A stretch of DNA of 64,000 nt, taken from assembly GCF_036971445.1 (NCBI RefSeq), contig NC_091478.1, forward strand, positions 76,260,001 through 76,324,000. The letters are read 5' to 3'. A model generated the notes under the pieces. It was not told where the DNA came from. It did no database searches and worked only from the letters and a program-made list of their open reading frames with translations. A program made the position numbers and the translations under genes. Positions 1 through 64,000 of this stretch are shown piece after piece. The DNA is from Narcine bancroftii. Taxonomy: Eukaryota. How positions within the stretch are numbered: position 1 is the first letter of the stretch; each line of letters opens with the position of its first letter.

Positions 1-78
1 AAATATATATATTAATTGAAACAAAACATTTGAAATAGAGAAAAATATCAGGGTTTTCGGAAACGAGCAGAATCTTAC

Positions 79-256
79 CCGTGCAAGCTACAGCTGCAAA
101 CACCCAACATTGGCCATATCGTACTTTCTCAGCCCCAGAACTGCTCCATTTGCGTAAAATCGGGAGACTCCCGTTCCATCTGGTGGGGGCAGTCCCATCG
201 GAGTAATCACCATCCCACCTCCCCGAAACTATGCCTTTGTCGTCATTTGAATTCAC
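79..256 (-). CDS. Transglutaminase exon 6 (catalytic Cys exon); gene continues beyond the left window edge
   Basis: Reverse complement reads [61 protein letters not shown] acceptor at 258-257, GTAAG donor at 78. 178 nt; Cys codon at 107-109. Confidence 0.95.
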
Positions 257-519
257 CTTTCAGGGAAAAAAAATATAGAGCATCTCATCTAACTTCATAA
301 ATAAATTTACGTAATCATCTGCAAAGTAAAAAATGTCTCTAAGAGTCAGAACTATAGCTAGGCAAATTTAATAGCCAAATCACCTTGACAAACATTATCA
401 TTGATTATTACTCCTTGGCAAAGGGCTCAGGCCCAAATGTCAGCCATATATCTTTGTCCCCATAGATGCTGAAAAGCCCGGCTGAGTTCCTCCAGCGTTT
501 CAGTGTTTTTACTATTATT

Positions 520-1080
520 GAAGTATTAAGTACAGGAGTTGGGATGTTATGGTAAATAAGATGTTGGTGAGGCCAAATTTGGAGTATTGTGTGCAGTTTT
601 GATCATCTAACTGCAGGAAAGATATCAATAAAATAGAAAGAGTGCAAAGAAGATTTACTAAGATGTTTCCTGACTTCAAGAATTGAGTTACAGGGAAAGG
701 TTAAACAGGTTAGGACTTTATTCACTGGAGTGTAGAAGAGATTTGATAGCAGTATTTAAAGTGACGAGGGGGAAAGACAGAGTAAATGTAGGTAGGCTTT
801 TTCCAGAGGGTAGGGGAGTTACAAACCAGAGGACATGAGTTAAAAGTGAACGGAAAAAAGTTTAGGGGGAGCTTCATCACGCAGAGAGTGGTGGGAGTGT
901 GGAACAAGCTGCCAGCTGAAGTGGTGAACGCGAGCTCAATTTTAACATTTAAGAATTTGGATAGGTACATGGATGGGAGAGCTATGGACTGGGTGCAAGT
1001 TAGTGTGATTAGGCAAAAAAATGTTCCGAATAGACTAGAAGGGCCAAAGGGGTCTGTTTCTGTGCTCCAGTGTTCTATTG
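520..1080 (+). mobile_element. CR1-type LINE 3' fragment (degraded)
   Basis: Remnants of LVRPNLEYCVQFW and FITQRVVGVWNKLPAEVV; boundaries approximate. Confidence 0.8.
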
Positions 1081-1866
1081 GTCATCTTGGCTTCACCACA
1101 TCACTCACAATCCCTTGGTTCTCTCAACCCCTTTACCTTTCAGCAACCTAAAATACTGTTTTTCCTCCCTCTTCCTCATCATGAAGAAAGGTCACCAAAG
1201 CATTAACTCTGCTTCTCTCTGAGCCAGTGTTGCCATTATTAATTTATTAATTAATTATTTTTTTTATTTAAAAAGGTCAGTTTCTCTTAGCTCCACACAG
1301 ACTCAGCTTGTGTACAGTGTGAAACTCATGCCAAACCTTAGATGGGCCTTTGGATCGTTTAAAAGGGACTTTTATATTTAAAGATTTTGGCCTCCTTCTT
1401 TTGAACAATTATGCATGGTATTTAACGATGTTGTAGATTCTAGGATTGTATCAAACAATCTGCACCTTATTTTGCAGCATGTAGAGAACGTCCTGAGCTG
1501 ACTTATTGGCTTATGATTGAAATAAATAAGTGATAATCATTCCTTTATAGGAATCTAGAGCTCTCAACCTTTCCCACACATGGACCATCTTATGTTTTCC
1601 TTTTCCTACTGTAGACCACTGGTTGAGAACTACAGTTCTCTGTCCTGTCAGTTGCTTTTTCTGTAAATTAGTTAGTTTTGATGTTGCGCTGTGAGGAACT
1701 CTTATATGTGGATTGCGGAGCCTGATACTATTCCCAAAGCAACAGGACCCACCAGGAACAGCAACCAAACTCTAACCCTGAAGCCTGATTGTTCATGGTG
1801 GTTCTTTTCCATGCCTCATGTCTTATTTTACCCATACTCCTCAGTTTTCTTATTTTTCAAAAAATG

Positions 1867-2335
1867 TATTGTATATGCCGGTGTATTGGACAACTCGTAT
1901 ACAAGATGACCTGGAATTTTCACCTAAAATGTGGGTTTTGAGCAATATCCTTTGTATAAGATGACCCAAATCTAGCACTTACCGTTGACCAGTGGATGCT
2001 GTTAAAAGCAAATCACAATACATTAATACCAAATTAATCTGAAAAGGTTAATTTTATGAGCATATTTTAAAATAAATCACCATCAACTCCTGTAACATAC
2101 CATTTAAAGCCTGGACAGAGCTGACAACAGTCAGACCGGACGGATGGACCCCGTGGAGGAGCACTGAGATTTTGTTGATAACTATAGGGCATGCACAACA
2201 TTGCATTAGAGCCGGATGAAACATGGCAACAGCGTTGAGACTTTGCTGTCAAGGTTCGGATTTTAGACTTAGCATAGGACTCAATTTTAAGGTGACATTT
2301 TTAAGGGATCGTCCTATACACAGACATATACGGTA
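1867..2335. mobile_element. Non-autonomous TIR DNA transposon (Tc1/mariner-pogo-like)
   Basis: Imperfect terminal inverted repeats tattgtatatgccggtgtattggac ... gtcctatacacagacatatacggta with TA ends. Confidence 0.55.
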
Positions 2336-2344
2336 CATGTTTCC

Positions 2345-2775
2345 CGCAGTTCAGAAACAACGTTACAGGGAAAGGTTAAACATGTTAGGACTTTATTCCC
2401 TAGCATGTAGAAGAATGAGGGGAGATTTAATAGAGGTATTTGAAATTATGAGAGGGATAGACAGAGTAAATGTACATAAGCTTTTTCCACCAAGGGTAGG
2501 GGAGATACAAATTAGAGGACATGGGTTAAGAGTGAAAGGAAAAAAGTTTAGGGGGAACTTCTTTGCTCAAAGAGTGGTGAGAGTGTGAATTGAGCTGCCA
2601 GCTGAAGTGGTAAATTTGGGGTCAATTTAAGAAGAACTCGAACAGGTACATGGATGGAAAAGGTATGGAGGGTTATGAACTGGGTGAAGGACAGTGGGAC
2701 AAGGCAAAAAAAAAAGTGGTTCAGTACAGACTAGAAGGGTCGAAAAAACCTGTTTCTGTGCTCTATGGTTCTATA
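2345..2775 (+). mobile_element. CR1-type LINE 3' fragment
   Basis: YRERLNMLGLYSLACRRMRGDLIEVFEIMRG motif; similar to 520-1080. Confidence 0.8.
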
Positions 2776-2963
2776 ACTTCCCAAGGCAAGATGCAATTAG
2801 TTTTGTAGCCAAATTAAGTCAAGATTACATCTGTTTGGTTTTAATGCAATATTGTACTCCCAAACCAGAATCTACAATTCCAACCTGAAACTAGCCTGTA
2901 GTTTATCAGATGACAAAGCCTGTTAAAACAGGTTTTAAAAAAACCACAATTCTTGAAGCTCAC

Positions 2964-3092
2964 CATAGCAGTCAGTATTCGGCTGATATATATAGGATCA
3001 CCTCTTTTCAAAGCATCAGACAAAGGATTCTTCAGAGCAGATAGACTGTTGTCCAAAATTTGGAAGCAGATATTGAGGACATCTTTTTCAAA
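2964..3092 (-). CDS. Transglutaminase exon 5
   Basis: FEKDVLNICFQILDNSLSALKNPLSDALKRGDPIYISRILTAM; tttacag acceptor, gtgag donor; 129 nt, phase 0-0. Confidence 0.93.
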
Positions 3093-3187
3093 CTGTAAAG
3101 ACATGACTCAAAATAGCAACAAGTCTCAGAGTAATGGTGCTGAAAGAAAAGATAGATAGATTCTGGAGATCTTAAAATTTACATTAC

Positions 3188-3297
3188 TTGTCCGAAATTC
3201 CATGATAATGGGAGAAAGGCAGAACGGTAGAGGATTCCATTCTCATTTAGGATGTATTCCCCCAGAAGATCCTCATGCGGCAGGTACACAGAATCCT
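3188..3297 (-). CDS. Transglutaminase exon 4
   Basis: EDSVYLPHEDLLGEYILNENGILYRSAFLPLSWNFGQ; ccag acceptor, gtaat donor; 110 nt, phase 1-0. Confidence 0.92.
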
Positions 3298-4229
3298 CTG
3301 GTTGTTGGAATGAGGGGCAGTGGGGGGGGGGGGGGGGAACAGAAAGGGGGAAGAGAGGCAATTAAATTCTTTTTTTTGTTTTAATTTCAATTCACCTGCA
3401 CATCATTGGTGCACAAACAGCTGTTAAGAGTATGCTCATAGACAACGGTCCCAATAGCTGAATGAGTGAATGAACTACCCAGTATTCAATCACAGCCATG
3501 CTCTAAGTCTATGATTATAGATGCCAGCATTTCATTGGGTTTTTACAACAATCACAGCGTATGCAGAATTTCGTGTTTCACTCATCCAAGGATTTTCATG
3601 AAAGGTCCTGCAGTCACACAGAACAAACCTGGGCTACATGGAAGAAAGGTCATCAAAATGGTTCATCTGGCTGAAAGGTATTGCTGTAACCAGCATCTTT
3701 ATTTAAAAGTTTGCATGCATGTTTTGAAACATCTCCTTGCCTTTTGGTTCCTGTCTCATTCTGACCCACTCTATATTCCTTCCTTTCCCAAGACCAATGT
3801 TGAAAGAGCTATCGCTAATCTGATTCTTACAGAATTCTCTCTCTAAATGGCCTCGCCTGGCAATATGCCTCCTCGATATGCATCCACCCACTTCCCATTA
3901 TTCCCTTTTCCATCTCGACATCTTGCCCTGCTTTATCAATCATGTTGACAATTGTAAAGTATTAGACGAGATGTTGCTGTCACAGATTATACTAATTTAT
4001 GAACACTTGAAATTTCCCCAGTATTTAGTCTTAATGAAATTTGTGTCAAGTTTAAAAGTTTATCACTACAACCTTTAAATCCACTTTGTAATGCTTATAT
4101 GTGAAGTTATTGTTGAATTTGCTTATTTTTCATTTTCTTTCCACTGATTTTAATAGAATAATTATAAAAAGAACTGCAGAACTATAAAATTGAGTTAAAC
4201 ACACATTCTAGAAGCCAGGGGAACATGAA

Positions 4230-4780
4230 CCAGTCCTCATTGAGAGCTGAGTAGTGGAGATGGACTTAAATTCCTGGGTGTCAACATCTCCGGGGATCTA
4301 TCCTGGAGTCTCCATGTCGATGCAATCAGGAAGATGGCTTGCCAAAGCTTGTATTTTGTGAAACTTTACAGTTATACTGTGGAGAGCATTCTGGCTGCCA
4401 ATGGTCAGGACAAGAAAAAAAAACTCCAGATGGTTGTTAACTTTACCTGTGATATAACAGGCACCAGTCTTCACTCTATCAAGGGCATCTACAAGAGGTA
4501 TTGTCTTTAAGAAAGCAGCTTCTATCCTCAGGGATCACCCACCCTCTTCATTCTCCTAGCATTGGGGGGGGGGGGGGGGGGGGGGGAAACAAGGTACAGA
4601 AGCCTAAAATCAAGCACTTAGTGGCAAGACCAGCTTCTTCCCTTCTGCCTCACTTTGACTTGTCATGCACTATTTTTATTTATTTTTGTAAGGTGGTTGA
4701 TAGGAATGTTTGCGTAGTGAGGTTTCCGCAAAACAGTGAATTTCATGACTTGTTCATGACAATAAATTCTGATTCTGACA
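4230..4780 (+). mobile_element. Rex1/L2-like LINE 3' fragment
   Basis: KFLGVNIS.DLSW and TVESILAG remnants, (attctg)n tail; boundaries approximate. Confidence 0.55.
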
Positions 4781-5999
4781 TTCACAAAATACAACGTGGA
4801 ATTGTTAATATCAATCGGAGTCATGATGCCAAGATGCATTGTATAGATTGATCAATTTGAAAAGAAAATATACCATAACATTTCCTGAGCACAAAAGGTA
4901 CATGTTAATCACAAATCAATAAAATATTGCACTGTTCTGTTCTGTTGCAAGTACTATCTATAGTGATTGTAACAAATAATATTCTTTTGGTGATTAACCA
5001 ATGAATTATATAAATGAAATCTTTTACTGATCAATATGCAAATGAGTGTATTATGCAAGTTCAATAGTGGGTACCTTTAGAATTGTGCATGTTCCTGTAA
5101 ATAGTCAAGCTCGGTTCTATCCAGAGCCATTTAACTGCACACTGTGAACATTACACTTATAGTCTGTAATGATAAGCACATAAATGCTAAATAACATAAT
5201 TGATAAATTTATTGAGAGAAAGGAACTACAATGAAGAAAACCTCTCTTCCATCTATAATTTCAAATAGCTTTAGGAACTGTTTAATGGTTTCTCCACAAT
5301 TTTTTTCCACAGTTTCAATCATCTTGGTTATCAGGAAAGCAAGTCTCTGTGTTTTAGAGAAATGTGAATTTTGGGAATAGAATGGTTCACAGTTTGTTTA
5401 AACTATTGCAGCTTAAGGATAAACAAGATTCACTCCTCTTTAGACTAAAGAGGTGAGGCAGGCAGGCAACCAGTGAGCCTTTTCCTTTCCCTCAATGCTT
5501 ACATTTTTGTATTCCTGATGCTCAAGGGACTCAGTAGACCAGAAAGTTTTCCTGTAACAACTCAGCAGTGTGCTTTTTTGGAGAGGGAGATTTTTGGTGG
5601 CGTGATAAAACACAACATCTTCTCAGCCAGTACATAGTGTATCTTGTGACAAATTTAGGATTTATTAAATACACAGGAGGTCAAAACTAAAAGCAGTCTT
5701 AGAATAAGAGGCTGGGAATAATCAGCGAGAATATGTAAACACATTTAATGACCTGGTTTTAGTTCTACTTTGTATTTTATTTTTATAGAATTTCTTCAAT
5801 GTTTTCTTTTAAAATTGCTACATTCACATTTATAATATTAATTACCTGTGTAAGAGTTCTAATTGCACTTTCCCATCAATAGTATAACATTCAGAGAATA
5901 ATGTAGAACAGCTATCATCAACAGGGACCATACTGTGGTCCACAACACAATAAGCAAGTCTCATTTTCTTTTCACCTGACTTAACATAAATAAGTTTTA

Positions 6000-6685
6000 A
6001 TGTAGTCAGTAGGAGAGAAGTACGGAAGAAATCAAAACTTGGCTGCTTCACAGGAAGGGGGCCCATAAACAGTGAGCAGAGTCCTAAGGGGGCATAGCCA
6101 AAAGAAGGTTGAGAACAGCTGATGTAGATCGATGAGGTTATCCATTTTGGTTGCAATAACAGGCAGGAAGATTACTATGTGAATAGAGACGAATGAACAA
6201 AAGGGGAGGGGCAACAAGACCACTGTATCATGGTGCATCGGTCATTGAAAGCTGGAATGCAGATAGTAAATGGCATGTTGGCTTTTACTGCAAGATGCTT
6301 TGAATATAGATGCAAGGAAATCTGAATGCAGTTGTATAGGGCCTTGTACAGTTTTGGTCTCCCAATCTGAGGAAGGACATTCTTGCTATTGATGGGATGC
6401 AGCAGAGGTTTACCAGATTGATTTCTGGGATGGCAGGACTAACATGATGCATGAAGAAAGACTGGTTAGACTAGGGTTATATTCATTGACATTTCAAAGA
6501 ATGACAGGGGATCTCATTGAAACACACAAATATTCTGACAGTATTGGACAGGTTTGATGCAGAAAGAATGTCCAGAATAAGAGGTCACAGTTTAAGGAAA
6601 AGGGGCAAGAGAGGAGTCAAAACTTCTTCATACAGAGATTTGTAAACTTTTGGAACTTCCTACCACAGAAAATGCTGAGGCCAGT
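6000..6685 (+). mobile_element. CR1-type LINE fragment, interrupted by an RTE insertion
   Basis: EVIHFG, QFWSPNLRKDILAI and GDLIET remnants; the CR1 resumes at about 7510. Confidence 0.7.
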
Positions 6686-7510
6686 TCATTTTCTTCTTTT
6701 TCTTTGGCTTGGCTTCACGGACGAAGATTTATGGAGGAGGTAAATGTCCACGTCAGCTGCAGGCTCGTTTGTGGCTGACAAGTCCGATGCGGGACAGGCA
6801 GACACGGGTGCAGCGGTTGCAGGGGAAAATTGGTGGGTTGGGGTTGGGTGTTGGGTTTTTCCTCCTTTGCCTTTTGTCAGTGAGGTGGGCTCTGCGGTCT
6901 TCTTCAAAGGAGGTTGCTGCCCGCCGAACTGTGAGGCGCCAAGATGCACGGTTTGAGGCGATATCAGCCCACTGGCGGTGGTCAATGTGGCAGGCACCAA
7001 GAGATTTCTTTAGGCAGTCCTTGTACCTTTTCTTTGGTGCACCTCTGTCACGGTGGCCAGTGGAGAGCTCGCCATATAACACGATCTTGGGAAGGCGATG
7101 GTCCTCCATTCTGGAGACGTGACCCATCCAGCGCAGCTGGATCTTCAGCAGCGTGGACTCGATGCTGTCGACCTCTGCCATCTCGAGTACTTCGACGTTA
7201 GGGATGTAAGCGCTCCAATGGATGTTGAGGATGGAGCGGAGACAACGCTGGTGGAAGCGTTCTAGGAGCCGTAGGTGATGCCGGTAGAGGACCCATGATT
7301 CGGAGCCGAACAGGAGTGTGGGTATGACAACGGCTCTGTTTACGCTTATCTTTGTGAGGTTTTTCAGTTGGTTGTTTTTCCAGACTCTTTTGTGTAGTCT
7401 TCCAAAGGCGCTATTTGCCTTGGCGAGTCTGTTGTCTATCTCGTTGTCGATCCTTGCATCTAATGAAATGGTGCAGCCGAGATAGGTAAACTGGTTGACC
7501 GTTTTGAGTT
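6686..7510 (-). mobile_element. Young RTE-clade LINE, 5'-truncated
   Basis: LRWMGHVSRMEDHRLPKIVLYGEL...RYKDCLKKSL, C-terminal CxxC..H..C, purine-repeat tail; near-identical to three other copies. Confidence 0.9.
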
Positions 7511-8532
7511 AGATATATTCAAAAGGGAGATGAATGTGGCCCTTGGGCCAAATGGGTCCAATGGTATGAAGAGATGGCAGGAAGATGCAAGATGGTTATA
7601 ATATGAATGTTTTCACTATTGCTGCAAAACACTGCATTTCATGACTATATTTCTGATTCTGAATAGGATGCTGAAGTTATAGGATCAACAGCACATCCAC
7701 AGAGGGAAATACAGAGTCACAAAATAATTGCAGACAATTTGTATTTGCATAAATAATGTTATTTAATAATAGAGGAAATTTCCAGGATTGCTGCAGATAC
7801 AGAATTTATGAATAAGAGCATGTAATTATATTTCTCGCAGCACGACACATGAAGAAGGTTACACCAGTGGTCAGATCAGAGACAATAGTTATACAGGTTC
7901 CAGAGCTACAATTCAGAGGATTTGCAGGCAATTCATGGACATCACAAGAAAGGGTAGAGGATGTTTTCAATGAGAAAAGAAATTATTTTGATATTTAAAC
8001 GAGTCTCCTTGTATGAACTGTACTATCCACGTCTTAATATTTGATGTATTGAGAAACAAAGGCAAAATAATCTGTGAAAAATAGCTACTGATAAGATTGG
8101 ACACAAGCTGGTTAATGATTAATAACTTTTTAAAATAAAGAAATATTAATTTTCATAATCAATCTTTCTGTACCTTTGATTTATTCATAGGTGTGTAACT
8201 GATTGATAAATTAGCAAGTGTGAGGAAGGGACTTGTTTTCACATGGACTGTTCAGTGATCATTAGGACAGTAAAGCCTGATAGGTGATACCACAAGTTCC
8301 TTTGCTCACCATCTGTCACCAAACTAATCTGGGAGTTAGTTCCTTCAGAAATGAACATTCCTTCAGAAATTCTCCTTGGACGCAAGAAGAAATAAGATGA
8401 AAATAACCAGTGAGTGCTTAAAATGACTCTTGCACATTTAACCCTTGATTCTGCCTTGGTGACAAATATTATCACATCAATTGCTCTTAAAAGTTGTCCA
8501 CATAAAAGCAAGAGGCAAGACGGGGCAATTAC

Positions 8533-8775
8533 CTTTACACCAGGGGTTGAAGAGAAGGTGAAAGGACCCTGCAGTCATCTGTTGCAAGCCTTCTCCTCCA
8601 CTTGGAACGAAGAGCAGATGCATCTGATAGTGGCCAATGCAGGCATTGGCCGGGCTGCACACAGTCAGGTGAAGGGACCCAGGAGCAGGTTCCACACGGT
8701 ACGTCCATTTGTCCCGCTCCGCCGCCGACTTGGCAGCTTCAATGCGAATTCTGTTGGCTTCGGATGACGAGGGTC
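8533..8775 (-). CDS. Transglutaminase exon 3
   Basis: GPSSSEANRIRIE...SPANACIGHYQM...GSFHLLFNPWCK (typical transglutaminase beta-sandwich end LLFNPWC); 243 nt, phase 1-1. Confidence 0.93.
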
Positions 8776-9466
8776 CTGTGCAGAGAATCATTTACCTTTA
8801 GCCAATGACATGTGCAAGAAAATCGCGTAAATCACAGGGAAACTTGAAGTGAAAACTTTGCACTGACGTTGAGTCAGTTCGAGATAGTTATCAAGGTTCT
8901 TCCAAAAGATCTCGGACCTCAAACAAACTGCTTTTTGTCCCCACAGAGATTTCCTAACATAGTAGATCTTTCCACATCACTGTCTAAAATGGGAATTTTC
9001 CCGGGAACCCTCCCATGAACCAGCGGTGTGAAAATGTCGGCTCGGGATCATTTCCCTGGGCCACTCATTCCCTGCGGTCTGAATGGCTGAAGAGGGGAAG
9101 CGACAGGATGTTACCACTTGTGTTCTGCATTATCGTGTCGTCATTTAAGCTCGTCAACCTCAATTTGTCTTCAATAAATCAGTTCATTCTGTATTTTTCC
9201 TCTTGCATTTCTAAAGACCGGTACATTCAAATTCCAAATTGTAAAAATTCACAAAACAGTTTCCAAGCCCAACATAAAGGTTCAACTGTGCTGTTACTTT
9301 TAAATTATAAAGTTCTGACTGAAGCAGCAATGATTTTTGTTCTTATCATTTTAAAGAATTGTGGTCACGTTTGCCCAATATTTAAGAAAGTGTGCTATAC
9401 AAATTCATCGTCATTCACTTTGCTGTCCTTCAAGAGCTTTCAGACCTGGTGTGGGGGGGTGGTAAT

Positions 9467-9815
9467 CAGTGATTTTCAAACTGCTCTCTCAACTCACATT
9501 CCAGGTTAAGCAATCCCTATGTCATAAATGTTTTGTGATTAGTAAGGGATTGCTTAAAGTGGTATGTGAGTGGGAAGAAAATGGTTTGAAAACCGCTGTT
9601 TTAATCATACGTAATTGACTTGTTATGTGCACGGTTTCATAACTTCAAAGGAAATGCTTTTCTCAGGCAAAATATTTCAGTAACAATCGGGTGAGGAGCA
9701 GTAATTCTCAGCTCACACTCACATACCACCTTAAGCAATCCCTTTCTAATCACAGAGCACTTATGGCATAGGAAATAGTGGTAAGCGAGACTGGGAAGCA
9801 GTTTGAAATTTACTG
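9467..9815. mobile_element. hAT-type MITE made of palindromic modules
   Basis: cagtgattttcaaac... ends and internal inverted arms (ttaagcaatccct / agggattgcttaa); related to 26876-27033. Confidence 0.55.
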
Positions 9816-9983
9816 GGGTCGATAGAAAGAGTGGGGATAACAGCTACGAAGTCACAAGTTAAAGGAATAAGCGCAAGGAGCTGGAACATGAGCAGCCTGT
9901 AACTTAAGACATGCCATTAACATGGCCCTTCGAATGGTGAATGAATAAACAAGTCACGAAACGCCACTTCAAGTCAGTCAGAC

Positions 9984-10166
9984 CTGTGACCAGGCAGAGT
10001 GTGAGCTGGTCTTGTCCCTCGAGGTAAACCTGGCGTTTGAATTCCACAGACAGGTGGAACGCCTGTCCTCTGCGCAGGAGCAGGCTGTCCAAGGCAATTT
10101 CAGCGGTGTGATGCTGAGTGTTGTTCGCTTCACATTGCAGGTCCACGGCTCCCAAATACTGGCTTC
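9984..10166 (-). CDS. Transglutaminase exon 2
   Basis: SQYLGAVDLQCEANNTQHHTAEIALDSLLLRRGQAF...LCLVTG (N-terminal HHT...RRGQ motif); 183 nt, phase 1-1. Confidence 0.92.
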
Positions 10167-10344
10167 CTATCGGAGAACATTAATCGTGAACATTAATCAC
10201 ATCCACAAACGCGCAAGACCTCGGCGGAGCATTGCCAATGAGTTTTAAATAGAATTAATCAGCTGCCACCTTTAATAAATAGGCGACATGTGGTGTAATT
10301 CGCAAACTTTAAACGGCATTGTACGGTTTGTAACTGCTCCTTAC

Positions 10345-10381
10345 CAGCTATTGGTTTGGGTGTCGAAGTGAAGCGCTCCAT
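10345..10381 (-). CDS. Transglutaminase exon 1 coding part (MERFTSTPKPIA-G); TGM2-like exon architecture, subfamily not assigned
   Basis: ATG in agaATGG context, CTG/GTAAG donor, phase 1 matches exon 2; TATAAA about 75 nt upstream. Confidence 0.75.
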
Positions 10382-10453
10382 TCTTCAAAGAACCTTAGCT
10401 GCTCGCCGCTGTTCACAGCACTGGACTGTGGTGGAATTCCATGTCGACCCTTA

Positions 10454-10459
10454 TTTATA
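10454..10459 (-). promoter_or_regulatory. TATA box of the transglutaminase gene
   Basis: ATATAAATAA on the minus strand about 75 nt upstream of the predicted ATG. Confidence 0.6.
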
Positions 10460-10869
10460 TTGACACTCACGTAAGCTTCAGAGACGACGCTCTCAAAATA
10501 CCCACGACTTGCGTATAAAAGGGCCATTGCATGGTCATTTCCCCCACAAGCTGGTTCGTGCCACCTCGGAATTTAATCCGAAACCAACAATGGCAATCAA
10601 TGAAGTGGAATTACACGGCATTGAGAAATCACACGACCTTCCTCATTCCCCCTCACGTACAGGCTGAGAAAAATTGGCGATCCCTCCATAGCACTCACCT
10701 GTAAAAGAAATGAAGTATGTAAAATATTCAGTCGATCACAAATTTGAAAGCTTTTTGTGTAAGATATATGTGGAGGAGAAATATTTAAAGTTTAAGGGTC
10801 TGTAAAAGGTTGTTTCTTCACCGTTCTTACTCATTCCATTTACATTTCTTCCTCACAATCCCTTAATAG

Positions 10870-11270
10870 GGGGATTGAGTTCCTGAGCAGAGAGGTGATG
10901 TCGCAACTCTACAAATCTCTGGTGAGACCACACTGAGTATTGTGTTCAGTTCTGGCCATCTCATTGTAGGAAGGACGTGGAAGCTACGGAGAAGGAACAA
11001 AGGATGTTGCCTGGATTGGAATATGTTTTATGAGGCAAGGTTTGAGACTTCTCTTTGAGGCATAGAAGGATGAGAGAAGACCTAACATAGGTCAAGTAAA
11101 GCAACACGTCACTTGTGAATCTTCAATTTCCATCCCCATTCCCTTGCTGAAGAGTCTGTCCATGGTCTCATGCACTGCCAGACTGAGACCACCCACAAAT
11201 TGGAGAAACAACACTTCATCTTCCGTCTGGAATTACCTAACATACAAGATTATGAGAGGCATTGACATGG
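10870..11270 (+). mobile_element. CR1 fragment with an inserted Penelope-derived segment (11093-11233)
   Basis: LYKSLVRPH.EYCVQFW remnant; the insert matches 13121-13261. Confidence 0.7.
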
Positions 11271-12317
11271 AGATGTCAATGGAAATAGAACCATTGACAT
11301 GCCATGGTTAGCCAGCACCTTTAAACCCCGCCTCGATAACTAGCGCTGTAAAGGTGTAACACTAACCACTCCAACAACCGTGCCATATCCTTAGTATTAT
11401 GTTCATATATACATTCCATTACTGTACATTAACTCTCTAATTTGCTATGTGGCATTTTTTAAGGACGATATGAGTCAGCGGGAGGGCCAAAGGACCTGTA
11501 CTGTGCTGTAGTGTTCTGTGTTCTAATCCCTCGAGTTCTCCAACTGCACATTTAAGCCCGAAATGTTGGTCATGCATCTTTATCTTTGCTATATAATTAC
11601 AGTGAGACTGCGTTCCCAGCCATTACAATCCAACAGTTTCAATTAACATTTGTGTCACATTCTTAAAATGGGATTCATTCACTCCCCACAACACGTTCAC
11701 AACCGATAGGACAGATGGAAATAATAAACTGACCCACTGGTTTTTATTCGGGAATAACTGTGGAGGGGTCAGCAATCAATATTTCTGCAGACCTCATTGC
11801 TCTGTGGCAGAGTGTCCCTATTGTTTTCACACCACTTTGCACTCTCCCTTGGCCACTTCAGCACCACACGCACAAAGCAGGGTCAGGTTCAAGGCTGGAG
11901 ATTGAAGGTGGGGTTTATGCTATGATTAATAGACCTACTAAATCTCCCAAATCCAGGAAGGATAGATGCGGTATGGTGGTAATAACATTTGAGTTGCCAA
12001 TGGAAATGGATCGTTTGCATGATCATCTGTTCCCAACATGCTGATATACATCTCCTGTTACCACAGAGACTGAGCAGCTGCACACCACTTAGATCCCGAT
12101 GTGAAATGATAGCCCATCCAACACAGCACAATTAATTCAATGAATCTCAAACATTTGGAATTCAGGCTTTTCTTCAGCAAGTTAACACTTGATATGCATC
12201 AAAGTTATACTGGATAAAATAACATTGCTCCCTTAAAATCTGCTGCACTTATCCCTTTTTTAAAAGGATGTTCAATGTCACAGCCTTGCCTTATCAAGAA
12301 AACAAGAAAGTCTGCAT

Positions 12318-13320
12318 TCGCTTCTCCTTTGACTCATCCCACTTTCTCCAGGTTAAAGGGGTAGCCGTGGGTACCCGCATGGGACCCAGCCTTTTTGTTG
12401 GCTACATGGAGCAATCTATGCTACAGGCAAGGTCCCTCAACTCTTCTTCCACTAAACTGACAACTACTTTGGTGCTGCCTCACGCACCCATGAGCTCATC
12501 GACTTTATCCACTTTGCTGCCAATTTCCACCCTGACCTCGAATTCACTTAGTCCATCTCCTGCAACACTCTCCCTTTTCTTGCTCTCTGTCTCCATCTCA
12601 GGAGACAAACTTTCAACAGACACCTTCTACAAACCCACCAACTCCAACAGCAACCTTGACTATACCTCTTCACACCCTGTCCCTATTAGGATTCCATTTC
12701 TTTCTCTCAATTCCTCCGTCTCTGTCACATCTATTCCCAGGACAAATTCTTCCATGCCACATGTCCTCCCTTTTCAAACAACATGGCTTCCCCTCAATTT
12801 GGTCCTCACCCACATATCCTTCATTACTTGCACCTCAGCCCTGACCCCCTCCACCACCATGCACAACAGGATTCCTCTTGTCCTCATCTACCACTCCACC
12901 AGCCTTTGCATCCAACACATCTACTACATGATCCCACCACAATACACATTCCTCTCTCCTTCCCTCTCTGCCTTCTGCAGGGACTGTTCCCTCAGTAACT
13001 CCCTCATCCACTCCTTTCTCCCCAATTACCCCTTTGACATCCACCCCTGTAATTGCAGGAGATGCTCCACATGCACCCACACCTACTCCCTCACCACCAT
13101 TCAGAGCCCCAAAGTCTTTCCAAGTAAAGCAACACATCACTTGTGAATCTTCAATTTCCATCCCCATTCCCTTGCTGAAGAGTCTGTCCATGGTCTCATG
13201 CACTGCCAGACTGAGACCACCCACAAATTGGAGAAACATCACTTCATCTTCCGTCTGGAATGACATTAACATCAACTTCTCTGGTTTCCATTAAACCACC
13301 CCCATCTTCTTCCCTGTCTT
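12318..13320 (+). mobile_element. Penelope-like retroelement, degraded
   Basis: FSFDSSHFLQVKGVAVGTRMGPS RT motif, YKPT..LDY.S.HP, IPLVL.YH, terminal GININFS; frameshifted. Confidence 0.8.
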
Positions 13321-15385
13321 CTTTCCTCTAGTTCTATCTCTCTATTCCTTTCCCTCTGTCTCCTTTCACAGAGCTAAAATCAGTTCTCACTTTTCCTCTT
13401 ATCATATCCATATCCAGACCTTTAGTATGTTGCCTGTACTCCTCCCCCTCCTATTCTTTCCCCAGCCTTTAATTCAGATGCCTGTCTTTTTTCACTCATA
13501 CCCTGAGGAAGGGCTCAAGGCTAAAACATCAGTAATATATCTTAACCTCCTGTGGATGCTAAGATTCCGGCTGAGTTCCATCATCATTTCTGCGTTTTGA
13601 TTATCATAAAAAGGAAAGCTGTCATCCTTACTCAGACATGTGACATTTGGAACTGTTTTCTGAGTTCAGGACATATGAGGGATGGACAAAAATTGTTAGA
13701 ATGCCAGTAAAATTCATATCCTGTGAACAAATATATTTTTAAAGACATATTTTGTAAAACAGAAAATACTATTTAGTATTGATAAGAGTCAAAGTTACTA
13801 ATCTTGAAAAGGAATTCCACAGAATAAAACATAAGAGATTTGGTTAACCTATCTGCTTCACTATTTAGCTCCACATCATTACAGAAATGGCCTTTATAAT
13901 TGAACAAATTTAACCTTGTCTTTGGCAAAAACATTCTGCAGTGCCAGGTTCTTGTTGTGCCCAAGTATTAGGTGAAGTCTGTTTATTATATTTTCTCTAC
14001 AGTGCATAAAAGGCAATCTGTGTTCTGTGCACTACTGAAATGATTAACAACGGGAAAAAAAACAACCAAACATGCACAGAAGTTTGTCCGCTCTCTGGTG
14101 GGCGTAAAGTGCAATCGTGTATCATATGTTTGTTGTTCTTGGTTTCTGAAATTCCATTCTATTGATTTAATAGATCTGAATTTCAGAAGCAGAATGCAAT
14201 ACACTCTACATTACAATAAAGCACATTTCACAGTATGTGAAATCTGTAATTTAGGATTAATTTCTACCAAAGTGTCTTGTGGATGTTCTGATTAAACGTA
14301 GAATATCTAAAATATACGCCCATCTTTTCATTTTCTTTGCATTTCCAACATTTTTGTTTATGTTCTTCGACTTACAGGATACCAATTTAGTTTTTTTTCC
14401 CCCAAAACAGTAGATTTTACTGCTTTAAGCTCTTTTAATTGATGAAAGTTACAAAATGTACATCTCTTATTGAAAGTTGTTTTTAGGTACAGCATGATAA
14501 AAGGCCTTTCCAGCCCACAAGCCGCACTGGAAGGTGGTGGAAAGAAGGCAACGGGTAATGGTGCCTAGTTATATGGAATAATAACAGAATCTTTCTGCTT
14601 CTGACAGTCAGAGGGCATAAAATGTGTTACATGTTATGATTACTTCAAAAGCAATTTCGAAAAGATTGCAATATGTTCAAAGTATCTAAAGTCAAGACAG
14701 ACAATTGGAAGTGAAATCAAGAGAGCAGTCTCTCCAGTATTTATATACCGGCCATGTTAAATAATGCAGCAATAACATCATATCATGTTGATCAATACAT
14801 GGAATCAGTAATAATTTATAGTGTTAATAAACCACAGTAATGTTTGCAGTGCCTTTGACAATATTAATAATAAATAAAAATGAACATACACGGGAGAACA
14901 TGTTTTTGTTTTGGAGCTTAATGAAGATCAGCAAAGTGAGAATACAAATGCACAGTAAGATCAATAGGCATTGAAAATTTTCAACTTATTTTTCAGCAGA
15001 ATTTCTCAGTGATGATTTGGACTCTTGACGGACTCATCATGGTGTATGAGGTATGGATGGAAAACTTTTGCTGTCCAAGGGATCAGCACAGGAGGATGCG
15101 TGATACTGCCTCAAAAGCAAGTCACCAGTGACACGTGACAGAGAAATTCAGCTAGTGCAAAATTGCAAATTCCATTAGAACTGCCACATCTTCAACACCT
15201 TTGCTTTGTTTTCATGGTCTTGAAAGGGATCAACTTTTGAAACAGTTGTGCAGTCACTGGCAATATATTTTTTTGATCTCTTCAAAACAATTAATTGATG
15301 ATTTATCAATTATCATTCTTTACATATTCCCCAATGTTTAACCATCATAGGCTAAAACAGAGGTTCCAGAAGCAAAATAGTAATG

Positions 15386-15576
15386 TTATTTTGTCTGAAA
15401 AATTAATTCCGTTATTTCTGCTCTGCTTCCTAGTCTCATTGGAATTCCATAGTAAATGGTCCCAGGAGTTACATACACTAAACTGTTCTCGGCAGTTTTA
15501 TAAAGACCTTCAAAGTATGGATTCAAAACATAGGCAGCAATTGCCAGAGGAAAAATCTGTCCAGCATGAGTATGAC
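15386..15576 (-). CDS. TMPPE: TMPPE coding exon 5 (last)
   Basis: [26 protein letters not shown]...[30 protein letters not shown]; metallophosphoesterase motif V (GHTH). Confidence 0.93.
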
Positions 15577-15789
15577 CTGTTGAGAAGAATAATAAAAGTA
15601 AATTTGGATATTAGATTAGTACTGATAATCAAAGACATTAGATTTTTCAAACTTAAAATAAAGGACCTCCAAGATAGTAATCTCTGGATTACTACCAGTG
15701 CCACGTGCCAATGAGAATAGGAATAAGAGGATAGAGTAAGAATACAAAAAGCCTGATGGGGAAAGCAGATGAGCTTAAGGCAAAGAAAG

Positions 15790-17270
15790 GTGGAGAACAA
15801 TAGGATATTGTACCCATTACAGAGGTGCAGATCAAGAAGGAGCAGGCCTGGCAGCTCAGTATTCTGGGGTACCATTCTCTGGTGTGATAGGAACAGTGGG
15901 AAGAAAGATGGTCGGGGAGGCGGGGGAGTTGCAATATAGTCAAAGAAGATATCACTGTAGTCTTTGGAGAGGATATTCCCAGTGAACTATTGTATAAAGC
16001 AGTCAGGATGGAAATCAGGAATCGAAAAGGAGTAGTCACTTTGATGGGTGTATATTATAGGCCAATCTTCTGATGGCTATGGCCCCCTTAGGACTCTGCT
16101 CATTTTATGGGCCCCCTTTTCTGTGAAGTCAAATTTATTGTCATCTGATTCCACAAGTACAATCCGACAAAATTAGTGTGCTCCGGTTCTCAGTGCAAAA
16201 CATGTAAACTCACAACCAGACATAACACACATACAGGCAAATAATATATAAGCAGGACAAGTATACGAATAAATAAATACATATTTGTACATATGAGAGT
16301 CTCAGATGGTTAGTGTGAGAAATTCCTTTGATTGTTCAGCATTCTCAGTGCCCATGGGAAGAAGCAGACAAGTTTAGTTGGGTTCTTCTGTACTTCTCTC
16401 CTATTGGCTACATCAAATATTTTTTAATGATTTCAGTCTGTGGCTCCCCTACCCCCCAACTTTGAAATGTTCTGAGACCCCCTCAGGAGAACCATGGACC
16501 CCATTGAGAATAGCTGCTATAGGCTATTAAACAGTCACCGAGAGACAGAGGATCAAATATGGAGAGAGATTGCTGAGGTCTGAAAAAAAGAGCAAAACTG
16601 TTATTGTAGATGATATCAACTTTCCCAACATTGATTGGGAATGCAAAGTTTTAGAAGTTGAACTTAAAGTGTGCCCAAGAGAAACTTGTACAGCAGTGCA
16701 TGGATAGGCTTATTAGGGAATGAGCAATATTGGAGCTTGGATAGGGAAATGAACTGGTCATATAACTGAAGTATCAGAAGGGAAACACTTTGGGACCAGA
16801 GACCTCACTTCTATTAGCTTTAGGATAATTATGGAAACAGATAACACATCCTTGTTAGAATAGTAAATTGGGGCAAGACCAATTTTGACATGATTAAGCA
16901 GGAGTTAGCAAAAGTTGACTGCTCAGAAATGTTAGCGAGTTAGAGCATGACTGCCAAATGGGGAGCATTCCAAGAGTTTGATAGGGAAGGTCCAGAACAA
17001 ACAATAATGTAAAGGGCAGTCATGGCAAGGTAAAGGAGGTGCAGGGACAGTCCTTCACTCATAGGGCGCTGGGCACACAGAATGAGATGCTAAAGTAGTG
17101 GAGGCAGGTCTGTAAGTTTCCTTTGAGAAACACTTGGAGAATTACATGGTTGGGAGGGGTTGGGAGGGGTATGGCCTTAATGTGGACAAGTAAGACTAAA
17201 GCTGCAGGGTACATTATTCAGCATGGACATGCTGGGCCTGAGGGACTGTTTCTGTGCCGTAAGATTCTAT
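15790..17270 (+). mobile_element. CR1-type LINE remnants (endonuclease region and 3' end), interrupted by other repeats
   Basis: TLMGVYYRP, DINFPNIDW and H..ISF.I remnants; boundaries approximate. Confidence 0.6.
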
Positions 17271-17637
17271 GCCTCGAAGTGGGGAACTATTGTTCACATG
17301 CCAATAGATTAATGATGCAAAATTTCCTCAGCACTGGAGATACAAAACGTCTCTGTATCTTCCCACTTGTCACAAGATAATGCAGTAGTAATGCTACTGC
17401 CTCACAACTGTAAGGACCTAGGTTCAATCCTGATCCAAGGTACTGACTGTGCAGTCTCACACTCTCTCCATTTGGGTTCTCCCCATTGTTCTCACTTCTC
17501 AAAGATGTGTTGTTATGTTAATTGACTACTATACTTATGTCATTCGTGTAAAGAGTCATAGAGTCATACAGCGTGGAAATAGACCCTTCGGCCTGACTTG
17601 TCCACATCCATTAAATTGTGCAATCCACCTTACACCT

Positions 17638-20600
17638 TGTGGTAAACCACTTTTGTATATTTAATTGCCTGGACATGCCCAATGGTTGACTATACCTGTG
17701 GCTCCTCCCACAGACTCCTGAATAAAGGCGACTATTCCCAGTTCAGGACAGTGAACCAGCATGGATGTGCCTCCATTTTTTTTTGTGAATAAAAGCCTAT
17801 CAATTTTACATAACTTCCAGTCTTTTGGAGTTATTGATGGTGCATACATTTTATTCACAATAGATTTGTGAAGTTGAAAATCGACCCTCAATCACCTGAA
17901 GCCTCCACCAACTTCAAACTTTGGCTGCGTTGCTGCGAAGCATTCCTGCAGGCATCATCTGCCATTGTTTGATCAGAGAACGTCAAGCTGCAGGTACTAC
18001 ACTCCCAGGTCAGGCCCTTGGTATAATCAATGATCAGGGTCATACCCGGAGGCAATAGACATTCTGAAAGACCTGTACCTGAGGAAGGTAAACGAGTCTA
18101 GGCGAGACACCTCCTGGCTACCCAAAAAAGGTGACCCAGGGAAATCAAGCGCTGAGTACCTCCGGGCCCTGCGAACTCTCGGACTGGCCTGCAACTGCAA
18201 GGCCATGATGGGCGTGGAGAACAGGAGGATCTGATTAGAGATATGCATGTTGCAGACATCAGCTCCAACTACATCTGTCAGAGACTGCTGGAACAAAATG
18301 AGCTCAATTTGCAGAGGGCGGTCAGACTAGGTGAGCTCAATTTGCAGAGGTGGCTCTCCAGAATATGGAAGCCTACTTGGCCAACAATGCAGCTGCCTAG
18401 TGGTTGCCCTGAGCGCCACCATCTTGGGACACTCTGCTACCATCCGACCACGGCTGCTGAATTCCACGAGCACCTAAAACCACTATTGCTGTGTCCTACC
18501 AGTGACCCGACCACAACCACTGTACTCCATGAGTACCCAAAGTGCTACTTCTGCGGCCTGAGCAAGCACCCGAAGAAAGGCTGCCCAGCGAAAAACACGG
18601 TTTGCTCTGTGGAAAAAAAGGGCATTACTCAAAGGTGTGAAACTCCAAGTCACCCTAATCCAGCAGTGATGCATCCGGGCCGTCATCTTCGAGACCCAGC
18701 AGTACTGCATGCAAGCCGTGGGCGCCACCATCTTGGGTGCCGCCATCATGTGACCGAACACGCAAACTCTCCACCGCAGCCTTCAGACAGCGACCTGACA
18801 CAGGCCTCCATCATGCTGGATCAAGGTCGTCCTCACCAATTTGCCAGATCGATGATAGACATCCAGGTAATGAATGGCCATGTGACAAGCTGTCTGTTCG
18901 ATAGGAGGAGCATGGAGAGCTTAATCCACCCTGTCATTGTACAGTGCTGCTCCCTCGTGGTTAGGCCAGTGAGTCACAAAGTCTCCTTGGCCTCGAAGAA
19001 CCATACGGCTGATGTGTGTGGCTATTACATAGTGGCCCTGACTGTGCGGGGCACAGGCTACAAAGATTTTAAACTCCTGGTGATGTCATAACTATGCACT
19101 GCCGTGCTACTGGGCCTGGACTTTCACACCTTAAAAGTGTGACGATGGACTATGATGGGCCCCAACCATTGACTTAATCAGCATATCACCAGCTCCCCAT
19201 CCACCTGGAGGACTGCCAATATACCAGTTTTGAGGCAGATGACTGCCTCTACTATTTCCTGAGGGTTCCCTTCAGCATTAACAATGGGATCTCAGTCTTC
19301 CAGTGGGAGATGGACCGAATGATAGACCAGTATGAGCTGCAAGACGCATTCTCATATCTTGTCAACGCCACCATTTGTGGCCATGACTTGCAGGATTATG
19401 ACCCCAACCTCAAAAAATTCCTCCAGACCGTCAAACTTCTTAACATGACATACAATAAGGCTAAATGAGTATTTCACACAACCTGCCTTGACATCCTTGG
19501 CTGCATCATGGAGAACGGAGTAATTGACCCCGACCCCAATCGCATGCACCTGCTTTTGGAACACGCCCTTCCCCACAGCCTCAAAGACCTGAAAAGGTGC
19601 CTGGAGTTCTTTTCCTACTCTGCCGAGTGGGTCCCCAATTATGAGGATAAGGCTTGCCCACTGGTTAAATCTATCTCCTTTCCCCTGACATCAGAGGCCC
19701 ATGCAGCTTTCAGCCGCATCAAGATGGACATTGCCAAGACTACAATGCACATCACTGATGAATCCATCCCATTCCAGGTGGAGAGCGATGCATCCAACTT
19801 TGCTCTCTGACTGCCACATTTAACTAGGCACCGTTACCTTCTTTCCACCACCTTCCAGGGCCCCGAAATTTGACACTTCTCTGTCAGGAAGGAGGCCCGA
19901 GCCATTGTTGAGGCGGTATGGCACTGAAAACACTATCTAGCTGGCAAACAATTTACCTTACTGGCTTTCATGTTCAACAACCGGCAGTGAGGTAAAATCA
20001 AAAAACTATAATATTGAGGTGGAGAATTGAACTTTCCACCTACAATTATGATATCCTGGGAAACTCAATCAGCCCCCTGATGCTCTATCCCATAGAACGT
20101 GTGTCAGTGCTCAAACAGACCAATTGTAAACCCTCCACAGTGATCTGTGCCAACCTGGAGTCACCAGGTTCTTCCACTTTATCATTGAGAATACGACTAT
20201 GACCAGAAACTGCCAGGTCTGTGCAGAGTACAAACCACACTTCCATTGACCAGAGAGAACACAGCTGAAAAAGGCCAACCGCCCCTTTGAATACCTGAGC
20301 ATCAATTTCAAAGGACCCCTCCCCTCATTTGACCACAAGGTGTACTTCCTCAACATCATTGATAGGTACTCGTTTTCTGTTTGCCATCCCCTGCCTGGAC
20401 AAGACAGTTGCACAGTCATCAAGGCCCTATGCAGTCTCTTCACCCTGTTTGTGTTCCCTGCTATATCCATAATGACCGGGGACCCTCCTTTATGAGTGCT
20501 GAGCTGCTCCAGGACCTGCTGGTCAGAGGCATCGCCACGAGCAGAACCATTAGCTACAACCTCCAAGGGAACAGGCAGGTGGAAAGGGAGAGTGCCACAG

Positions 20601-21406
20601 ACTGGAAGGCCATCCTCCTAGCTTTGAGGACTAGAGTCCTTCCAGAGTCCTGCTGGCAAGATGTTCTCTATGAGGCACTCCACTCAATCAGATTATTCCT
20701 ATGTACCCCCATTATGTTGTCCTTCCCCAGGACCCAGCCTGGTTGACGTTCCCAGGGCCAGTCCTACTCTGGAAGCATGTAAGGAGCCATAAGTCCAACC
20801 CACTGGTTGAAAGGGTCCACCTCCTCCATGCCAAACCACATTATGCCTATGTGGCATACTCTGATGGGCACAAGGACACAGTCTTTGTTAGCGACCTGAC
20901 ACCCTCAGGGGTTCTGGAGACTATTACCGATCACCCCGCATCCCCCTCACCTATCGTTACCCATGATGCATCAGGGCCATGGAATGTTACCCCAGCCCCA
21001 ACGGATGGCATGCCAGACTCGTCGCCACGCATCCACCAAACAAACGCCTGCATACAGCCGCCCCAGACTGTCCAGGACCCCATCGCTGTGATGCAGCCGG
21101 GACTGCGACAGTTGTAGCAGCAGATCAGACCACCCGAAAGACTTAATTTATGTTAACATTTAATGCACTTCACGCTTTCAAACTATTTTTAAAAGTAAGA
21201 GGTGAATGTGATAAACCACTGTTTGTATATTTAACTGTCTGGGCATGCCATTGGCTGACTGTACCCGTGGCTCCTCCCACAGACTCTTGAATAAAAGTGA
21301 CTGTTCCAAAGCCCCCTCTCCAGTTCAGTGCTTCCATTCTATTGTGAATAAAAGCCTATCAGTATTACATAATTTCCAGTCTTTTTGAGTTATTGATGAT
21401 GCATCA
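17638..21406 (+). mobile_element. Ty3/Gypsy LTR retrotransposon 1, degraded (LTRs about 17638-17848 and 21207-21406)
   Basis: Paired LTRs beginning TGTG(G/A)TAAACCAC; gag knuckle CYFCGLSKHPKKGC, RT remnants, RNase H VESDASNFAL, integrase; purine tract 21191-21206. Confidence 0.9.
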
Positions 21407-21479
21407 TGCCTATCTACCTGTGTATACCTATCCTATCCATTTATTAGTCCAAATTTTTCCTTAAACATTGCAATATGCA

Positions 21480-21850
21480 TGCCTCAACCACCTCTTCTGG
21501 CAGCCTGTTCCATAAAGTTACTACACTTTGTGTAAAATAGTTATCCCATCACCTGAAACATATGTCCTCTGGTAACTGATTCCCCTAGAATAAAAAATTG
21601 TGTTCATCTGATCAATTTCTCTCATAATTTTGTACCCCTTTACGAGATCACCCCTCATCCTCCTGTGCTCCAAGGGATAAAGCCCCAGTCTGCTCAACCT
21701 TTCCCCAAACCTCAAGACATCCTAATAAATCTTCTCCCTATCTTCTCCAGCTGAACTACTTCCCTGTAGCATGGTGACTAAAATTGAACACAGTATTCCA
21801 AATAGGGCCTCATCAACGTCTTATACAACTGCAACATGACCTCCCACATC
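21480..21850 (-). mobile_element. CR1 fragment
   Basis: ERLSRLGLYPLEHRRMRGDLVKGYKIM. Confidence 0.7.
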
Positions 21851-22924
21851 TGAGTGGTGAAGGCAAAAAAAATCAAATAAGGAACTGATGGACATACAGT
21901 ATGTGAGAGAGAACAAGTTGCAGAGGTTCAGGAAAATAAAAGGAGGGGTAATTGCAATACGGAATCACTCAGCTGAGAGCCAGCATGAGTTTGAAGGGCT
22001 AAATGGTCACCTTGTATGTTATGAGAGATGATCTACCTATTCAATGCATAATGAGCTGTATCTCATGCAATCCATAACGTTACTGTGGACTCAAGAAACA
22101 AACTACAGTAGAAACGAGCCTTGCTGCTTGAGAGTTACGCAAAAGTAGCTTGTGATCGAAGTTATGAACTGGGTTACATTCAGCATCTGCCACATAGAGC
22201 ACAGATAAGGCAACTCTTTACTCCCTAAAAATCATTTTCACAAATATCGGTTATTTTGCAGCATTATCTTTGGTACTTGTCCTATCTTCAATGGCTTTTA
22301 AGTAAAGATAATCATCATTTGGATGTGATACACAGAAGATGGTGATGGTAGATTTTCTACTCAAACAACAGTTGATATTTAATCTTACAGAGTGGTTTAC
22401 CATGTCACTTCAGATGATAATCCACTATAAGGTTGAGGGAAGGTAGTCATCCATACTGTAGACTGGTCAAAAATGTCATGCCCCCTACGTAAAGAATCTA
22501 CCCATTAGTGTTGTTTTTACAACAATCTAATAGATTTGCAGTTACAATAACTAATAAACTCTTTTGATTTAAACTGAATTTGTTAGATTACTAATCCAAT
22601 CTCTGCATTATGAAGAACTTTCATCCCTGTCAAGAAGACGAGATCCCTCCACAATGGTGGTTCTCTGAGGCATCAGCATGGACCAGTAAATTGTGGCAGT
22701 TGCCAATCTTTCTGGCTCCATGTGGGGAAAGTAACAACCAACTTGCAAACACTATTACTGTGATTTCTACTTTCCTGCTCTAATCAGATATTTGGAAAAC
22801 AATGACCAGAGTAGATCTTTACATCTTTTCACAGGAGACCAGTGATATAGAGTTGTTCAGCAGCTCTTAATGGGAAATCTGTCCACTCTCCAAATGCAAT
22901 GAGCTACAGAAATACCGATCTTTC

Positions 22925-24130
22925 TGAATTTTTTTTGAGGATGTAGCTATGAAAATGGACAAGGGAGAGCCAGGAGATGTAATGTACCTGGACTTTCAGA
23001 AATCCTTTGATAAAGTATCTATAGGAGATTGGTGAGCAAAATTAGAGCACATGGTATTGGGGGTAGGGTACTGACATGGATAGAAAATTGGTTGGCAGAC
23101 AGGAAACAAAGAGTAGGGATTAACAGATCACTTTCGGAATGGCAGGCAGTGATTAGTAGGCTCGGTGCTGGGACCGTAGCTATTTACAATATACATTAAT
23201 GATTTAGATGAAAGGATTAAAAGTAACATTAGCAAATTTTCAGATGACACAAAGCTGGGTGACATGTGGGGAGGATGTAATGAGAATGCAGTGACTTGGA
23301 TAGGTTGGGTGAGTGTGCAGATGCAGTTTAATGTGGATAAATGTGAGGTTATCCACTTTGGTGGCAAGAGCAGGAAGGCAGATTACTATCTGAATGGTGT
23401 CGTTAGGAAAAGGGGAAGTATAATGAGATCTAGGTGTTCTTGTTCATCAATCACTAAAAGTAAGCATGCAGGTACAGCAGGCAGTGAAGAAAGCTAACGG
23501 CACGTTGGCCTTCATAACAAGGGGAGTTGAGTATAGGAGCACAGAGGTCCTTCTGCAGTTATACAGGGCCCTGGTGAGTCTACACCTGGAGTCTTGTGTG
23601 CAGTTTTGGTCTCCAAATTTCAAGAAGGACATTCTTGCTATTGAGGGAGTGCAGCGTAGGTTCATGAGGTTGCATCCTGGGATGGCAGGACTGTCATATG
23701 TTGAAAGATTGGAGCAACTGGGCTTGTAATCACTGAAATTTATAAGGATGAGAGGGGATCGGATTGAAACATGTAAGATTATTAAGGGATTCCACACGCT
23801 AGAGGCAGGAAACATGTTCCCGATGTTGGGGGAGTCCAGAACCAGAGGCCACAGTTTAAGAATGAGGGGTAGGCCATTTAGAATGGAGTTGAGGAAAAAC
23901 TTTTTCAACCAGAGAGTTGTGGATCTGTGGAATTCTCTGCCTCAGAAGACTGTGGAGCCAGTTCTCTAGATGCTTTCAAGAGTTAGGCAGAGCTCTTAAA
24001 AGATAACAAAGTCAATGGGATATGGGGAGAAGGTAGAAACAGGGTACTGATTGTGGATGAACAGCCATGATCACAGTGAATGGTGGTGCTGGCTCGAAGT
24101 GCCAAATGGTCTACTCTTACTCCTATTGTC
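22925..24130 (+). mobile_element. CR1-type LINE RT and 3' end
   Basis: VMYLDFQKSFDKV, SKFSDDTKL, QFNVDKCEVIHFG, LYRALV..HLE.CVQFWSP. Confidence 0.88.
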
Positions 24131-24403
24131 TGTAACACTTATTCATGATACATTGATACTTATTTTATTAAAACATAATATCTCCACCCACTGGTTGCCA
24201 GATTTGGCGCCTTCACCACCAAATTCCAGAAATTTAGCGCTTTCTGGAATCAGCTTGTGGCAGAAAATTCCACCTGGTGTTTTTAGAAGATTTTTAGGCT
24301 CTTTTTGGTTCTGTTTGGGGCTTTTGAAAACTTTTTAAACTGTTTTTTTTTTAAATCTGGCACCCATTTCATTCATCCCCTATTATCCATTTAATTTGCT
24401 TAC

Positions 24404-24543
24404 CACAGAGAACTAGGCTGATGTCTGGTCTGCTTTGAAGGGCACGTTTAGCAGCTGCTGGCTGATGCGCCAACAGCACTATGGTGTCTTCGGAACTGCA
24501 GCCATCCAATGCTTTATTTAAATCCATACCATGTTCAGGATAT
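24404..24543 (-). CDS. TMPPE: TMPPE coding exon 4
   Basis: [46 protein letters not shown]; 140 nt, phase 2-1. Confidence 0.93.
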
Positions 24544-26043
24544 CTGTATAATAAGCAGCAATAGTCAAGGCAAGAGATCAATAGGTCCTTGTAACCTAGC
24601 TAGCTCATGCCCTTGATGCTCCTTGGAGGCAGTTTTGATGCATTTGGTTATTACCTCTTAGTTTAGTTTTAAACTTTCTACTTTTATACTCATTTGAAAT
24701 ACAAACTTTAAACAAGCCATTCTTAACCTTTTTTTGAGGTTCTCAATCTATTACAGTCTAAGACCCACCTGGCTTCTGGCCTTCCATGCCCACTAGTGAG
24801 CAAGTCAAAGGCAGCTCTGTGAGAAAGACATCTTTATCTAATTTAAAGTATTTAATTAACATTAAGGAACCTCTGCCTTAGGACTCTGCTCAAAGTTTAT
24901 GGTCCCTCTTCTCTGTGAAGCAGTCGATTAGTGGGTTTCTTTCTTATTCCTCTCCTACCAATGACATAAAGAACATAAACATTTTTTTATGGTTGTAGTC
25001 CATGGTCCCCCTTATATATGCTGTGGCCCCTGTTGAGAATGGCTCACACAAACTTTTAAAATATTGGCTGCACAGATTTGATGTCTTGCTGTTTAACAGC
25101 AGTCTTAACCACCTTATTGTACTCAGCATATCATCTGTAATTCAAGACCCAGATTGGTAACTCCATTATCATTCCCCCCGCCCCCCTCCACCCCCCGCCA
25201 CTGTCTCTAATGACAGTGCAGCTACCTTCAGAAAACATTGAACCAAATGATTCTAAAGACCCTTTCAGTGCATCAACTGAAATTGATGGATGCACGAAAT
25301 CATCTCACTTGTTCTTCCTTATTAGTCCGGAAACACTGAATTGGTGAATAGGGTGGGTGATTTAAGTACGCTGTACAAGTATAATGTGCAGAAAAAGTTT
25401 TCTTGCTGATCCCAGTAACATGCAAATTTCAAACACCTATTTGCACAGACTAGAGCGCCGAAGGGGCCTGTTCCTTTGCTGTAATGTTCTATGGTCTTGT
25501 GATTGCCATGTTAATCATTTCCTTTTTTTTTAATATTTTATTTTTCACACTATGAACCATATTAATCAAAATACACACAAACATTTCCCTCTGGCATTTT
25601 CTCCCCTTTTTCCCCCCTCCCTTCCCTCCCTCCTTCCCACCCCCATCCAAACCCATTATACACTCAGTTAATCATTTCCTAAGGATAACATTTTATAAAG
25701 AGGAATCCTGCTTTTTTATTTATTTATTCCATGGTTATCCTCATCTCACAGTAAAGTAACCCAAAGTACAGAGAAAATAAAAAAAGATATACTGTAGGTT
25801 AAACCTCAAAGATCAAGAAACACCAGATCCTCTAATTGCACTTTTACAAAACCTGTTGCGATTATCCTTTGAAAATCTGGTGCAGGAATTTAGTGATTGT
25901 TGATAAGGAATAAACGTTAAAACTTCTCATGTTTTTTTCAGAGGTTACAGTTTGATTTTCACAGAAGAGGGATGGCATTCCACACCCCTTGAACACATTC
26001 CACAAGCAGAGGGTACAGAGAAAATATGTAAAGAAGAACTTAC

Positions 26044-26209
26044 TGTAACATGTCTGCTTCAATATCGTCGACCCCTGCCAGGCAGAACCAGTCCTTGTTC
26101 CCACGTGGGCTGTAAATCTTGACATGTTCATTGTGGAGAGGCCGTATATTTAACGACTGCAGGTGCACCAACCAGTTGGCGACGTCAGCACTGTAATAAT
26201 CATGGTTAC
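26044..26209 (-). CDS. TMPPE: TMPPE coding exon 3
   Basis: [28 protein letters not shown]...[14 protein letters not shown]; motif III (GNHD); 166 nt, phase 1-2. Confidence 0.93.
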
Positions 26210-26875
26210 CTGGGGGTCAGCCGGAAAGATGGGCACAATTCATTACTTTGCTTCCACAAACTGCTCCCAGTTAACTGGGTCAGAATGGGGAGAAAATACC
26301 CATGAACACACCACAACCTGAAATAATTTAAAGTGTTAGGAACACATAGGGAAATCATTGGGATAAAAATAAATGTTTTGGTTGGAAGTGCTCATCCATC
26401 CTACTAAAATGTTCCACTTTAAACACCAACTCCAACAGGTCTTGGCTAAGTTGCTGCTTATCATCTTTTAATGACAAAAAAGCATGCTATTTGGCCCCTC
26501 ACTTCATGCTGTCATCCAGGGAAACAAACCTATTCATCCATTCCCTGTTGATAGATTCGTAGTGTGGTACGGCATAGAAACAGGCCCTTTAACCCACTGC
26601 ATCCATGTCACCCATCATGCCTATCTATTCTAATACCACCAGCCTACACTAGACGATATTCTAATTCCATATCCCTGCTGATTCTGTCAAGTATTCTCAA
26701 TGTGTCTTGTAAATGTTGCTACTGATCCTGCCCCTGTCACCTCATCTGGCAACTCTTTCTAGATACCAACCACTCTGTGTGAAAAATTCACCTCTCAGGT
26801 CACCTTTAAACTGCTGCCAACTCACCTGAACCCCTACTATGAAAAGCAGAGACTTTCTGTCTACTCTATTTAAGC

Positions 26876-27033
26876 CAGTGATTCTCAACCTTTTTTTCCA
26901 CTCACATACCACCTTAAGTAATTCCTTACAAACCACAGAGCACCCAAGGCATCCAATGCCACGGGTGCTCTGTGGTTAGTAAGGGACTATTTAAAGTGGT
27001 ATGTGATTAGGGAAAAAAATGTTGAGAACAATT
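26876..27033. mobile_element. Palindromic hAT-type MITE inserted in a minus-strand CR1 remnant
   Basis: Long imperfect inverted repeat centred near 26955 (accacagagcacc ... ggtgctctgtggt). Confidence 0.65.
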
Positions 27034-27504
27034 TATCAATGCCCTTCATGATTTTATGTACCTTCTTCGCTCCAGAGAACATTCTTCTGATAATTCAAGC
27101 CTTCAAACCAGGTAACATCCTAGTGAATCCTTTCTGCACCTTCTCTAGCTTAATCATGCATCTCCTAGAGTGTGATGTCCAGAACTACGCACATGCGACC
27201 TCACCACTGAAATTGTACAACTGATGTCCTCATTTTTTTTAAATTCAGTGCCTCAGCTGATGTATGCCTTGAGTTTTCGTCACTACCCTGTGTTCCCATT
27301 TTCAGGGAACTGTGTCCTTGTACCCCAACATCCTGTCATTGCTGTATTTTTTCTTCCCTGGTTTAACTTCAGACTTGTCTGGGTGAAATTCTATTTGCCA
27401 TTTCTTTGACCCCCCCCCCACCTTTCCCAGTTGATTTATGCCCAGTTATAGACTCAGACAACCTTCATTATTGCCCACTATACCAACAACCTTGATGTCA
27501 TTTC

Positions 27505-27722
27505 ACAGGCCCTTTCGGCCCACAAGCCACCCTTACACATCCAATTGACCTACAACACCCGGTGAGTTTTAAAGGGTGGGAGGAATCCGAAGCCCCTGGG
27601 GAAAACCCACGCAGACATGGGGGGAATGTACAAACTCCTTACAGACAGCATGGGATTCAAACCCTGGTCCTGATCACTGGCGCTGTACAGTGTTGTGCTA
27701 ACAGCTATGCCAACCATGCTGC
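27505..27722 (-). mobile_element. tRNA-derived SINE-like element
   Basis: Head with A/B-box-like gttagcacaac...gtttgaatccc, then gctgtctgtaaggagt; homologous to 57495-57680. Confidence 0.6.
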
Positions 27723-28059
27723 AAATCTTGCCATCTACATTATCATCCAATTCACTAATATATATGACAAACAACAGAGAACACGGTATTGGTTCCTGTA
27801 GCACACCACTGATTACAGGTCTCCAATTTGTAAAACACACCTCCACTACCTTCCTCTGCCTCCAACCATCAATTTTGTAGCTAATTGGCTATCTTAGCCT
27901 GGATCCCTTTTGTTCTAACCTTATCTTGCTGTATTCTTTCAATGGAACCGCCCACTTACTGCAGTTCAAATAACCCATTTTTTCTTCCTTTGTATGAATT
28001 TGAAAACATTACATTTTAAATTAAATTTCAAGTTTAACAAATACAGAAGTTAAAGAGAG

Positions 28060-28790
28060 CAAGTTGAGCACAGCAGGGAGGACTTATCTGCATTTATTTC
28101 AATACAAGAGATGACAAATAAGGCAAACTCGGGGCATGGATAAGTACACGGGGCTGCCACATAATAGCTATTTCAGAAACATAGCTGAAGGAGGGACAGG
28201 ACTGGCAGCTCAATGTAATAGGTACAAATGCTACAGGCAATGGTAAAAGTGGAGATAAGGGAGGAGGAAGAATTGCATTTTTGATAAGGGAGTACATCAC
28301 ACCAGTACTTAGAGAGGATATTCCTTGGGGATCATCCAGTGAGGTGAAATGGTTGGAAATGAGGAATGAGAAGAGGGTGATCACATTGTTGGCCACCCCA
28401 ATATTCAGGAGGAATTAGAGTACCAAATATGTTGGGAGATCACAGATAGCTGCAAAAATGATATGGTTATAATTATAGGGGATTTTAACTTTCCAAATTT
28501 TGATTGGTACTTGTCTAGTACCAAAAACTTGGATGGGGTTGAATTTGTTATGTTTGTTCAGTTAAGTTTCCTTAAGCAATATGTAGATAACCAGACTAGA
28601 GAGCAGGCATCCTTCAACCTCCTCTTGGGAAATAAGGTAGGGCAAATGACTGAAATGGCAGTAGGGGAGCACTTTAAGACAAATTATCACAATTCCATTA
28701 GCTTTAAAATTGTTATGGAAAAAATAGGACTGATCCACAAATTAAATTACATTGGGCCAGGGCCAATTTGATGATATGAGGCAGAACTTT
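28060..28790 (+). mobile_element. CR1 endonuclease-region fragment
   Basis: IIAISET, GGGRIAFLI, IIGDFNFPNFDW, HNSISFKI. Confidence 0.75.
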
Positions 28791-29509
28791 TTGGGCAAAG
28801 GGGCAAGCATATGAACAAGTTGGATGACAATGCTGTTAGAATGGTTAGTAAGCTTGTGAATAAAATGGTATAGAGGATAGTGAAGAAAATTAACTGATAT
28901 TATAACAGGATCTAAATCAAGGGTGGGCATCCTATGGCCCACGATCCAAATTTATCCAGCCTGCAACCCAATGTGTTTGCCCAATCACCCTCAGCAACTC
29001 CAACGCATATTTCACTGCACTAAACTGTCAGCCTTTGCATTCAGTGGCCCCGGGGACTGTCCATGTGAATTAAACATCCCTCAGCAAAGGAAATACTTTG
29101 TAGCTATATAAATGCCACCCATTCCTTCGGGGTCATGAATCAGGCAGCAAAATGACTACGCTCACACAGAAGTCTCTCCATATCGTTATAACCAGGAATC
29201 AATCATCAACTGCATCACTTTCTGCCCCTGGTAAAATAACTCACCCTGGCGCTCCTGGGAACATGATTGGCTCTCAAGATGGACCTGAGACCAGCAGTGC
29301 ATCAGTGGCCAGCTGACCCACTCATTTTTTTTGAATATTTTATTTATAATTTTTCACACAGGCCTGCCAACGATGACAGTTCACAATCTTGTATATACGT
29401 ATATGTATTCCTTTTCTCTATGACTGTATATACAAGCCCGTGTCATTACCCACCTCCTCCTCCACCTATAAAACTAAACAATTCATTCATACTACAATGT
29501 GAATAACAA

Positions 29510-30060
29510 TAACACACATTAACATTAAGGAAAGGCCTCAAACTGGATGAAGTGCAAAAAAGATTTATTATTATAGCCTTAGCTGTAGCAAAAAAATGTT
29601 TAATGTCAACTTGGAAATCAGAAGAGAGTCTGAGAATACAGCAATGGTAAACGGAAATGAATAAATGTATTCCATTGGAAAAAATAACATATAATTTAAA
29701 AAATAAAGTCACATTATTTGAACAAATTTGGAACACAACAGAGAGGGCCTACCATGGACCTCCACCTCATAAAATGATAGAATGAGAAGATGAAATGAAC
29801 TGACCCAGTGTGTAAAAGTAGATGACACAATTTTCTTGTTTATTTTCATTGTGTGATGACATTGTTTAATGGGTTTATTGTATTGTATATGTTGAACGTT
29901 TAATGGGTTTGGAGGGAGGTGGGAAGGAGGGTGGAAAGGGAGGCGGGGAAAGGGGAGAAAATGACACTGTATATTCATGAGGAAAATGTTTGTGTGTATT
30001 TTGATTAATATGGTTCATAGTGTGAAAAATTTTTAAAAATTTAAAAAACATTAAGGAAAT
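29510..30060 (+). mobile_element. L1-type LINE 3' fragment with A-rich tail
   Basis: LAVAKKC..STWKS and LEKITY remnants; the same 3' end recurs inverted at about 25520-25660. Confidence 0.6.
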
Positions 30061-30715
30061 CACCTGCCCCACTCTTGATCCCAGGCCACTCACCACCGGT
30101 GAATGTGGAGCTGTGCAACCAATGGGGTGAACCTTTCGAAGCGACCTGAGGCACCCCCCTCCCCTGAGCCACCGCCACCCACCCCCCTCTCCCCATTCAC
30201 CTGGGCGGCTCTCTCTTCCCCACTCACTAAGCTGCCCCTTCTCCCCGTTTCCGTGAGCCCACCCCCCCCCCCCACCACCTCCATGCTCCCCTGAGCTACC
30301 CTGTTCTCCATACTAGCAGAACAGACCACATCTCCTGGCTCTCCCTTCTCGCTTGAGAGCCCCGTTTCGCCACTCATGCCTCTTCCCATTCCCCTGAGCC
30401 ATTCAAAAAGGTGCAAACCCAGGTGTCCATGTGTGGGACACTGTGATGTTCCTTCATCCAATTCTGGCTACAAGCAAAACACATTTAGCACAAAGCAAAT
30501 TTCATTCACTCAGAAATGGAATTTACCTCACATAATCGTAGTTCAAAGCACACCTTAAAATGCATAAAAATTAAAAAGCGGGAGATCTGGATCAAAGGCA
30601 GAAGTTGAAAGGTATAATAAGGTAGGGCAAATGACTGATAGCTTCTGCTGAGAAAGATTCAAGATGCTGTATTCGACAAATTTATTTACATCCACAATTT
30701 TGCAACAAAAATAAT

Positions 30716-33700
30716 TGTTACTGTGTAGTGAGCTGAGTGGGCACACAGCGTAGTATTGCGAACCATCAGGATTCTTCATTGGGCACGCGGAGCCATAGGA
30801 CAGACAGCTGGGTACTCACCCATTTAATGGACCACACGCGCTGCATGCAGAGTAAAAGCACGTCAGTTTGCCGAGTCTCCTGCCGGAAGGCGTGGGACTC
30901 TCACTGTGCTTAATTTAAACCTGCCAGTCCCGTGGATCGGCAGCAAACTCATAATGATGTCCCACCCTGTCCCGTGGAGCCCGAGACGTGAGATATATAA
31001 AAGAAGCCTGTAAAGTCTAAATAAAACAGATTTGTGTTGACTAATCTGGTGTATGTGTATTGCTTTAGTAGCTCTACCAAAGTAGCTGCTACAATTGGTG
31101 ACCCCGACTACAAGATTCAGCCGAAGCATGAATCTAGTTATCAAGGACACAACTACAGCCACAATGGCAGTTAATGCGGCAGGACTTCTCTTGCCTCCTT
31201 TCTGGACCCATCAACCTCAGGTATGGCTTAATCAGGCTGAAACCCAATTTCATATTTGTGGCATAATGGCAGAGGACACGAAATTGTGGCATGTTGTAGG
31301 TGCGTTGGACGCTGCTACGGCAGCTAAAGTGAATTTATTTCCAATCCCCCGGCGGACAACCAGTACACCAGGTTCCGCCAATTTCTCCTGGACACACTGG
31401 AATTGACTAGCATGAGCGCGGCATGCAGCTTTTAAATATGGAGGAACTGGGTGACAGGAATCCATTAGAATGAGATGTTCGCATTGGCGGATGGTCATTC
31501 TCATTGCTTAATTTTTGAGACTCTATTCCTATCCAAATGCCCAGGTTGTGTCACAATGCCAATAGCTGACATGGATTTCCGCCATCCCCATGATGTGGCC
31601 CGTGGGCTGACAGACTCTACCGTACTCCAATGCAACAGTCTGCTCACATACAGCCTGTTTTCACAGCAGATACATCTCCCATGTCAGACGAACCTCCTGT
31701 GTCCGCGGTTCAGACAAAGAAGGAAGAACGTGCTGACGGGCGGCGAGAATGGTGATTTTACCATCGTCGGTGGGGGACAAAAAACCTATAGATGTGTCCC
31801 CGCCATGTAGCTATTACAGAAAAAAGTCGGGAAATGGAAAAGCTGGCTGCAAGTAGTGACCTAGGCAGCTGGCACAAGTACTGGCCTACTGTATCTTCAA
31901 GATGGTGCTGGTAAGCGCAGGTTTCTCGTAGATACGGGTGCTGAGGTCAGTTTGCTCCTGCCAACCTATTTTGAAAAGACACAAAAGCCACAACACCTGG
32001 CTCTTCAAGCAGCAAATGGGACTATCATTCCCAACTTTGGCACACAAAGGATCACGATTGGGAAAGGAGGGGCGATATTCCATTGGAATTGCATCTTGGC
32101 TTCCGTTGCATAGCTCATTTTGGGTGCAGATTTTTGAAGATCCCATGACTTGCTAGTAGACGTGAAGCAGAGGAAATTAGTTCATGCCACCACTTTTCAA
32201 ACATACCCGTTGGTAATGCAGCAAAGGGAGAATTTCCCAACTCAGGGTACATACCCTGCACAAAGACACCTATGCTGCCCTACTCGTCAAATTTCCCGAT
32301 ATTCCCTCTCTTAATTCCAATACCTCCAAACGTCCCATTACATAGACACTTCAGGCCCGTCGATTTACACCAGGGCTCGTCGTCTTCTGCCTGATAAGCT
32401 GCAGCAGGCAAGGGCAGAATTTACTACAATGGAGGAATTAGTCCTTAGGCATCGCCATTACATATGGTACCTAAGAAAACAGGTGGATGGAGACCCTGTG
32501 GCGATTATTGTAGGCTCAATAATATAACTACCCCTTGAAGATACCTCATCCCTCATTTACAAGATTTTGCTGCCCATCTGCACAATTGCTATGTTTTCTC
32601 CAATGTTGATCTTGTCAAGGGATACCATCAGATCCCAGTCCATAATGATGACATTCCTAAAACGGCAATTATTACCCCTTTCGGGTTTTTTGAATTTCTT
32701 AGGATGTCATTTGGGTTGAAAAACGCCGCTCAAACATTCCAGTGTCTTATGGAGGCTTTGGGCAGGGATTTAGAGTTCGCTTACATCACCTTAGATGACG
32801 TCCTCATAGCGAGTCAGACTGAGTAGGATCACCACCTGCATTTATGCCGCCTATTCCAATGGCTGGAGGAATTCGGTCTTACCATCAGCCCTAGCAAATG
32901 TCAATTTGGCAAGTCCACCATTGACTTCCTGGGACACAGGATCACAGCCAACGGTGGCTTTCCCTTATCCAGCAAAGTAGACGCAGTCTGTGCTTTTCCA
33001 AAACCTACCACAGTTAAGAGACTGCAGAAATTCTTGGGCCTGATAAACTTCTATCACCGGTTCATTCCAGCAGCTGCTGACATTCTTTGACCACTGTTTC
33101 AGATTCTCACCACAAAGCACAGGCAGGTTACCTGGACAACAGAGGCAGAGGTTGTGTTTACAACTGCCAAAGACGCTTTGGCCAATGCAACAATGCTCGC
33201 CCATCCTAATCCTGACACTTCCCTGACACTTAACACTGATGCCTCAGATACGGCCGTGGGTGCAATTCTTGAGCAGTCCATCGATGGCCATTGCCAATCC
33301 CTCGCTTTCTTTCACCGACATCTATGGAGATGAAATATAGTGCATTTGATCAGGAACTGTTGGCACTGTACCTAGCCACACAACACTTCCAATGTTTTGG
33401 AGGGTCGGCATTTCACTGTGTTTACAGACCGCTCGTTTTTGCCTTTAGCAAAATAACGGATCTATGGTCGCCCAGGCAGCAGTGTCACTTGTCATACATT
33501 TCCAAATTCATGACAGATGTGTCCCATGTCTCGGGTAAAAACAATCTTGTGGCTGATATGCTGTCCAGACAGACTAAATCATATGCAGGGTGGCAATGAT
33601 ATTCCTGAATTAGCCAGTGCACAGGCTATGGACCCCGATGTTCAGGCATTCGGTAAGGCCATTACTAACCTGGACATACAACAGGTGGCACCACAACTGG

Positions 33701-35217
33701 GCGCTCCAACCCTACTTTGTGACTACCTTAGACTGGTGATTCCGGCATCTTGGAGGTGACGCCTTTTTGACCAGGTACACAGTTTGTCTCATCCATCCAT
33801 CAGAACATCCGTCAAGCTCATGTTGAATAAATATATATGGCATGGACTGAAAAAAGATGTCATACAATGGGCTCGCACATATACCTCCTGCCAAACTTCC
33901 AAATTCAGCGGCACACCAAGGCCCCTCTTCAACAATTCCTGGTGGTACACCAGCAGTTTGAACATGTGAATGTAGACCTGGTCAGACTATTGCCAGTATC
34001 TCAACACATGAGATACATCTTAACAGTCATAAACGTTTCATGTGCTGGCCAGAGGCCATCCTGTTGCCATTCAGTGGCACTGACACATGTGCCAGAGCAT
34101 TCATTGTCAATTGGATCTCTAGATTTGGTGTCACGACACACATAACTTCAGATCACGGAGCACAATTCATCTCTACGTTATGGACTGCCTTTGCATGCTT
34201 TTGTGGCACACAACTGCACCACACCACAGTATATCAACCAAAGTCCAACGTCCTTGTTGAACATTTCCACCAACAACTCAAGTCCATACTTAAGGTCCGA
34301 CTCACTGGTCCCAATTGATTTGATGAGTTACCATGGGTTCTACTGGGTGTGCACATGGCTCCCAAGGAAGATTTGCCTGCATCATCCGCAGAGATGGTTT
34401 ATGGTACAGTTCTTTCAGTTCCAGGGGACATTCACTTCGCATCTAACTCTGACCTGGACTTCCTTCAGCAGCTTTGACGTGGTGTCACAGTCAGTAAACC
34501 TGTTCCAACCATGTGGCATGGAACTCCTAAACAACACGTGCCCCTAATGCTCCTTGACGCTTTGTTTTTGTAAGCAGTTCCCAGGAGCACTGTTACAACG
34601 ACCATATGAGGGCCCTTTCCGCATGATTAAGAAGGTCAAGGTTGTATATACTTTGGACAATGGGGGGCATTCACAAATGTTCAATGTGGACAGACTCAAG
34701 CCTGCCCTTGTGGATCCCACTTCACCCATTTTTGCCCCCAGCCCAGGCGGCGAGGATGTCCACCTAGGTGCTTGCAGCCAATGTATTGGTTTCTGGCGAC
34801 GGTTCGGGGAAGGGGGGGGGGGGGTGGTGTAGCAGCCGTGTAGCAGGCCGAGTGGGCGCAGAGTGTGGTATTGCAAACCATCACTGGAGTGGTTCTTCGG
34901 TGGGCACATGGAGCCATAGGACAGACAGCCAAGTACTCGCCCATTTAATAGACCCCACGCGCGCAATGCTGCATGCCAAGTTACGGAACATTGTTTGCTG
35001 AGTCTCCTGCCAGAAGGTGCGGAACTCTAACCATGCTTAATTTAAACTTGCCGGTCCCATGCGGTGGCAAACTCATAATGATGTTCCACCCTGTCCCATG
35101 AAGCCTGGGATGTGAGATATATAAAAGAAGCCTGTAAAATCTAAATAAAACAGTCTTGTGTTGACTAACCTGGTGTATGTGTATTGCATTAGTAGCTCTA
35201 CCGAAGTAGTCGCTACA
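30716..35217 (+). mobile_element. Ty3/Gypsy LTR retrotransposon 2, near full length, frameshifted (LTRs about 30716-31093 and 34828-35217)
   Basis: Paired LTRs ending gctaca; PBS TGGTGACCCCGAC (31096-31108, complementary to the tRNA-Trp 3' end); gag LPPFW, protease FLVDTGAEVS, RT LDDVLIAS, RNase H TDASDTAVGA, integrase, G-rich PPT. Confidence 0.92.
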
Positions 35218-35839
35218 ACTGATTATTTTTAAAACTCCTAAAATATTTGAAGTATTATTTAAAAGCAACCAAGTTTAAAAGACAGTTTGAGCACTCCAAA
35301 CACCTGGCTGAAATACTTATATTTTTTATATTCAACAAGGGATGATTTTATCACTCGGTGGTAATTAATAGCAATCTCTTTGAGATGATGTCTTGCTATT
35401 GGCATCAACATCATCCAATATTGAAATGTTTTCAAACAACAAACAAAATCACGTTTCCCACTGATTGAGCTGCTCTCTGTTTTGGGGTTAGTTATTTGGT
35501 TTTCATTGTGACTCATTTTTCTCCTTTTTGACTTTTTTTAAAATTGTGTCATTTTAATGATTAACTCATGATTTTGGTGTAGTTTCTGATTTGAAGATGC
35601 CCTTCCCTGATCTGAAATGCATCGTCATAGTTTTCTTGGAAGGAATACGGTTGATTTTGTTGTGTGAACTTTTTCTGTGGATTGTTTCTTGATAAATTAT
35701 CGTCAGTTATGTTCATACATTGTACATTATGTACTCCAAGCAGAGACAATTGAAAACTTAAATTACATTTTTGTGTTTCAGTATTTATTTCATTTATGGT
35801 AGGATTAGTGCAGCCTGCTGTTCTACCACTGACATGGTA

Positions 35840-36450
35840 AAGGGTTGCCTGCCGCTGATCTAGATGGACTGAGAAAATGGACCAAGGAATGGCAGAAGGG
35901 ATTTAAATCAGACAAGTGAGGTGTTGCCCCTTGGTAGGTTAATCAATGGCAAGATTTGCACATTAAATGGTAGAGCCCCTGGAAAGGGCTGAGGAGAGTC
36001 CTTGGGGCAGAGGTACATAATTTTTGGGGGTTTTTTAAAATATTTTTATTTAAGTTGGAAGAGGTACATTATTCATGGTGACATGATGGTAAAGAAGGCA
36101 TTTGGCACACTTGTCTTCATTGAGTACAGGAGCAAGGACTGCATGTTACAATGTACAAGATGCTCGTATTAAACACTTGAGGATTGTGCACAGTTTTGGT
36201 CACCCAGCTCCAGGAAAGATGTGGTTCAGCTGGGATAGGTGCAGAGAAGCTGTTGTTCAGCTGGGATAGGTGCCGACCATTTACAAGATTATACTGGGAC
36301 TAGAGGACATGAATTATAGGAGAGCGTGGATTGGCTGATATTTTTCTCCCAACAGGTTTGGGGGCTGAGGGGGTACCTTATAGATGTTTTTAAAATCATG
36401 AGGGGCACAGATAAGGTAAATAGTGATCCCAATATAGGGGTTTATATCTA
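35840..36450 (+). mobile_element. CR1 fragment
   Basis: Degraded VKKAFGTL, CAQFWSP..RKDV and VFKIMRG motifs. Confidence 0.65.
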
Positions 36451-36967
36451 GAGGGTATATATCTTGTAATTCCAGCAAAGTTGGCAATAAAACACTGGAC
36501 TTTATTTGTGGAAGGAAGCTGAGAGGAAATACAGAATTTCCTTCATCTGCTCAACGTAAGAATTCTGTTAATATTAGGAATCTACAGAATCTGCAATGGG
36601 TTAAACTAGCAATATGCAAACACTGATGTGAATAAATAGTGCTATTGATACACAGTGGTTCTGGAAAAATACAATGACACAGCACTGAGCTCTTTTGTTT
36701 TCTTTCGGATTGCCAAAGCTCACAAATACAGCAACTAATTACTGCAAGTGGGAATCTGAAATGGTACAGGTACCTAGTAGGGTTGTGCAGTAGCAGTAAA
36801 TTGTAAGAGGCTCTTTGGATTTCTGACAAGCAAATAAAAAGTGAGTAACTGTTAATGCCCTTAGGCATTTAATATCGTAATCATTTTATATTGAATCTTT
36901 GTAATGTTTAATCTTTCTGTGCATTTGTTCGTAAGATACAAAGCAGTGATTTGTTTCGTCACATTGC

Positions 36968-37381
36968 CAGAATGGAGGACCATCGCCTTCCCAAGATCGT
37001 GTTATATGGCGAGCTCTCCACTGGCCACCGTGACAGAGGTGCACCAAAGAAGAGGTACAAGGACTGCCTAAAGAAATCTCTTGGTGCCTGCCACATTGAC
37101 CACCACCAGTGGGCTGATATCGCCTCAAACCGTGCATCTTGGCGCCTCACAGTTCGACGGGCAGCAACCTCCTTTGAAGAAGACCGCAGAGCCCACCTCA
37201 CTGACAAAAGACAAAGGAGGAAAAACCCAACACCCAACCCCAACCAACCAATTTTCCCCTGCAACCGCTGCAACCGTGTCTGCCTGTCCCGCATTGGACT
37301 TGTCAGCCACAATCGAGCTTGCAGCTGACGTGGACTTTTACCCCCTCCATAAATCTTCGTCCGCGAAGCCAAGCCAAAAAG
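36968..37381 (+). mobile_element. Young RTE LINE, 5'-truncated, with a 30-bp target-site duplication
   Basis: acaaagcagtgatttgtttcgtcacattgc at both 36938-36967 and 37382-37411. Confidence 0.92.
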
Positions 37382-38049
37382 ACAAAGCAGTGATTTGTTT
37401 CGTCACATTGCTACATTTACTTACATTTGGGCAGCTGCATTTTAAGCTCGCTCATCTCTTATTTTGTTCAAACTGACTCTTTTTGTACTTTATATCTGAG
37501 ATTCAGATCTTCTCTCTCTGACATGTTCCAAACTTTATCAATTAATCCGTGATTTAAGCAGAAAAGCCTGCAGATGCTGTGATTCATGAACCTGAGCAGG
37601 TCACACAGCGTCTATAGGAAGCAAATGGGTATAACCAATGTTTCAGACATGACCCCTTCATCAAGGTTTGAGCCGAAAGCACTGGGAGGTCCCGTCATTG
37701 CAATTAACATAGCGAAGGGGTCTCCTGTTGTGGTCGTGTACTTACCTTTGTTGGGAATGGTGCTAGCTGTTGCTGATGACCTAAGTGATATGACGCATGG
37801 GAGTAATAGCATGCCTGGTCAGGTGTGCTAAGCATCAGTATACGAGTGATAGATCTCAGAGGAAAGTGAGAGTGTCAGGATTACCCATGTGGCAGTGAGC
37901 CAATGAGAGGGTCAGAGGAGTTTAGCTGGGTGGTGTTTAGAGAGTTGAAGAATGTAATGTGTCTGGTAAGTCAACTTCATGGTATGCTGAAAGAAATGAG
38001 TGAGTGTATTCTTTGTTTTGTAAGTTTTGGTAAATCATTGCCTTTACAG

Positions 38050-38560
38050 AACCTCCCAGTGCCCAACTATTTCAATTACACACATTCCCACTCCGACGTG
38101 TCTGTCCATGGTCTCGCACTGCCAAACTGAGGCCACCCGCAAATTGGAGAATTAACACCTAATATTCCATCTGGGCACTATCCAACCAGATCCCATTAAC
38201 ATCGACCTCCAATTTCTGTTTGGCCCCTCATCTGTCTGTCTGTCTGTCTCTCTCTCTCACTCTTTCTCTATCCCTGTTTCCTTTCCTCCACCTCCCCATC
38301 CTCATTCCTCTCCATTCAGAGAGCTATTCCTTCCCCTTATCACTTCCCAGCTTTTTTCTCTTCCTCCCTCCACCCTTATCCACTATGATTTCTTTTGCAT
38401 GTTGGCCTGTGCTCCTCCCCCTGCACATTACCTCTTTCCCCCACCTTTTTATTCAGGTGCCTGCTTGCTTTCTGCTCAGGCCCAAAACGTTAGTTATATC
38501 TCTTTGCTTCCTATTGACCCTGCATGCTCTGCTGAGGTTCTCCCACACTTTTATGTATTG
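38050..38560 (+). mobile_element. Penelope-like 3' fragment
   Basis: Homologous to 13150-13600 (ccatggtctc..cactgcca..ctgaggccacccgcaaattggag). Confidence 0.65.
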
Positions 38561-39406
38561 GCTACTAGTTTGTTGTACCACATGAACTTCCACAAACTAA
38601 AGTAGACATGTCCGATAATCAACAGCATGAAATGCTCTGAGCATTTGTCTTTTTTGACTGTTTATTTCACTTTGGGGTGGTTACCAAAGATTTTAAGTGA
38701 ATGACAACATTTCTCATTATGATCAGAATGGTTGCTGGAGGTCATCCCATGAAAATAAACTTATTTGGACATTGACAACAAATAACTTGAGATTCACGAT
38801 AAAGGGTTAACACCCAAACGTTAACTGCCATTTCTACCAATAAATGTTGCCTGACTTCCTGAGTTCCTCTAGCAGTTCTTTGCTTGCTCAACATTCCAGC
38901 ATCTGGATCTTTTGTGTTTCTCAACTCAAGCCAGTTCATGTGAACTAGGAGGCCAAAATATTTTTTTGAAGCTTATGAGATGACTTCAGGGTCACTTACC
39001 ACAAGTAAGGAGCAGACACAGCAATGCAAAGCCATGACAAACCTACCATGGAGACAAAGAGTTATACAGAGTTTTAATATCCTTATATTTTTCCAGGTGA
39101 CTGCTTCCTACAGGTAACTATCATCTACTTGAAATCTATTGTTCATGATAGTACAGTACATTGCCATTTACACTTTTGGTCTAAAATTCAAGATGTATCA
39201 TCTACATTGTGAGCTGATATCGGAGATGGCTGGCAAGTTGATTGTTCTGCTTTCTTAGATTGACCAATTTTGCAACTTTCCAATTTGGATATTAAATATT
39301 TTAAGATAATAACCCACATTTTTAATTTCTACATTTCCAGGCATTTATTTGTGTCTGTTTCACTTATGTGCTTTGTATTCACATATCAAATAAAGGTAAC
39401 TATTAC

Positions 39407-39517
39407 CTGTAACAAAATATGTTCCCAATTTTGGCATCAGCTGTCTTAGAGGTTCTGTGGCTGTTCTGAGGTTGACCACCTGGGAATCAGTCAGGTCACC
39501 AACAATCACTACGATAT
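39407..39517 (-). CDS. TMPPE: TMPPE coding exon 2
   Basis: [37 protein letters not shown]; motif II (GDLTD); 111 nt, phase 1-1. Confidence 0.93.
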
Positions 39518-39699
39518 CTGAAAAATGTGCAGTTATTTCCATAACACATACCTTAATTCATATGCACATTGGGTGAGACACAGTATAAATTGGAGCTAAT
39601 TATCTATTTATGGTTACACATTAAGACAGTTGATGTAAATGAAAATTAGATCAGCCTCCGACAGCTACATGGCCATAACTATAGGACACAAAACAGAAA

Positions 39700-39900
39700 A
39701 ACGTCACTGACAGAATGGGATGCATTACACCTCAAGTCATTTTATATATTTTACATAATCCTTTGAGCACACTCCCGTTGAGCATTCAAGCTGGTTGCAT
39801 CACTGTCTGGTACATTCAAGACAAGAAAAAACTCGAGTTAACTCAGCCTGCGACATCACAGGCACCAGATTTCAATCCATCAAGGGGACAGCTACAAGAG
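39700..39900 (+). mobile_element. Rex1/L2-like LINE remnant abutting the tandem array
   Basis: SIQAGCITVWY; similar to 4380-4500. Confidence 0.5.
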
Positions 39901-42389
39901 GCCATTGACTTTGTTGACCACACTCTTGTTGCCAGCTCTAGATAATGTGTGCCTTACCCGGGTCCAGGTCATTGACCATGTTGACCACACTCTTGTTGCC
40001 AGTCTAGATAATATGTGCCTTACCCGGGTTCAGATCATTGACCATGTTGACCACAGTCTTGTTGCCAGTCTAGATATGTGCCTTACCCAGGTTCAGATCA
40101 TTGACCATGTTGACCACAGTCTTGTTGCCAGTCTAGATAATATGTGCCTTACCCGGATTCAGATCATTGACCATGTTGACCACAGTCTTGTTGCCAGTCT
40201 AGATATGTGCCTTACCCGGGTCCAGGTCATTGACCATGTTGACCACAGTCTTGTTGCCAGTCTAGATAATGTGTGCCTTACCCGGGTCCAGGTCATTGAC
40301 CATGTTGACCACACTCTTGTTGCCAGTCTAGATATGTGCCTTACCCGAGTCCAGGTCATTGACCATGTTGACCACACTCTTGTTGCCAGTCTAGATAATA
40401 TGTGCCTTACCAGGGTTCAGATCATTGACCATGTTGACCACACTCTTGTTGCCAGTCTAGATAATATGTGCCTTACCAGGGTTCAGATCATTGACCATGT
40501 TGACCACACTCTTGTTGCCAGTCTAGATATGTGCCTTACCCGGGTCCAGGTCATTGACCATGTTGACCACACTCTTGTTGCCAGTCTAGATAATATGTGC
40601 CTTACCCGGGTCCAGGTCATTGACCATGTTGACCACACTCTTGTTGCCAGTCTAGATAATATGTGCCTTACCAGGGTTCAGATCATTGACCATGTTGACC
40701 ACACTCTTGTTGCCAGTCTAGATATGTGCCTTACCCGGGTCCAGGTCATTGACCATGTTGACCACACTCTTGTTGCCAGTCTAGATAATATGTGCCTTAC
40801 CCGGGTCCAGGTCATTGACCATGTTGACCACACTCTTGTTGCCAGTCTAGATAATATGTGCCTTACCAGGGTTCAGATCATTGACCATGTTGACCACACT
40901 CTTGTTGCCAGTCTAGATATGTGCCTTACCCGGGTCCAGGTCATTGACCATGTTGACCACACTCTTGTTGCCAGTCTAGATAATATGTGCCTTACCCGGG
41001 TCCAGGTCATTGACCATGTTGACCACACTCTTGTTGCCAGTCTAGATAATATGTGCCTTACCAGGGTTCAGATCATTGACCATGTTGACCACACTCTTGT
41101 TGCCAGTCTAGATATGTGCCTTACCCGGGTCCAGGTCATTGACCATGTTGACCACACTCTTCTTGCCAGTCTAGATAATATGTGCCTTACCCGGGTCCAG
41201 GTCATTGACCATGTTGACCACACTCTTGTTGCCAGTCTAGATATGTGCCTTACCCGGGTCCAGGTCATTGACCATGTTGACCACACTCTTGTTGCCAGTC
41301 TAGATAATATGTGCCTTACCCGGGTCCAGGTCATTGACCATGTTGACCACACTCTTGTTGCCAGTCTAGATAATATGTGCCTTACCAGGGTTCAGATCAT
41401 TGACCATGTTGACCACACTCTTGTTGCCAGTCTAGATATGTGCCTTACCCGGGTCCAGGTCATTGACCATGTTGACCACACTCTTCTTGCCAGTCTAGAT
41501 AATATGTGCCTTACCCGGGTCCAGGTCATTGACCATGTTGACCACACTCTTGTTGCCAATCTAGATATGTGCCTTACCCGGGTCCAGGTCATTGACCATG
41601 TTGACCACACTCTTGTTGCCAGTCTAGATAATATGTGCCTTACCCGGGTCCAGGTCATTGACCATGTTGACCACACTCTTGTTGCCAGTCTAGATAATAT
41701 GTGCCTTACCAGGGTTCAGATCATTGACCATGTTGACCACACTCTTGTTGCCAGTCTAGATATGTGCCTTACCCGGGTCCAGGTCATTGACCATGTTGAC
41801 CACACTCTTCTTGCCAGTCTAGATAATATGTGCCTTACCCGGGTCCAGGTCATTGACCATGTTGACCACACTCTTGTTGCCAGTCTAGATATGTGCCTTA
41901 CCCGGGTCCAGGTCATTGACCATGTTGACCACACTCTTGTTGCCAGTCTAGATAATATGTGCCTTACCCGGGTCCAGGTCATTGACCATGTTGACCACAC
42001 TCTTGTTGCCAGTCTAGATAATATGTGCCTTACCAGGGTTCAGATCATTGACCATGTTGACCACACTCTTGTTGCCAGTCTAGATATGTGCCTTACCCGG
42101 GTCCAGGTCATTGACCATGTTGACCACACTCTTGTTGCCAGTCTAGATAATATGTGCCTTACCCGGGTCCAGGTCATTGACCATGTTGACCACACTCTTG
42201 TTGCCAATCTAGATATGTGCCTTACCCGGGTCCAGGTCATTGACCATGTTGACCACACTCTTGTTGCCAGTCTAGATAATATGTGCCTTACCCGGGTCCA
42301 GGTCATTGACCATGTTGACCACACTCTTGTTGCCAGTCTAGATAATATGTGCCTTACCAGGGTTCAGATCATTGACCATGTTGACCACC
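39901..42389. repeat. Tandem array of 38 units of 63 or 66 bp, each a copy of the TMPPE exon-1 3' end plus 5' splice site plus start of intron 1
   Basis: Minus-strand unit: GTGGTCAACATGGTCAATGA(T/C)CTG(A/G)ACCC(T/G)G/GTAAGGCACAT(ATT)ATCTAGACTGGCAACAAGAGT. The terminal unit is the real exon end. Higher-order periods of 195 and 324 bp. Confidence 0.97.
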
Positions 42390-43036
42390 ATTTGAAGTTT
42401 GCTCCTTCCCACTGTGGGCCCCAGGTGGATATCGGACAGCAACACCATCTTCAGCTGATGGAATGACTGAGGCAGCTTGTGGAGAGGAAGCTCCACCCGT
42501 TTGACGACGGGGGGCAGGCGGCCGTTGAGGAGCCCCAGTACGGTGCAGACCAGGGTGAAGGAGAGGGCGACGGCGAGGGCCAGGCCTGGACGGGCCGAGG
42601 GCGTCCGGCTGACGCAGCCGCGGGCCCGGTCCAGCGCCCCGCACGCCAGCAGGCTGAAGAGGAGGAAGACGTAGGCCCCGAGGCAGGAGTAGCAGAGCAG
42701 GGAGAGGGGGTGCGGCTCCTCGGACACCAGCGTGAGGAGGCAGGCGGAGCTGGAGTGGGCCAGGAGGAGGAAGGCCGCCAAGGTGGCTCTCCAGGCCCGC
42801 AGGCCCCGGCTGGGAGGTCCGGGCCGGGGGCCGTGCAGGCCAGCCGCGGCCTTGCTCCAGATGTAGTGCGTCGCGGCGGCCATGAGGGTGTTGAGGAGCA
42901 GCAGGGCCTGCACCCGGAGCACCCTCAACAGCGTGAGCTGCTCGATGCGCCCGCGGACGCTCCAGGCGGCCGCCATGGACACAAGCACGGCGGCGGCGGC
43001 CAGCGACACGCCGGCCTGCCACGGCAGCCTGCCCAT
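42358..43036 (-). CDS. TMPPE: TMPPE coding exon 1 (transmembrane segments plus LLSDIHLGP motif I); full CDS 1287 nt, 428 aa
   Basis: Hydrophobic N-terminus followed by LSDIHLGPTVGRSKL; CTG/GTAAGG donor at 42357; all five exons join in frame with all calcineurin-like phosphoesterase motifs. Confidence 0.93.
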
Positions 43037-43560
43037 GTCCGGGCCCTCACCACGCAGTTATTGCCGGGGTGGAGGGACCTCAGCCGGCCGCTTCCTCACG
43101 CCGGGGCCGCGGGCTGGAGGAGACACGAGGCTGGACCGGGTGGTGGTGGGCGGGGTGGAGCGCGCCTCGGGCTCGGGGAGAGGGGGCGAGAGCGCGTCTC
43201 GGGCTCGGGGAGTGGGGGCGAGAGCGCGCCTCGGGGAGAGGGGGCGAGAGCGCGCCTCGGGTTCGGTGAGAGAGCGCGCCTCGGGCTCGGGGAGAGGGGG
43301 CGAGTGCGCGCCTCGGGCTCCGGGGAGAGGGGCCGAGAGCGCGCCTCAGGCTCCGGGGAACTGGCGAGAGCGCGCCTTGGGACGGTGCCCCTCACCCGCG
43401 AGGCCGCCCGTGAACGATGCGGCCCCTCACCCGCGAGCCGTGCACGCGTGGCGGTGCCCCCGGTCGGCCCGGAGAAGAGGGGCGTGGCGTGACTCCCTAA
43501 AGTCCGCTCTCCCACCGTTGTCCCACCCCACCGCATCGTGGCCCAAGGCCAATGCGAACG
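42480..43560. promoter_or_regulatory. CpG island / TMPPE promoter region
   Basis: Very GC- and CpG-rich against an AT-rich, CpG-poor background; covers the start codon and upstream region. Confidence 0.8.
43158..43380. repeat. GC-rich minisatellite (about 32-bp unit, 7-8 degenerate copies) upstream of the TMPPE ATG
   Basis: Recurring gagcgcgcctcgggctcggggagagggggcga with internal deletions. Confidence 0.85.
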
Positions 43561-43794
43561 AAAATAAACTCGAAGCAGGGACCGGGCCGGGTTGCTGTAT
43601 GTATAAATTAATTAAAAAAAAACAGGAAACATTCTCGGGAAATGCCATTAATGTGGTTAAAATACAATCTGAAGTGTTTTAATGTAAGGAATCAGCCATT
43701 AGATTCGCTTTTATCGCGAGGAAGCCGAGTTCGGAGTTCGGGAATTCCGGGTTCGGAGGGTGCTTCCCTGCTTTGTCTCCATGTTTCCACCGCG

Positions 43795-43877
43795 GTCAGG
43801 ATGGCCGAGCGGTCTAAGGCGCTGCGTTCAGGTCGCAGTCTCCTCTGGAGGCGTGGGTTCGAATCCCACTCCTGACA
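43795..43877 (+). tRNA. tRNA-Leu (CAG)
   Basis: GTCAGGATGGCCGAGCGGTCTAAGGCGCTGCGTTCAGGTCGCAG...GGTTCGAATCCCACTCCTGACA; 83 nt, intact A and B boxes, long variable arm, TTTT at 43885-43888. Confidence 0.97.
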
Positions 43878-44369
43878 CAGCTCGTTTTGAATCTTTTTAA
43901 ATGTGAGTCCTTGACATGTTGATTAGCATTCAAAAATTGGGATGCAGGTTGTCATGAAAACATTATTATTTTGCGGCAGCATCACAGTGCAAACATTCAT
44001 TTTAGCTACCTTACAAAAAAAAAATTAGTGAACGAAAAGTCAAATTAAGTCATTGATCCTTTGGAATCTGATGGCAGCCCTGAAGAAGCTGACCTTGTGC
44101 TGCTTAGTAAGCTCGACTATTGATGTAAGCTGTATTTAGATCATGTAAAACGTTGTTTATTATTTTATTGCTAATTTGCAGTCACATCCTTGTTTTTAAC
44201 TCCTCACAGTTTGTTTGTTAAAACAAAAAAAGTCTACTCTTGTCAACAGTCTTTTTGAACAGTGTGCCATTTGTGCAGACCCAAAGTGTGGACACAAAAT
44301 TCTCAACAATATACCGGATGCCTCTTCACTCCTGTCACAGTTCATACAAATTCCCAGGAGTTACATTCA

Positions 44370-45640
44370 GAATTTATTGTCATCAACGTGTCAAGAAATT
44401 CCATGTTTTATGGTAACATTACAAATGCAAAACAAATGCTGTAAATGACTTTTTAAAAATAAATAAATTAGTGCAAAAAGAAGAGAAAAGGTCGTGTCTG
44501 TGGTTTGTCATACATTCAGAAACCTGATGGCAGAGGGGAAGAAGCTGTAAGTGTGTTCGTCTTCAGGCTCTTGTCCCTCCTTCCTGATGGTAGCAGAGTG
44601 AAGAGGGCATGGCCTGGGTGGTGGGGGGTTTTTGAGGATAGAGGCTACTTTCTTGTGACTGTCTCTTGTAGAGTTCCTCGATGGCATGAAAACTCTTGCC
44701 CATGATGGCGCTGGTGGAGTTCTATAGCCTCTTCCTGTGCATTGGTGATGCAACCATTCAGATTGCTCTCCATGGTACACCTGTAAAAAATGGTGACACA
44801 CCAAACCTCCTCAAACTCATAACAAAGAATAGTGGTTGGTGAGCCTTCTTCATGATTGCATGAACATGAAAGCCACAGGATAGGTCTTAAGAGCTGTTGA
44901 CACCAAGGAATTTGAAAGTCTTTACACTTTCCACTGCTGACGCATAAATGAGGACTGGTTTGTGTTCTGATTTCCCTTACTGAAGTCCACAATCAGTTCC
45001 TTAGTTTTGCTAAACGTTGAGTGCAAGGTTGTTGGTGTGACACCACTCAACTAGCTGATCTATTTCACCTCCTCATTGCCATCTGTGATTCTGCGGACAA
45101 CCATGGTGTCATCAGCAAATTTGTAAATGGAATTTGAATTGTGCCTAGCCCTACAGTCATGGGTGTAGAGAGAGTAGAATAGAACAGTGGGCTAAGCATG
45201 CATCCTTGAGGTTCGCCTGTGTTGAACGCAAGATGTTATTACAGATCTGCCCTGACTGTGGCCTTCCAATTTCAATGGGAGGTTGCAGAGGCCCAGGTTT
45301 TGGAGCTTGCTGAACAGTATTGAGAGGATGATGGTGTTGAAAGCTGAGCTGTTATCTAGGTGATCCAGGGCTGAGTGGAGAGCCAGTGATATTGCTTCTG
45401 TGTAGCGGTCATGGCTGTAGGCAGATTGCAGTAGGTCGAGATCTTTACTTAGATACAAGTTAATTTTGGCCATGACCATTCTCTCAAAGCATCTAATCAC
45501 AATGTGAGTGGTTCCGTTGAGGCAGGTCCCTCTACTCTTCTTGGGATGATTGATGCCCTTTTGAAGCAGGTGGGAACCTCTGACTGCAGCAATGAGAGGT
45601 TGAAAATGTCCATGAACACTCCCGTTAATTGGTCAGCAAG
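44370..45640 (-). mobile_element. Rex1/L2-like LINE RT fragment
   Basis: [62 protein letters not shown]. Confidence 0.8.
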
Positions 45641-46325
45641 AATGTTGCATTTTTCAAGGTAGCTTTGAGGACATCCTTGAAATGTTTCTATTATCCATCT
45701 GATAATCTCTTCTGTGATAAAGGTTGGAATAGAGGGCCAGGACAATCTCATTACTCATTCAGAGTATCACTACAATGTTTTCCCTTTTCCAATTTTCTTT
45801 TTTAAATTAGTTTTGAATCTACTCAAGTTCAATTTCAAATTTATTGCTATAGTACATACATGATATCACATACAACCCTGAGATTTTTTCTCCTGTGGGC
45901 CAGTCAGAATTTATACTTATTGGTCGTGTACACTGTACTCAAGGAAAAGATAAATATGCAAAGAGAAAAATGTAAATAAACTAAATGTTCAATACAGGGG
46001 AAAAAAAATCAGTAATAAATAATCCTGCTGCAGCTGCTGTAACAGTCGCGCTGCTGCTTGCGGACACGCAGAGAGCGGAGACACAGCGCTCCTGTGGGGT
46101 CCAATTGCCCAGTCCAACTGCATTCAGGTTTACACAGGCTTTAAACGGTCTGTTAACGGACCCTATGATCAGCAGCAGCCACGAGGGGTTGCAGACTCCG
46201 GGGAAGCAGAAGGCTACTGCAGGGTGCAAGAAAATGGGGAGTATCAAGCTCCTTGGAGTGCACTTGGCAGAGAATCCCTGAACACCAACTCCATAGCCAA
46301 GAAAAGTTCATATCCATCCTCACTT

Positions 46326-47083
46326 CTTTCTTCTTTGGCTTGGCTTCGCGGACGAAGATTTATGGAGGGGTAAATGTCCAAGTCAGCTGCAGGCTCGTTT
46401 GTGGCTGACAAGTCCGATGTGGGACAGGCAGACACGGTTGCAGCGGTTGCAGGGGAAAATTGGTTGGTTGGGGTTGGGTGTTGGGTTTTTCCTCCTTTGC
46501 CTTTTGTCAGTGAGGTGGGCTCTGCGGTCTTCTTCAAAGGAGGTTGCTGCCCGCCGAACTGTGAGGCGCCAAGATGCACGGTTTGAGGCGATATCAGCCC
46601 ACTGGCGGTGGTCAATGGGGCAGGCACCAAGAGATTTCTTTAGGCAGTCCTTGTACCTCTTCTTTGGTGCATCTCGGTGGCCAGTGGAGAGCTCGCCATA
46701 TAACACGATCTTGGGAAGGCGATGGTCCTCCATTCTGGAGACGTGACCCATCCAGCGCAGCTGGATCTTCAGCAGCGTGGACTCGATGCTGTCGACCTCT
46801 GCCATCTCGAGTACTTCGACGTTAGGGGTGTAAGCGCTCCAATGGATGTTGAGGATGGAGCGGAGACAACGCTGGTGGAAGCTTTCTAGGAGCCGTAGGT
46901 GGTGCCGGTAGAGGACCCATGATTCGGAGCTGAACAGGAGTGTGGGTATGACAACGGCTCTGTATACGCTAATCTTTGTGAGGTTTTTCAGTTGGTTGTT
47001 TTTCCAGACTCTTTTGTGTAGTCTTCCAAAGGCACTATTTGCCTTGGCGAGTCTGTTGTCTATCTCGTTGTCCATCCTTGCAT
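46326..47083 (-). mobile_element. Young RTE LINE, 5'-truncated
   Basis: 230-aa ORF EIDNRLAKANSAFGRL...; (aaag)n tail. Confidence 0.92.
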
Positions 47084-47527
47084 CCGATTGAGAGCATTCT
47101 GAGCAATTTCACCGTTGCCTGGTTTGGAAGCTGTAACCGCTCAGACTGTAGGACTCTGCAGAGAACAGTGAAGTCAGCGGAAAAGATCATTGAGGGCTCT
47201 CTTCCTGCCATGACGGATCCCTCGGAAGGCAATAAACCTCGTGAAAGACTTCACATGCCCCTCATGACAATCTGCCTGGCCTGCAGGAAAAGAGATTCTC
47301 GGGGTTCTTTGATAATAAATCCAGAACATTTGCAAATGTTGAACTTGAGCTGCTGCCTAACACACCCCACAGTTAAACTGTGTTACACATTTAGCAAAGC
47401 AAAAATTGGCAAACGTGCCTGGGTTCGGGGCTGTTGTGATGTGATGGCTGCCCTCCTACAATAAAAATGAATGATGCGAGCCCATCGAAATGGTACCAAG
47501 GCTCTCTCTCTCCGCGGGAAAAGCTAC

Positions 47528-47610
47528 TGTCAGGAGTGGGATTCGAACCCACGCCTCCAGGGGAGACTGCGACCTGAACGCAGCGCCTTAGACCGCTCGG
47601 CCATCCTGAC
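47528..47610 (-). tRNA. tRNA-Leu (CAG)
   Basis: Reverse-complement copy, one difference from the first in the variable arm; TTTT terminator at 47522-47519. Confidence 0.97.
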
Positions 47611-48430
47611 GCTGGGTGCGAATTGCGGCCGCACTTTATTTCTCCATTCACGATCACGAGTGGGTTGGCAATCTCTGCGTCTTCTACTTACGGCGCCCCG
47701 CTCCCTGAGCGAATTTGCGGAAAGGGGAAGGTGACAGCATGATTTGAGGCCGGCGCCTCGTCTTTGTCCGCGGCTGACCCATGACGCGGCCACCGGGGGG
47801 CGGGCCACCTATCATGGCGCCTCGGACGCTGAGGCGGGAAGAGGTGGCCGACTTGGTGGCCTTGGCTCTGCGCTCCGGGCTCACGGAGCGGGACATCGCG
47901 CGGCTGCCGTCGGTGCCTAAGCTGCTGGGGAGCTGGGGCCCGGGCAGCCAGGAGGAGGGGCGGGGGGCGGCGGCGGCGCTCGTCCTCCTGGCCTTCCTGC
48001 TGGTCCTCCTGGGCGGCCCCGCGGCGCGGCGCCTCTGGCTCCGGGGCAACGAGGCCTGCGTGCTGGGCTTCTCGGAGCTGCGCAACCCGTTCCGCCGGCC
48101 GTTGGACTGCCGCTCCTGCAGCAACGTGACGGCCGTGGAGCGGAGGAGCAACCTGAGCCACGAGGAGTTCCTGCGGGCCTACGCCTACACCATGCAGCCG
48201 GTGGTGGTGGAGGACGGCCAGAGGAACTGGTCGGCCAGCGACGTCTTCACCTTCCACTTCTTCTCCCAGATCTACAGCAGCGGCAGCGGGGTCCTGGACA
48301 GCAGCGGCAGCGAGTGCCAGTTCTTCCCCTACGACACCGACTTCCGCAGCCTGAGGGATGTGTTCGGCATGGAGGCCGGCCGTGTGGGCATGCAGGGCGA
48401 CGCTGAGCCCTGGTACATCGGATGGTGCGT
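47600..48430. promoter_or_regulatory. CpG island / promoter and first exon of the JmjC-like gene
   Basis: Dense CpG; GC box (ggggcggg) near 47797. Confidence 0.75.
47814..48424 (+). CDS. Uncharacterised membrane-anchored JmjC/cupin-domain protein, exon 1 (alternative in-frame ATG at 47781)
   Basis: MAPRTLRREEV...AAAALVLLAFLLVLLGG (TM)...DCRSC...EEFLRAYAYTMQPVVVED...FFPY...WYIG; donor TG/GTGCGT, phase 2. Confidence 0.88.
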
Positions 48431-48586
48431 GTCGACAACAGTCGGCTCCTTCTCTTCCACCGTGTGGTGGTGGTGGTGGTGGTGGAGGAAGCCTGGGTGG
48501 CAGAGCCTGTGCTGGAGAAACTCAGTCCTTCAGGGAGCCCTTCATCAGGGGGTGACACAAATGGAGGCAAAAGGCTCGAAACGCGG

Positions 48587-50183
48587 TGCTGGCCCATCAA
48601 CAATCCACAGAAGGCCGAGTAGGGAATCAGGCTTTTAATAGCTAAAGACTGGGACACTATCAAACAATCATCCGCCTGATCAAAGTAAAAGGGTGGCAAT
48701 GCAAGGGGCTGTGGTTAGGATCGGTTTCAGGAGGCCAATCACAGTGTAACAGGGGTTTACCACATTCACCCCCTCCTCTTTACAAAGAATCCTGCAGGGT
48801 GAGAAAAAGAGAGTGAAACAACTGGACACACAAACACATTTACAGGTAAGTCTATCCGGGGTGGTGGGGGGGGGGGGGGTCTCCTCTGTGCCAGTGAGCT
48901 GCGTGGCAAAGGTTGGGATGGGCTGCCGTAACATCGTGATCAAGTTGAGGCCTGTTAACTGGTGGTGGAAGGGAGTGTGGTGCACGAGTAGCCTGAGGTA
49001 AGGGGCGGTCAGCTGCACGTTCGGGGACCCCCTAAGGTTGGAGTGGGGGGGAGAGTGTGGAAAGTCGGTGGTGGTCGAGGGGGATCCTGAATCAAGAACC
49101 ATATCTTCTTGCCCATCGGGAAACGTAGGCATACTGGGGGTTGGTGTGGAGGATGCAGACCCTCTTTACCATTGGGTCAGTCTTAGATTGCCTGACGCGC
49201 TTACGGGGCAGGATGGGTCCCGGTGAGGTTAGCCAGGTGGGTGGCGTAGTCCATTCATGAGGCATGCTGTTGGTGGCCTTACGTAAAAGTGACCGAACGG
49301 AGTGAAGTGCACTTGAGAGGACTTCCTGCCAATGGAGATGTGGAGACCCCATTACCTCAGTGCCAGGAGGATAGTCTTTCAGACTGTGGCATTTTCCCTT
49401 TCCACTTGCCCATTACCCCAGGGATTGTAGCTGGTGGTCCTGCTCGTGGCAATGCCTCTGGCCAACAGATACTGCAGCAGCTCATTGCTCAAGAATGATG
49501 TACCCTGGTGACTATGGATGAAGTCAGGGTACCCAAACAGCATGAAGATGCTATAGAGAGCCTTGATAACAGTGGCAGTGGTAATGTCAGGCCAAGGGAT
49601 GACGAAGGGGAAATGGGAATATTAATTAATAACAGTAAGGAAATAGATATTCTGGTTAGAGGAGGGGAGGGGACCCTTGAAGTCGATGCTGAGATGCTCG
49701 AAGGGGCACGTTGCCTTGATAAGATGCACCTTGTCTAGTTGGTAGAACTATAGTTTGTATTCAGTACAGACCTGACAGTTTCTAGTCATTGTCTGAATCT
49801 CCTCGACAGAGTAAGGTAGATTCAGAGATTTAACAAAATGGAAAATTGGTAACTCCAGAATGACAGAGGTTATTGTGAAGAATCTGTCTTTTGTCCATTT
49901 GAAGACTAACACAGGTTCCATGGGATAAGGCATCTGAGGACTCATTAAGTTTCTCTGGTTTTAGATACTGCTCCATAATCATTTGAAAATTTTAGCTATT
50001 AAAATGGATGTACCATCAATAATTCACAAAAACCTGTGTGGTGAAATAAACAAGCTTTTAAAAGCTAACTATCAAACAATCATCCACCTCCTTCAGAGCA
50101 AAGGTAAAAGGGTGGCAATGCAAGGGGTTATGGGTAGGATTGGTCTCTAGCAGCAAATCATGGTATAACAATGGTTTACCACA
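48587..50183 (-). mobile_element. Internally deleted Gypsy element 3 (related to element 1); only the integrase region remains between LTRs
   Basis: LTRs about 50006-50183 and 48587-48764, both starting TGTGGTAAACC on the minus strand; PPT at 48765-48781; integrase peptides similar to 20200-20900. Confidence 0.8.
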
Positions 50184-51539
50184 TTGCTTATGTATCTTTA
50201 TCTTTGGGCACCTGCCTACATCTTGCTCATACCTTGATGAAGGGCTCAAGCCTAAAACGTTGGATATGTATCTTTACCTTTGCTATATAAAGTACACTGA
50301 ATTTCTCCAGCATTGTGTTTTTACTGCATTCCAGAGTATTCTTTTTGAGATGTTTGGAAATGGGATAAGAAAGAAGGTGATGACAACACGAGAGTCTTGA
50401 AGGTGTCAGACCTGAAACATCATGCCATTTTGGGCACATATGCTGTGGTTGCAGGATTTTACTTGCAAACTCTGTCAGCTCCCTTAGCAGGCCATTTAAA
50501 GCCTGTATGGAGCCATCGGCATTAGGACCAGGCAGTTGAACCCTTTGGCACAGCTTTGTGTCTCCGCTCTCCATATTCCCCAGGTCTGCAGCAGTGCTGC
50601 CGTTACAGCAGCTTTGGCAGTGAGATTTGGTCTACGTGTTTAGGGGCATGGTGGAAATGAAGGAATTGAATTTTAGTGATTCCTCAGTAGATAAAAGTGT
50701 TGAAATTATCAGTCACATGGATAATCGTGTCAGCAAATTATAATAATAAAATGATGGTAGTGCTGTCATGGCAGCACTACCTCTGGAGTGGACCCTCGGA
50801 GAGTGGGTATTGGAGACCACAGAGTCTGGGCCCAAGATGGCAGCAACTACTAAGTGTTGCAGACTCCAGGGAAGCAGAGGACTGGCGAAGAGTGCCAGAA
50901 AAAAGGGAGAACACAGCCCGCTAACCCCCCCCCCTTAAGATAAGCATATGTGATGACCATCTGATGGTGACCATGGCGGCAGACCAACGAGGAGCTCTGG
51001 CTAAAGAACATTCGGTGAGTTTGAGAGTATTCGACAACCTAACAAATCGCCTTAGATTTGAAAAATTGAGGCTTATTGTACCCCTTCACAGTGGCTGGTT
51101 CTGAGCTTGAAGGTACTAACCCTCCCCACCACTTTTCCCTTAGTGAAGACAGATGCGTGGTTCCTTGTCCTCCCCTTCCTAAACTCCACAATAAGCTCCT
51201 CCAATTATTGCATATCTGCTGATTTAAGTCTGAAAGAAAAAATGATTTGCTGTAAGATTGTAGAAGCCACATCAGAAATTGGTGAACTTGGAGGATAATA
51301 GAATGGAAACTATTAAAATTGTATTCAAAGAAATAGGAGTAGGGAGCCTACTCTTTCACTGAGAAACACAGAAAATTGTGAAAGAAGTCAGCAGGTCAGG
51401 CACCATCTGTGGAAAGAGAAACAGTTAATGTTTTATGTCCCAGGCACTTACCAGATTTGTCCAGCACTTTCTGTTTTATTTGAAGTTTCCAGTATTTACA
51501 GTTATTTTCTTCCATCATTTTAGTACCATGAACTCTGAC

Positions 51540-53480
51540 TGCAAATAAGTTACACCCCCTCCCCATAAAACTAAAACCTCCCTAACCCCAACCCCATAAT
51601 ATAAATCATTCATTACTTATTCATGTTAATATTATACAATAACATAAAAAAGAAAAATGGGAGAAAAAAAAAGAAAAAGACTACTGCATTGTACTAAGAG
51701 GCTATGGAACACCAAGGACAACCATTAAGTAGTTACCTACGTCGTCTAGTAATGTCATAGGAATCAGTGATTAGAAGAGATAACATTCACCCACAATCTT
51801 GTGTATATATGGGCTCCATATTTGTAAATATGTATTGTACTTATTTCTCAAATTATAAGTAAATTTTTGCAACAGGCTAGATTTTTGAATTTCCGCATGT
51901 CAACACTCAGACATGAGTCCGACTTCCAAGTGACTGCAATACGCTTTCTTGCTACCGCCAATACTATTTTCACAAACTTCCTTTATTTGACGAAAGTTCC
52001 AGTTTAGGGTTTTTCCCTTCCACGTTCCTTAATAAAAATAAATCAGGGTTTTGTGTGTATGAAATACCAGTAATTCGTTCTAGTTATTCCCCTACTTTTA
52101 CCCAAAAAGGTCAGACTTTTGGACACACCCATGTAGAATGCAAAAAAAAGTACCTTCCTCTATATCACATCTAAAACACTTATTTGATAAATCTAATTTT
52201 ATTTTGTGTAACTTTTATGGCATATATAATTGATGCAAAAAATTATGCTGTACCAATCTTTATCACACATTGATTGGATTGGTCATGCAGTCTCCACTCA
52301 AATCCATCCATGTTTGTTCATCAGTAGTAATGCTCAAATCCTTTTCCCACTTATGTTTAGATTTATAAAGACCTGGTTTATAGGTTGTTCTTTGCAATAA
52401 AAGATACATTGCAAAAGTAAATTTCCATACTGGTCCTTGTCTAACAAGAGTTTCCATTTCACTATACGGGGGGGTAAATTTGAAAGTAACAAAAAAGCAT
52501 ATTTCTAGTTATTCCATATTTGTCCCTCATTTGAATAAAGGACATCAACTGACCTTGTTCATAAACAATCTTCAATAAGTCTAACTCCTTTATTGACCAC
52601 AATTTCAAGAATTTATTATCTTGCAAGAAGTGTTATCAAACTATTCTGAAACAAAATTGTATGAGGTGATGTGTCTCCTTTGATTCCAATGTCCCCATCT
52701 AACTTACCCTAAATATCTATTAAATGCTTCAACAAAGTTGTATCTTTATTTCCTGTCATCAATCTTGAACTCCATTTATAGATAAAGGCCGCAGCTGACT
52801 TCTCACCAGTTTTCCCCAATTCTGTATTAATCCATGCCGGATTTGTCACTTCCTCAAAAAAAGACACAATAAATTGCATCTGAGATGCTCTATAATAATT
52901 ATAAAAATTTGAAAGTTGCAGTCCCTCAAATTTATATTTCCATGTTAATTTCTGCATCAATACTCTTAACATTTTACTTTTCCATAAAAATTTCTGGATC
53001 CATTTATTGAGTTCCTTAAAAAACTTATGAGGTACTAAAAGAGGTAAGTTTAGAAAGAGAGTGAATTCTTGGAAAAATCTTCATCTTTATACAATTAACT
53101 CTCCCTATTAAAGTAATAGGTAACGTCATACACTTCTTTAAGTCCTCTTCAACTTTATGAAGCAATGGTAGATAATTCAATTTTTATAAATTCTTCAAAT
53201 TGTCATCTGCTCTAATCCCCAAATATTTAATCCCATTTTTTTGGCCACTTAAACCGAGTGTTTCATGATCATATGAATGGCATAACTTCACTTTTATTCC
53301 AATTTATCTTACAACACGAAACCTGTCCATATTCTTCTAACTAGAAATGTAATTGCTTTAAGGAAGGCTTGGGTTCAGTCAAATAAACCAACATTTCATC
53401 TGGAAATAGACTAATTTTATGTTCTTCATGACTGACTCTGAATCCCTTAATAGACATATCATCTAATCATTTCTGCAAGA
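51540..53480 (-). mobile_element. L1-clade LINE ORF2 fragment
   Basis: KINWNKSEVM, IKYLGI, LPITLIGRVNCIKMKIFPR, CCHC-type region (CFRC...HSTWVC). Confidence 0.85.
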
Positions 53481-56230
53481 AGTTCAGCTCTAGTAAGTTT
53501 TTGACTCAGCATGTTCCATCAGCCAGTTGTGATGCCATAGAGGATTCAGTGGTTCACAGAGTCAAGATGACAGTCATGATGGATAACTATATAACATAAG
53601 AGAACACAAGAAATAGATGCAGGAGTGGGCCATCTGTAGAAAGTAGAACGATAACTGATAACACGTGTTGAATACAAGTTACTATGAAGGCCTTTAAAAG
53701 TAACTTAATGGAGTAATGAGTGGGAAACACAAAGGCGAAAATTGATATTTGGAAAAATGTTTCACAAAAATGTATGGCTATAATTTGCAGTACTTCAACC
53801 ATTCGTAACTGGTGGAGACAGGTTTTACTCCTGATGTTTTTGCTTTCTATACTAGTAATTGGAAAGGAATAGTCCAAAATAACCTTGAACTTCTTTGATT
53901 ATGGTTTGTGGAAAAGCAAAATCAGCTCCAGACTGGCATCGTTTGAGCAACAGTAAAAATGAAGGATGTATTAAAGTGAATGTTGGATGAGAAGAAGGAT
54001 AATGGAGTGCTGTAGATCTGAGAGCAGGGTGCCGATGCTGTGGGAAGCAAGAAACTAAGGATTAAAAAAAGAGTGCAAATGAGCCACTGTAGGTAAGGAA
54101 GCACAAGATAGTGGGAAAAGGGATTGAGTGCAAGGTAGGATAGGGGCAGTAGAGTTATAGATACTTAAGTTACTGCAGGGTGAACAATGGCATGATGGTT
54201 TGTAAAGTGAAAGAATAATAGAATTTAGAGCTAATGAAGGAATGGATAGAATTAATAGAGGTAAGCAAACTTGGGTGGAGAGAAAATAGAAGTCTGCCCA
54301 GGTTGTTGTATACTTGGGCAGTGATCTGGGTGAGGGATGGCACTGGTGCTAAGAGAGTGTTGCTGTGTTCAGAACTTTGTCTCCTGGCTAAATTACATGC
54401 AGAATAGGGTGGGTTCCTGCTCTGTACTGGAAATATGTTTACAAAGAGAATATTTTGCTTTTAAATTTTTTTTAAATTGTGACATAACTTCAGTTAGCAT
54501 GCTTCAATTGTACTGCAACTTGCTAACAGGCTATTATTATCAGATGACCTTATTTAAATGGCAGAGTAGGCTCGAAGGGGTGAATGGTTCAGTTCTGCCC
54601 CTTTTTCAAGTGCCCTAAGAAGTTTATTGTCTCATAGAACACAGGGAGAGACCACTTGGCATTGTCATTTGCCAGCTGTTTGAAAGAACTTTCAGTCATG
54701 GCACAGTCGCTACTCTTTCACTGTAGCCCTATCATTTAATGCACGTCGACATATTATCAGAATATATACATGACCCCACATACAACTCTGCAATTCTTTT
54801 TCCTGTGGGCAGAATTTCTACTTATCACCCCTCTTTCTGAACAGAAAATAATATAAATAGACAGAAGCAGACAAGTAAAAATACCCTTCTTTACATTTTG
54901 ACAAATAGGCATTTCTATCTTAGGGTTATCCAGTTCCTCGGTGCTTCTTCAGTATCAGAATTGACACTATAGGGTCAGAAAACAGCAATGGAAAACTCAG
55001 TATGGCCAACAGCAGATGTAGCAGCAAAAGGTCAATGTCAATTTTTCGAGCTGCAACCCCTGAATCGGACTTAGAGGGAATTGCTGATTAATAGCAGTAT
55101 GAGATAGGTGGGATAGAAGCTGGTAGGTAACAGATTGAACCAGATATACTGGCAATCTTCTTCCCTCTCAGACCCACTGCAGGGTCGTGACCTAAAATGT
55201 CAGCATGTACCTTTTGACTCCATAAATGCTGTTTATCTACTGAATTCTAATTTTGTTCCAGATTCCTGCGTTTACATTCTCTTTTGTCAACAGAAGTGTA
55301 TAGTTTATTAAACTGTACAAACAAGATTCATGATTATTTTATGGTGATGTCACAAAATTTCCTTTATTCTACTGTAAGGCAGACAAAGATTCACTATCAG
55401 CAAAAATTGCCCTGTGTCCTTTTCAGCCAGAGAAAGAGAAGCAAAGGAGAATGCCCTCCCCCCGCCCCCCCCCCCCCCCCCCCCGGGTCACTGAATGTCC
55501 ATGGCTCTCGCTTCCAGCGCTCCTCCAGCCTCTGCAGCCACATAGCCTTCAGTTTGAACCATCAACTGTCTGAACCATCAGCAAGCCGATCTCCAGATGT
55601 ACGCCTCTGACCAGAAAGCCTCCAGTTCAGATACCTGGTACCCCTTCAGCTAGTCTCCAGCAGTCCACTGACTGTGTGTTATTCAGCCTCGAAACCCCTC
55701 GCTGGTCTTGCGCAATGGTCACCGTACCATGGGCCATCTCAACAGCTTCTCCTTCTCAAACGGGGGAGGTCTCCCCGTTTCTTGATGCCCTGCGCTAGTC
55801 CTCCTCTTGGGCAGAGTCACCAATCCCCTTGTGGCGCCACCATCTTGAGCACGGACCCTAGCTGTCATAGAATTTTAAAATAAGTCACCGCTGACTCCTT
55901 TAACAGGCCGTTTAAAGCCTGTATGGAGCTGACGCCAGTCAGACTGGCCTGCTGGACCTCGAGGGGGGAGTGCTATGTCTTTGCTGCCTGCTCTCTGTGT
56001 CTGCACCAGCAGCTCCAGCTTTTTTTGTTTGAACATGACACACAGTGGAGCTAACACAATCCTATTTGTGTGAGGTCAGTGGACCCTATCACTAATGTTT
56101 GTACCTCTAATCAATTCAGGTATGGTGAATAATGCTATGAAAATATTTGTTCTCTTGTCCATAAGAATAAAGGAAATGTGTGGTGAGAGGAGTGACAGAA
56201 CCTAAATGTCAATCTATTTTTATTTTGCAG

Positions 56231-56366
56231 GAGTAACTGCGATTCCAGTGCAGCTACCATTCTGAGACAGCACTACAAACGGCCATATTTTATCCCAGCC
56301 ATTTCCGAATCCAGTAAAATGGACTGGATATTCATGGGAGTGCCAGGGCATGGAGCACATATGCAT
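56231..56366 (+). CDS. JmjC/cupin protein exon 2
   Basis: (W)SNCDSSAATILRQHYKRPYFIPAISESSKMDWIFMGVPGHGAHMH; ttttgcag acceptor, gtaag donor; 136 nt. Confidence 0.9.
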
Positions 56367-57184
56367 GTAAGATTGACAAATTAAACTTAGCTCTTTTGCT
56401 GGTTAGAACATTATCTGCTGGATAGTATTCTTCCTGATTGTAATGAACTCATCAAATTTTCAATTTGGGTTATGTTAAACAGAACAAAGCACAGTTAGAT
56501 TATACATGAGTATTGTGTACAGTATTGGACCTCAGTTTTCTGGAAAGGATATTGAAGTAGTGGAGTAGAAAGGTGGCGATGCCAGAAGGGTGAGGACTGA
56601 CCTAATAGAGATCTTTAAAATTATACAATTTCAAGATAAAATGATGGTTATGTGGAATTCACTCAACTGAATAGTTATTTAATACTATCATGCATTTCGG
56701 GGGAAACTAGATATGTACCTCGTGGGAAAACAAATAGAATATTGTGCTGATAGGGTAAGAAGATGAAGGTCTGTAGAGGGCTTGAGCATTGCACAAACAC
56801 CTGCATGGTCTGATCAGCCTATTCCTCTGCTCCTCATTCTCTCGGTGTGGTCCTTCTCTGTTGCGTGCTGCCTTGATGTGAACAGTATTGATTCATCCCA
56901 TCTGGAATTCAGCGGTTTCTCTGTGTTCATACCAACCACTTCATGGGTGGTGTTGCCAAAATCAAAATTGGGCTTCAGTCAGCAGTTTATACAACACTAC
57001 AGAAGTTGTTTTTTAGTTTCCCAATATTATGCTTGTGCCACAATCTTTTTTTTGTTTTTCTTTGCCACCCTATCTTCTCTTTACTCTGCTTTTCTACTCA
57101 ACCTCCCCCACCTATCCCCCTTTCGGGAAAGTGGACTGCCTATAGAGATTTTAGAGAATTGGATAGTCCCTCCAGTGAGACGTG

Positions 57185-57425
57185 GGACATGTTTGTGTGT
57201 TGATTGGAGTGAGCCTTGGGGGTCTGCTTTCGACAATGGGGTGCAGCTGTGGGATTATTGGGGTGAGCTGTTGGGCTATGCTTTCTACAATGGGGTGCAG
57301 CTGTGGGACGTGATTAGACGAGCCGTGGAGCTGTGCTTCCTGCAGTGGGCTGCAGCTGTGGAATGTGTTGGGGCGAGCCTTTGGACCTGTTTGTGTGTTG
57401 GTTGGGGCGAGCTGTGGGACCTGCT
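57185..57425. repeat. Degenerate tandem repeat of about 60 bp
   Basis: Recurring caatggggtgcagctgtggga and tgtttgtgtgttg motifs. Confidence 0.6.
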
Positions 57426-57494
57426 TTTTCCAAGGAGATAAAACAGCTCCACCCTCTGGGCCATCACCTGCCCACTGTCCTGTCTATTATAGAA

Positions 57495-57680
57495 TGTCAT
57501 GGTTGTGGTTAGCACAATGCTGTTACAGTGCCAGCCACCAGGAGATTCGAATCCCATGCTGTCTGTAAGGAGTACATTCTCCCTCTGTCTGCGTGGGTTT
57601 CCTCCCACCGTTCAAAAATGTACCGAGGGTTATATGTCAACTGGGCGGCACGGGCTGCTGGGCCAAAATGGTCTGTTATA
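57495..57680 (+). mobile_element. tRNA-derived SINE-like element
   Basis: gtggttagcacaatgctgttacagtgccag...gattcgaatccc...gctgtctgtaaggagt. Confidence 0.65.
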
Positions 57681-57681
57681 A

Positions 57682-58924
57682 TTTCAATCTCCACCTGTCC
57701 AGCATCCAAGTTGAACGTTGCACTTAGTTGTTCAGCAATGCATGTGATGTCCACTTGCATGGAAGGATTGGAAATGAATGACACATGGCTCAAGCTGATC
57801 AAAGTCACAAAACCTGTTCTTAAACTGTTTATGCCCAAGTCTGTTTATGACTTGAGAGTACTTTTCTGCAACTTTATCAAAAAGTATCAGATGCAGAAGC
57901 ATTGTCTTTCAACACTGAATGCACAGAGGTAAATGCACCAAGAAAAGGTTGATCTTGACTTTAAATGCATTTACAGCACTTATCATGCGAGCAACAGTCT
58001 TACCTTTGCCTTGCAGCTCCCAGTTCAAGTGGTTTAGTTTCCCAGTGATGACCGTTAAAAATGCAAGGTCAAGTATCCACTCATTGTCCTCCAGCAGCGA
58101 GGCGTCTTCGCCTTTGGATTGCATGAACTCTTTGATCTCACCCAAAAGTGACAAAAAACATTAGAAAACTTGTTCCCTGCTGAGCCATCGGATTTTTGTG
58201 TGCAGTAACAGGTCACCATATTCAGCTGACAGCTCCTCCAATAGCACCTTGAATATCCTGTGCAGTTTCGTTTTGGAGCGGATGCCATTTATGATCTTCC
58301 CGACTGGAGTCATCACATGCTCAAAGCCGGTCACTTTTGCACATATCGCCTGCTGGTGAAGGGTGCAGTGGTAATGCAGAAATGTTGGGAAGTCTGTGTC
58401 ACCTTTACAGTACGTGATGAAACCTGCATGTCAGCTGGTCATAGCAGGAGCTCCTTCTGTAGTCACCGATACCAGCTTTTCCAATGGTACCTTTATCTCC
58501 GCTAAAAACCTCTTCACTGCATTATAGATGTCAACTCCCCTCATAGTTGTCTTTAGGGGCAGTAGTGTCAGGAGTTCTTCTTTTCTGATAAAGATCATCA
58601 GCTGTGCTGTACTGCTGCTGTCCATGGACTTGTCGCACTGGATGCTAAACCACCTGCACTTCGCCAGGTCCTGGTCCAGCTGCTCGGACAAGTTTCTGGA
58701 CATAGCCGAAACTCTTCTAACCGTCGTACTTGCCCCCAGTTGGACATCGGAGAGGGTGGATATGACATCGGCTCCATTCTTCTCGTCTTTAAACACAGTG
58801 TTGGCAATTATCATCATTGCTTCTTTGAAAACCACCCTGTCTGAAAATGCTGCCTTCTTTATCAAAAAATGAGGCTTCGGTTGTTTTTTGGGAGTTTTTC
58901 ACAGGCCTCGTGAAAAAAAGACTG
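57682..58924 (-). mobile_element. hAT (Charlie/GTF2IRD2-like) transposase pseudogene
   Basis: WFSIQCD.S.D...AQLMIFIR, LVSVTT.GAPAM, WILDLAFL..IT..LN.LN.ELQGK; multiple frameshifts. Confidence 0.85.
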
Positions 58925-59176
58925 CTGCGCCTCACAGTTGGGCGGGCAGCAACCTCCTTTGAAGAAGACCGCAGAGCCCACCTCACTGACAAAAGACAAA
59001 GGAGGAAAAACCCAACACCCAACCCCAACCCACCAATTTTTCCCTTGCAACCACTGCAACCGTGTCTGCCTGTCCCGCATCGGACTTGTCAGCCACAAAC
59101 GAGCCTGCAGCTGACGTGGACATTACCCCTCCATAAATCTTCGTCCGCGAAGCCAAGCCAAAGAAAGAAAGAAAAG
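58925..59176 (+). mobile_element. Young RTE LINE, short 3' piece
   Basis: Matches the 3' end of the other copies; (aaag)n tail. Confidence 0.88.
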
Positions 59177-59574
59177 AGGAAATATGTAAAGCATAGATAA
59201 GTTAGGCAGCCAGAGTTTGTTTCCCATGGTAGGGGCATCTAAAACTAGGGGTATGTTTAAGGTGAAAAGGAGGTGGTTTAAAGGGAACTTTCATACAGAG
59301 TAGATGGAATGAAGGTGGTGGATGCAGGAACATGAACAGCATTTAAGATCGATCTGGCCAGGTCCTTAAATAAGCATAAAGGGATATGGAATCAATGCAG
59401 CTGGTGAAATTAGTATAGACATGATGGTCAGCAAAGATGGGCTGAAGGGTCTGTATCTGTATTGTACAATTTTGATTCTATGTCCTACAGTTGTTGGCAT
59501 AGGCATTTTCCTTCCTTGTATTTAAATGTAAATGAAAATGTTTGTTTTTAAACTTGTTTTTTTCTCCATTTTAG

Positions 59575-59704
59575 ATTGACGATGTAGACAATCCATCTTG
59601 GCAGGCCCAAATCAGGGGCACCAAACAATGGAAGCTGGAACCCCCTGCTGAATGCTACTTTGATTGCTCTTCACTGGAAGCCATTGTATATCCTGGCCAA
59701 ATAA
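59575..59704 (+). CDS. JmjC/cupin protein exon 3
   Basis: IDDVDNPSWQAQIRGTKQWKLEPPAECYFDCSSLEAIVYPGQI; long pyrimidine tract plus tag acceptor, gtatgt donor; 130 nt. Confidence 0.9.
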
Positions 59705-62700
59705 GTATGTAGGTTTGACTGACATAGGATTAGTGTAAATGAATGGTAGGCATTGACTCTATCCATTTGGCCTGTTCTTGTTCTGTATGACTCTCCACAA
59801 ACAACACAACTTACCCATCCAGTATCTTCAGTGTTGAAAGAAAGTCTAAAGTAACCCGTATAAATTACTGTATTATTCCAGAATTTTTCCTGGATCCAGT
59901 ATTCCCACCGTTTTGGACTCTCATCTGATTACATTGAACAGTTCAAGCTTGTCACCACATGCCTGGAAATAATTTGTTGTTGTATGATTGGTTGTCAGTT
60001 GAAGCTTAATTTGCCCATTGACTCCTGATGGCATAGATTTGACAGTAGTTGTGCCATTATTGAGAACTGACACAGTGAACTTTCCAAGTACAATCCTCAG
60101 TTTGAGCAAAGACAAAGGCAGCCTGTCAATGGGAGTTAGCTGACCCCTGAATACAGGATTATATTTGAATTACCCAACAATGAATGAGTTAGAGCTCAAA
60201 TGATTATATTTGATGCAAGTAAACACAGAAAATGCTGGAAATACTCAACAGAACAGACAGCATCTATAGAGAGAGTAAGAGTTAATGTTTCAGGTGAGAG
60301 TAACATTAAAAAAAAACTGCAGATGCTAGAATCTTGAGTGAACAAAGAGAAGCTGAAGGGATTCAGTAGATCAGGCAGTATTCTCAGAAAGAAATGGGCA
60401 GGCAGCATTTTGGACTTTATCAAGATTGTTCACTCATTATTGTTTCAGGTTGATGACCCATCATCATAATCTTGAAAGTTATAAATCAAACCAGCTCTGT
60501 GTTCCAGAGAAGGGGAAAATGAAGAGAACAGTGAGAAAGTCTGGGATAGTGTGGTGGTGAAACAGTCATGATGGTGTTGATTGCTTATTAAAAGGTTCAC
60601 GTTGAGAGCAAGGTGGAAATTCCAAGTAAAAGTGAAGCTTTCAAGTTCTATATAAAAGGAAGAAGCAGTAGCAAACAAAAATTAAGCAAAGAAATTTTCC
60701 ACGTACCCCACAGAGAGAGAGCCTGTACCTTTGATTTAGAAATAAGTTCAAGGAGAATGGGTTTGGGTCCTTTGGTAGGATTTTTCAATGAAGAAGCAAG
60801 AGCATTTAGGACTTTCAGGTACAGGTTGGAAGCATGAAGATTTAGACATCCAAGCTGAAAATTTGATGGGTTGGAACTGGGGTATGGTTAACCGTCAATG
60901 CTATAGCCAGCATCAAAGGTGTCAGATCAGAATTTGTTGTCATGAACAAGTCATGAAATTCGGTGTTTTGTGGCAAGATGCAAGTAGAAAGGAGATAAAG
61001 AACAGAATTCTGGGAGGAAAAGTCGAGGCCTGATGTCCTGAATGTCTATGCACAAAGTAACTATCTGCAGTTAGACTTTATACTATACTGCTGAGGTCAC
61101 CTATGAATAGAGAAAACATGCAAAGCTAAGCTAACTGATCGTCAATTGAGAACCTGGTGATTGGGCCCACTCCAAGCATTGCACTGGATGGAGAGAGGCT
61201 AGAGAAATAAAAGCAGTTCAGTCCCATTGTCCATCATTATCTTATGTTTCTCTTGTGAATAATTGGAAGTTTGAAAATGTGAATGATTTGAAGAGTTTTT
61301 CCAGGAGGATTTAAAAGGTGAGCATTGGAGTATACAAAGAGTTAACTGGTGATGCAACTTTTATGTAACTCTTGTTTGCGCAGAGGCATTTTGTAAAGAC
61401 AAATGAGTAGAATATCCAATTGCCGCTTGTCTAGTCACACATGAGCAATGTGTAAGGGCAGTTGGAGAGTATTGCAACAACAGCCTGGTTTGAGTTACTT
61501 CAGATGAGAAAAGACTAAACCAAGTGTCCAAGGAGCAAATTAATTTAAATAATTTACATCCATCCAGCCGGATCTTGTAAGTTGTTGAACGAAGAGTGAA
61601 CCTTACCAACCCACACAGAAAGCTCAACAGTGCATTCATGCCAATCAGGAATTCAGTTCACTGAGGTGGTCAATTTCATACTGAATAGTAGAATTACAGC
61701 CAGGAGTTTGCTAATTCATGATTTATGGTAATAGCAAGTTTTTTTTGTTAGTGTCATGAGATTATTTATCTACTTTTCGAAGTATTACTTTTAAAAATCC
61801 ATATGCACCTGCCTATTGCTGAACTATGTTACTGTTTCAAGATATCACATTACTGACTAGGTGCCTTTAATTTCCACAGCATTTGACTTAAAGGCACCTA
61901 TAAAAGATTCTAGAGCACTGTGTTCAGGTAATTATGTAAGGTTCATGAAAAGTGCAGAGCAGGTCCTATCAACAGTGAAATATATATTGCATGAATAATT
62001 TCCATGTTAGTGGATAAGTAATGATTGCTGTCCTAAATAAACACTAGTTTAGAAATGGAATGAGGTACAATATATAGAGTTGTCCATAGGTCCAGTCGGA
62101 GATATTCTGCAAGGCTGAAACTCATAATATTAAATGCAATATTGCAAAATTATACAGACTGAGCTGGACAAATTGTAATTTTGCAGAAGGTACCTATGTT
62201 GTAGTTGGTATTATCTAACACAGCTTGCTTTGGTCACTATTAAATTTAATTAAATTTTTAATTTAGACATACAGCACACTAACAGGCCATTTCAGCCCAA
62301 GAGCCTGTGCGTAACTCTCTGAATAAGGTCATTGGTGTTCATAAGCCTGCTACTGTATATCCATAATTAAGACGGTTTATCCAGCTTCAAAGAAAAAGTA
62401 GATAAACTTGTCATTGGATGTTGCAGTCAAATGTTAAACAAATGAAGCTTATTATTATTTTTATATTCATCAATGCCTCTGCAATGTTGTGCTGCATGAC
62501 TGATATCCCTTTCTGGAAGATGGAAATTTTCTGGAGGGACACTGTCATTGATCCTCACCACCAACTCAGTTCTTCAGCTACTACATCCCTTCTATGGTCA
62601 CGATTAAGGGCAGGATCAGGGTGTTTACCGCTGTAGTTATTCCTAACCTCTTGCATCACATCTTTAACATCATCGAGAATATCTTCTCTTTGGTAAGGGC

Positions 62701-63262
62701 TGTCTTTACTTTTGCCTCATTTCATCTGTCTCCAGGTTCAGTTATTCTAATAGTCTCACTCTTTTCCAGCTGTAGACAAAATGCTGCTTCCTAGATTGTA
62801 TTTGCACCAAATTCCAACCCCAGTCACTTCTAATCTGATTAACAATGGACCATGGACATCACATCAAACTGTTAGACTCAACGTTCAACTGCAAACTCAA
62901 GGGCAAAGGGCTTTGAAGACAAATGAATAGAATTAATCTGCTGCTGTGTTATTGTTCATGCCTTTAAGAAGAGACATATTGACCTCGTCCATGAGCAACA
63001 GCTGTTCCAGCTCAGTTTATTGATGGGAGAGTCGACAATATGCAGAATAACGTGCTTTTTATTGCTTTGGTGCTCGTTCAGCAACTCAGCTGGAGTTGAG
63101 AGGATATTACTTGTACCACCACCTCTGTTGCACATGAACTGAAGTGTACTGGACAGTTCACCTTGACTACTTCAACCGTTCGAACTTTTTAAAAGTGTAA
63201 ATTGGTGGTATGAGCTGAAAAGGTATAGCTGATATGCTAACTTTGTTTCCTTCTCCTTTCAG

Positions 63263-63348
63263 TTGTGCTGGACACAAATAAATGGTTTCATGAAACTCAC
63301 ATTTTGGGAGAAGAACTCAGTATTACTATTGGTTCGGAATACGACTGA
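63263..63348 (+). CDS. JmjC/cupin protein exon 4 (last)
   Basis: (I)VLDTNKWFHETHILGEELSITIGSEYD*; strong acceptor; completes a 963-nt ORF from 47814. Confidence 0.9.
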
Positions 63349-63505
63349 ATTCTGTAAAGTCTTAACCTCGAAGGAAAAAGATACACTCGCCATATTGTTA
63401 TGGAACGAAAGGAAGATTTGAGAAAAGCTCCAGGATTGGTAAATGATTCTGGTGAAGTTTGGCTATAGTGGTTTATGATTCACAAAGCCTCAAATGGTGA
63501 TTAAA

Positions 63506-63541
63506 AATAAATTACTTGTAATTCATTCTCAACCAAATAAA
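63506..63541 (+). terminator. Candidate poly(A) signals of the JmjC-like gene
   Basis: AATAAA at 63506 and 63536, about 160-190 nt after the stop. Confidence 0.55.
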
Positions 63542-64000
63542 ATTCAAAAATCAAAGAACACTAATTAAAGTTTGGAACTTCCAAATAAACCAGAATATTA
63601 GTTTGTATTTTAAAAAGAAATACTTTATCCTGCAGCAATAACATGGTTTTTGACAGCACAAGACAAACTGATACTGAGGCAAATGTCAATATTTCCTTAG
63701 AATCCTGCCATGTACAATGTTCAAGGCTATGATTGTAGAGTGCTTTAACCAAATTCAATCCCAGTTTTAGAAATGTTGCCTATTTCTCCTCTCCAAATTG
63801 AGCAATATAGTTTGAATACTTCAACAAATTTCAGATTATAACTCTTGCATTTAACATGTTCAGCAGCTACATACTGCATGCTTCTGAACATTTGCATATC
63901 TTTTATGCAAACTGTGGTTGTCGTGTTTTGCACCTGCCATTTCTCTGAAGCCCATCAATAAATTGATTTATTCACCTACCTTTGGCTTCAGGTGAAATGA

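What the first reader, a model, noticed from the sequence alone, without database searches (positions are those of the whole stretch)
17783..17864. Gypsy element 1 has no tRNA PBS; the post-LTR sequence is complementary to its own LTR poly(A)-signal region
Seen in the sequence: directly after the 5' LTR there is no TGG-type PBS. Instead TTTTATTCACAATAGA (17849-17864) is the exact reverse complement of TCTATTGTGAATAAAA in the 3' LTR (21338-21353, 16/16) and matches 12 nt in the 5' LTR (17783-17794). The paired segment contains AATAAA. Established knowledge: Tf1-type elements self-prime by pairing the PBS with LTR-derived RNA, and retroviruses must silence the 5'-LTR poly(A) site. Inference: tRNA-independent priming and/or occlusion of the 5' poly(A) signal by a fold-back that can form only at the 5' LTR.
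Basis: partly seen in the sequence, partly recalled or inferred. Interest (0 to 1): 0.7.

Follow-up and report, generated by a model that had tools for sequence, protein, structure and literature searches.

The report
Self-priming Gypsy retrotransposon, no tRNA site
This decayed jumping gene and its distant relatives in other animals carry, where a host tRNA normally docks to start DNA copying, a short sequence that pairs with the element's own end repeat, so the group probably starts copying with a piece of its own RNA.

Summary
17849-17864 is the reverse complement of 21338-21353 (16/16) and of 17783-17794 (12/12); no shuffle of 20,000 exceeded 12. It is a clade trait: a second family in the window and 15 metagenome families keep the pairing with different letters (17 of 18 families with a visible site; 205 of 208 pairs over the first 13 positions). 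The pairing starts at the LTR end, where a primer must sit, ends before a conserved RCC that opens a second helix, and one young copy shows a matched change in both LTRs and the site. Three families pair perfectly without a poly(A) hexamer, so priming explains more than poly(A) masking. The element lies in a chromodomain-less animal Gypsy clade, apart from the one chromovirus in the tree. It works like Tf1 but is not a Tf1/sushi member. RNA start, cleavage and priming are inferred, not shown. The scan noted the same signature before on other genomes; nine paper searches did not show it in print for this clade.

The parts
17638..17848 (+). 5' LTR of element 1 (TG...CA; the last base may be the one-base spacer)
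17779..17794 (+). LTR arm (candidate self-primer) in the 5' LTR; 17783-17794 pairs perfectly, 17788-17793 is AATAAA; two positions decayed into a T run
17795..17843 (+). U5 hairpin; its base (GCC at 17795 with GGT at 17839-17841) is the second helix that starts right after the inferred cut
17849..17864 (+). primer binding site complementary to the element's own LTR arm, no TGG
17865..21190 (+). decayed gag-pol (Gag with zinc knuckles, protease, C-terminal part of RT, RNase H, integrase); many stops and frameshifts, start of gag and first half of RT missing
21191..21206 (+). polypurine tract, ending GGTGAA as in most full-length relatives
21207..21406 (+). 3' LTR
21338..21353 (+). LTR arm in the 3' LTR, 16/16 complementary to the primer binding site
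17633..17637 (+). left flank CACCT; with right flank TGCCT (21407-21411) a likely 5-bp target duplication decayed at one CpG (inference; relatives make 5-bp duplications)
48587..50183 (-). second, internally deleted element of another family of the same clade: 5' LTR 50183-50005, site 50004-49991, 3' LTR 48764-48587 with arm 48646-48633 (14/14, ATTAAA hexamer)
31096..31098 (+). control: ordinary TGG-type site of the unrelated Gypsy element at 30723-35221; no self-complementarity

Best explanation
The post-LTR sequence is the primer binding site of a self-primed Gypsy clade. In the element RNA a 13-18 nt arm in R, whose 3' end is usually the poly(A) hexamer, folds back on the site (helix 1). 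The RCC that follows the arm pairs with a GGY in U5 (helix 2), so that the arm/RCC bond lies at a helix junction. A cut there, most likely by the element's RNase H as in Tf1, frees a 3' OH on the arm, which primes minus-strand DNA through U5; the short DNA then jumps to the 3' R using the bases between the hexamer and the poly(A) site. Plus-strand synthesis copies the primer into the next site, which keeps site and arm matched. Shown: the pairing, its register, its covariation, the second helix in aggregate, the clade. Inferred: RNA start at or near the arm's 5' edge, the cut, the enzyme, the priming, the copying. Masking of the 5' poly(A) signal is a plausible side effect. This copy itself is dead.
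For: Pairing in 17 of 18 families with a visible site; own-family match 12 or more of 14 in 16 of 17, cross-family 7 of 272 (mean 9.1). 205 of 208 Watson-Crick pairs at positions -1 to -13 in 16 families, with 3-4 pair types at seven of these positions; fall to 2 of 16 at -19. Sharp edge at the LTR end plus one base, the place of a primer's 3' end; RCC follows in 15 of 16. Second helix: summed stem 57 against 35.4 +/- 3.5, maximum 48 in 2000 shuffles. Copy L011 differs from its near-identical sisters by G>T in the arm of both LTRs and the matching C>A in the site. No TGG in any family. Tf1 precedent: first 11 bases pair with the site and RNase H cuts at 11/12 (PMC7175516, passage). Ty3 and CaMV RTs cut 11-13 nt from the polymerase site (PMC11363490, passages), close to the 13-pair core.
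Against: No RNA start, cut site or strong-stop DNA was observed; only contigs were available. Only 5 of 14 families reach p < 0.05 for the second helix on their own, and the window copy does not (p 0.52); the 3' LTR's U5 has no unusual fold (z 0.07). The third duplex of the Tf1 structure is absent. Uncompensated changes in the site occur in L005, L014 and L010, and L025 has a site without a visible arm. The matched change rests on one copy. In the window family a TATA-like and initiator-like pair lies 35-60 nt upstream of the arm, so the arm need not be the 5' end of the RNA.
Confidence: 0.8

Rival explanations
1. The fold-back exists to hide the 5' LTR poly(A) signal from the cleavage machinery, and priming uses something else.
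For: AATAAA or ATTAAA ends the arm in 11 of 16 families and AGTAAA in one. The last six arm bases are predicted paired with the site present (unpaired probability 0.01-0.06 in 13 of 14) and more open without it (0.88 for the window copy). The helix can form only at the 5' LTR. Hairpin masking of AAUAAA in HIV-1 is recalled, not looked up.
Against: L019, L023 and L050 keep 17, 15 and 14 perfect pairs with no recognised hexamer, with changes inside the hexamer matched in the site. Masking needs neither the fixed register at the LTR end nor RCC, and leaves the element with no other primer site: the start codon follows 16-47 nt after the LTR.
Confidence: 0.08
2. Self-priming, but the primer is the arm of the 3' R copy (genome ends joined, or a second RNA in the particle), so the 5' R stays whole and the RNA may start well upstream.
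For: Both LTRs carry the arm. In the window elements and in L033 the 3' arm matches better than the 5' arm. Upstream promoter-like motifs in the window family.
Against: The better 3' match is explained by decay after insertion. The local fold-back is strongly favoured. The second helix is local to one LTR and fits either way. The Tf1 precedent is the 5' copy.
Confidence: 0.08
3. The site binds an internal tRNA fragment or another host small RNA, and the LTR match is a by-product.
For: Half-tRNA priming is known for Copia lineages (PMC6317226, PMC10886601, passages). The site has some fixed letters (T at 1-3, C at 10 in 16 of 17). The host tRNA set could not be searched.
Against: Letters at most positions differ among families and follow each family's own LTR, which one host RNA cannot explain. 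No Rfam match in 17600-17950. The only tRNA genes in the window do not match.
Confidence: 0.03
4. Chance or a one-off inverted duplication in this decayed copy.
For: The segment is AT-rich.
Against: (chance excluded); the same layout with other letters in 16 further families.
Confidence: 0.01

Closest known systems
Tf1/Tf2 of Schizosaccharomyces pombe, Tj1, and the Tf1/sushi group (self-primed chromoviruses)
   Same: No tRNA site; site next to the 5' LTR pairs with a segment of the element's own LTR; a further helix next to the inferred cut (PMC7175516, PMC10085805, PMC4600332, passages).
   Different: No chromodomain, SH3_Tf2-1 or Ty3-capsid domain; RT outside the chromovirus stand-in's group; duplex of 13-18 pairs against 11; two helices, not the three-duplex pretzel; the arm usually ends in the poly(A) hexamer; leader of only 16-47 nt; hosts are arthropods, a tunicate and cartilaginous fish.
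Plant Tcn1 (Gypsy) and TAR (Copia) lineages, predicted self-priming
   Same: Defined by the same sequence test, a 10-nt or longer LTR complement starting 0-5 nt after the 5' LTR (PMC6317226, passages); this element meets it.
   Different: Tcn1 is a chromovirus and TAR a Copia; that survey covers plants.
Cigr-1 clade or one of the MolGy clades of animal Gypsy elements
   Same: A Ciona protein is in the clade; element of about 4.0-4.2 kb with one ORF of about 1,200 aa and short LTRs fits my recollection of Cigr-1.
   Different: No named reference sequence could be compared; the one paper that lists these clades does not mention primer sites (PMC6238403, 0 hits for PBS). The name is a lead only.
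Retroviral poly(A) hairpin (HIV-1) and U5-IR stem
   Same: AAUAAA placed in a stem at the 5' LTR; a U5 helix beside the primer site (recalled; U5-IR likeness of Tf1 seen only as a cited title).
   Different: Retroviruses prime with tRNA; here the masking strand is the primer site itself.

Membership tests
Ty3/Gypsy LTR retrotransposon | LTRs TG...CA, polypurine tract, target duplication | tested here: met
   5-bp duplications in 8 distinct insertions of relatives; in the window a decayed 5-bp pair
Ty3/Gypsy LTR retrotransposon | order protease-RT-RNase H-integrase | tested here: met
Tf1/sushi group | no tRNA site; site complementary to own LTR | tested here: met
Tf1/sushi group | chromodomain at the integrase C-terminus | tested here: not met
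   none in 16 clade proteins scanned (10, 6); positive control P0145 scores Chromo 3.5e-24
Tf1/sushi group | RT/RNase H groups with chromoviruses | tested here: not met
   25-row clade at 100/99 excludes P0145; joining them is rejected, p-AU 2e-5. One stand-in only; Tf1 and sushi themselves were not in the tree
Tf1/sushi group | three-duplex pretzel structure | tested here: not met
   helix 1 and a helix after the arm are present; pairing of the sequence downstream of the site with U5 is at chance, -150 against -148 +/- 10 kcal/mol over 14 families
Tf1/sushi group | primer is the 5' end of the RNA | not testable with these tools
   only contigs were available; initiator-like Y-R-T-T often lies at -18 to -15, untested
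Tf1/sushi group | RNase H cut releases the primer | not testable with these tools
   needs biochemistry
tRNA-primed Gypsy elements | TGG within a few bases of the 5' LTR, complementary to a tRNA 3' end | tested here: not met
   0 of 17 families; present in control element 2
Cigr-1 clade | RT groups with Cigr-1 | not testable with these tools
   no reference sequence held; only size and a Ciona member fit

The most novel reading that the evidence does not exclude
A widespread, chromodomain-less animal Gypsy clade evolved tRNA-free priming independently of Tf1/sushi, with its own two-helix junction, and uses the poly(A) signal itself as the 3' end of the primer: one 13-18 nt segment marks the RNA start, hides the 5' AAUAAA while the RNA is made, is cut off right after the hexamer to prime reverse transcription, and serves as the poly(A) signal at the 3' LTR.
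Probability: 0.4. Interest if true: 0.75.

Novelty: new variant of a known kind. Interest (0 to 1): 0.55.

Why it matters
Self-priming has been shown by experiment for Tf1 and is treated as a mark of the Tf1/sushi chromoviruses. A second, large animal Gypsy clade with its own geometry would mean that escape from host tRNA arose again, would remove these elements from control by tRNA fragments that target primer sites, and would explain why primer-site searches leave them blank. The conserved junction (13-pair core, cut before RCC) gives an exact, testable prediction for how an RT cuts double-stranded RNA to make its own primer.

Tried and rejected
No genome is held for the window, so no genome-wide copy set and no host tRNA set. 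Viral contigs gave no relatives in three scans. The prokaryote genome collection was not scanned. Public runs: no RNA holder listed; four runs laid as contigs give no RNA start, end or level, and no variant row for 17849-17864 is among the 40 shown (120 not shown), so conservation of the site among copies of the window's own family is not established. Third duplex: at chance. Rfam: nothing. tRNA-Leu genes in the window: no match to the site. Saci2/lennie was considered as the clade name; its sites are described as tRNA-type (PMC12471100, passages) and no sequence comparison was possible. Helenus/Ajax use tRNA primers (PMC10886601). A look-up of earlier scan notes by sequence found nothing. Primary papers on Tf1 structure and on vertebrate sushi were not held. 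No supplements were read; those of PMC6238403 could name the clade.

Full report
Observation. The 5' LTR runs 17638-17848 and the 3' LTR 21207-21406; they match at 170 columns with 29 mismatches and 13 gap columns. The 16 bases after the 5' LTR are the exact reverse complement of 21338-21353 and pair 12/12 with 17783-17794. In 20,000 shuffles of the 3' LTR the longest such complement reached 12 once and never more; the word has three matches in the window, all in this element, against 0.09 expected. The region folds as one hairpin, z = -5.07. Other copies in public runs read C at 17780 and A at 17782 (29 and 39 contigs in run X1; also in X5, X7, X8), so the shorter 5' match is decay of this copy. 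The element is dead: many stops and frameshifts, with the start of gag and the first half of RT missing. Its nearest named proteins come from Mobula and Scyliorhinus, so the host is probably a cartilaginous fish (inference).

A second family in the window. An internally deleted element on the minus strand (50183-48587; integrase 71% identical in DNA) has a different site, TTTTAATAGCTAAA, that pairs 14/14 with its own 3' LTR arm, where the hexamer is ATTAAA; its 5' arm is decayed. The unrelated Gypsy element at 30723-35221 has an ordinary TGG site and no self-complementarity.

Relatives. No genome is held. A Gag alignment of five stored proteins found 288 candidate stretches in metagenome contigs, 65 confirmed. 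Loci were thus chosen by protein, not by the motif. I scored the 44 loci whose match began at the Gag start with at least 75 nt upstream and dropped 21; two of the dropped, L016 and L026, were read by hand. Of 37 distinct junctions, 25 pair at 12 or more of 13 positions and 33 at 11 or more; the misses are L010 (deletion in the site), L017 (arm lies at the other end of the contig), L022 (contig starts inside the arm) and L025 (no arm). Grouped into families by junction and gag identity (at most 71% DNA identity between representatives where they align), 15 metagenome families and the two window families pair with their own LTR; one family (L025/L026) shows a site without an arm. Own-family matches reach 12 of 14 in 16 of 17 cases (L017 is cut by the contig end), cross-family matches in 7 of 272. 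In 16 families put in register by me at the LTR end, positions -1 to -13 form 205 of 208 Watson-Crick pairs, with three or four pair types at seven positions; pairing falls to 14, 9, 8, 6, 6 and 2 of 16 at -14 to -19. Families are related by descent, so these are not independent draws, but the letters change in step.

Geometry. The site begins one base after the LTR's CA in the 13 metagenome families listed. In both window elements it begins directly after a CA, but three bases after CAT, and loose ends of other copies begin CAATT (low agreement), so a one-base spacer is likely here too. The arm is followed by RCC in 15 of 16 families. That RCC can pair with a GGY in U5: the summed stem starting at the first base after the arm is 57 over 14 families against 35.4 +/- 3.5, maximum 48, in 2000 shuffles; only 5 of 14 are significant alone and the window copy is not, because of a bulge. 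A third duplex with sequence downstream of the site is at chance. G at -10 is kept in 14 of 16 families including both window families, whose hexamer is shifted by one base, so the register follows the junction and not the hexamer.

Priming or masking. AATAAA or ATTAAA ends the arm in 11 of 16 families, AGTAAA in one, and none in four; three of these four (L019, L023, L050) keep 14-17 perfect pairs, the fourth is a decayed copy. Predicted folds bury the last six arm bases when the site is present, so masking is possible, but it does not need the fixed register and leaves no other place for a primer, since the start codon follows the LTR by 16-47 nt. Among seven aligned copies of one young family, which differ by 3-57 substitutions in 4.2 kb, L011 alone has G>T in the arm of both LTRs and the matching C>A in the site. 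My rough chance figure for the partner change is 0.002; one-step copying of the primer into the site explains it (inference). Against this, L005, L014 and L010 have unmatched changes in the site.

Placement. In a 59-row RT-RNase H tree the window element sits with the Mobula and Scyliorhinus proteins inside a 25-row clade (100/99) that holds all seven self-pairing loci in the tree; the chromodomain-bearing P0145 and the TGG element fall outside, and joining P0145 to the clade is rejected (p-AU 2e-5). P0145 is a single stand-in; Tf1 and sushi were not available. None of 16 clade proteins scanned has Chromo, SH3_Tf2-1 or Ty3_capsid domains. Named members come from insects, a spider, an isopod, a tunicate and cartilaginous fish; their junctions were not seen. 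Full-length relatives are 4.0-4.2 kb with 150-230 nt LTRs and 5-bp target duplications. The clade may be Cigr-1 or a MolGy clade; this is recalled and untested.

Mechanism. Most likely the arm folds back on the site, the RCC helix stacks on it, RNase H cuts at the junction, and the freed arm primes minus-strand DNA; the short DNA transfers to the 3' R through the bases between hexamer and poly(A) site. For Tf1 the first 11 bases pair with the site and RNase H cuts at 11/12 (PMC7175516, passage), within a three-duplex structure (PMC10085805, passage). Ty3 and CaMV RTs cut 11-13 nt from the polymerase site (PMC11363490, passages), near the 13-pair core; the link is my inference. The RNA start is unmapped: an initiator-like Y-R-T-T often lies at the arm's 5' edge, while the window family also has TATA-like and initiator-like words 35-60 nt further up. 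Priming by the 3' copy of the arm is not excluded.

What is known. Nine searches of the held library returned self-priming for Tf1/sushi, Tcn1 and TAR, and no account of it in a non-chromovirus animal Gypsy clade. I read passages only, of PMC6317226, PMC3601003, PMC6934838, PMC12471100, PMC6238403, PMC4600332, PMC7175516, PMC3670739, PMC10886601, PMC5341516, PMC11363490, PMC10085805, PMC5006619 and PMC5443660; no supplements. Subscription papers, including Butler 2001 and Lin and Levin 1998, were not held and could contain a prior note. The scan itself recorded the same signature in Gypsy elements of other animal genomes; those are unchecked notes and not independent support.

Verdict. Real, conserved and covarying; works like Tf1 self-priming, is not a Tf1/sushi member; new variant of a known kind. 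Interest 0.55.

Noticed in passing
window 39879-42466: Tandem array of 63/66-nt units (37 copies of a 300-nt reference) overlapping an 874-codon open frame.
   Followed up: no
window 43795-43878 (+) and 47528-47610 (-): Two tRNA-Leu(CAG) genes, 98.8% identical, in opposite orientation, in a GC-rich region.
   Followed up: partly
window 48587-50183 (-): The second element's LTRs are only about 72% alike and its flanks show no target duplication; it may be a recombinant of two insertions.
   Followed up: partly
L016 3700-3885 and L017 3900-4046 (contig ends): A pyrimidine run ending in CAG, like a splice acceptor, lies 15-25 nt upstream of the arm in these two related families; weaker look-alikes in L015 and L020.
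   Followed up: no
L001, L002, L004, L038 (LTR end to gag start): The gag start codon follows the LTR by only 16-19 nt and abuts the duplex, so the fold-back could also switch the RNA between translation and packaging.
   Followed up: no
window 17638-17848: Contig depth over the LTR is in the thousands against about 7 in the flank and higher than over gag, so the family is abundant with many solo LTRs (a rough measure).
   Followed up: no
window 17720-17727 and 21288-21296: A second AATAAA-containing word about 50-60 nt upstream of the arm, 33 nt before an initiator-like CCAGTT in the 3' LTR; may be a TATA-like promoter element.
   Followed up: no

Follow-up and report, generated by a model that had tools for sequence, protein, structure and literature searches.

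Several genes are known in which a minisatellite begins on an exon/intron junction and so repeats a splice donor. In human F7, intron 7 holds five to nine units of 37 bp (Borensztajn et al. 2006, PMC1557585). Only the most upstream donor is used, and adding or deleting units in minigenes leaves donor choice unchanged (PMC1557585). The available part of the same report describes four further human cases: IFI6 (6-16), whose intron 2 has 25 pseudo-sites; CBS, whose intron 13 has 15–20 units; LMNB2, with 10–15 units of 100 bp; and PDGF, whose intron 4 has 16–18 units of 81 bp (PMC1557585). As described there, splicing in IFI6 and CBS makes use of two further sites, the pseudo-sites next in line, which counts against strict first-donor choice. 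So does the finding, in HeLa cells and extracts, that choice falls on the intron-proximal site when duplicated strong donors lie at least 45 nt apart (PMC3413131). In lancelets, the Adh3 and globin genes carry "mirage" repeats, minisatellite-like tandem copies of an exon/intron boundary. The available part of that account describes concerted evolution within a cluster and length instability, with no reported effect on regular splicing (PMC3087553).

Here we analyze an array of this kind at the exon-1/intron-1 junction of TMPPE, within a 64-kb stretch of the Narcine bancroftii genome (hereafter, the window). An initial annotation, made from the sequence, had implied that the arrangement was new; in the available text of the two sources it is already published, with no fewer than five human genes, as well as lancelet genes, as examples (PMC1557585, PMC3087553). 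A literature search on TMPPE with metallophosphoesterase, covering titles and the beginnings of abstracts outside subscription journals, returned nothing on TMPPE splicing or on the array.

Results

The gene is TMPPE, as the initial annotation had proposed: the exon-1 protein finds its best matches among ray and shark TMPPE (53–54% identity in the top four), and tblastn placed four more TMPPE exons in the window. A five-exon GT-AG model on the minus strand yields a 428-aa ORF, with 292–305 residues identical to five shark and ray proteins. The first coding exon (42358–43036, 679 nt), placed by homology and the gene model, starts with the ATG at 43036 and ends in phase 1 with CCTG. Exon 2 (39407–39517, 111 nt) is backed by tblastn, contigs, and the model; exon 3 (26044–26209, 166 nt), exon 4 (24404–24543, 140 nt), and the coding part of exon 5 up to the stop codon (15386–15576) are backed by tblastn and the model. 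The acceptor is where it had been placed, with its AG ending at 39518 and exon 2 starting at 39517.

The surroundings of exon 1 have features of their own. Its protein is just 53–56% identical to six shark and ray orthologues, which are 69–86% identical among themselves, while exons 2–5 are 82–89% identical to protein P0001. GC3 is 0.95 over the first 170 codons, and the interval 43037–43400 has 77% GC and a CpG observed/expected ratio of 0.97; the exon-1 divergence looks lineage-specific and GC-driven, in a CpG island. Just 5′ of the start codon, at 43158–43381, lies a GC-rich tandem repeat of 24–33 nt, likely in the promoter or 5′ UTR. On the plus strand, pointing away from TMPPE, a GC-rich 286-aa open frame (47778–48638) has the look of a genuine first coding exon; Pfam gave it no hit at 1e-3. 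In mammals, TMPPE is nested with GLB1; a search of the 64-kb window with the TMPPE–GLB1 fused rodent protein P0021 found no GLB1 exons.

On the minus strand, GGTAAGG occurs 38 times from 42357 down to 39957 (each coordinate is that of the first intron G), in steps of 63 or 66 nt, and twice in the remaining 61,300 bases. TRF finds one array (39899–42388, minus strand; periods 129, 195, and 324), which motif counts resolve into 38 donor-bearing copies and a degenerate partial tail at about 39899–39925, which may be an old copy or a seed microhomology. It overlaps the last 31 nt of exon 1, at a boundary backed by homology, the ORF, and the spliced junction. Each unit consists of 31 nt of exon end and either 35 or 32 nt of intron. 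The 38 donors are the authentic donor 1 and 37 extra GTAAGG donors. The 38-fold array and the unit composition thus stand as first annotated. A same-genome search with one unit returned at least 38 matches, all within the TMPPE array; the search passes over very common words, so this count is a lower bound. The rest of intron 1 (39518–39898, minus strand; gene model and contigs) runs to the acceptor and contains a high-copy interspersed repeat fragment near 39780–39885.

Donor 1 reads CTG/GTAAGG (42352–42360, minus strand, first intron base 42357), as placed by the motif, the gene model, and the CCTG-type junction. Its wider CCTG/GTAAGG context recurs in eight of the 37 further donors, making nine in all: internal copies 6, 11, 16, 21, 24, 27, 30, and 31, at 42033, 41709, 41385, 41061, 40866, 40671, 40476, and 40410. 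All eight had been noticed before, two of them with positions one base off. The other 29 donors are mostly CCGG, as had also been said (27, with one TCGG and one CTGG); by the last three exon letters, the array has nine CTG/GTAAGG, 28 CGG, and one TGG donor. These variants are ordered in higher-order blocks, with four blocks of five units followed by three blocks of three and then, at the 3′ end, by units that vary more. Such an order would be the pattern expected of block-wise tandem turnover.

Donor 1 is the only one of the 38 that gives the full 428-aa TMPPE on translation. Read-through from it meets a TAG at intron nucleotides 18–20 (42340–42338, minus strand; ORF check). With any donor further downstream, this TAG ends the frame prematurely at codon 233, and 37 of 37 yield a 232-aa product. 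The earlier statement that each unit carries an in-frame TAG and only the most upstream donor makes protein is borne out. The stop falls 463–2797 nt before the last junction. By the usual 50–55-nt rule, TMPPE transcripts from donors 2–38 would be NMD substrates. Replacing the exon end with a variant unit would turn N into D at TMPPE position 225, which is N in all eight top-ranked homologues; since one teleost has D there, such a swap may be tolerated.

Two other candidate readings of the repeat were rejected. As a tandem mini-exon array, it offers 430 array-internal segments running from an AG to a donor and no longer than 200 nt, none of which gives a full TMPPE ORF, and before the unit AGs at most 8 of 14 bases are pyrimidines. 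On the plus strand, a stop-free 874-aa antisense frame runs through the array (39842–42466). Such a frame is expected because unit lengths are multiples of three, and 93% of shuffled 66-mers keep some frame open. Its three Pfam hits are repeat-summed noise, with no stretch passing alone.

As a measure of donor strength we took the duplex energy with the same genome's own U1 5′ end. It is −10.8 kcal/mol for the 28 CGG donors, −9.7 for the TGG donor, and −8.5 for the CTG type; all 29 GG-ending donors thus pair better with U1 than the authentic type does. Predicted local accessibility is 0.14–0.18 for 15 GG-type donors, 0.35 for donor 1, and 0.39–0.43 for the internal CTG copies; according to these predictions, folding could favor the CTG type whatever its position. 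The same genome has 42 matches to the U1 gene. Nineteen U1 snRNA gene matches stand in tandem at G000:C5:186624081-186733009, spaced about 6 kb apart.

Fourteen sequencing runs contain all or part of TMPPE exon 1. The contig comparison covered four of these (X1, X2, X8, and X9) over 39250–40005 (756 bases), with X3–X7 and X10–X14 outside it. None of the runs is on record as RNA. That X1, X2, X7, and X8 are RNA is a guess; in X1, X2, and X8, joints from exon to exon do behave like spliced RNA. Contigs of 95–96 nt crossing from unit to unit, recognized by their places, lengths, and mismatch counts rather than by their letters, are present in two runs of study P1 (X2 and X8) and in one of study P3 (X9, organism B). 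In X9 the unit-to-unit contig has a depth of 29.6 vs. 2.4 for unique intron DNA, a ratio of 12.3 where 20.6 is expected, which at 2.4-fold cover is too noisy to indicate a shorter allele. None of these three runs is flagged as potentially the source of the assembly, and unit-to-unit contigs in other samples speak against an assembly artefact.

X1, X2, and X8 each contain one splice-like joint, which links 39518 and 39960 through one intervening A, at exon-2 joint depths of 208.4, 171.5, and 95.4. On the coding strand this A corresponds to the T of CCTG, so exon 2 is joined to a CCTG-type end; a GG-ending donor would join without an extra letter, and the joint therefore separates the two types. 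CCTG is the only exon-2 junction type in all three putative RNA runs. A GG-ending joint into exon 2, the type of 29 of the 37 downstream donors, is listed in none of the X1, X2, and X8 contigs. GG is the ending of donors 2–5, which are next in line, and also of donors 32–38, the closest to the acceptor; thus neither group was seen in use at contig level. The junction contigs of X2 and X8 end 30 nt into sequence common to donor 1 and the eight internal CCTG copies. Contigs pool these nine donors, lose rare forms, and are blind to RNA destroyed by NMD.

Depth bears on the internal CCTG copies. Stable RNA spliced from one of them would keep donor 1 unspliced and hence raise the ratio of CCTG/GT-read contig to unspliced acceptor in X1. 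That ratio is 9.0 (98.1 to 10.9) where the assembly has nine such copies, a second unit contig stands at 17.4 times vs. 19.0 expected, and the array is at plain intron depth, in a check that comes from X1 and with contig depth being no ranking of the parts of a gene. Exon 2 has a depth of 229.5 in X1 vs. 219.3 for junction and unspliced contigs together, leaving ∼4% unaccounted for. In X2 the array stands at ∼9 per copy (151.3/16.8) vs. 2.6 at the start of intron 2, depths that may leave room for some unit-retaining RNA. The intron remainder at 39536–39769 has no contig in X2 and X8, which we do not count as absence. Overall, the putative RNA contigs fit first-donor use, with the authentic junction type the only one seen.

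X1 also holds a contig of the unspliced intron-1 acceptor (39489–39866) at ∼5% of the spliced junction depth and no contig at the start of intron 2. Intron 1 could be removed slowly, or the contig could derive from DNA.

Discussion

The array is probably a minisatellite of intron 1 that arose from a 66-nt segment of TMPPE; of its 38 donors likely only the first is used, and the array is likely a near-neutral passenger. The segment, lying across the exon-1/intron-1 junction, would have been duplicated and then amplified by slippage or unequal exchange, and later amplification of whole blocks would have produced the 5-unit and 3-unit higher-order repeats. Donor choice would follow position: as in human F7, the most upstream site would be defined together with the long coding exon at a time when the others are still uncommitted. 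Any leak to later donors would place a stop 463 nt or more ahead of the last junction and be removed by NMD, amounting to a small mRNA cost and not a function. Among the options raised by the initial annotation, strict first-donor selection is favored by the CCTG-only junction in three of three putative RNA runs and by an X1 array depth equal to that of the intron. The other two, a rheostat and a U1 decoy, gained no support and keep a small share of probability.

The strongest competitor to the passenger reading is that donor choice leaks appreciably, a real share of transcripts using downstream donors, meeting the TAG and entering NMD, so that longer alleles lower TMPPE output, whether incidentally or as a selected rheostat. 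Several features of the locus point this way: downstream GG-type donors have the better U1 pairing, the 63- to 66-nt spacing lies beyond the 45 nt from which the proximal site is used (PMC3413131), and each downstream donor leads to a stop 463–2797 nt before the last junction. IFI6 and CBS set a precedent with their two used pseudo-sites, and the available text reports the CBS repeat as associated with lower CBS activity (PMC1557585). X2 array depth per copy is also above that of its intron 2. However, a GG-type junction appears in zero of three putative RNA runs, the X1 array shows no excess over intron depth with only ∼4% of exon-2 depth unaccounted for, and unit number did not affect donor choice in F7 (PMC1557585). 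On balance we regard substantial leakage as unlikely.

A stronger form of the same idea would have many nascent TMPPE transcripts use one of the 29 stronger, acceptor-nearer donors, acquire the stop of the unit, and be destroyed before steady state. Steady-state RNA conceals NMD targets, and leak products would be hidden in any such sample. This NMD-coupled rheostat is, in our judgment, quite improbable. If it were true, allele length would set the dose of the TMPPE enzyme in a wild vertebrate.

The spare donors might instead act without being cleaved, binding U1 snRNP and thereby slowing intron 1 removal or shielding the intron from premature 3′ end formation. In complex E, one pre-mRNA can carry two U1 snRNPs on alternative sites (PMC3413131), and the X1 contigs, with unspliced intron 1 at ∼5% of junction depth and none at the start of intron 2, are in keeping with slow removal. 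However, a stretch without contigs is no proof of anything, and intron 1 lacks both AATAAA and ATTAAA, the signals that would need shielding. The 42 U1 gene matches in the same genome also weigh against a decoy: 37 sites at one locus are negligible beside the nuclear U1 pool. We hold a U1 decoy or platform to be very unlikely. That the array is missing or far shorter in real chromosomes is extremely unlikely: no single contig record spans it and the copy number is that of the assembly, but unit-to-unit contigs occur in two studies, X1 depth agrees with nine CCTG copies, and variants among the units are ordered in higher-order blocks.

The array is of modest significance: its repeat class is known, and the TMPPE case is a large and clean instance. 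It is also a naturally occurring test of how a 5′ splice site is chosen, with 37 spare donors, most of which pair better with U1, at spacings above 45 nt; despite them, the authentic type is the sole type seen in the putative RNA contigs. The human genes LMNB2 and PDGF, as far as the available text describes them, already point much the same way, and TMPPE would confirm that picture rather than change it. Were NMD-blocked RNA to reveal heavy hidden use of later donors, such arrays would tax or tune expression beyond the steady-state impression.

Comparison with known systems

The TMPPE array belongs to the class of minisatellites whose first unit lies across an exon/intron junction, the F7 type or "mirage." As in human F7, the first unit spans the junction and tandem pseudo-donors follow the authentic one (PMC1557585). 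F7 differs in having five to nine 37-bp units, all with the same donor, behind an internal exon (PMC1557585), whereas TMPPE has 38 units of 63 or 66 nt behind a 679-nt first coding exon, most of its donors are a variant with better U1 pairing, and every unit has an in-frame stop. In the available text on the other human genes, IFI6 and CBS resemble TMPPE in carrying 15–26 reiterated donors but also use the next two pseudo-sites, where TMPPE shows no such use at contig resolution; LMNB2 and PDGF resemble it in their long units, and both use the authentic donor only (PMC1557585). TMPPE exceeds all four in copy number, as they are described there (PMC1557585). In structure the array is like the lancelet "mirages," as the available account presents them (PMC3087553), and TMPPE is a case of this kind in a jawed vertebrate.

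Follow-up and report, generated by a model that had tools for sequence, protein, structure and literature searches.

Probable self-priming with a poly(A) signal inside the primer in an animal Ty3/Gypsy clade without a chromodomain

The window, the whole stretch of 64,000 nucleotides of Narcine bancroftii DNA analysed here, contains a decayed Ty3/Gypsy LTR element (element 3, 50183-48587, minus strand) in which the segment directly behind the 5' LTR, at the primer-binding site (PBS) position, shows complementarity to the LTR of the same element. What would prime the minus-strand DNA synthesis of such an element, and what does it mean that the complementary stretch of the LTR includes a poly(A) hexamer? 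As we argue below, element 3 and another element of the window, element 1, are probably decayed members of a Ty3/Gypsy clade that is widespread in animals and whose minus-strand synthesis would be primed by its own RNA.

Element 3 and its neighbours in the window

Read on the minus strand, element 3 consists of the 5' LTR (50005..50183), the post-LTR segment (49991..50004), a gag remnant, a deletion, an integrase remnant, a polypurine tract and the 3' LTR, in this order. The terminal CA of the 5' LTR is degenerate, which leaves its 3' end uncertain by one base. The remnant of the gag start (MEQYLKPEKL..., 49900..49976) retains about 25 codons with the N-terminal pattern of the full-length relatives, and the large internal deletion follows next to it; gag, PR, RT, and RH are mostly deleted. 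The integrase remnant (49100..49870) has stop codons inside, matches Pfam rve with an E value of 1e-13 in 49370-49780, and shares 70% identity with its best protein relatives among the matches listed. The polypurine tract (48765..48781) was read directly from the sequence, and the 3' LTR occupies 48587..48764. As the LTRs are only 80.8% identical (135/167 columns), with 14 transversions to 18 transitions, and as no target-site duplication was seen in the flanks of the element, the two LTRs may derive from different copies, which would make element 3 a recombinant or chimera. Taken alone, element 3 is a weak witness, because it is decayed, perhaps recombinant, and its 5' leader folds no better than shuffled sequences (z -0.53).

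The original prediction described a perfect complement of the LTR behind the 5' LTR of element 3, and we could confirm it: the post-LTR segment at 50004-49991 (TTTTAATAGCTAAA), which is without TGG, reads as the exact reverse complement of the 3' LTR at 48646-48633. This 3' LTR arm (48633..48646, 14/14 positions complementary) contains ATTAAA at 48639-48634, a hexamer noted in the earlier description, and continues with GCCT. The arm in the 5' LTR (50056..50069), which is the candidate self-primer, is complementary at 12 of 14 positions. The single mismatch ascribed to it previously is correct for the 13 nt considered then (50068-50056), and over 14 nt (50069-50056) there are two. The hexamer of this copy is TTTAAA, not ATTAAA. 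Directly 3' of the 5' LTR arm lies a second helix (50032..50055, in which 50055-50050 pairs with 50037-50032); it has 6 bp including G-U, and is not significant alone (p 0.13). In a control for chance, 2 of the 25,418 25-nt windows of the 64-kb stretch shared at least 14 bases with the 3' LTR of element 3, and both go back to a single match, an unrelated one at 35673.

Element 1 (17638-21406, plus strand) represents another family of the same clade and has both LTRs and a post-LTR complement; its integrase region is identical to that of element 3 in 482 of 690 columns (70%). Its post-LTR segment (17849..17864) is complementary over 16 nt to its own LTR arm. In the 3' LTR (21207..21406), the arm with AATAAA at 21338-21353 is a perfect 16-nt complement, and in the 5' LTR (17638..17848), the arm ends at 17794 and is complementary over 12 nt. 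A right-aligned comparison of the two 3' LTR arms, that of element 1 and that of element 3, shows 5 differences in 14 positions, and each of these is matched by the post-LTR segment of the respective element, as foreseen by the claim that the sequence changes between the two while the pairing is kept. The LTRs of element 1 are 89.2% identical (4 transversions versus 16 transitions); the 5-bp sequences that flank the element disagree at two positions, in a pattern of CpG decay. Another AATAAA/TATA-like site of element 1 lies 72 nt upstream of the arm end and could indicate a transcription start further upstream. In contrast, element 2 (30722..35218, plus strand) has a TGG-type PBS at 31096 and an LTR complement of at most 7 nt, and thus serves as the contrast for which it had been proposed. 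We take its PBS to be a tRNA-Trp site and the element itself to be CsRN1.

Element 3 is antisense to a host gene and follows the splice donor of a coding exon at 47778-48423 (plus strand) at a distance of about 165 nt. This GC-rich exon has a 216-codon frame without a Pfam match, and an Atlas search with it returned unnamed clusters of eukaryotic proteins, in one of which 16% of the members carry Cupin_8; presumably, it resembles C6orf89-like genes. About 170 nt before this exon lies a tRNA-Leu(CAG) (47528-47610, minus strand), which forms an inverted pair with another one at 43795-43878 (plus strand), 3.65 kb apart and 99% identical over 83 nt. Additionally, the window contains a tandem array (39879-42400) in which a unit of 63/66 nt occurs at least 37 times; a higher-order period measures about 195 nt, one frame is open for 874 codons, and the Pfam matches are repeat artefacts. 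A young dispersed repeat occurs in four copies, 96-98% identical and in both orientations (6703-7347, 36958-37378, 46369-46971, and 58927-59175), and two MITE-like short elements with inverted ends of about 60 nt lie at 9516-9772 and 26891-27017.

The duplex in related elements

The integrase of element 3 matched 167 proteins at an E value of 1e-30 or better, among 238 candidates; the 120 of them that are listed were named P0001-P0120. The named hosts among the matches listed are rays and sharks (identity up to 70% in these two groups), the shrimp Palaemon, the crinoid Anneissia, the snail Biomphalaria, the nematode Trichinella, the rotifer Seison, and two insects. Full-length members of the clade have a single gag-pol ORF, mostly of about 1,130-1,340 aa, in elements of about 4.0-4.5 kb. 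PR, RT, RH, and IN domains were all found in each of the 20 full-length relatives scanned with Pfam, and the gag-PR-RT-RH-IN order, confirmed in P0040, together with the LTRs and the polypurine tract, identifies the clade as Ty3/Gypsy (Metaviridae). The closest solved chain to a clade protein is that of Ty3-G Gag-Pol (E 6e-69). The 18 Pfam families matched by the 20 full-length relatives include no chromodomain; the integrase C-termini carry low-complexity tails. Two Cys/His boxes were seen in Gag in 7 of the 7 relatives shown, and the catalytic motif of RT is Y-x-D-N in 48 and Y-x-D-D in 7 of 55 proteins among the relatives listed. A structure-cluster search with Gag (ESM Atlas) returned unnamed clusters only, and no relatives were found in the viral contigs scanned. 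Five loci of this animal clade (L081-L085) are located in bacterial genome bins, to which they were most likely carried as host DNA.

Loci of the clade were retrieved with an alignment of the Gag N-terminus of 16 clade proteins. The resulting set of 85 loci, comprising 80 of 173 confirmed metagenome loci and 5 loci in genome contigs, falls into 39 families, 37 of which have enough upstream DNA, and the best copy per family was scored. An unconstrained search for inverted repeats gave spurious matches of 6-9 nt in decayed copies and was replaced by a constrained one. A perfect Watson-Crick arm of 12-18 nt in the same geometry was found in 28 of the 37 families, versus 1 of 337 control windows. 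With mismatches allowed, 12 of 14 pairs were reached in 63/80 loci versus 5/250 controls; one of these 63, L019, is out of register and probably a chance match. No convincing duplex was found in L019, L028, L031, L035, L058, and L085, some of which look truncated or decayed. Judged from these sequences, the duplex is a real and clade-wide feature.

Related families could have lacked the complementarity, an outcome that the original prediction had named as evidence against itself; the 28 families with a perfect duplex of 12-18 bp show that this is not the case. Its proposal that pairing over a poly(A) hexamer is common to relatives is borne out by the same families and by the presence of AATAAA or ATTAAA in 27 of 33 arms. 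On the other hand, the restriction of the pairing to elements with LTRs starting with TGTGGTAAACC has to be given up: the LTRs of the relatives start with TGATG, TGTTG, or TGTCG, and their gag sequences are only 40-79% identical.

The column set used below has 33 members: the 28 families, L043, L057, and L077, which have the same geometry with a 9-nt perfect core, and the 5' copies of elements 1 and 3. The six families without a convincing duplex, all with upstream DNA, and the two families without upstream DNA were dropped from it, and the anchors of L059 and L029 were moved by hand, by 3 and 1 nt, respectively, to the common register. The end of the LTR is fixed by 5-bp target duplications in L003, L004, L005, L013, and L016. 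The PBS-side segment starts one base after the end of the 5' LTR, and the LTR arm ends 24-72 nt upstream of it. The 3' edge of the arm is nearly constant (AAA, followed by GCC in most members) and is suggestive of a cut site. A TGG tRNA-type site near the post-LTR position was found in none of the 33 members, and 31 of the 33 arm sequences are distinct. Priming by a tRNA or half-tRNA was rejected, since the post-LTR segment of each family matches its own LTR. Among the 17 relatives in which both LTRs were scored, the 5' LTR matched the PBS better in five and the 3' LTR in none.

Covariation, the second helix, and the poly(A) hexamer

Positions -4 to -13 are paired in 29-33 of the 33 members, and none of 2,000 column permutations was as good at any of them. 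Pairing is weaker at positions -14 and -15 (26/33 and 18/33, p 0.006 and 0.04), and is at the background level from -16 to -20. Outside the hexamer, 7.5 of 8 PBS positions find a partner in the LTR of the same family, versus 3.8 in the LTRs of other families; at least 7 of these 8 pairs form in 29/33 own combinations versus 28/1,056 cross-family ones. On a gag tree of 32 tips (31 families and element 1, with identities of 40-79%, median 53%; element 3, which has no gag, was left out) there are at least 89 double changes over 13 duplex positions. In L030 and L044, which have no canonical hexamer nearby, the arm ends with GAAGA and the PBS starts with TCTTC; this double change falls within an AAA that does not vary otherwise.

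Covariation had been taken as a sign of a selected RNA structure. The covariation of columns is indeed present, but in the LTR/PBS helix it need not mean compensatory selection, because the primer arm could re-copy the PBS in each replication cycle; the matching changes may thus be copied rather than selected pair by pair. The 429 cells of the duplex core comprise 417 Watson-Crick pairs, 1 G-U pair, and 11 mismatches, the Watson-Crick share being inflated by the choice of the set for its duplex (best copy per family, perfect arms). Among the 31 families that have the geometry, 28 form 12 or more pairs with no G-U at all. A core with almost no G-U pairs is what a PBS copied from the primer would be expected to show.

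The second helix starts at the base after the arm. It has at least 4 bp in 27 of 33 members, with a mean of 4.3 versus 2.8 bp in shuffled sequences, and is significant alone in 8/33. Its DGGY partner is present in 28/33 members, as compared with 11.0 in shuffles (at most 17 in 500 shuffles) and 13/30 upstream controls, and its first pair is G-U in 20, G-C in 6, and A-U in 4 members of the set. As both arms of this helix lie within the LTR, it is not explicable by the copying of a primer. To all appearances, it is a selected RNA structure at the presumed cut site. A third, 'pretzel' helix of the leader with U5 was predicted thermodynamically in only 1 of the 33 members.

A canonical hexamer is present in the arm of 27/33 members (AATAAA in 10 and ATTAAA in 17), and another one is found within 150 nt upstream in 3 members and in the loop of the second helix in 3. 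Apart from the 5' copy of element 3, five arms in the set are without a canonical hexamer, and in L020, L030, L032, and L049 the duplex is kept although there is none. In L001 (upstream of 997), the arm ends with TTTAAA, and the loop of the second helix has a canonical ATTAAA 5 nt later, as if the poly(A) signal had moved out of the primer while the duplex remained. A poly(A) hexamer directs cleavage 10-30 nt downstream, a general rule that we applied to the hexamers of the clade. In eight of the nine elements folded, the predicted probability that the hexamer is unpaired is 0.00-0.06 for the 5' copy versus 0.27-0.95 for the 3' copy; in element 3, the ninth, the order is reversed (0.26 and 0.11, respectively). 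The leaders of element 1 (z -4.0) and L013 (z -4.2) fold better than shuffled sequences, and those of L003 (z -0.98) and element 3 do not.

No TATA box was found 30-55 nt before the arm end in 30 members, and in 18/33 an AG(T/C/A) motif, which we take to be initiator-like, lies 11 nt before it. Start site and primer length are not in simple agreement: the initiator-like motif is at -11, yet the pairing covaries to -13. Transcription may start at -13/-14 or at variable positions; alternatively, the partner of the PBS would be the arm's 3' copy, in which those bases exist. For the young relative L003, three sequencing runs of guessed kind contained 5-12% of its words, and their contigs, mostly 90-95% alike, showed no start, end or poly(A) junction, a result that speaks neither for nor against either possibility.

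Probable priming by the element's own RNA, and its alternatives

A PBS formed by the complement of the element's own LTR, with no tRNA site, is what characterizes self-primed elements, and it is what the clade has. The best reading of our data, to which we assign a probability of about 0.7, is that of a chromodomain-less, single-ORF animal Gypsy clade with Tf1-like self-priming, in which the poly(A) signal lies inside the primer. Transcription would start at about the 5' end of the arm, and the 5' arm would fold onto the PBS to form a duplex of 13-14 bp. RT/RNase H would then cut at the junction of the arm and the second helix, and the released arm RNA of 11-14 nt would prime the minus-strand DNA. 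The first strand transfer would use the 10-30 nt of R that are left before the poly(A) site, and the plus strand would later copy the primer, which would keep the PBS and the arm matched. A likely side effect is that the duplex would hide the poly(A) signal at the 5' end but not its 3' copy, which is not followed by a PBS.

The hiding could also be the sole function of the duplex, with another RNA acting as the primer. The poly(A) hairpin of HIV-1 hides a poly(A) signal, and in the clade, the frequency of AATAAA/ATTAAA in the arms, the presence of the partner only behind the 5' LTR, and the predicted occlusion in 8/9 elements would all fit such a role. Nevertheless, the start of the partner coincides exactly with the PBS position, so that no tRNA site is left, and no single host primer would fit 31 distinct arms. 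Moreover, an occluding hairpin could tolerate G-U pairs, of which there is 1 in 429 cells (in a set selected for perfect arms), and the duplex persists in the four families mentioned above without a canonical hexamer. On balance, we consider it unlikely that the duplex only hides the signal. About as doubtful is self-priming from the 3' copy of the arm, in which the PBS would pair with the U3/R junction at the 3' end of the RNA, in an end-to-end circle or with a dimer partner, and the RNA would be cut just after the hexamer and extended. The bases 2-3 nt 5' of the initiator-like motif, which covary, would be absent from a transcript starting at -11 and present in the 3' copy, the pairing tapers at -14 to -16 without a sharp end, and in elements 1 and 3 the PBS matches the 3' LTR better than the 5' LTR. 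However, these data are equally explained by transcription from -13/-14 or from mixed sites, and the better 3' match comes from two decayed copies only, as opposed to the 17 relatives scored in both LTRs, among which the 3' LTR is never the better one. A primer extending into U3 would also give the plus strand no stop, which would be troublesome for the second strand transfer. If priming from the 3' copy were true, it would be a route unlike both tRNA priming and the 5'-end priming of Tf1, and would tie 3'-end formation to the start of DNA synthesis clade-wide.

That the match is a by-product without function, due to chance in AT-rich DNA or to an ancestral local inverted duplication, seems very improbable. 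The arms are AT-rich, and element 3, decayed as it is, has a leader that folds no better than shuffles. This is countered by the control values of 1/337 and 5/250 as opposed to 28/37 and 63/80, by the fixed geometry, and by the double changes, at least 89 in number, across families whose gag sequences have a median identity of 53%. Self-priming from the 5' arm remains the reading that we prefer.

In Tf1, the primer consists of the first 11 bases, which RNase H removes once they have paired with the PBS (PMC7175516), and priming requires a three-helix structure (bioRxiv 10.1101/2022.12.06.519325). Like Tf1/Tf2 of Schizosaccharomyces pombe, Tj1, and Tf1/sushi elements, the clade has no tRNA site, a PBS complementary to a segment of its own LTR on the scale of 11 nt, a helix by the 3' end of the primer, and the Ty3/Gypsy domain order (PMC7175516, PMC4600332, bioRxiv 10.1101/2022.12.06.519325). 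Unlike Tf1/sushi, its proteins are without a chromodomain (20/20), its RT mostly has Y-x-D-N (48/55 listed), and its Gag has two Cys/His boxes; the duplex is 13-14 bp long and ends in a poly(A) hexamer, and the second helix is mostly a local hairpin that is not adjacent to the PBS, with the third 'pretzel' helix in 1/33. By chromodomain and three-helix 'pretzel', the clade would not be counted among Tf1/sushi. Self-priming has also been predicted in plants, for Tcn1 (Gypsy) and TAR (Copia), with which the clade shares an LTR complement of at least 10 bp, 0-5 bp after the 5' LTR (PMC6317226). By these predictions, self-priming arose outside Tf1/sushi before; Tcn1 is a chromovirus relative and TAR belongs to a Copia lineage, and the available part of the text describes no overlap with a poly(A) signal (PMC6317226).

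Two other groups were considered as matches and rejected. In the dictyostelid Skipper, the TGG site is replaced by a pyrimidine-rich segment, but the element has a chromodomain and, in the part of the source available, no complementary LTR region (PMC5006619). The flatworm Saci2/lennie clade resembles ours in the single Gag-Pol ORF and the variable PBS, but Saci2 has 4-bp target duplications and a tRNA-assigned PBS (PMC12471100), as opposed to 5 bp and no TGG here. One of our relatives, P0117, comes from Biomphalaria. Cigr-1 of Ciona intestinalis, presumably also present in molluscs, has short LTRs, about 245 bp in length, and a single ORF of about 3.6 kb, features that fit the relatives found here and are not diagnostic. 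Cigr-1 families are listed in Biomphalaria (PMC6238403). That the clade may be Cigr-1 is a tentative lead, and the open literature contained nothing on Cigr-1 priming.

As to whether the pairing has been described, which the original prediction left open, the mechanism has its precedent in Tf1/sushi, and in the open literature we found neither self-priming in this animal clade nor a primer containing a poly(A) signal; subscription papers or Repbase entries could mention either. Most likely, the mechanism is self-priming, which is a known one, and the distinctive part of this variant is the overlap of the primer and the poly(A) signal. Self-priming has been demonstrated in fission-yeast chromoviruses and predicted in a few other lineages, to which the clade would add a large chromodomain-less group, probably of separate origin. 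A single 14-nt stretch appears to act as transcription start, primer, and poly(A) signal, which would be a simple answer to the problem of ignoring the 5' poly(A) signal. The fixed geometry yields exact, testable predictions for the start, cut, and poly(A) sites. Such elements would be independent of host tRNAs, and annotation programs that require a tRNA PBS would overlook them.
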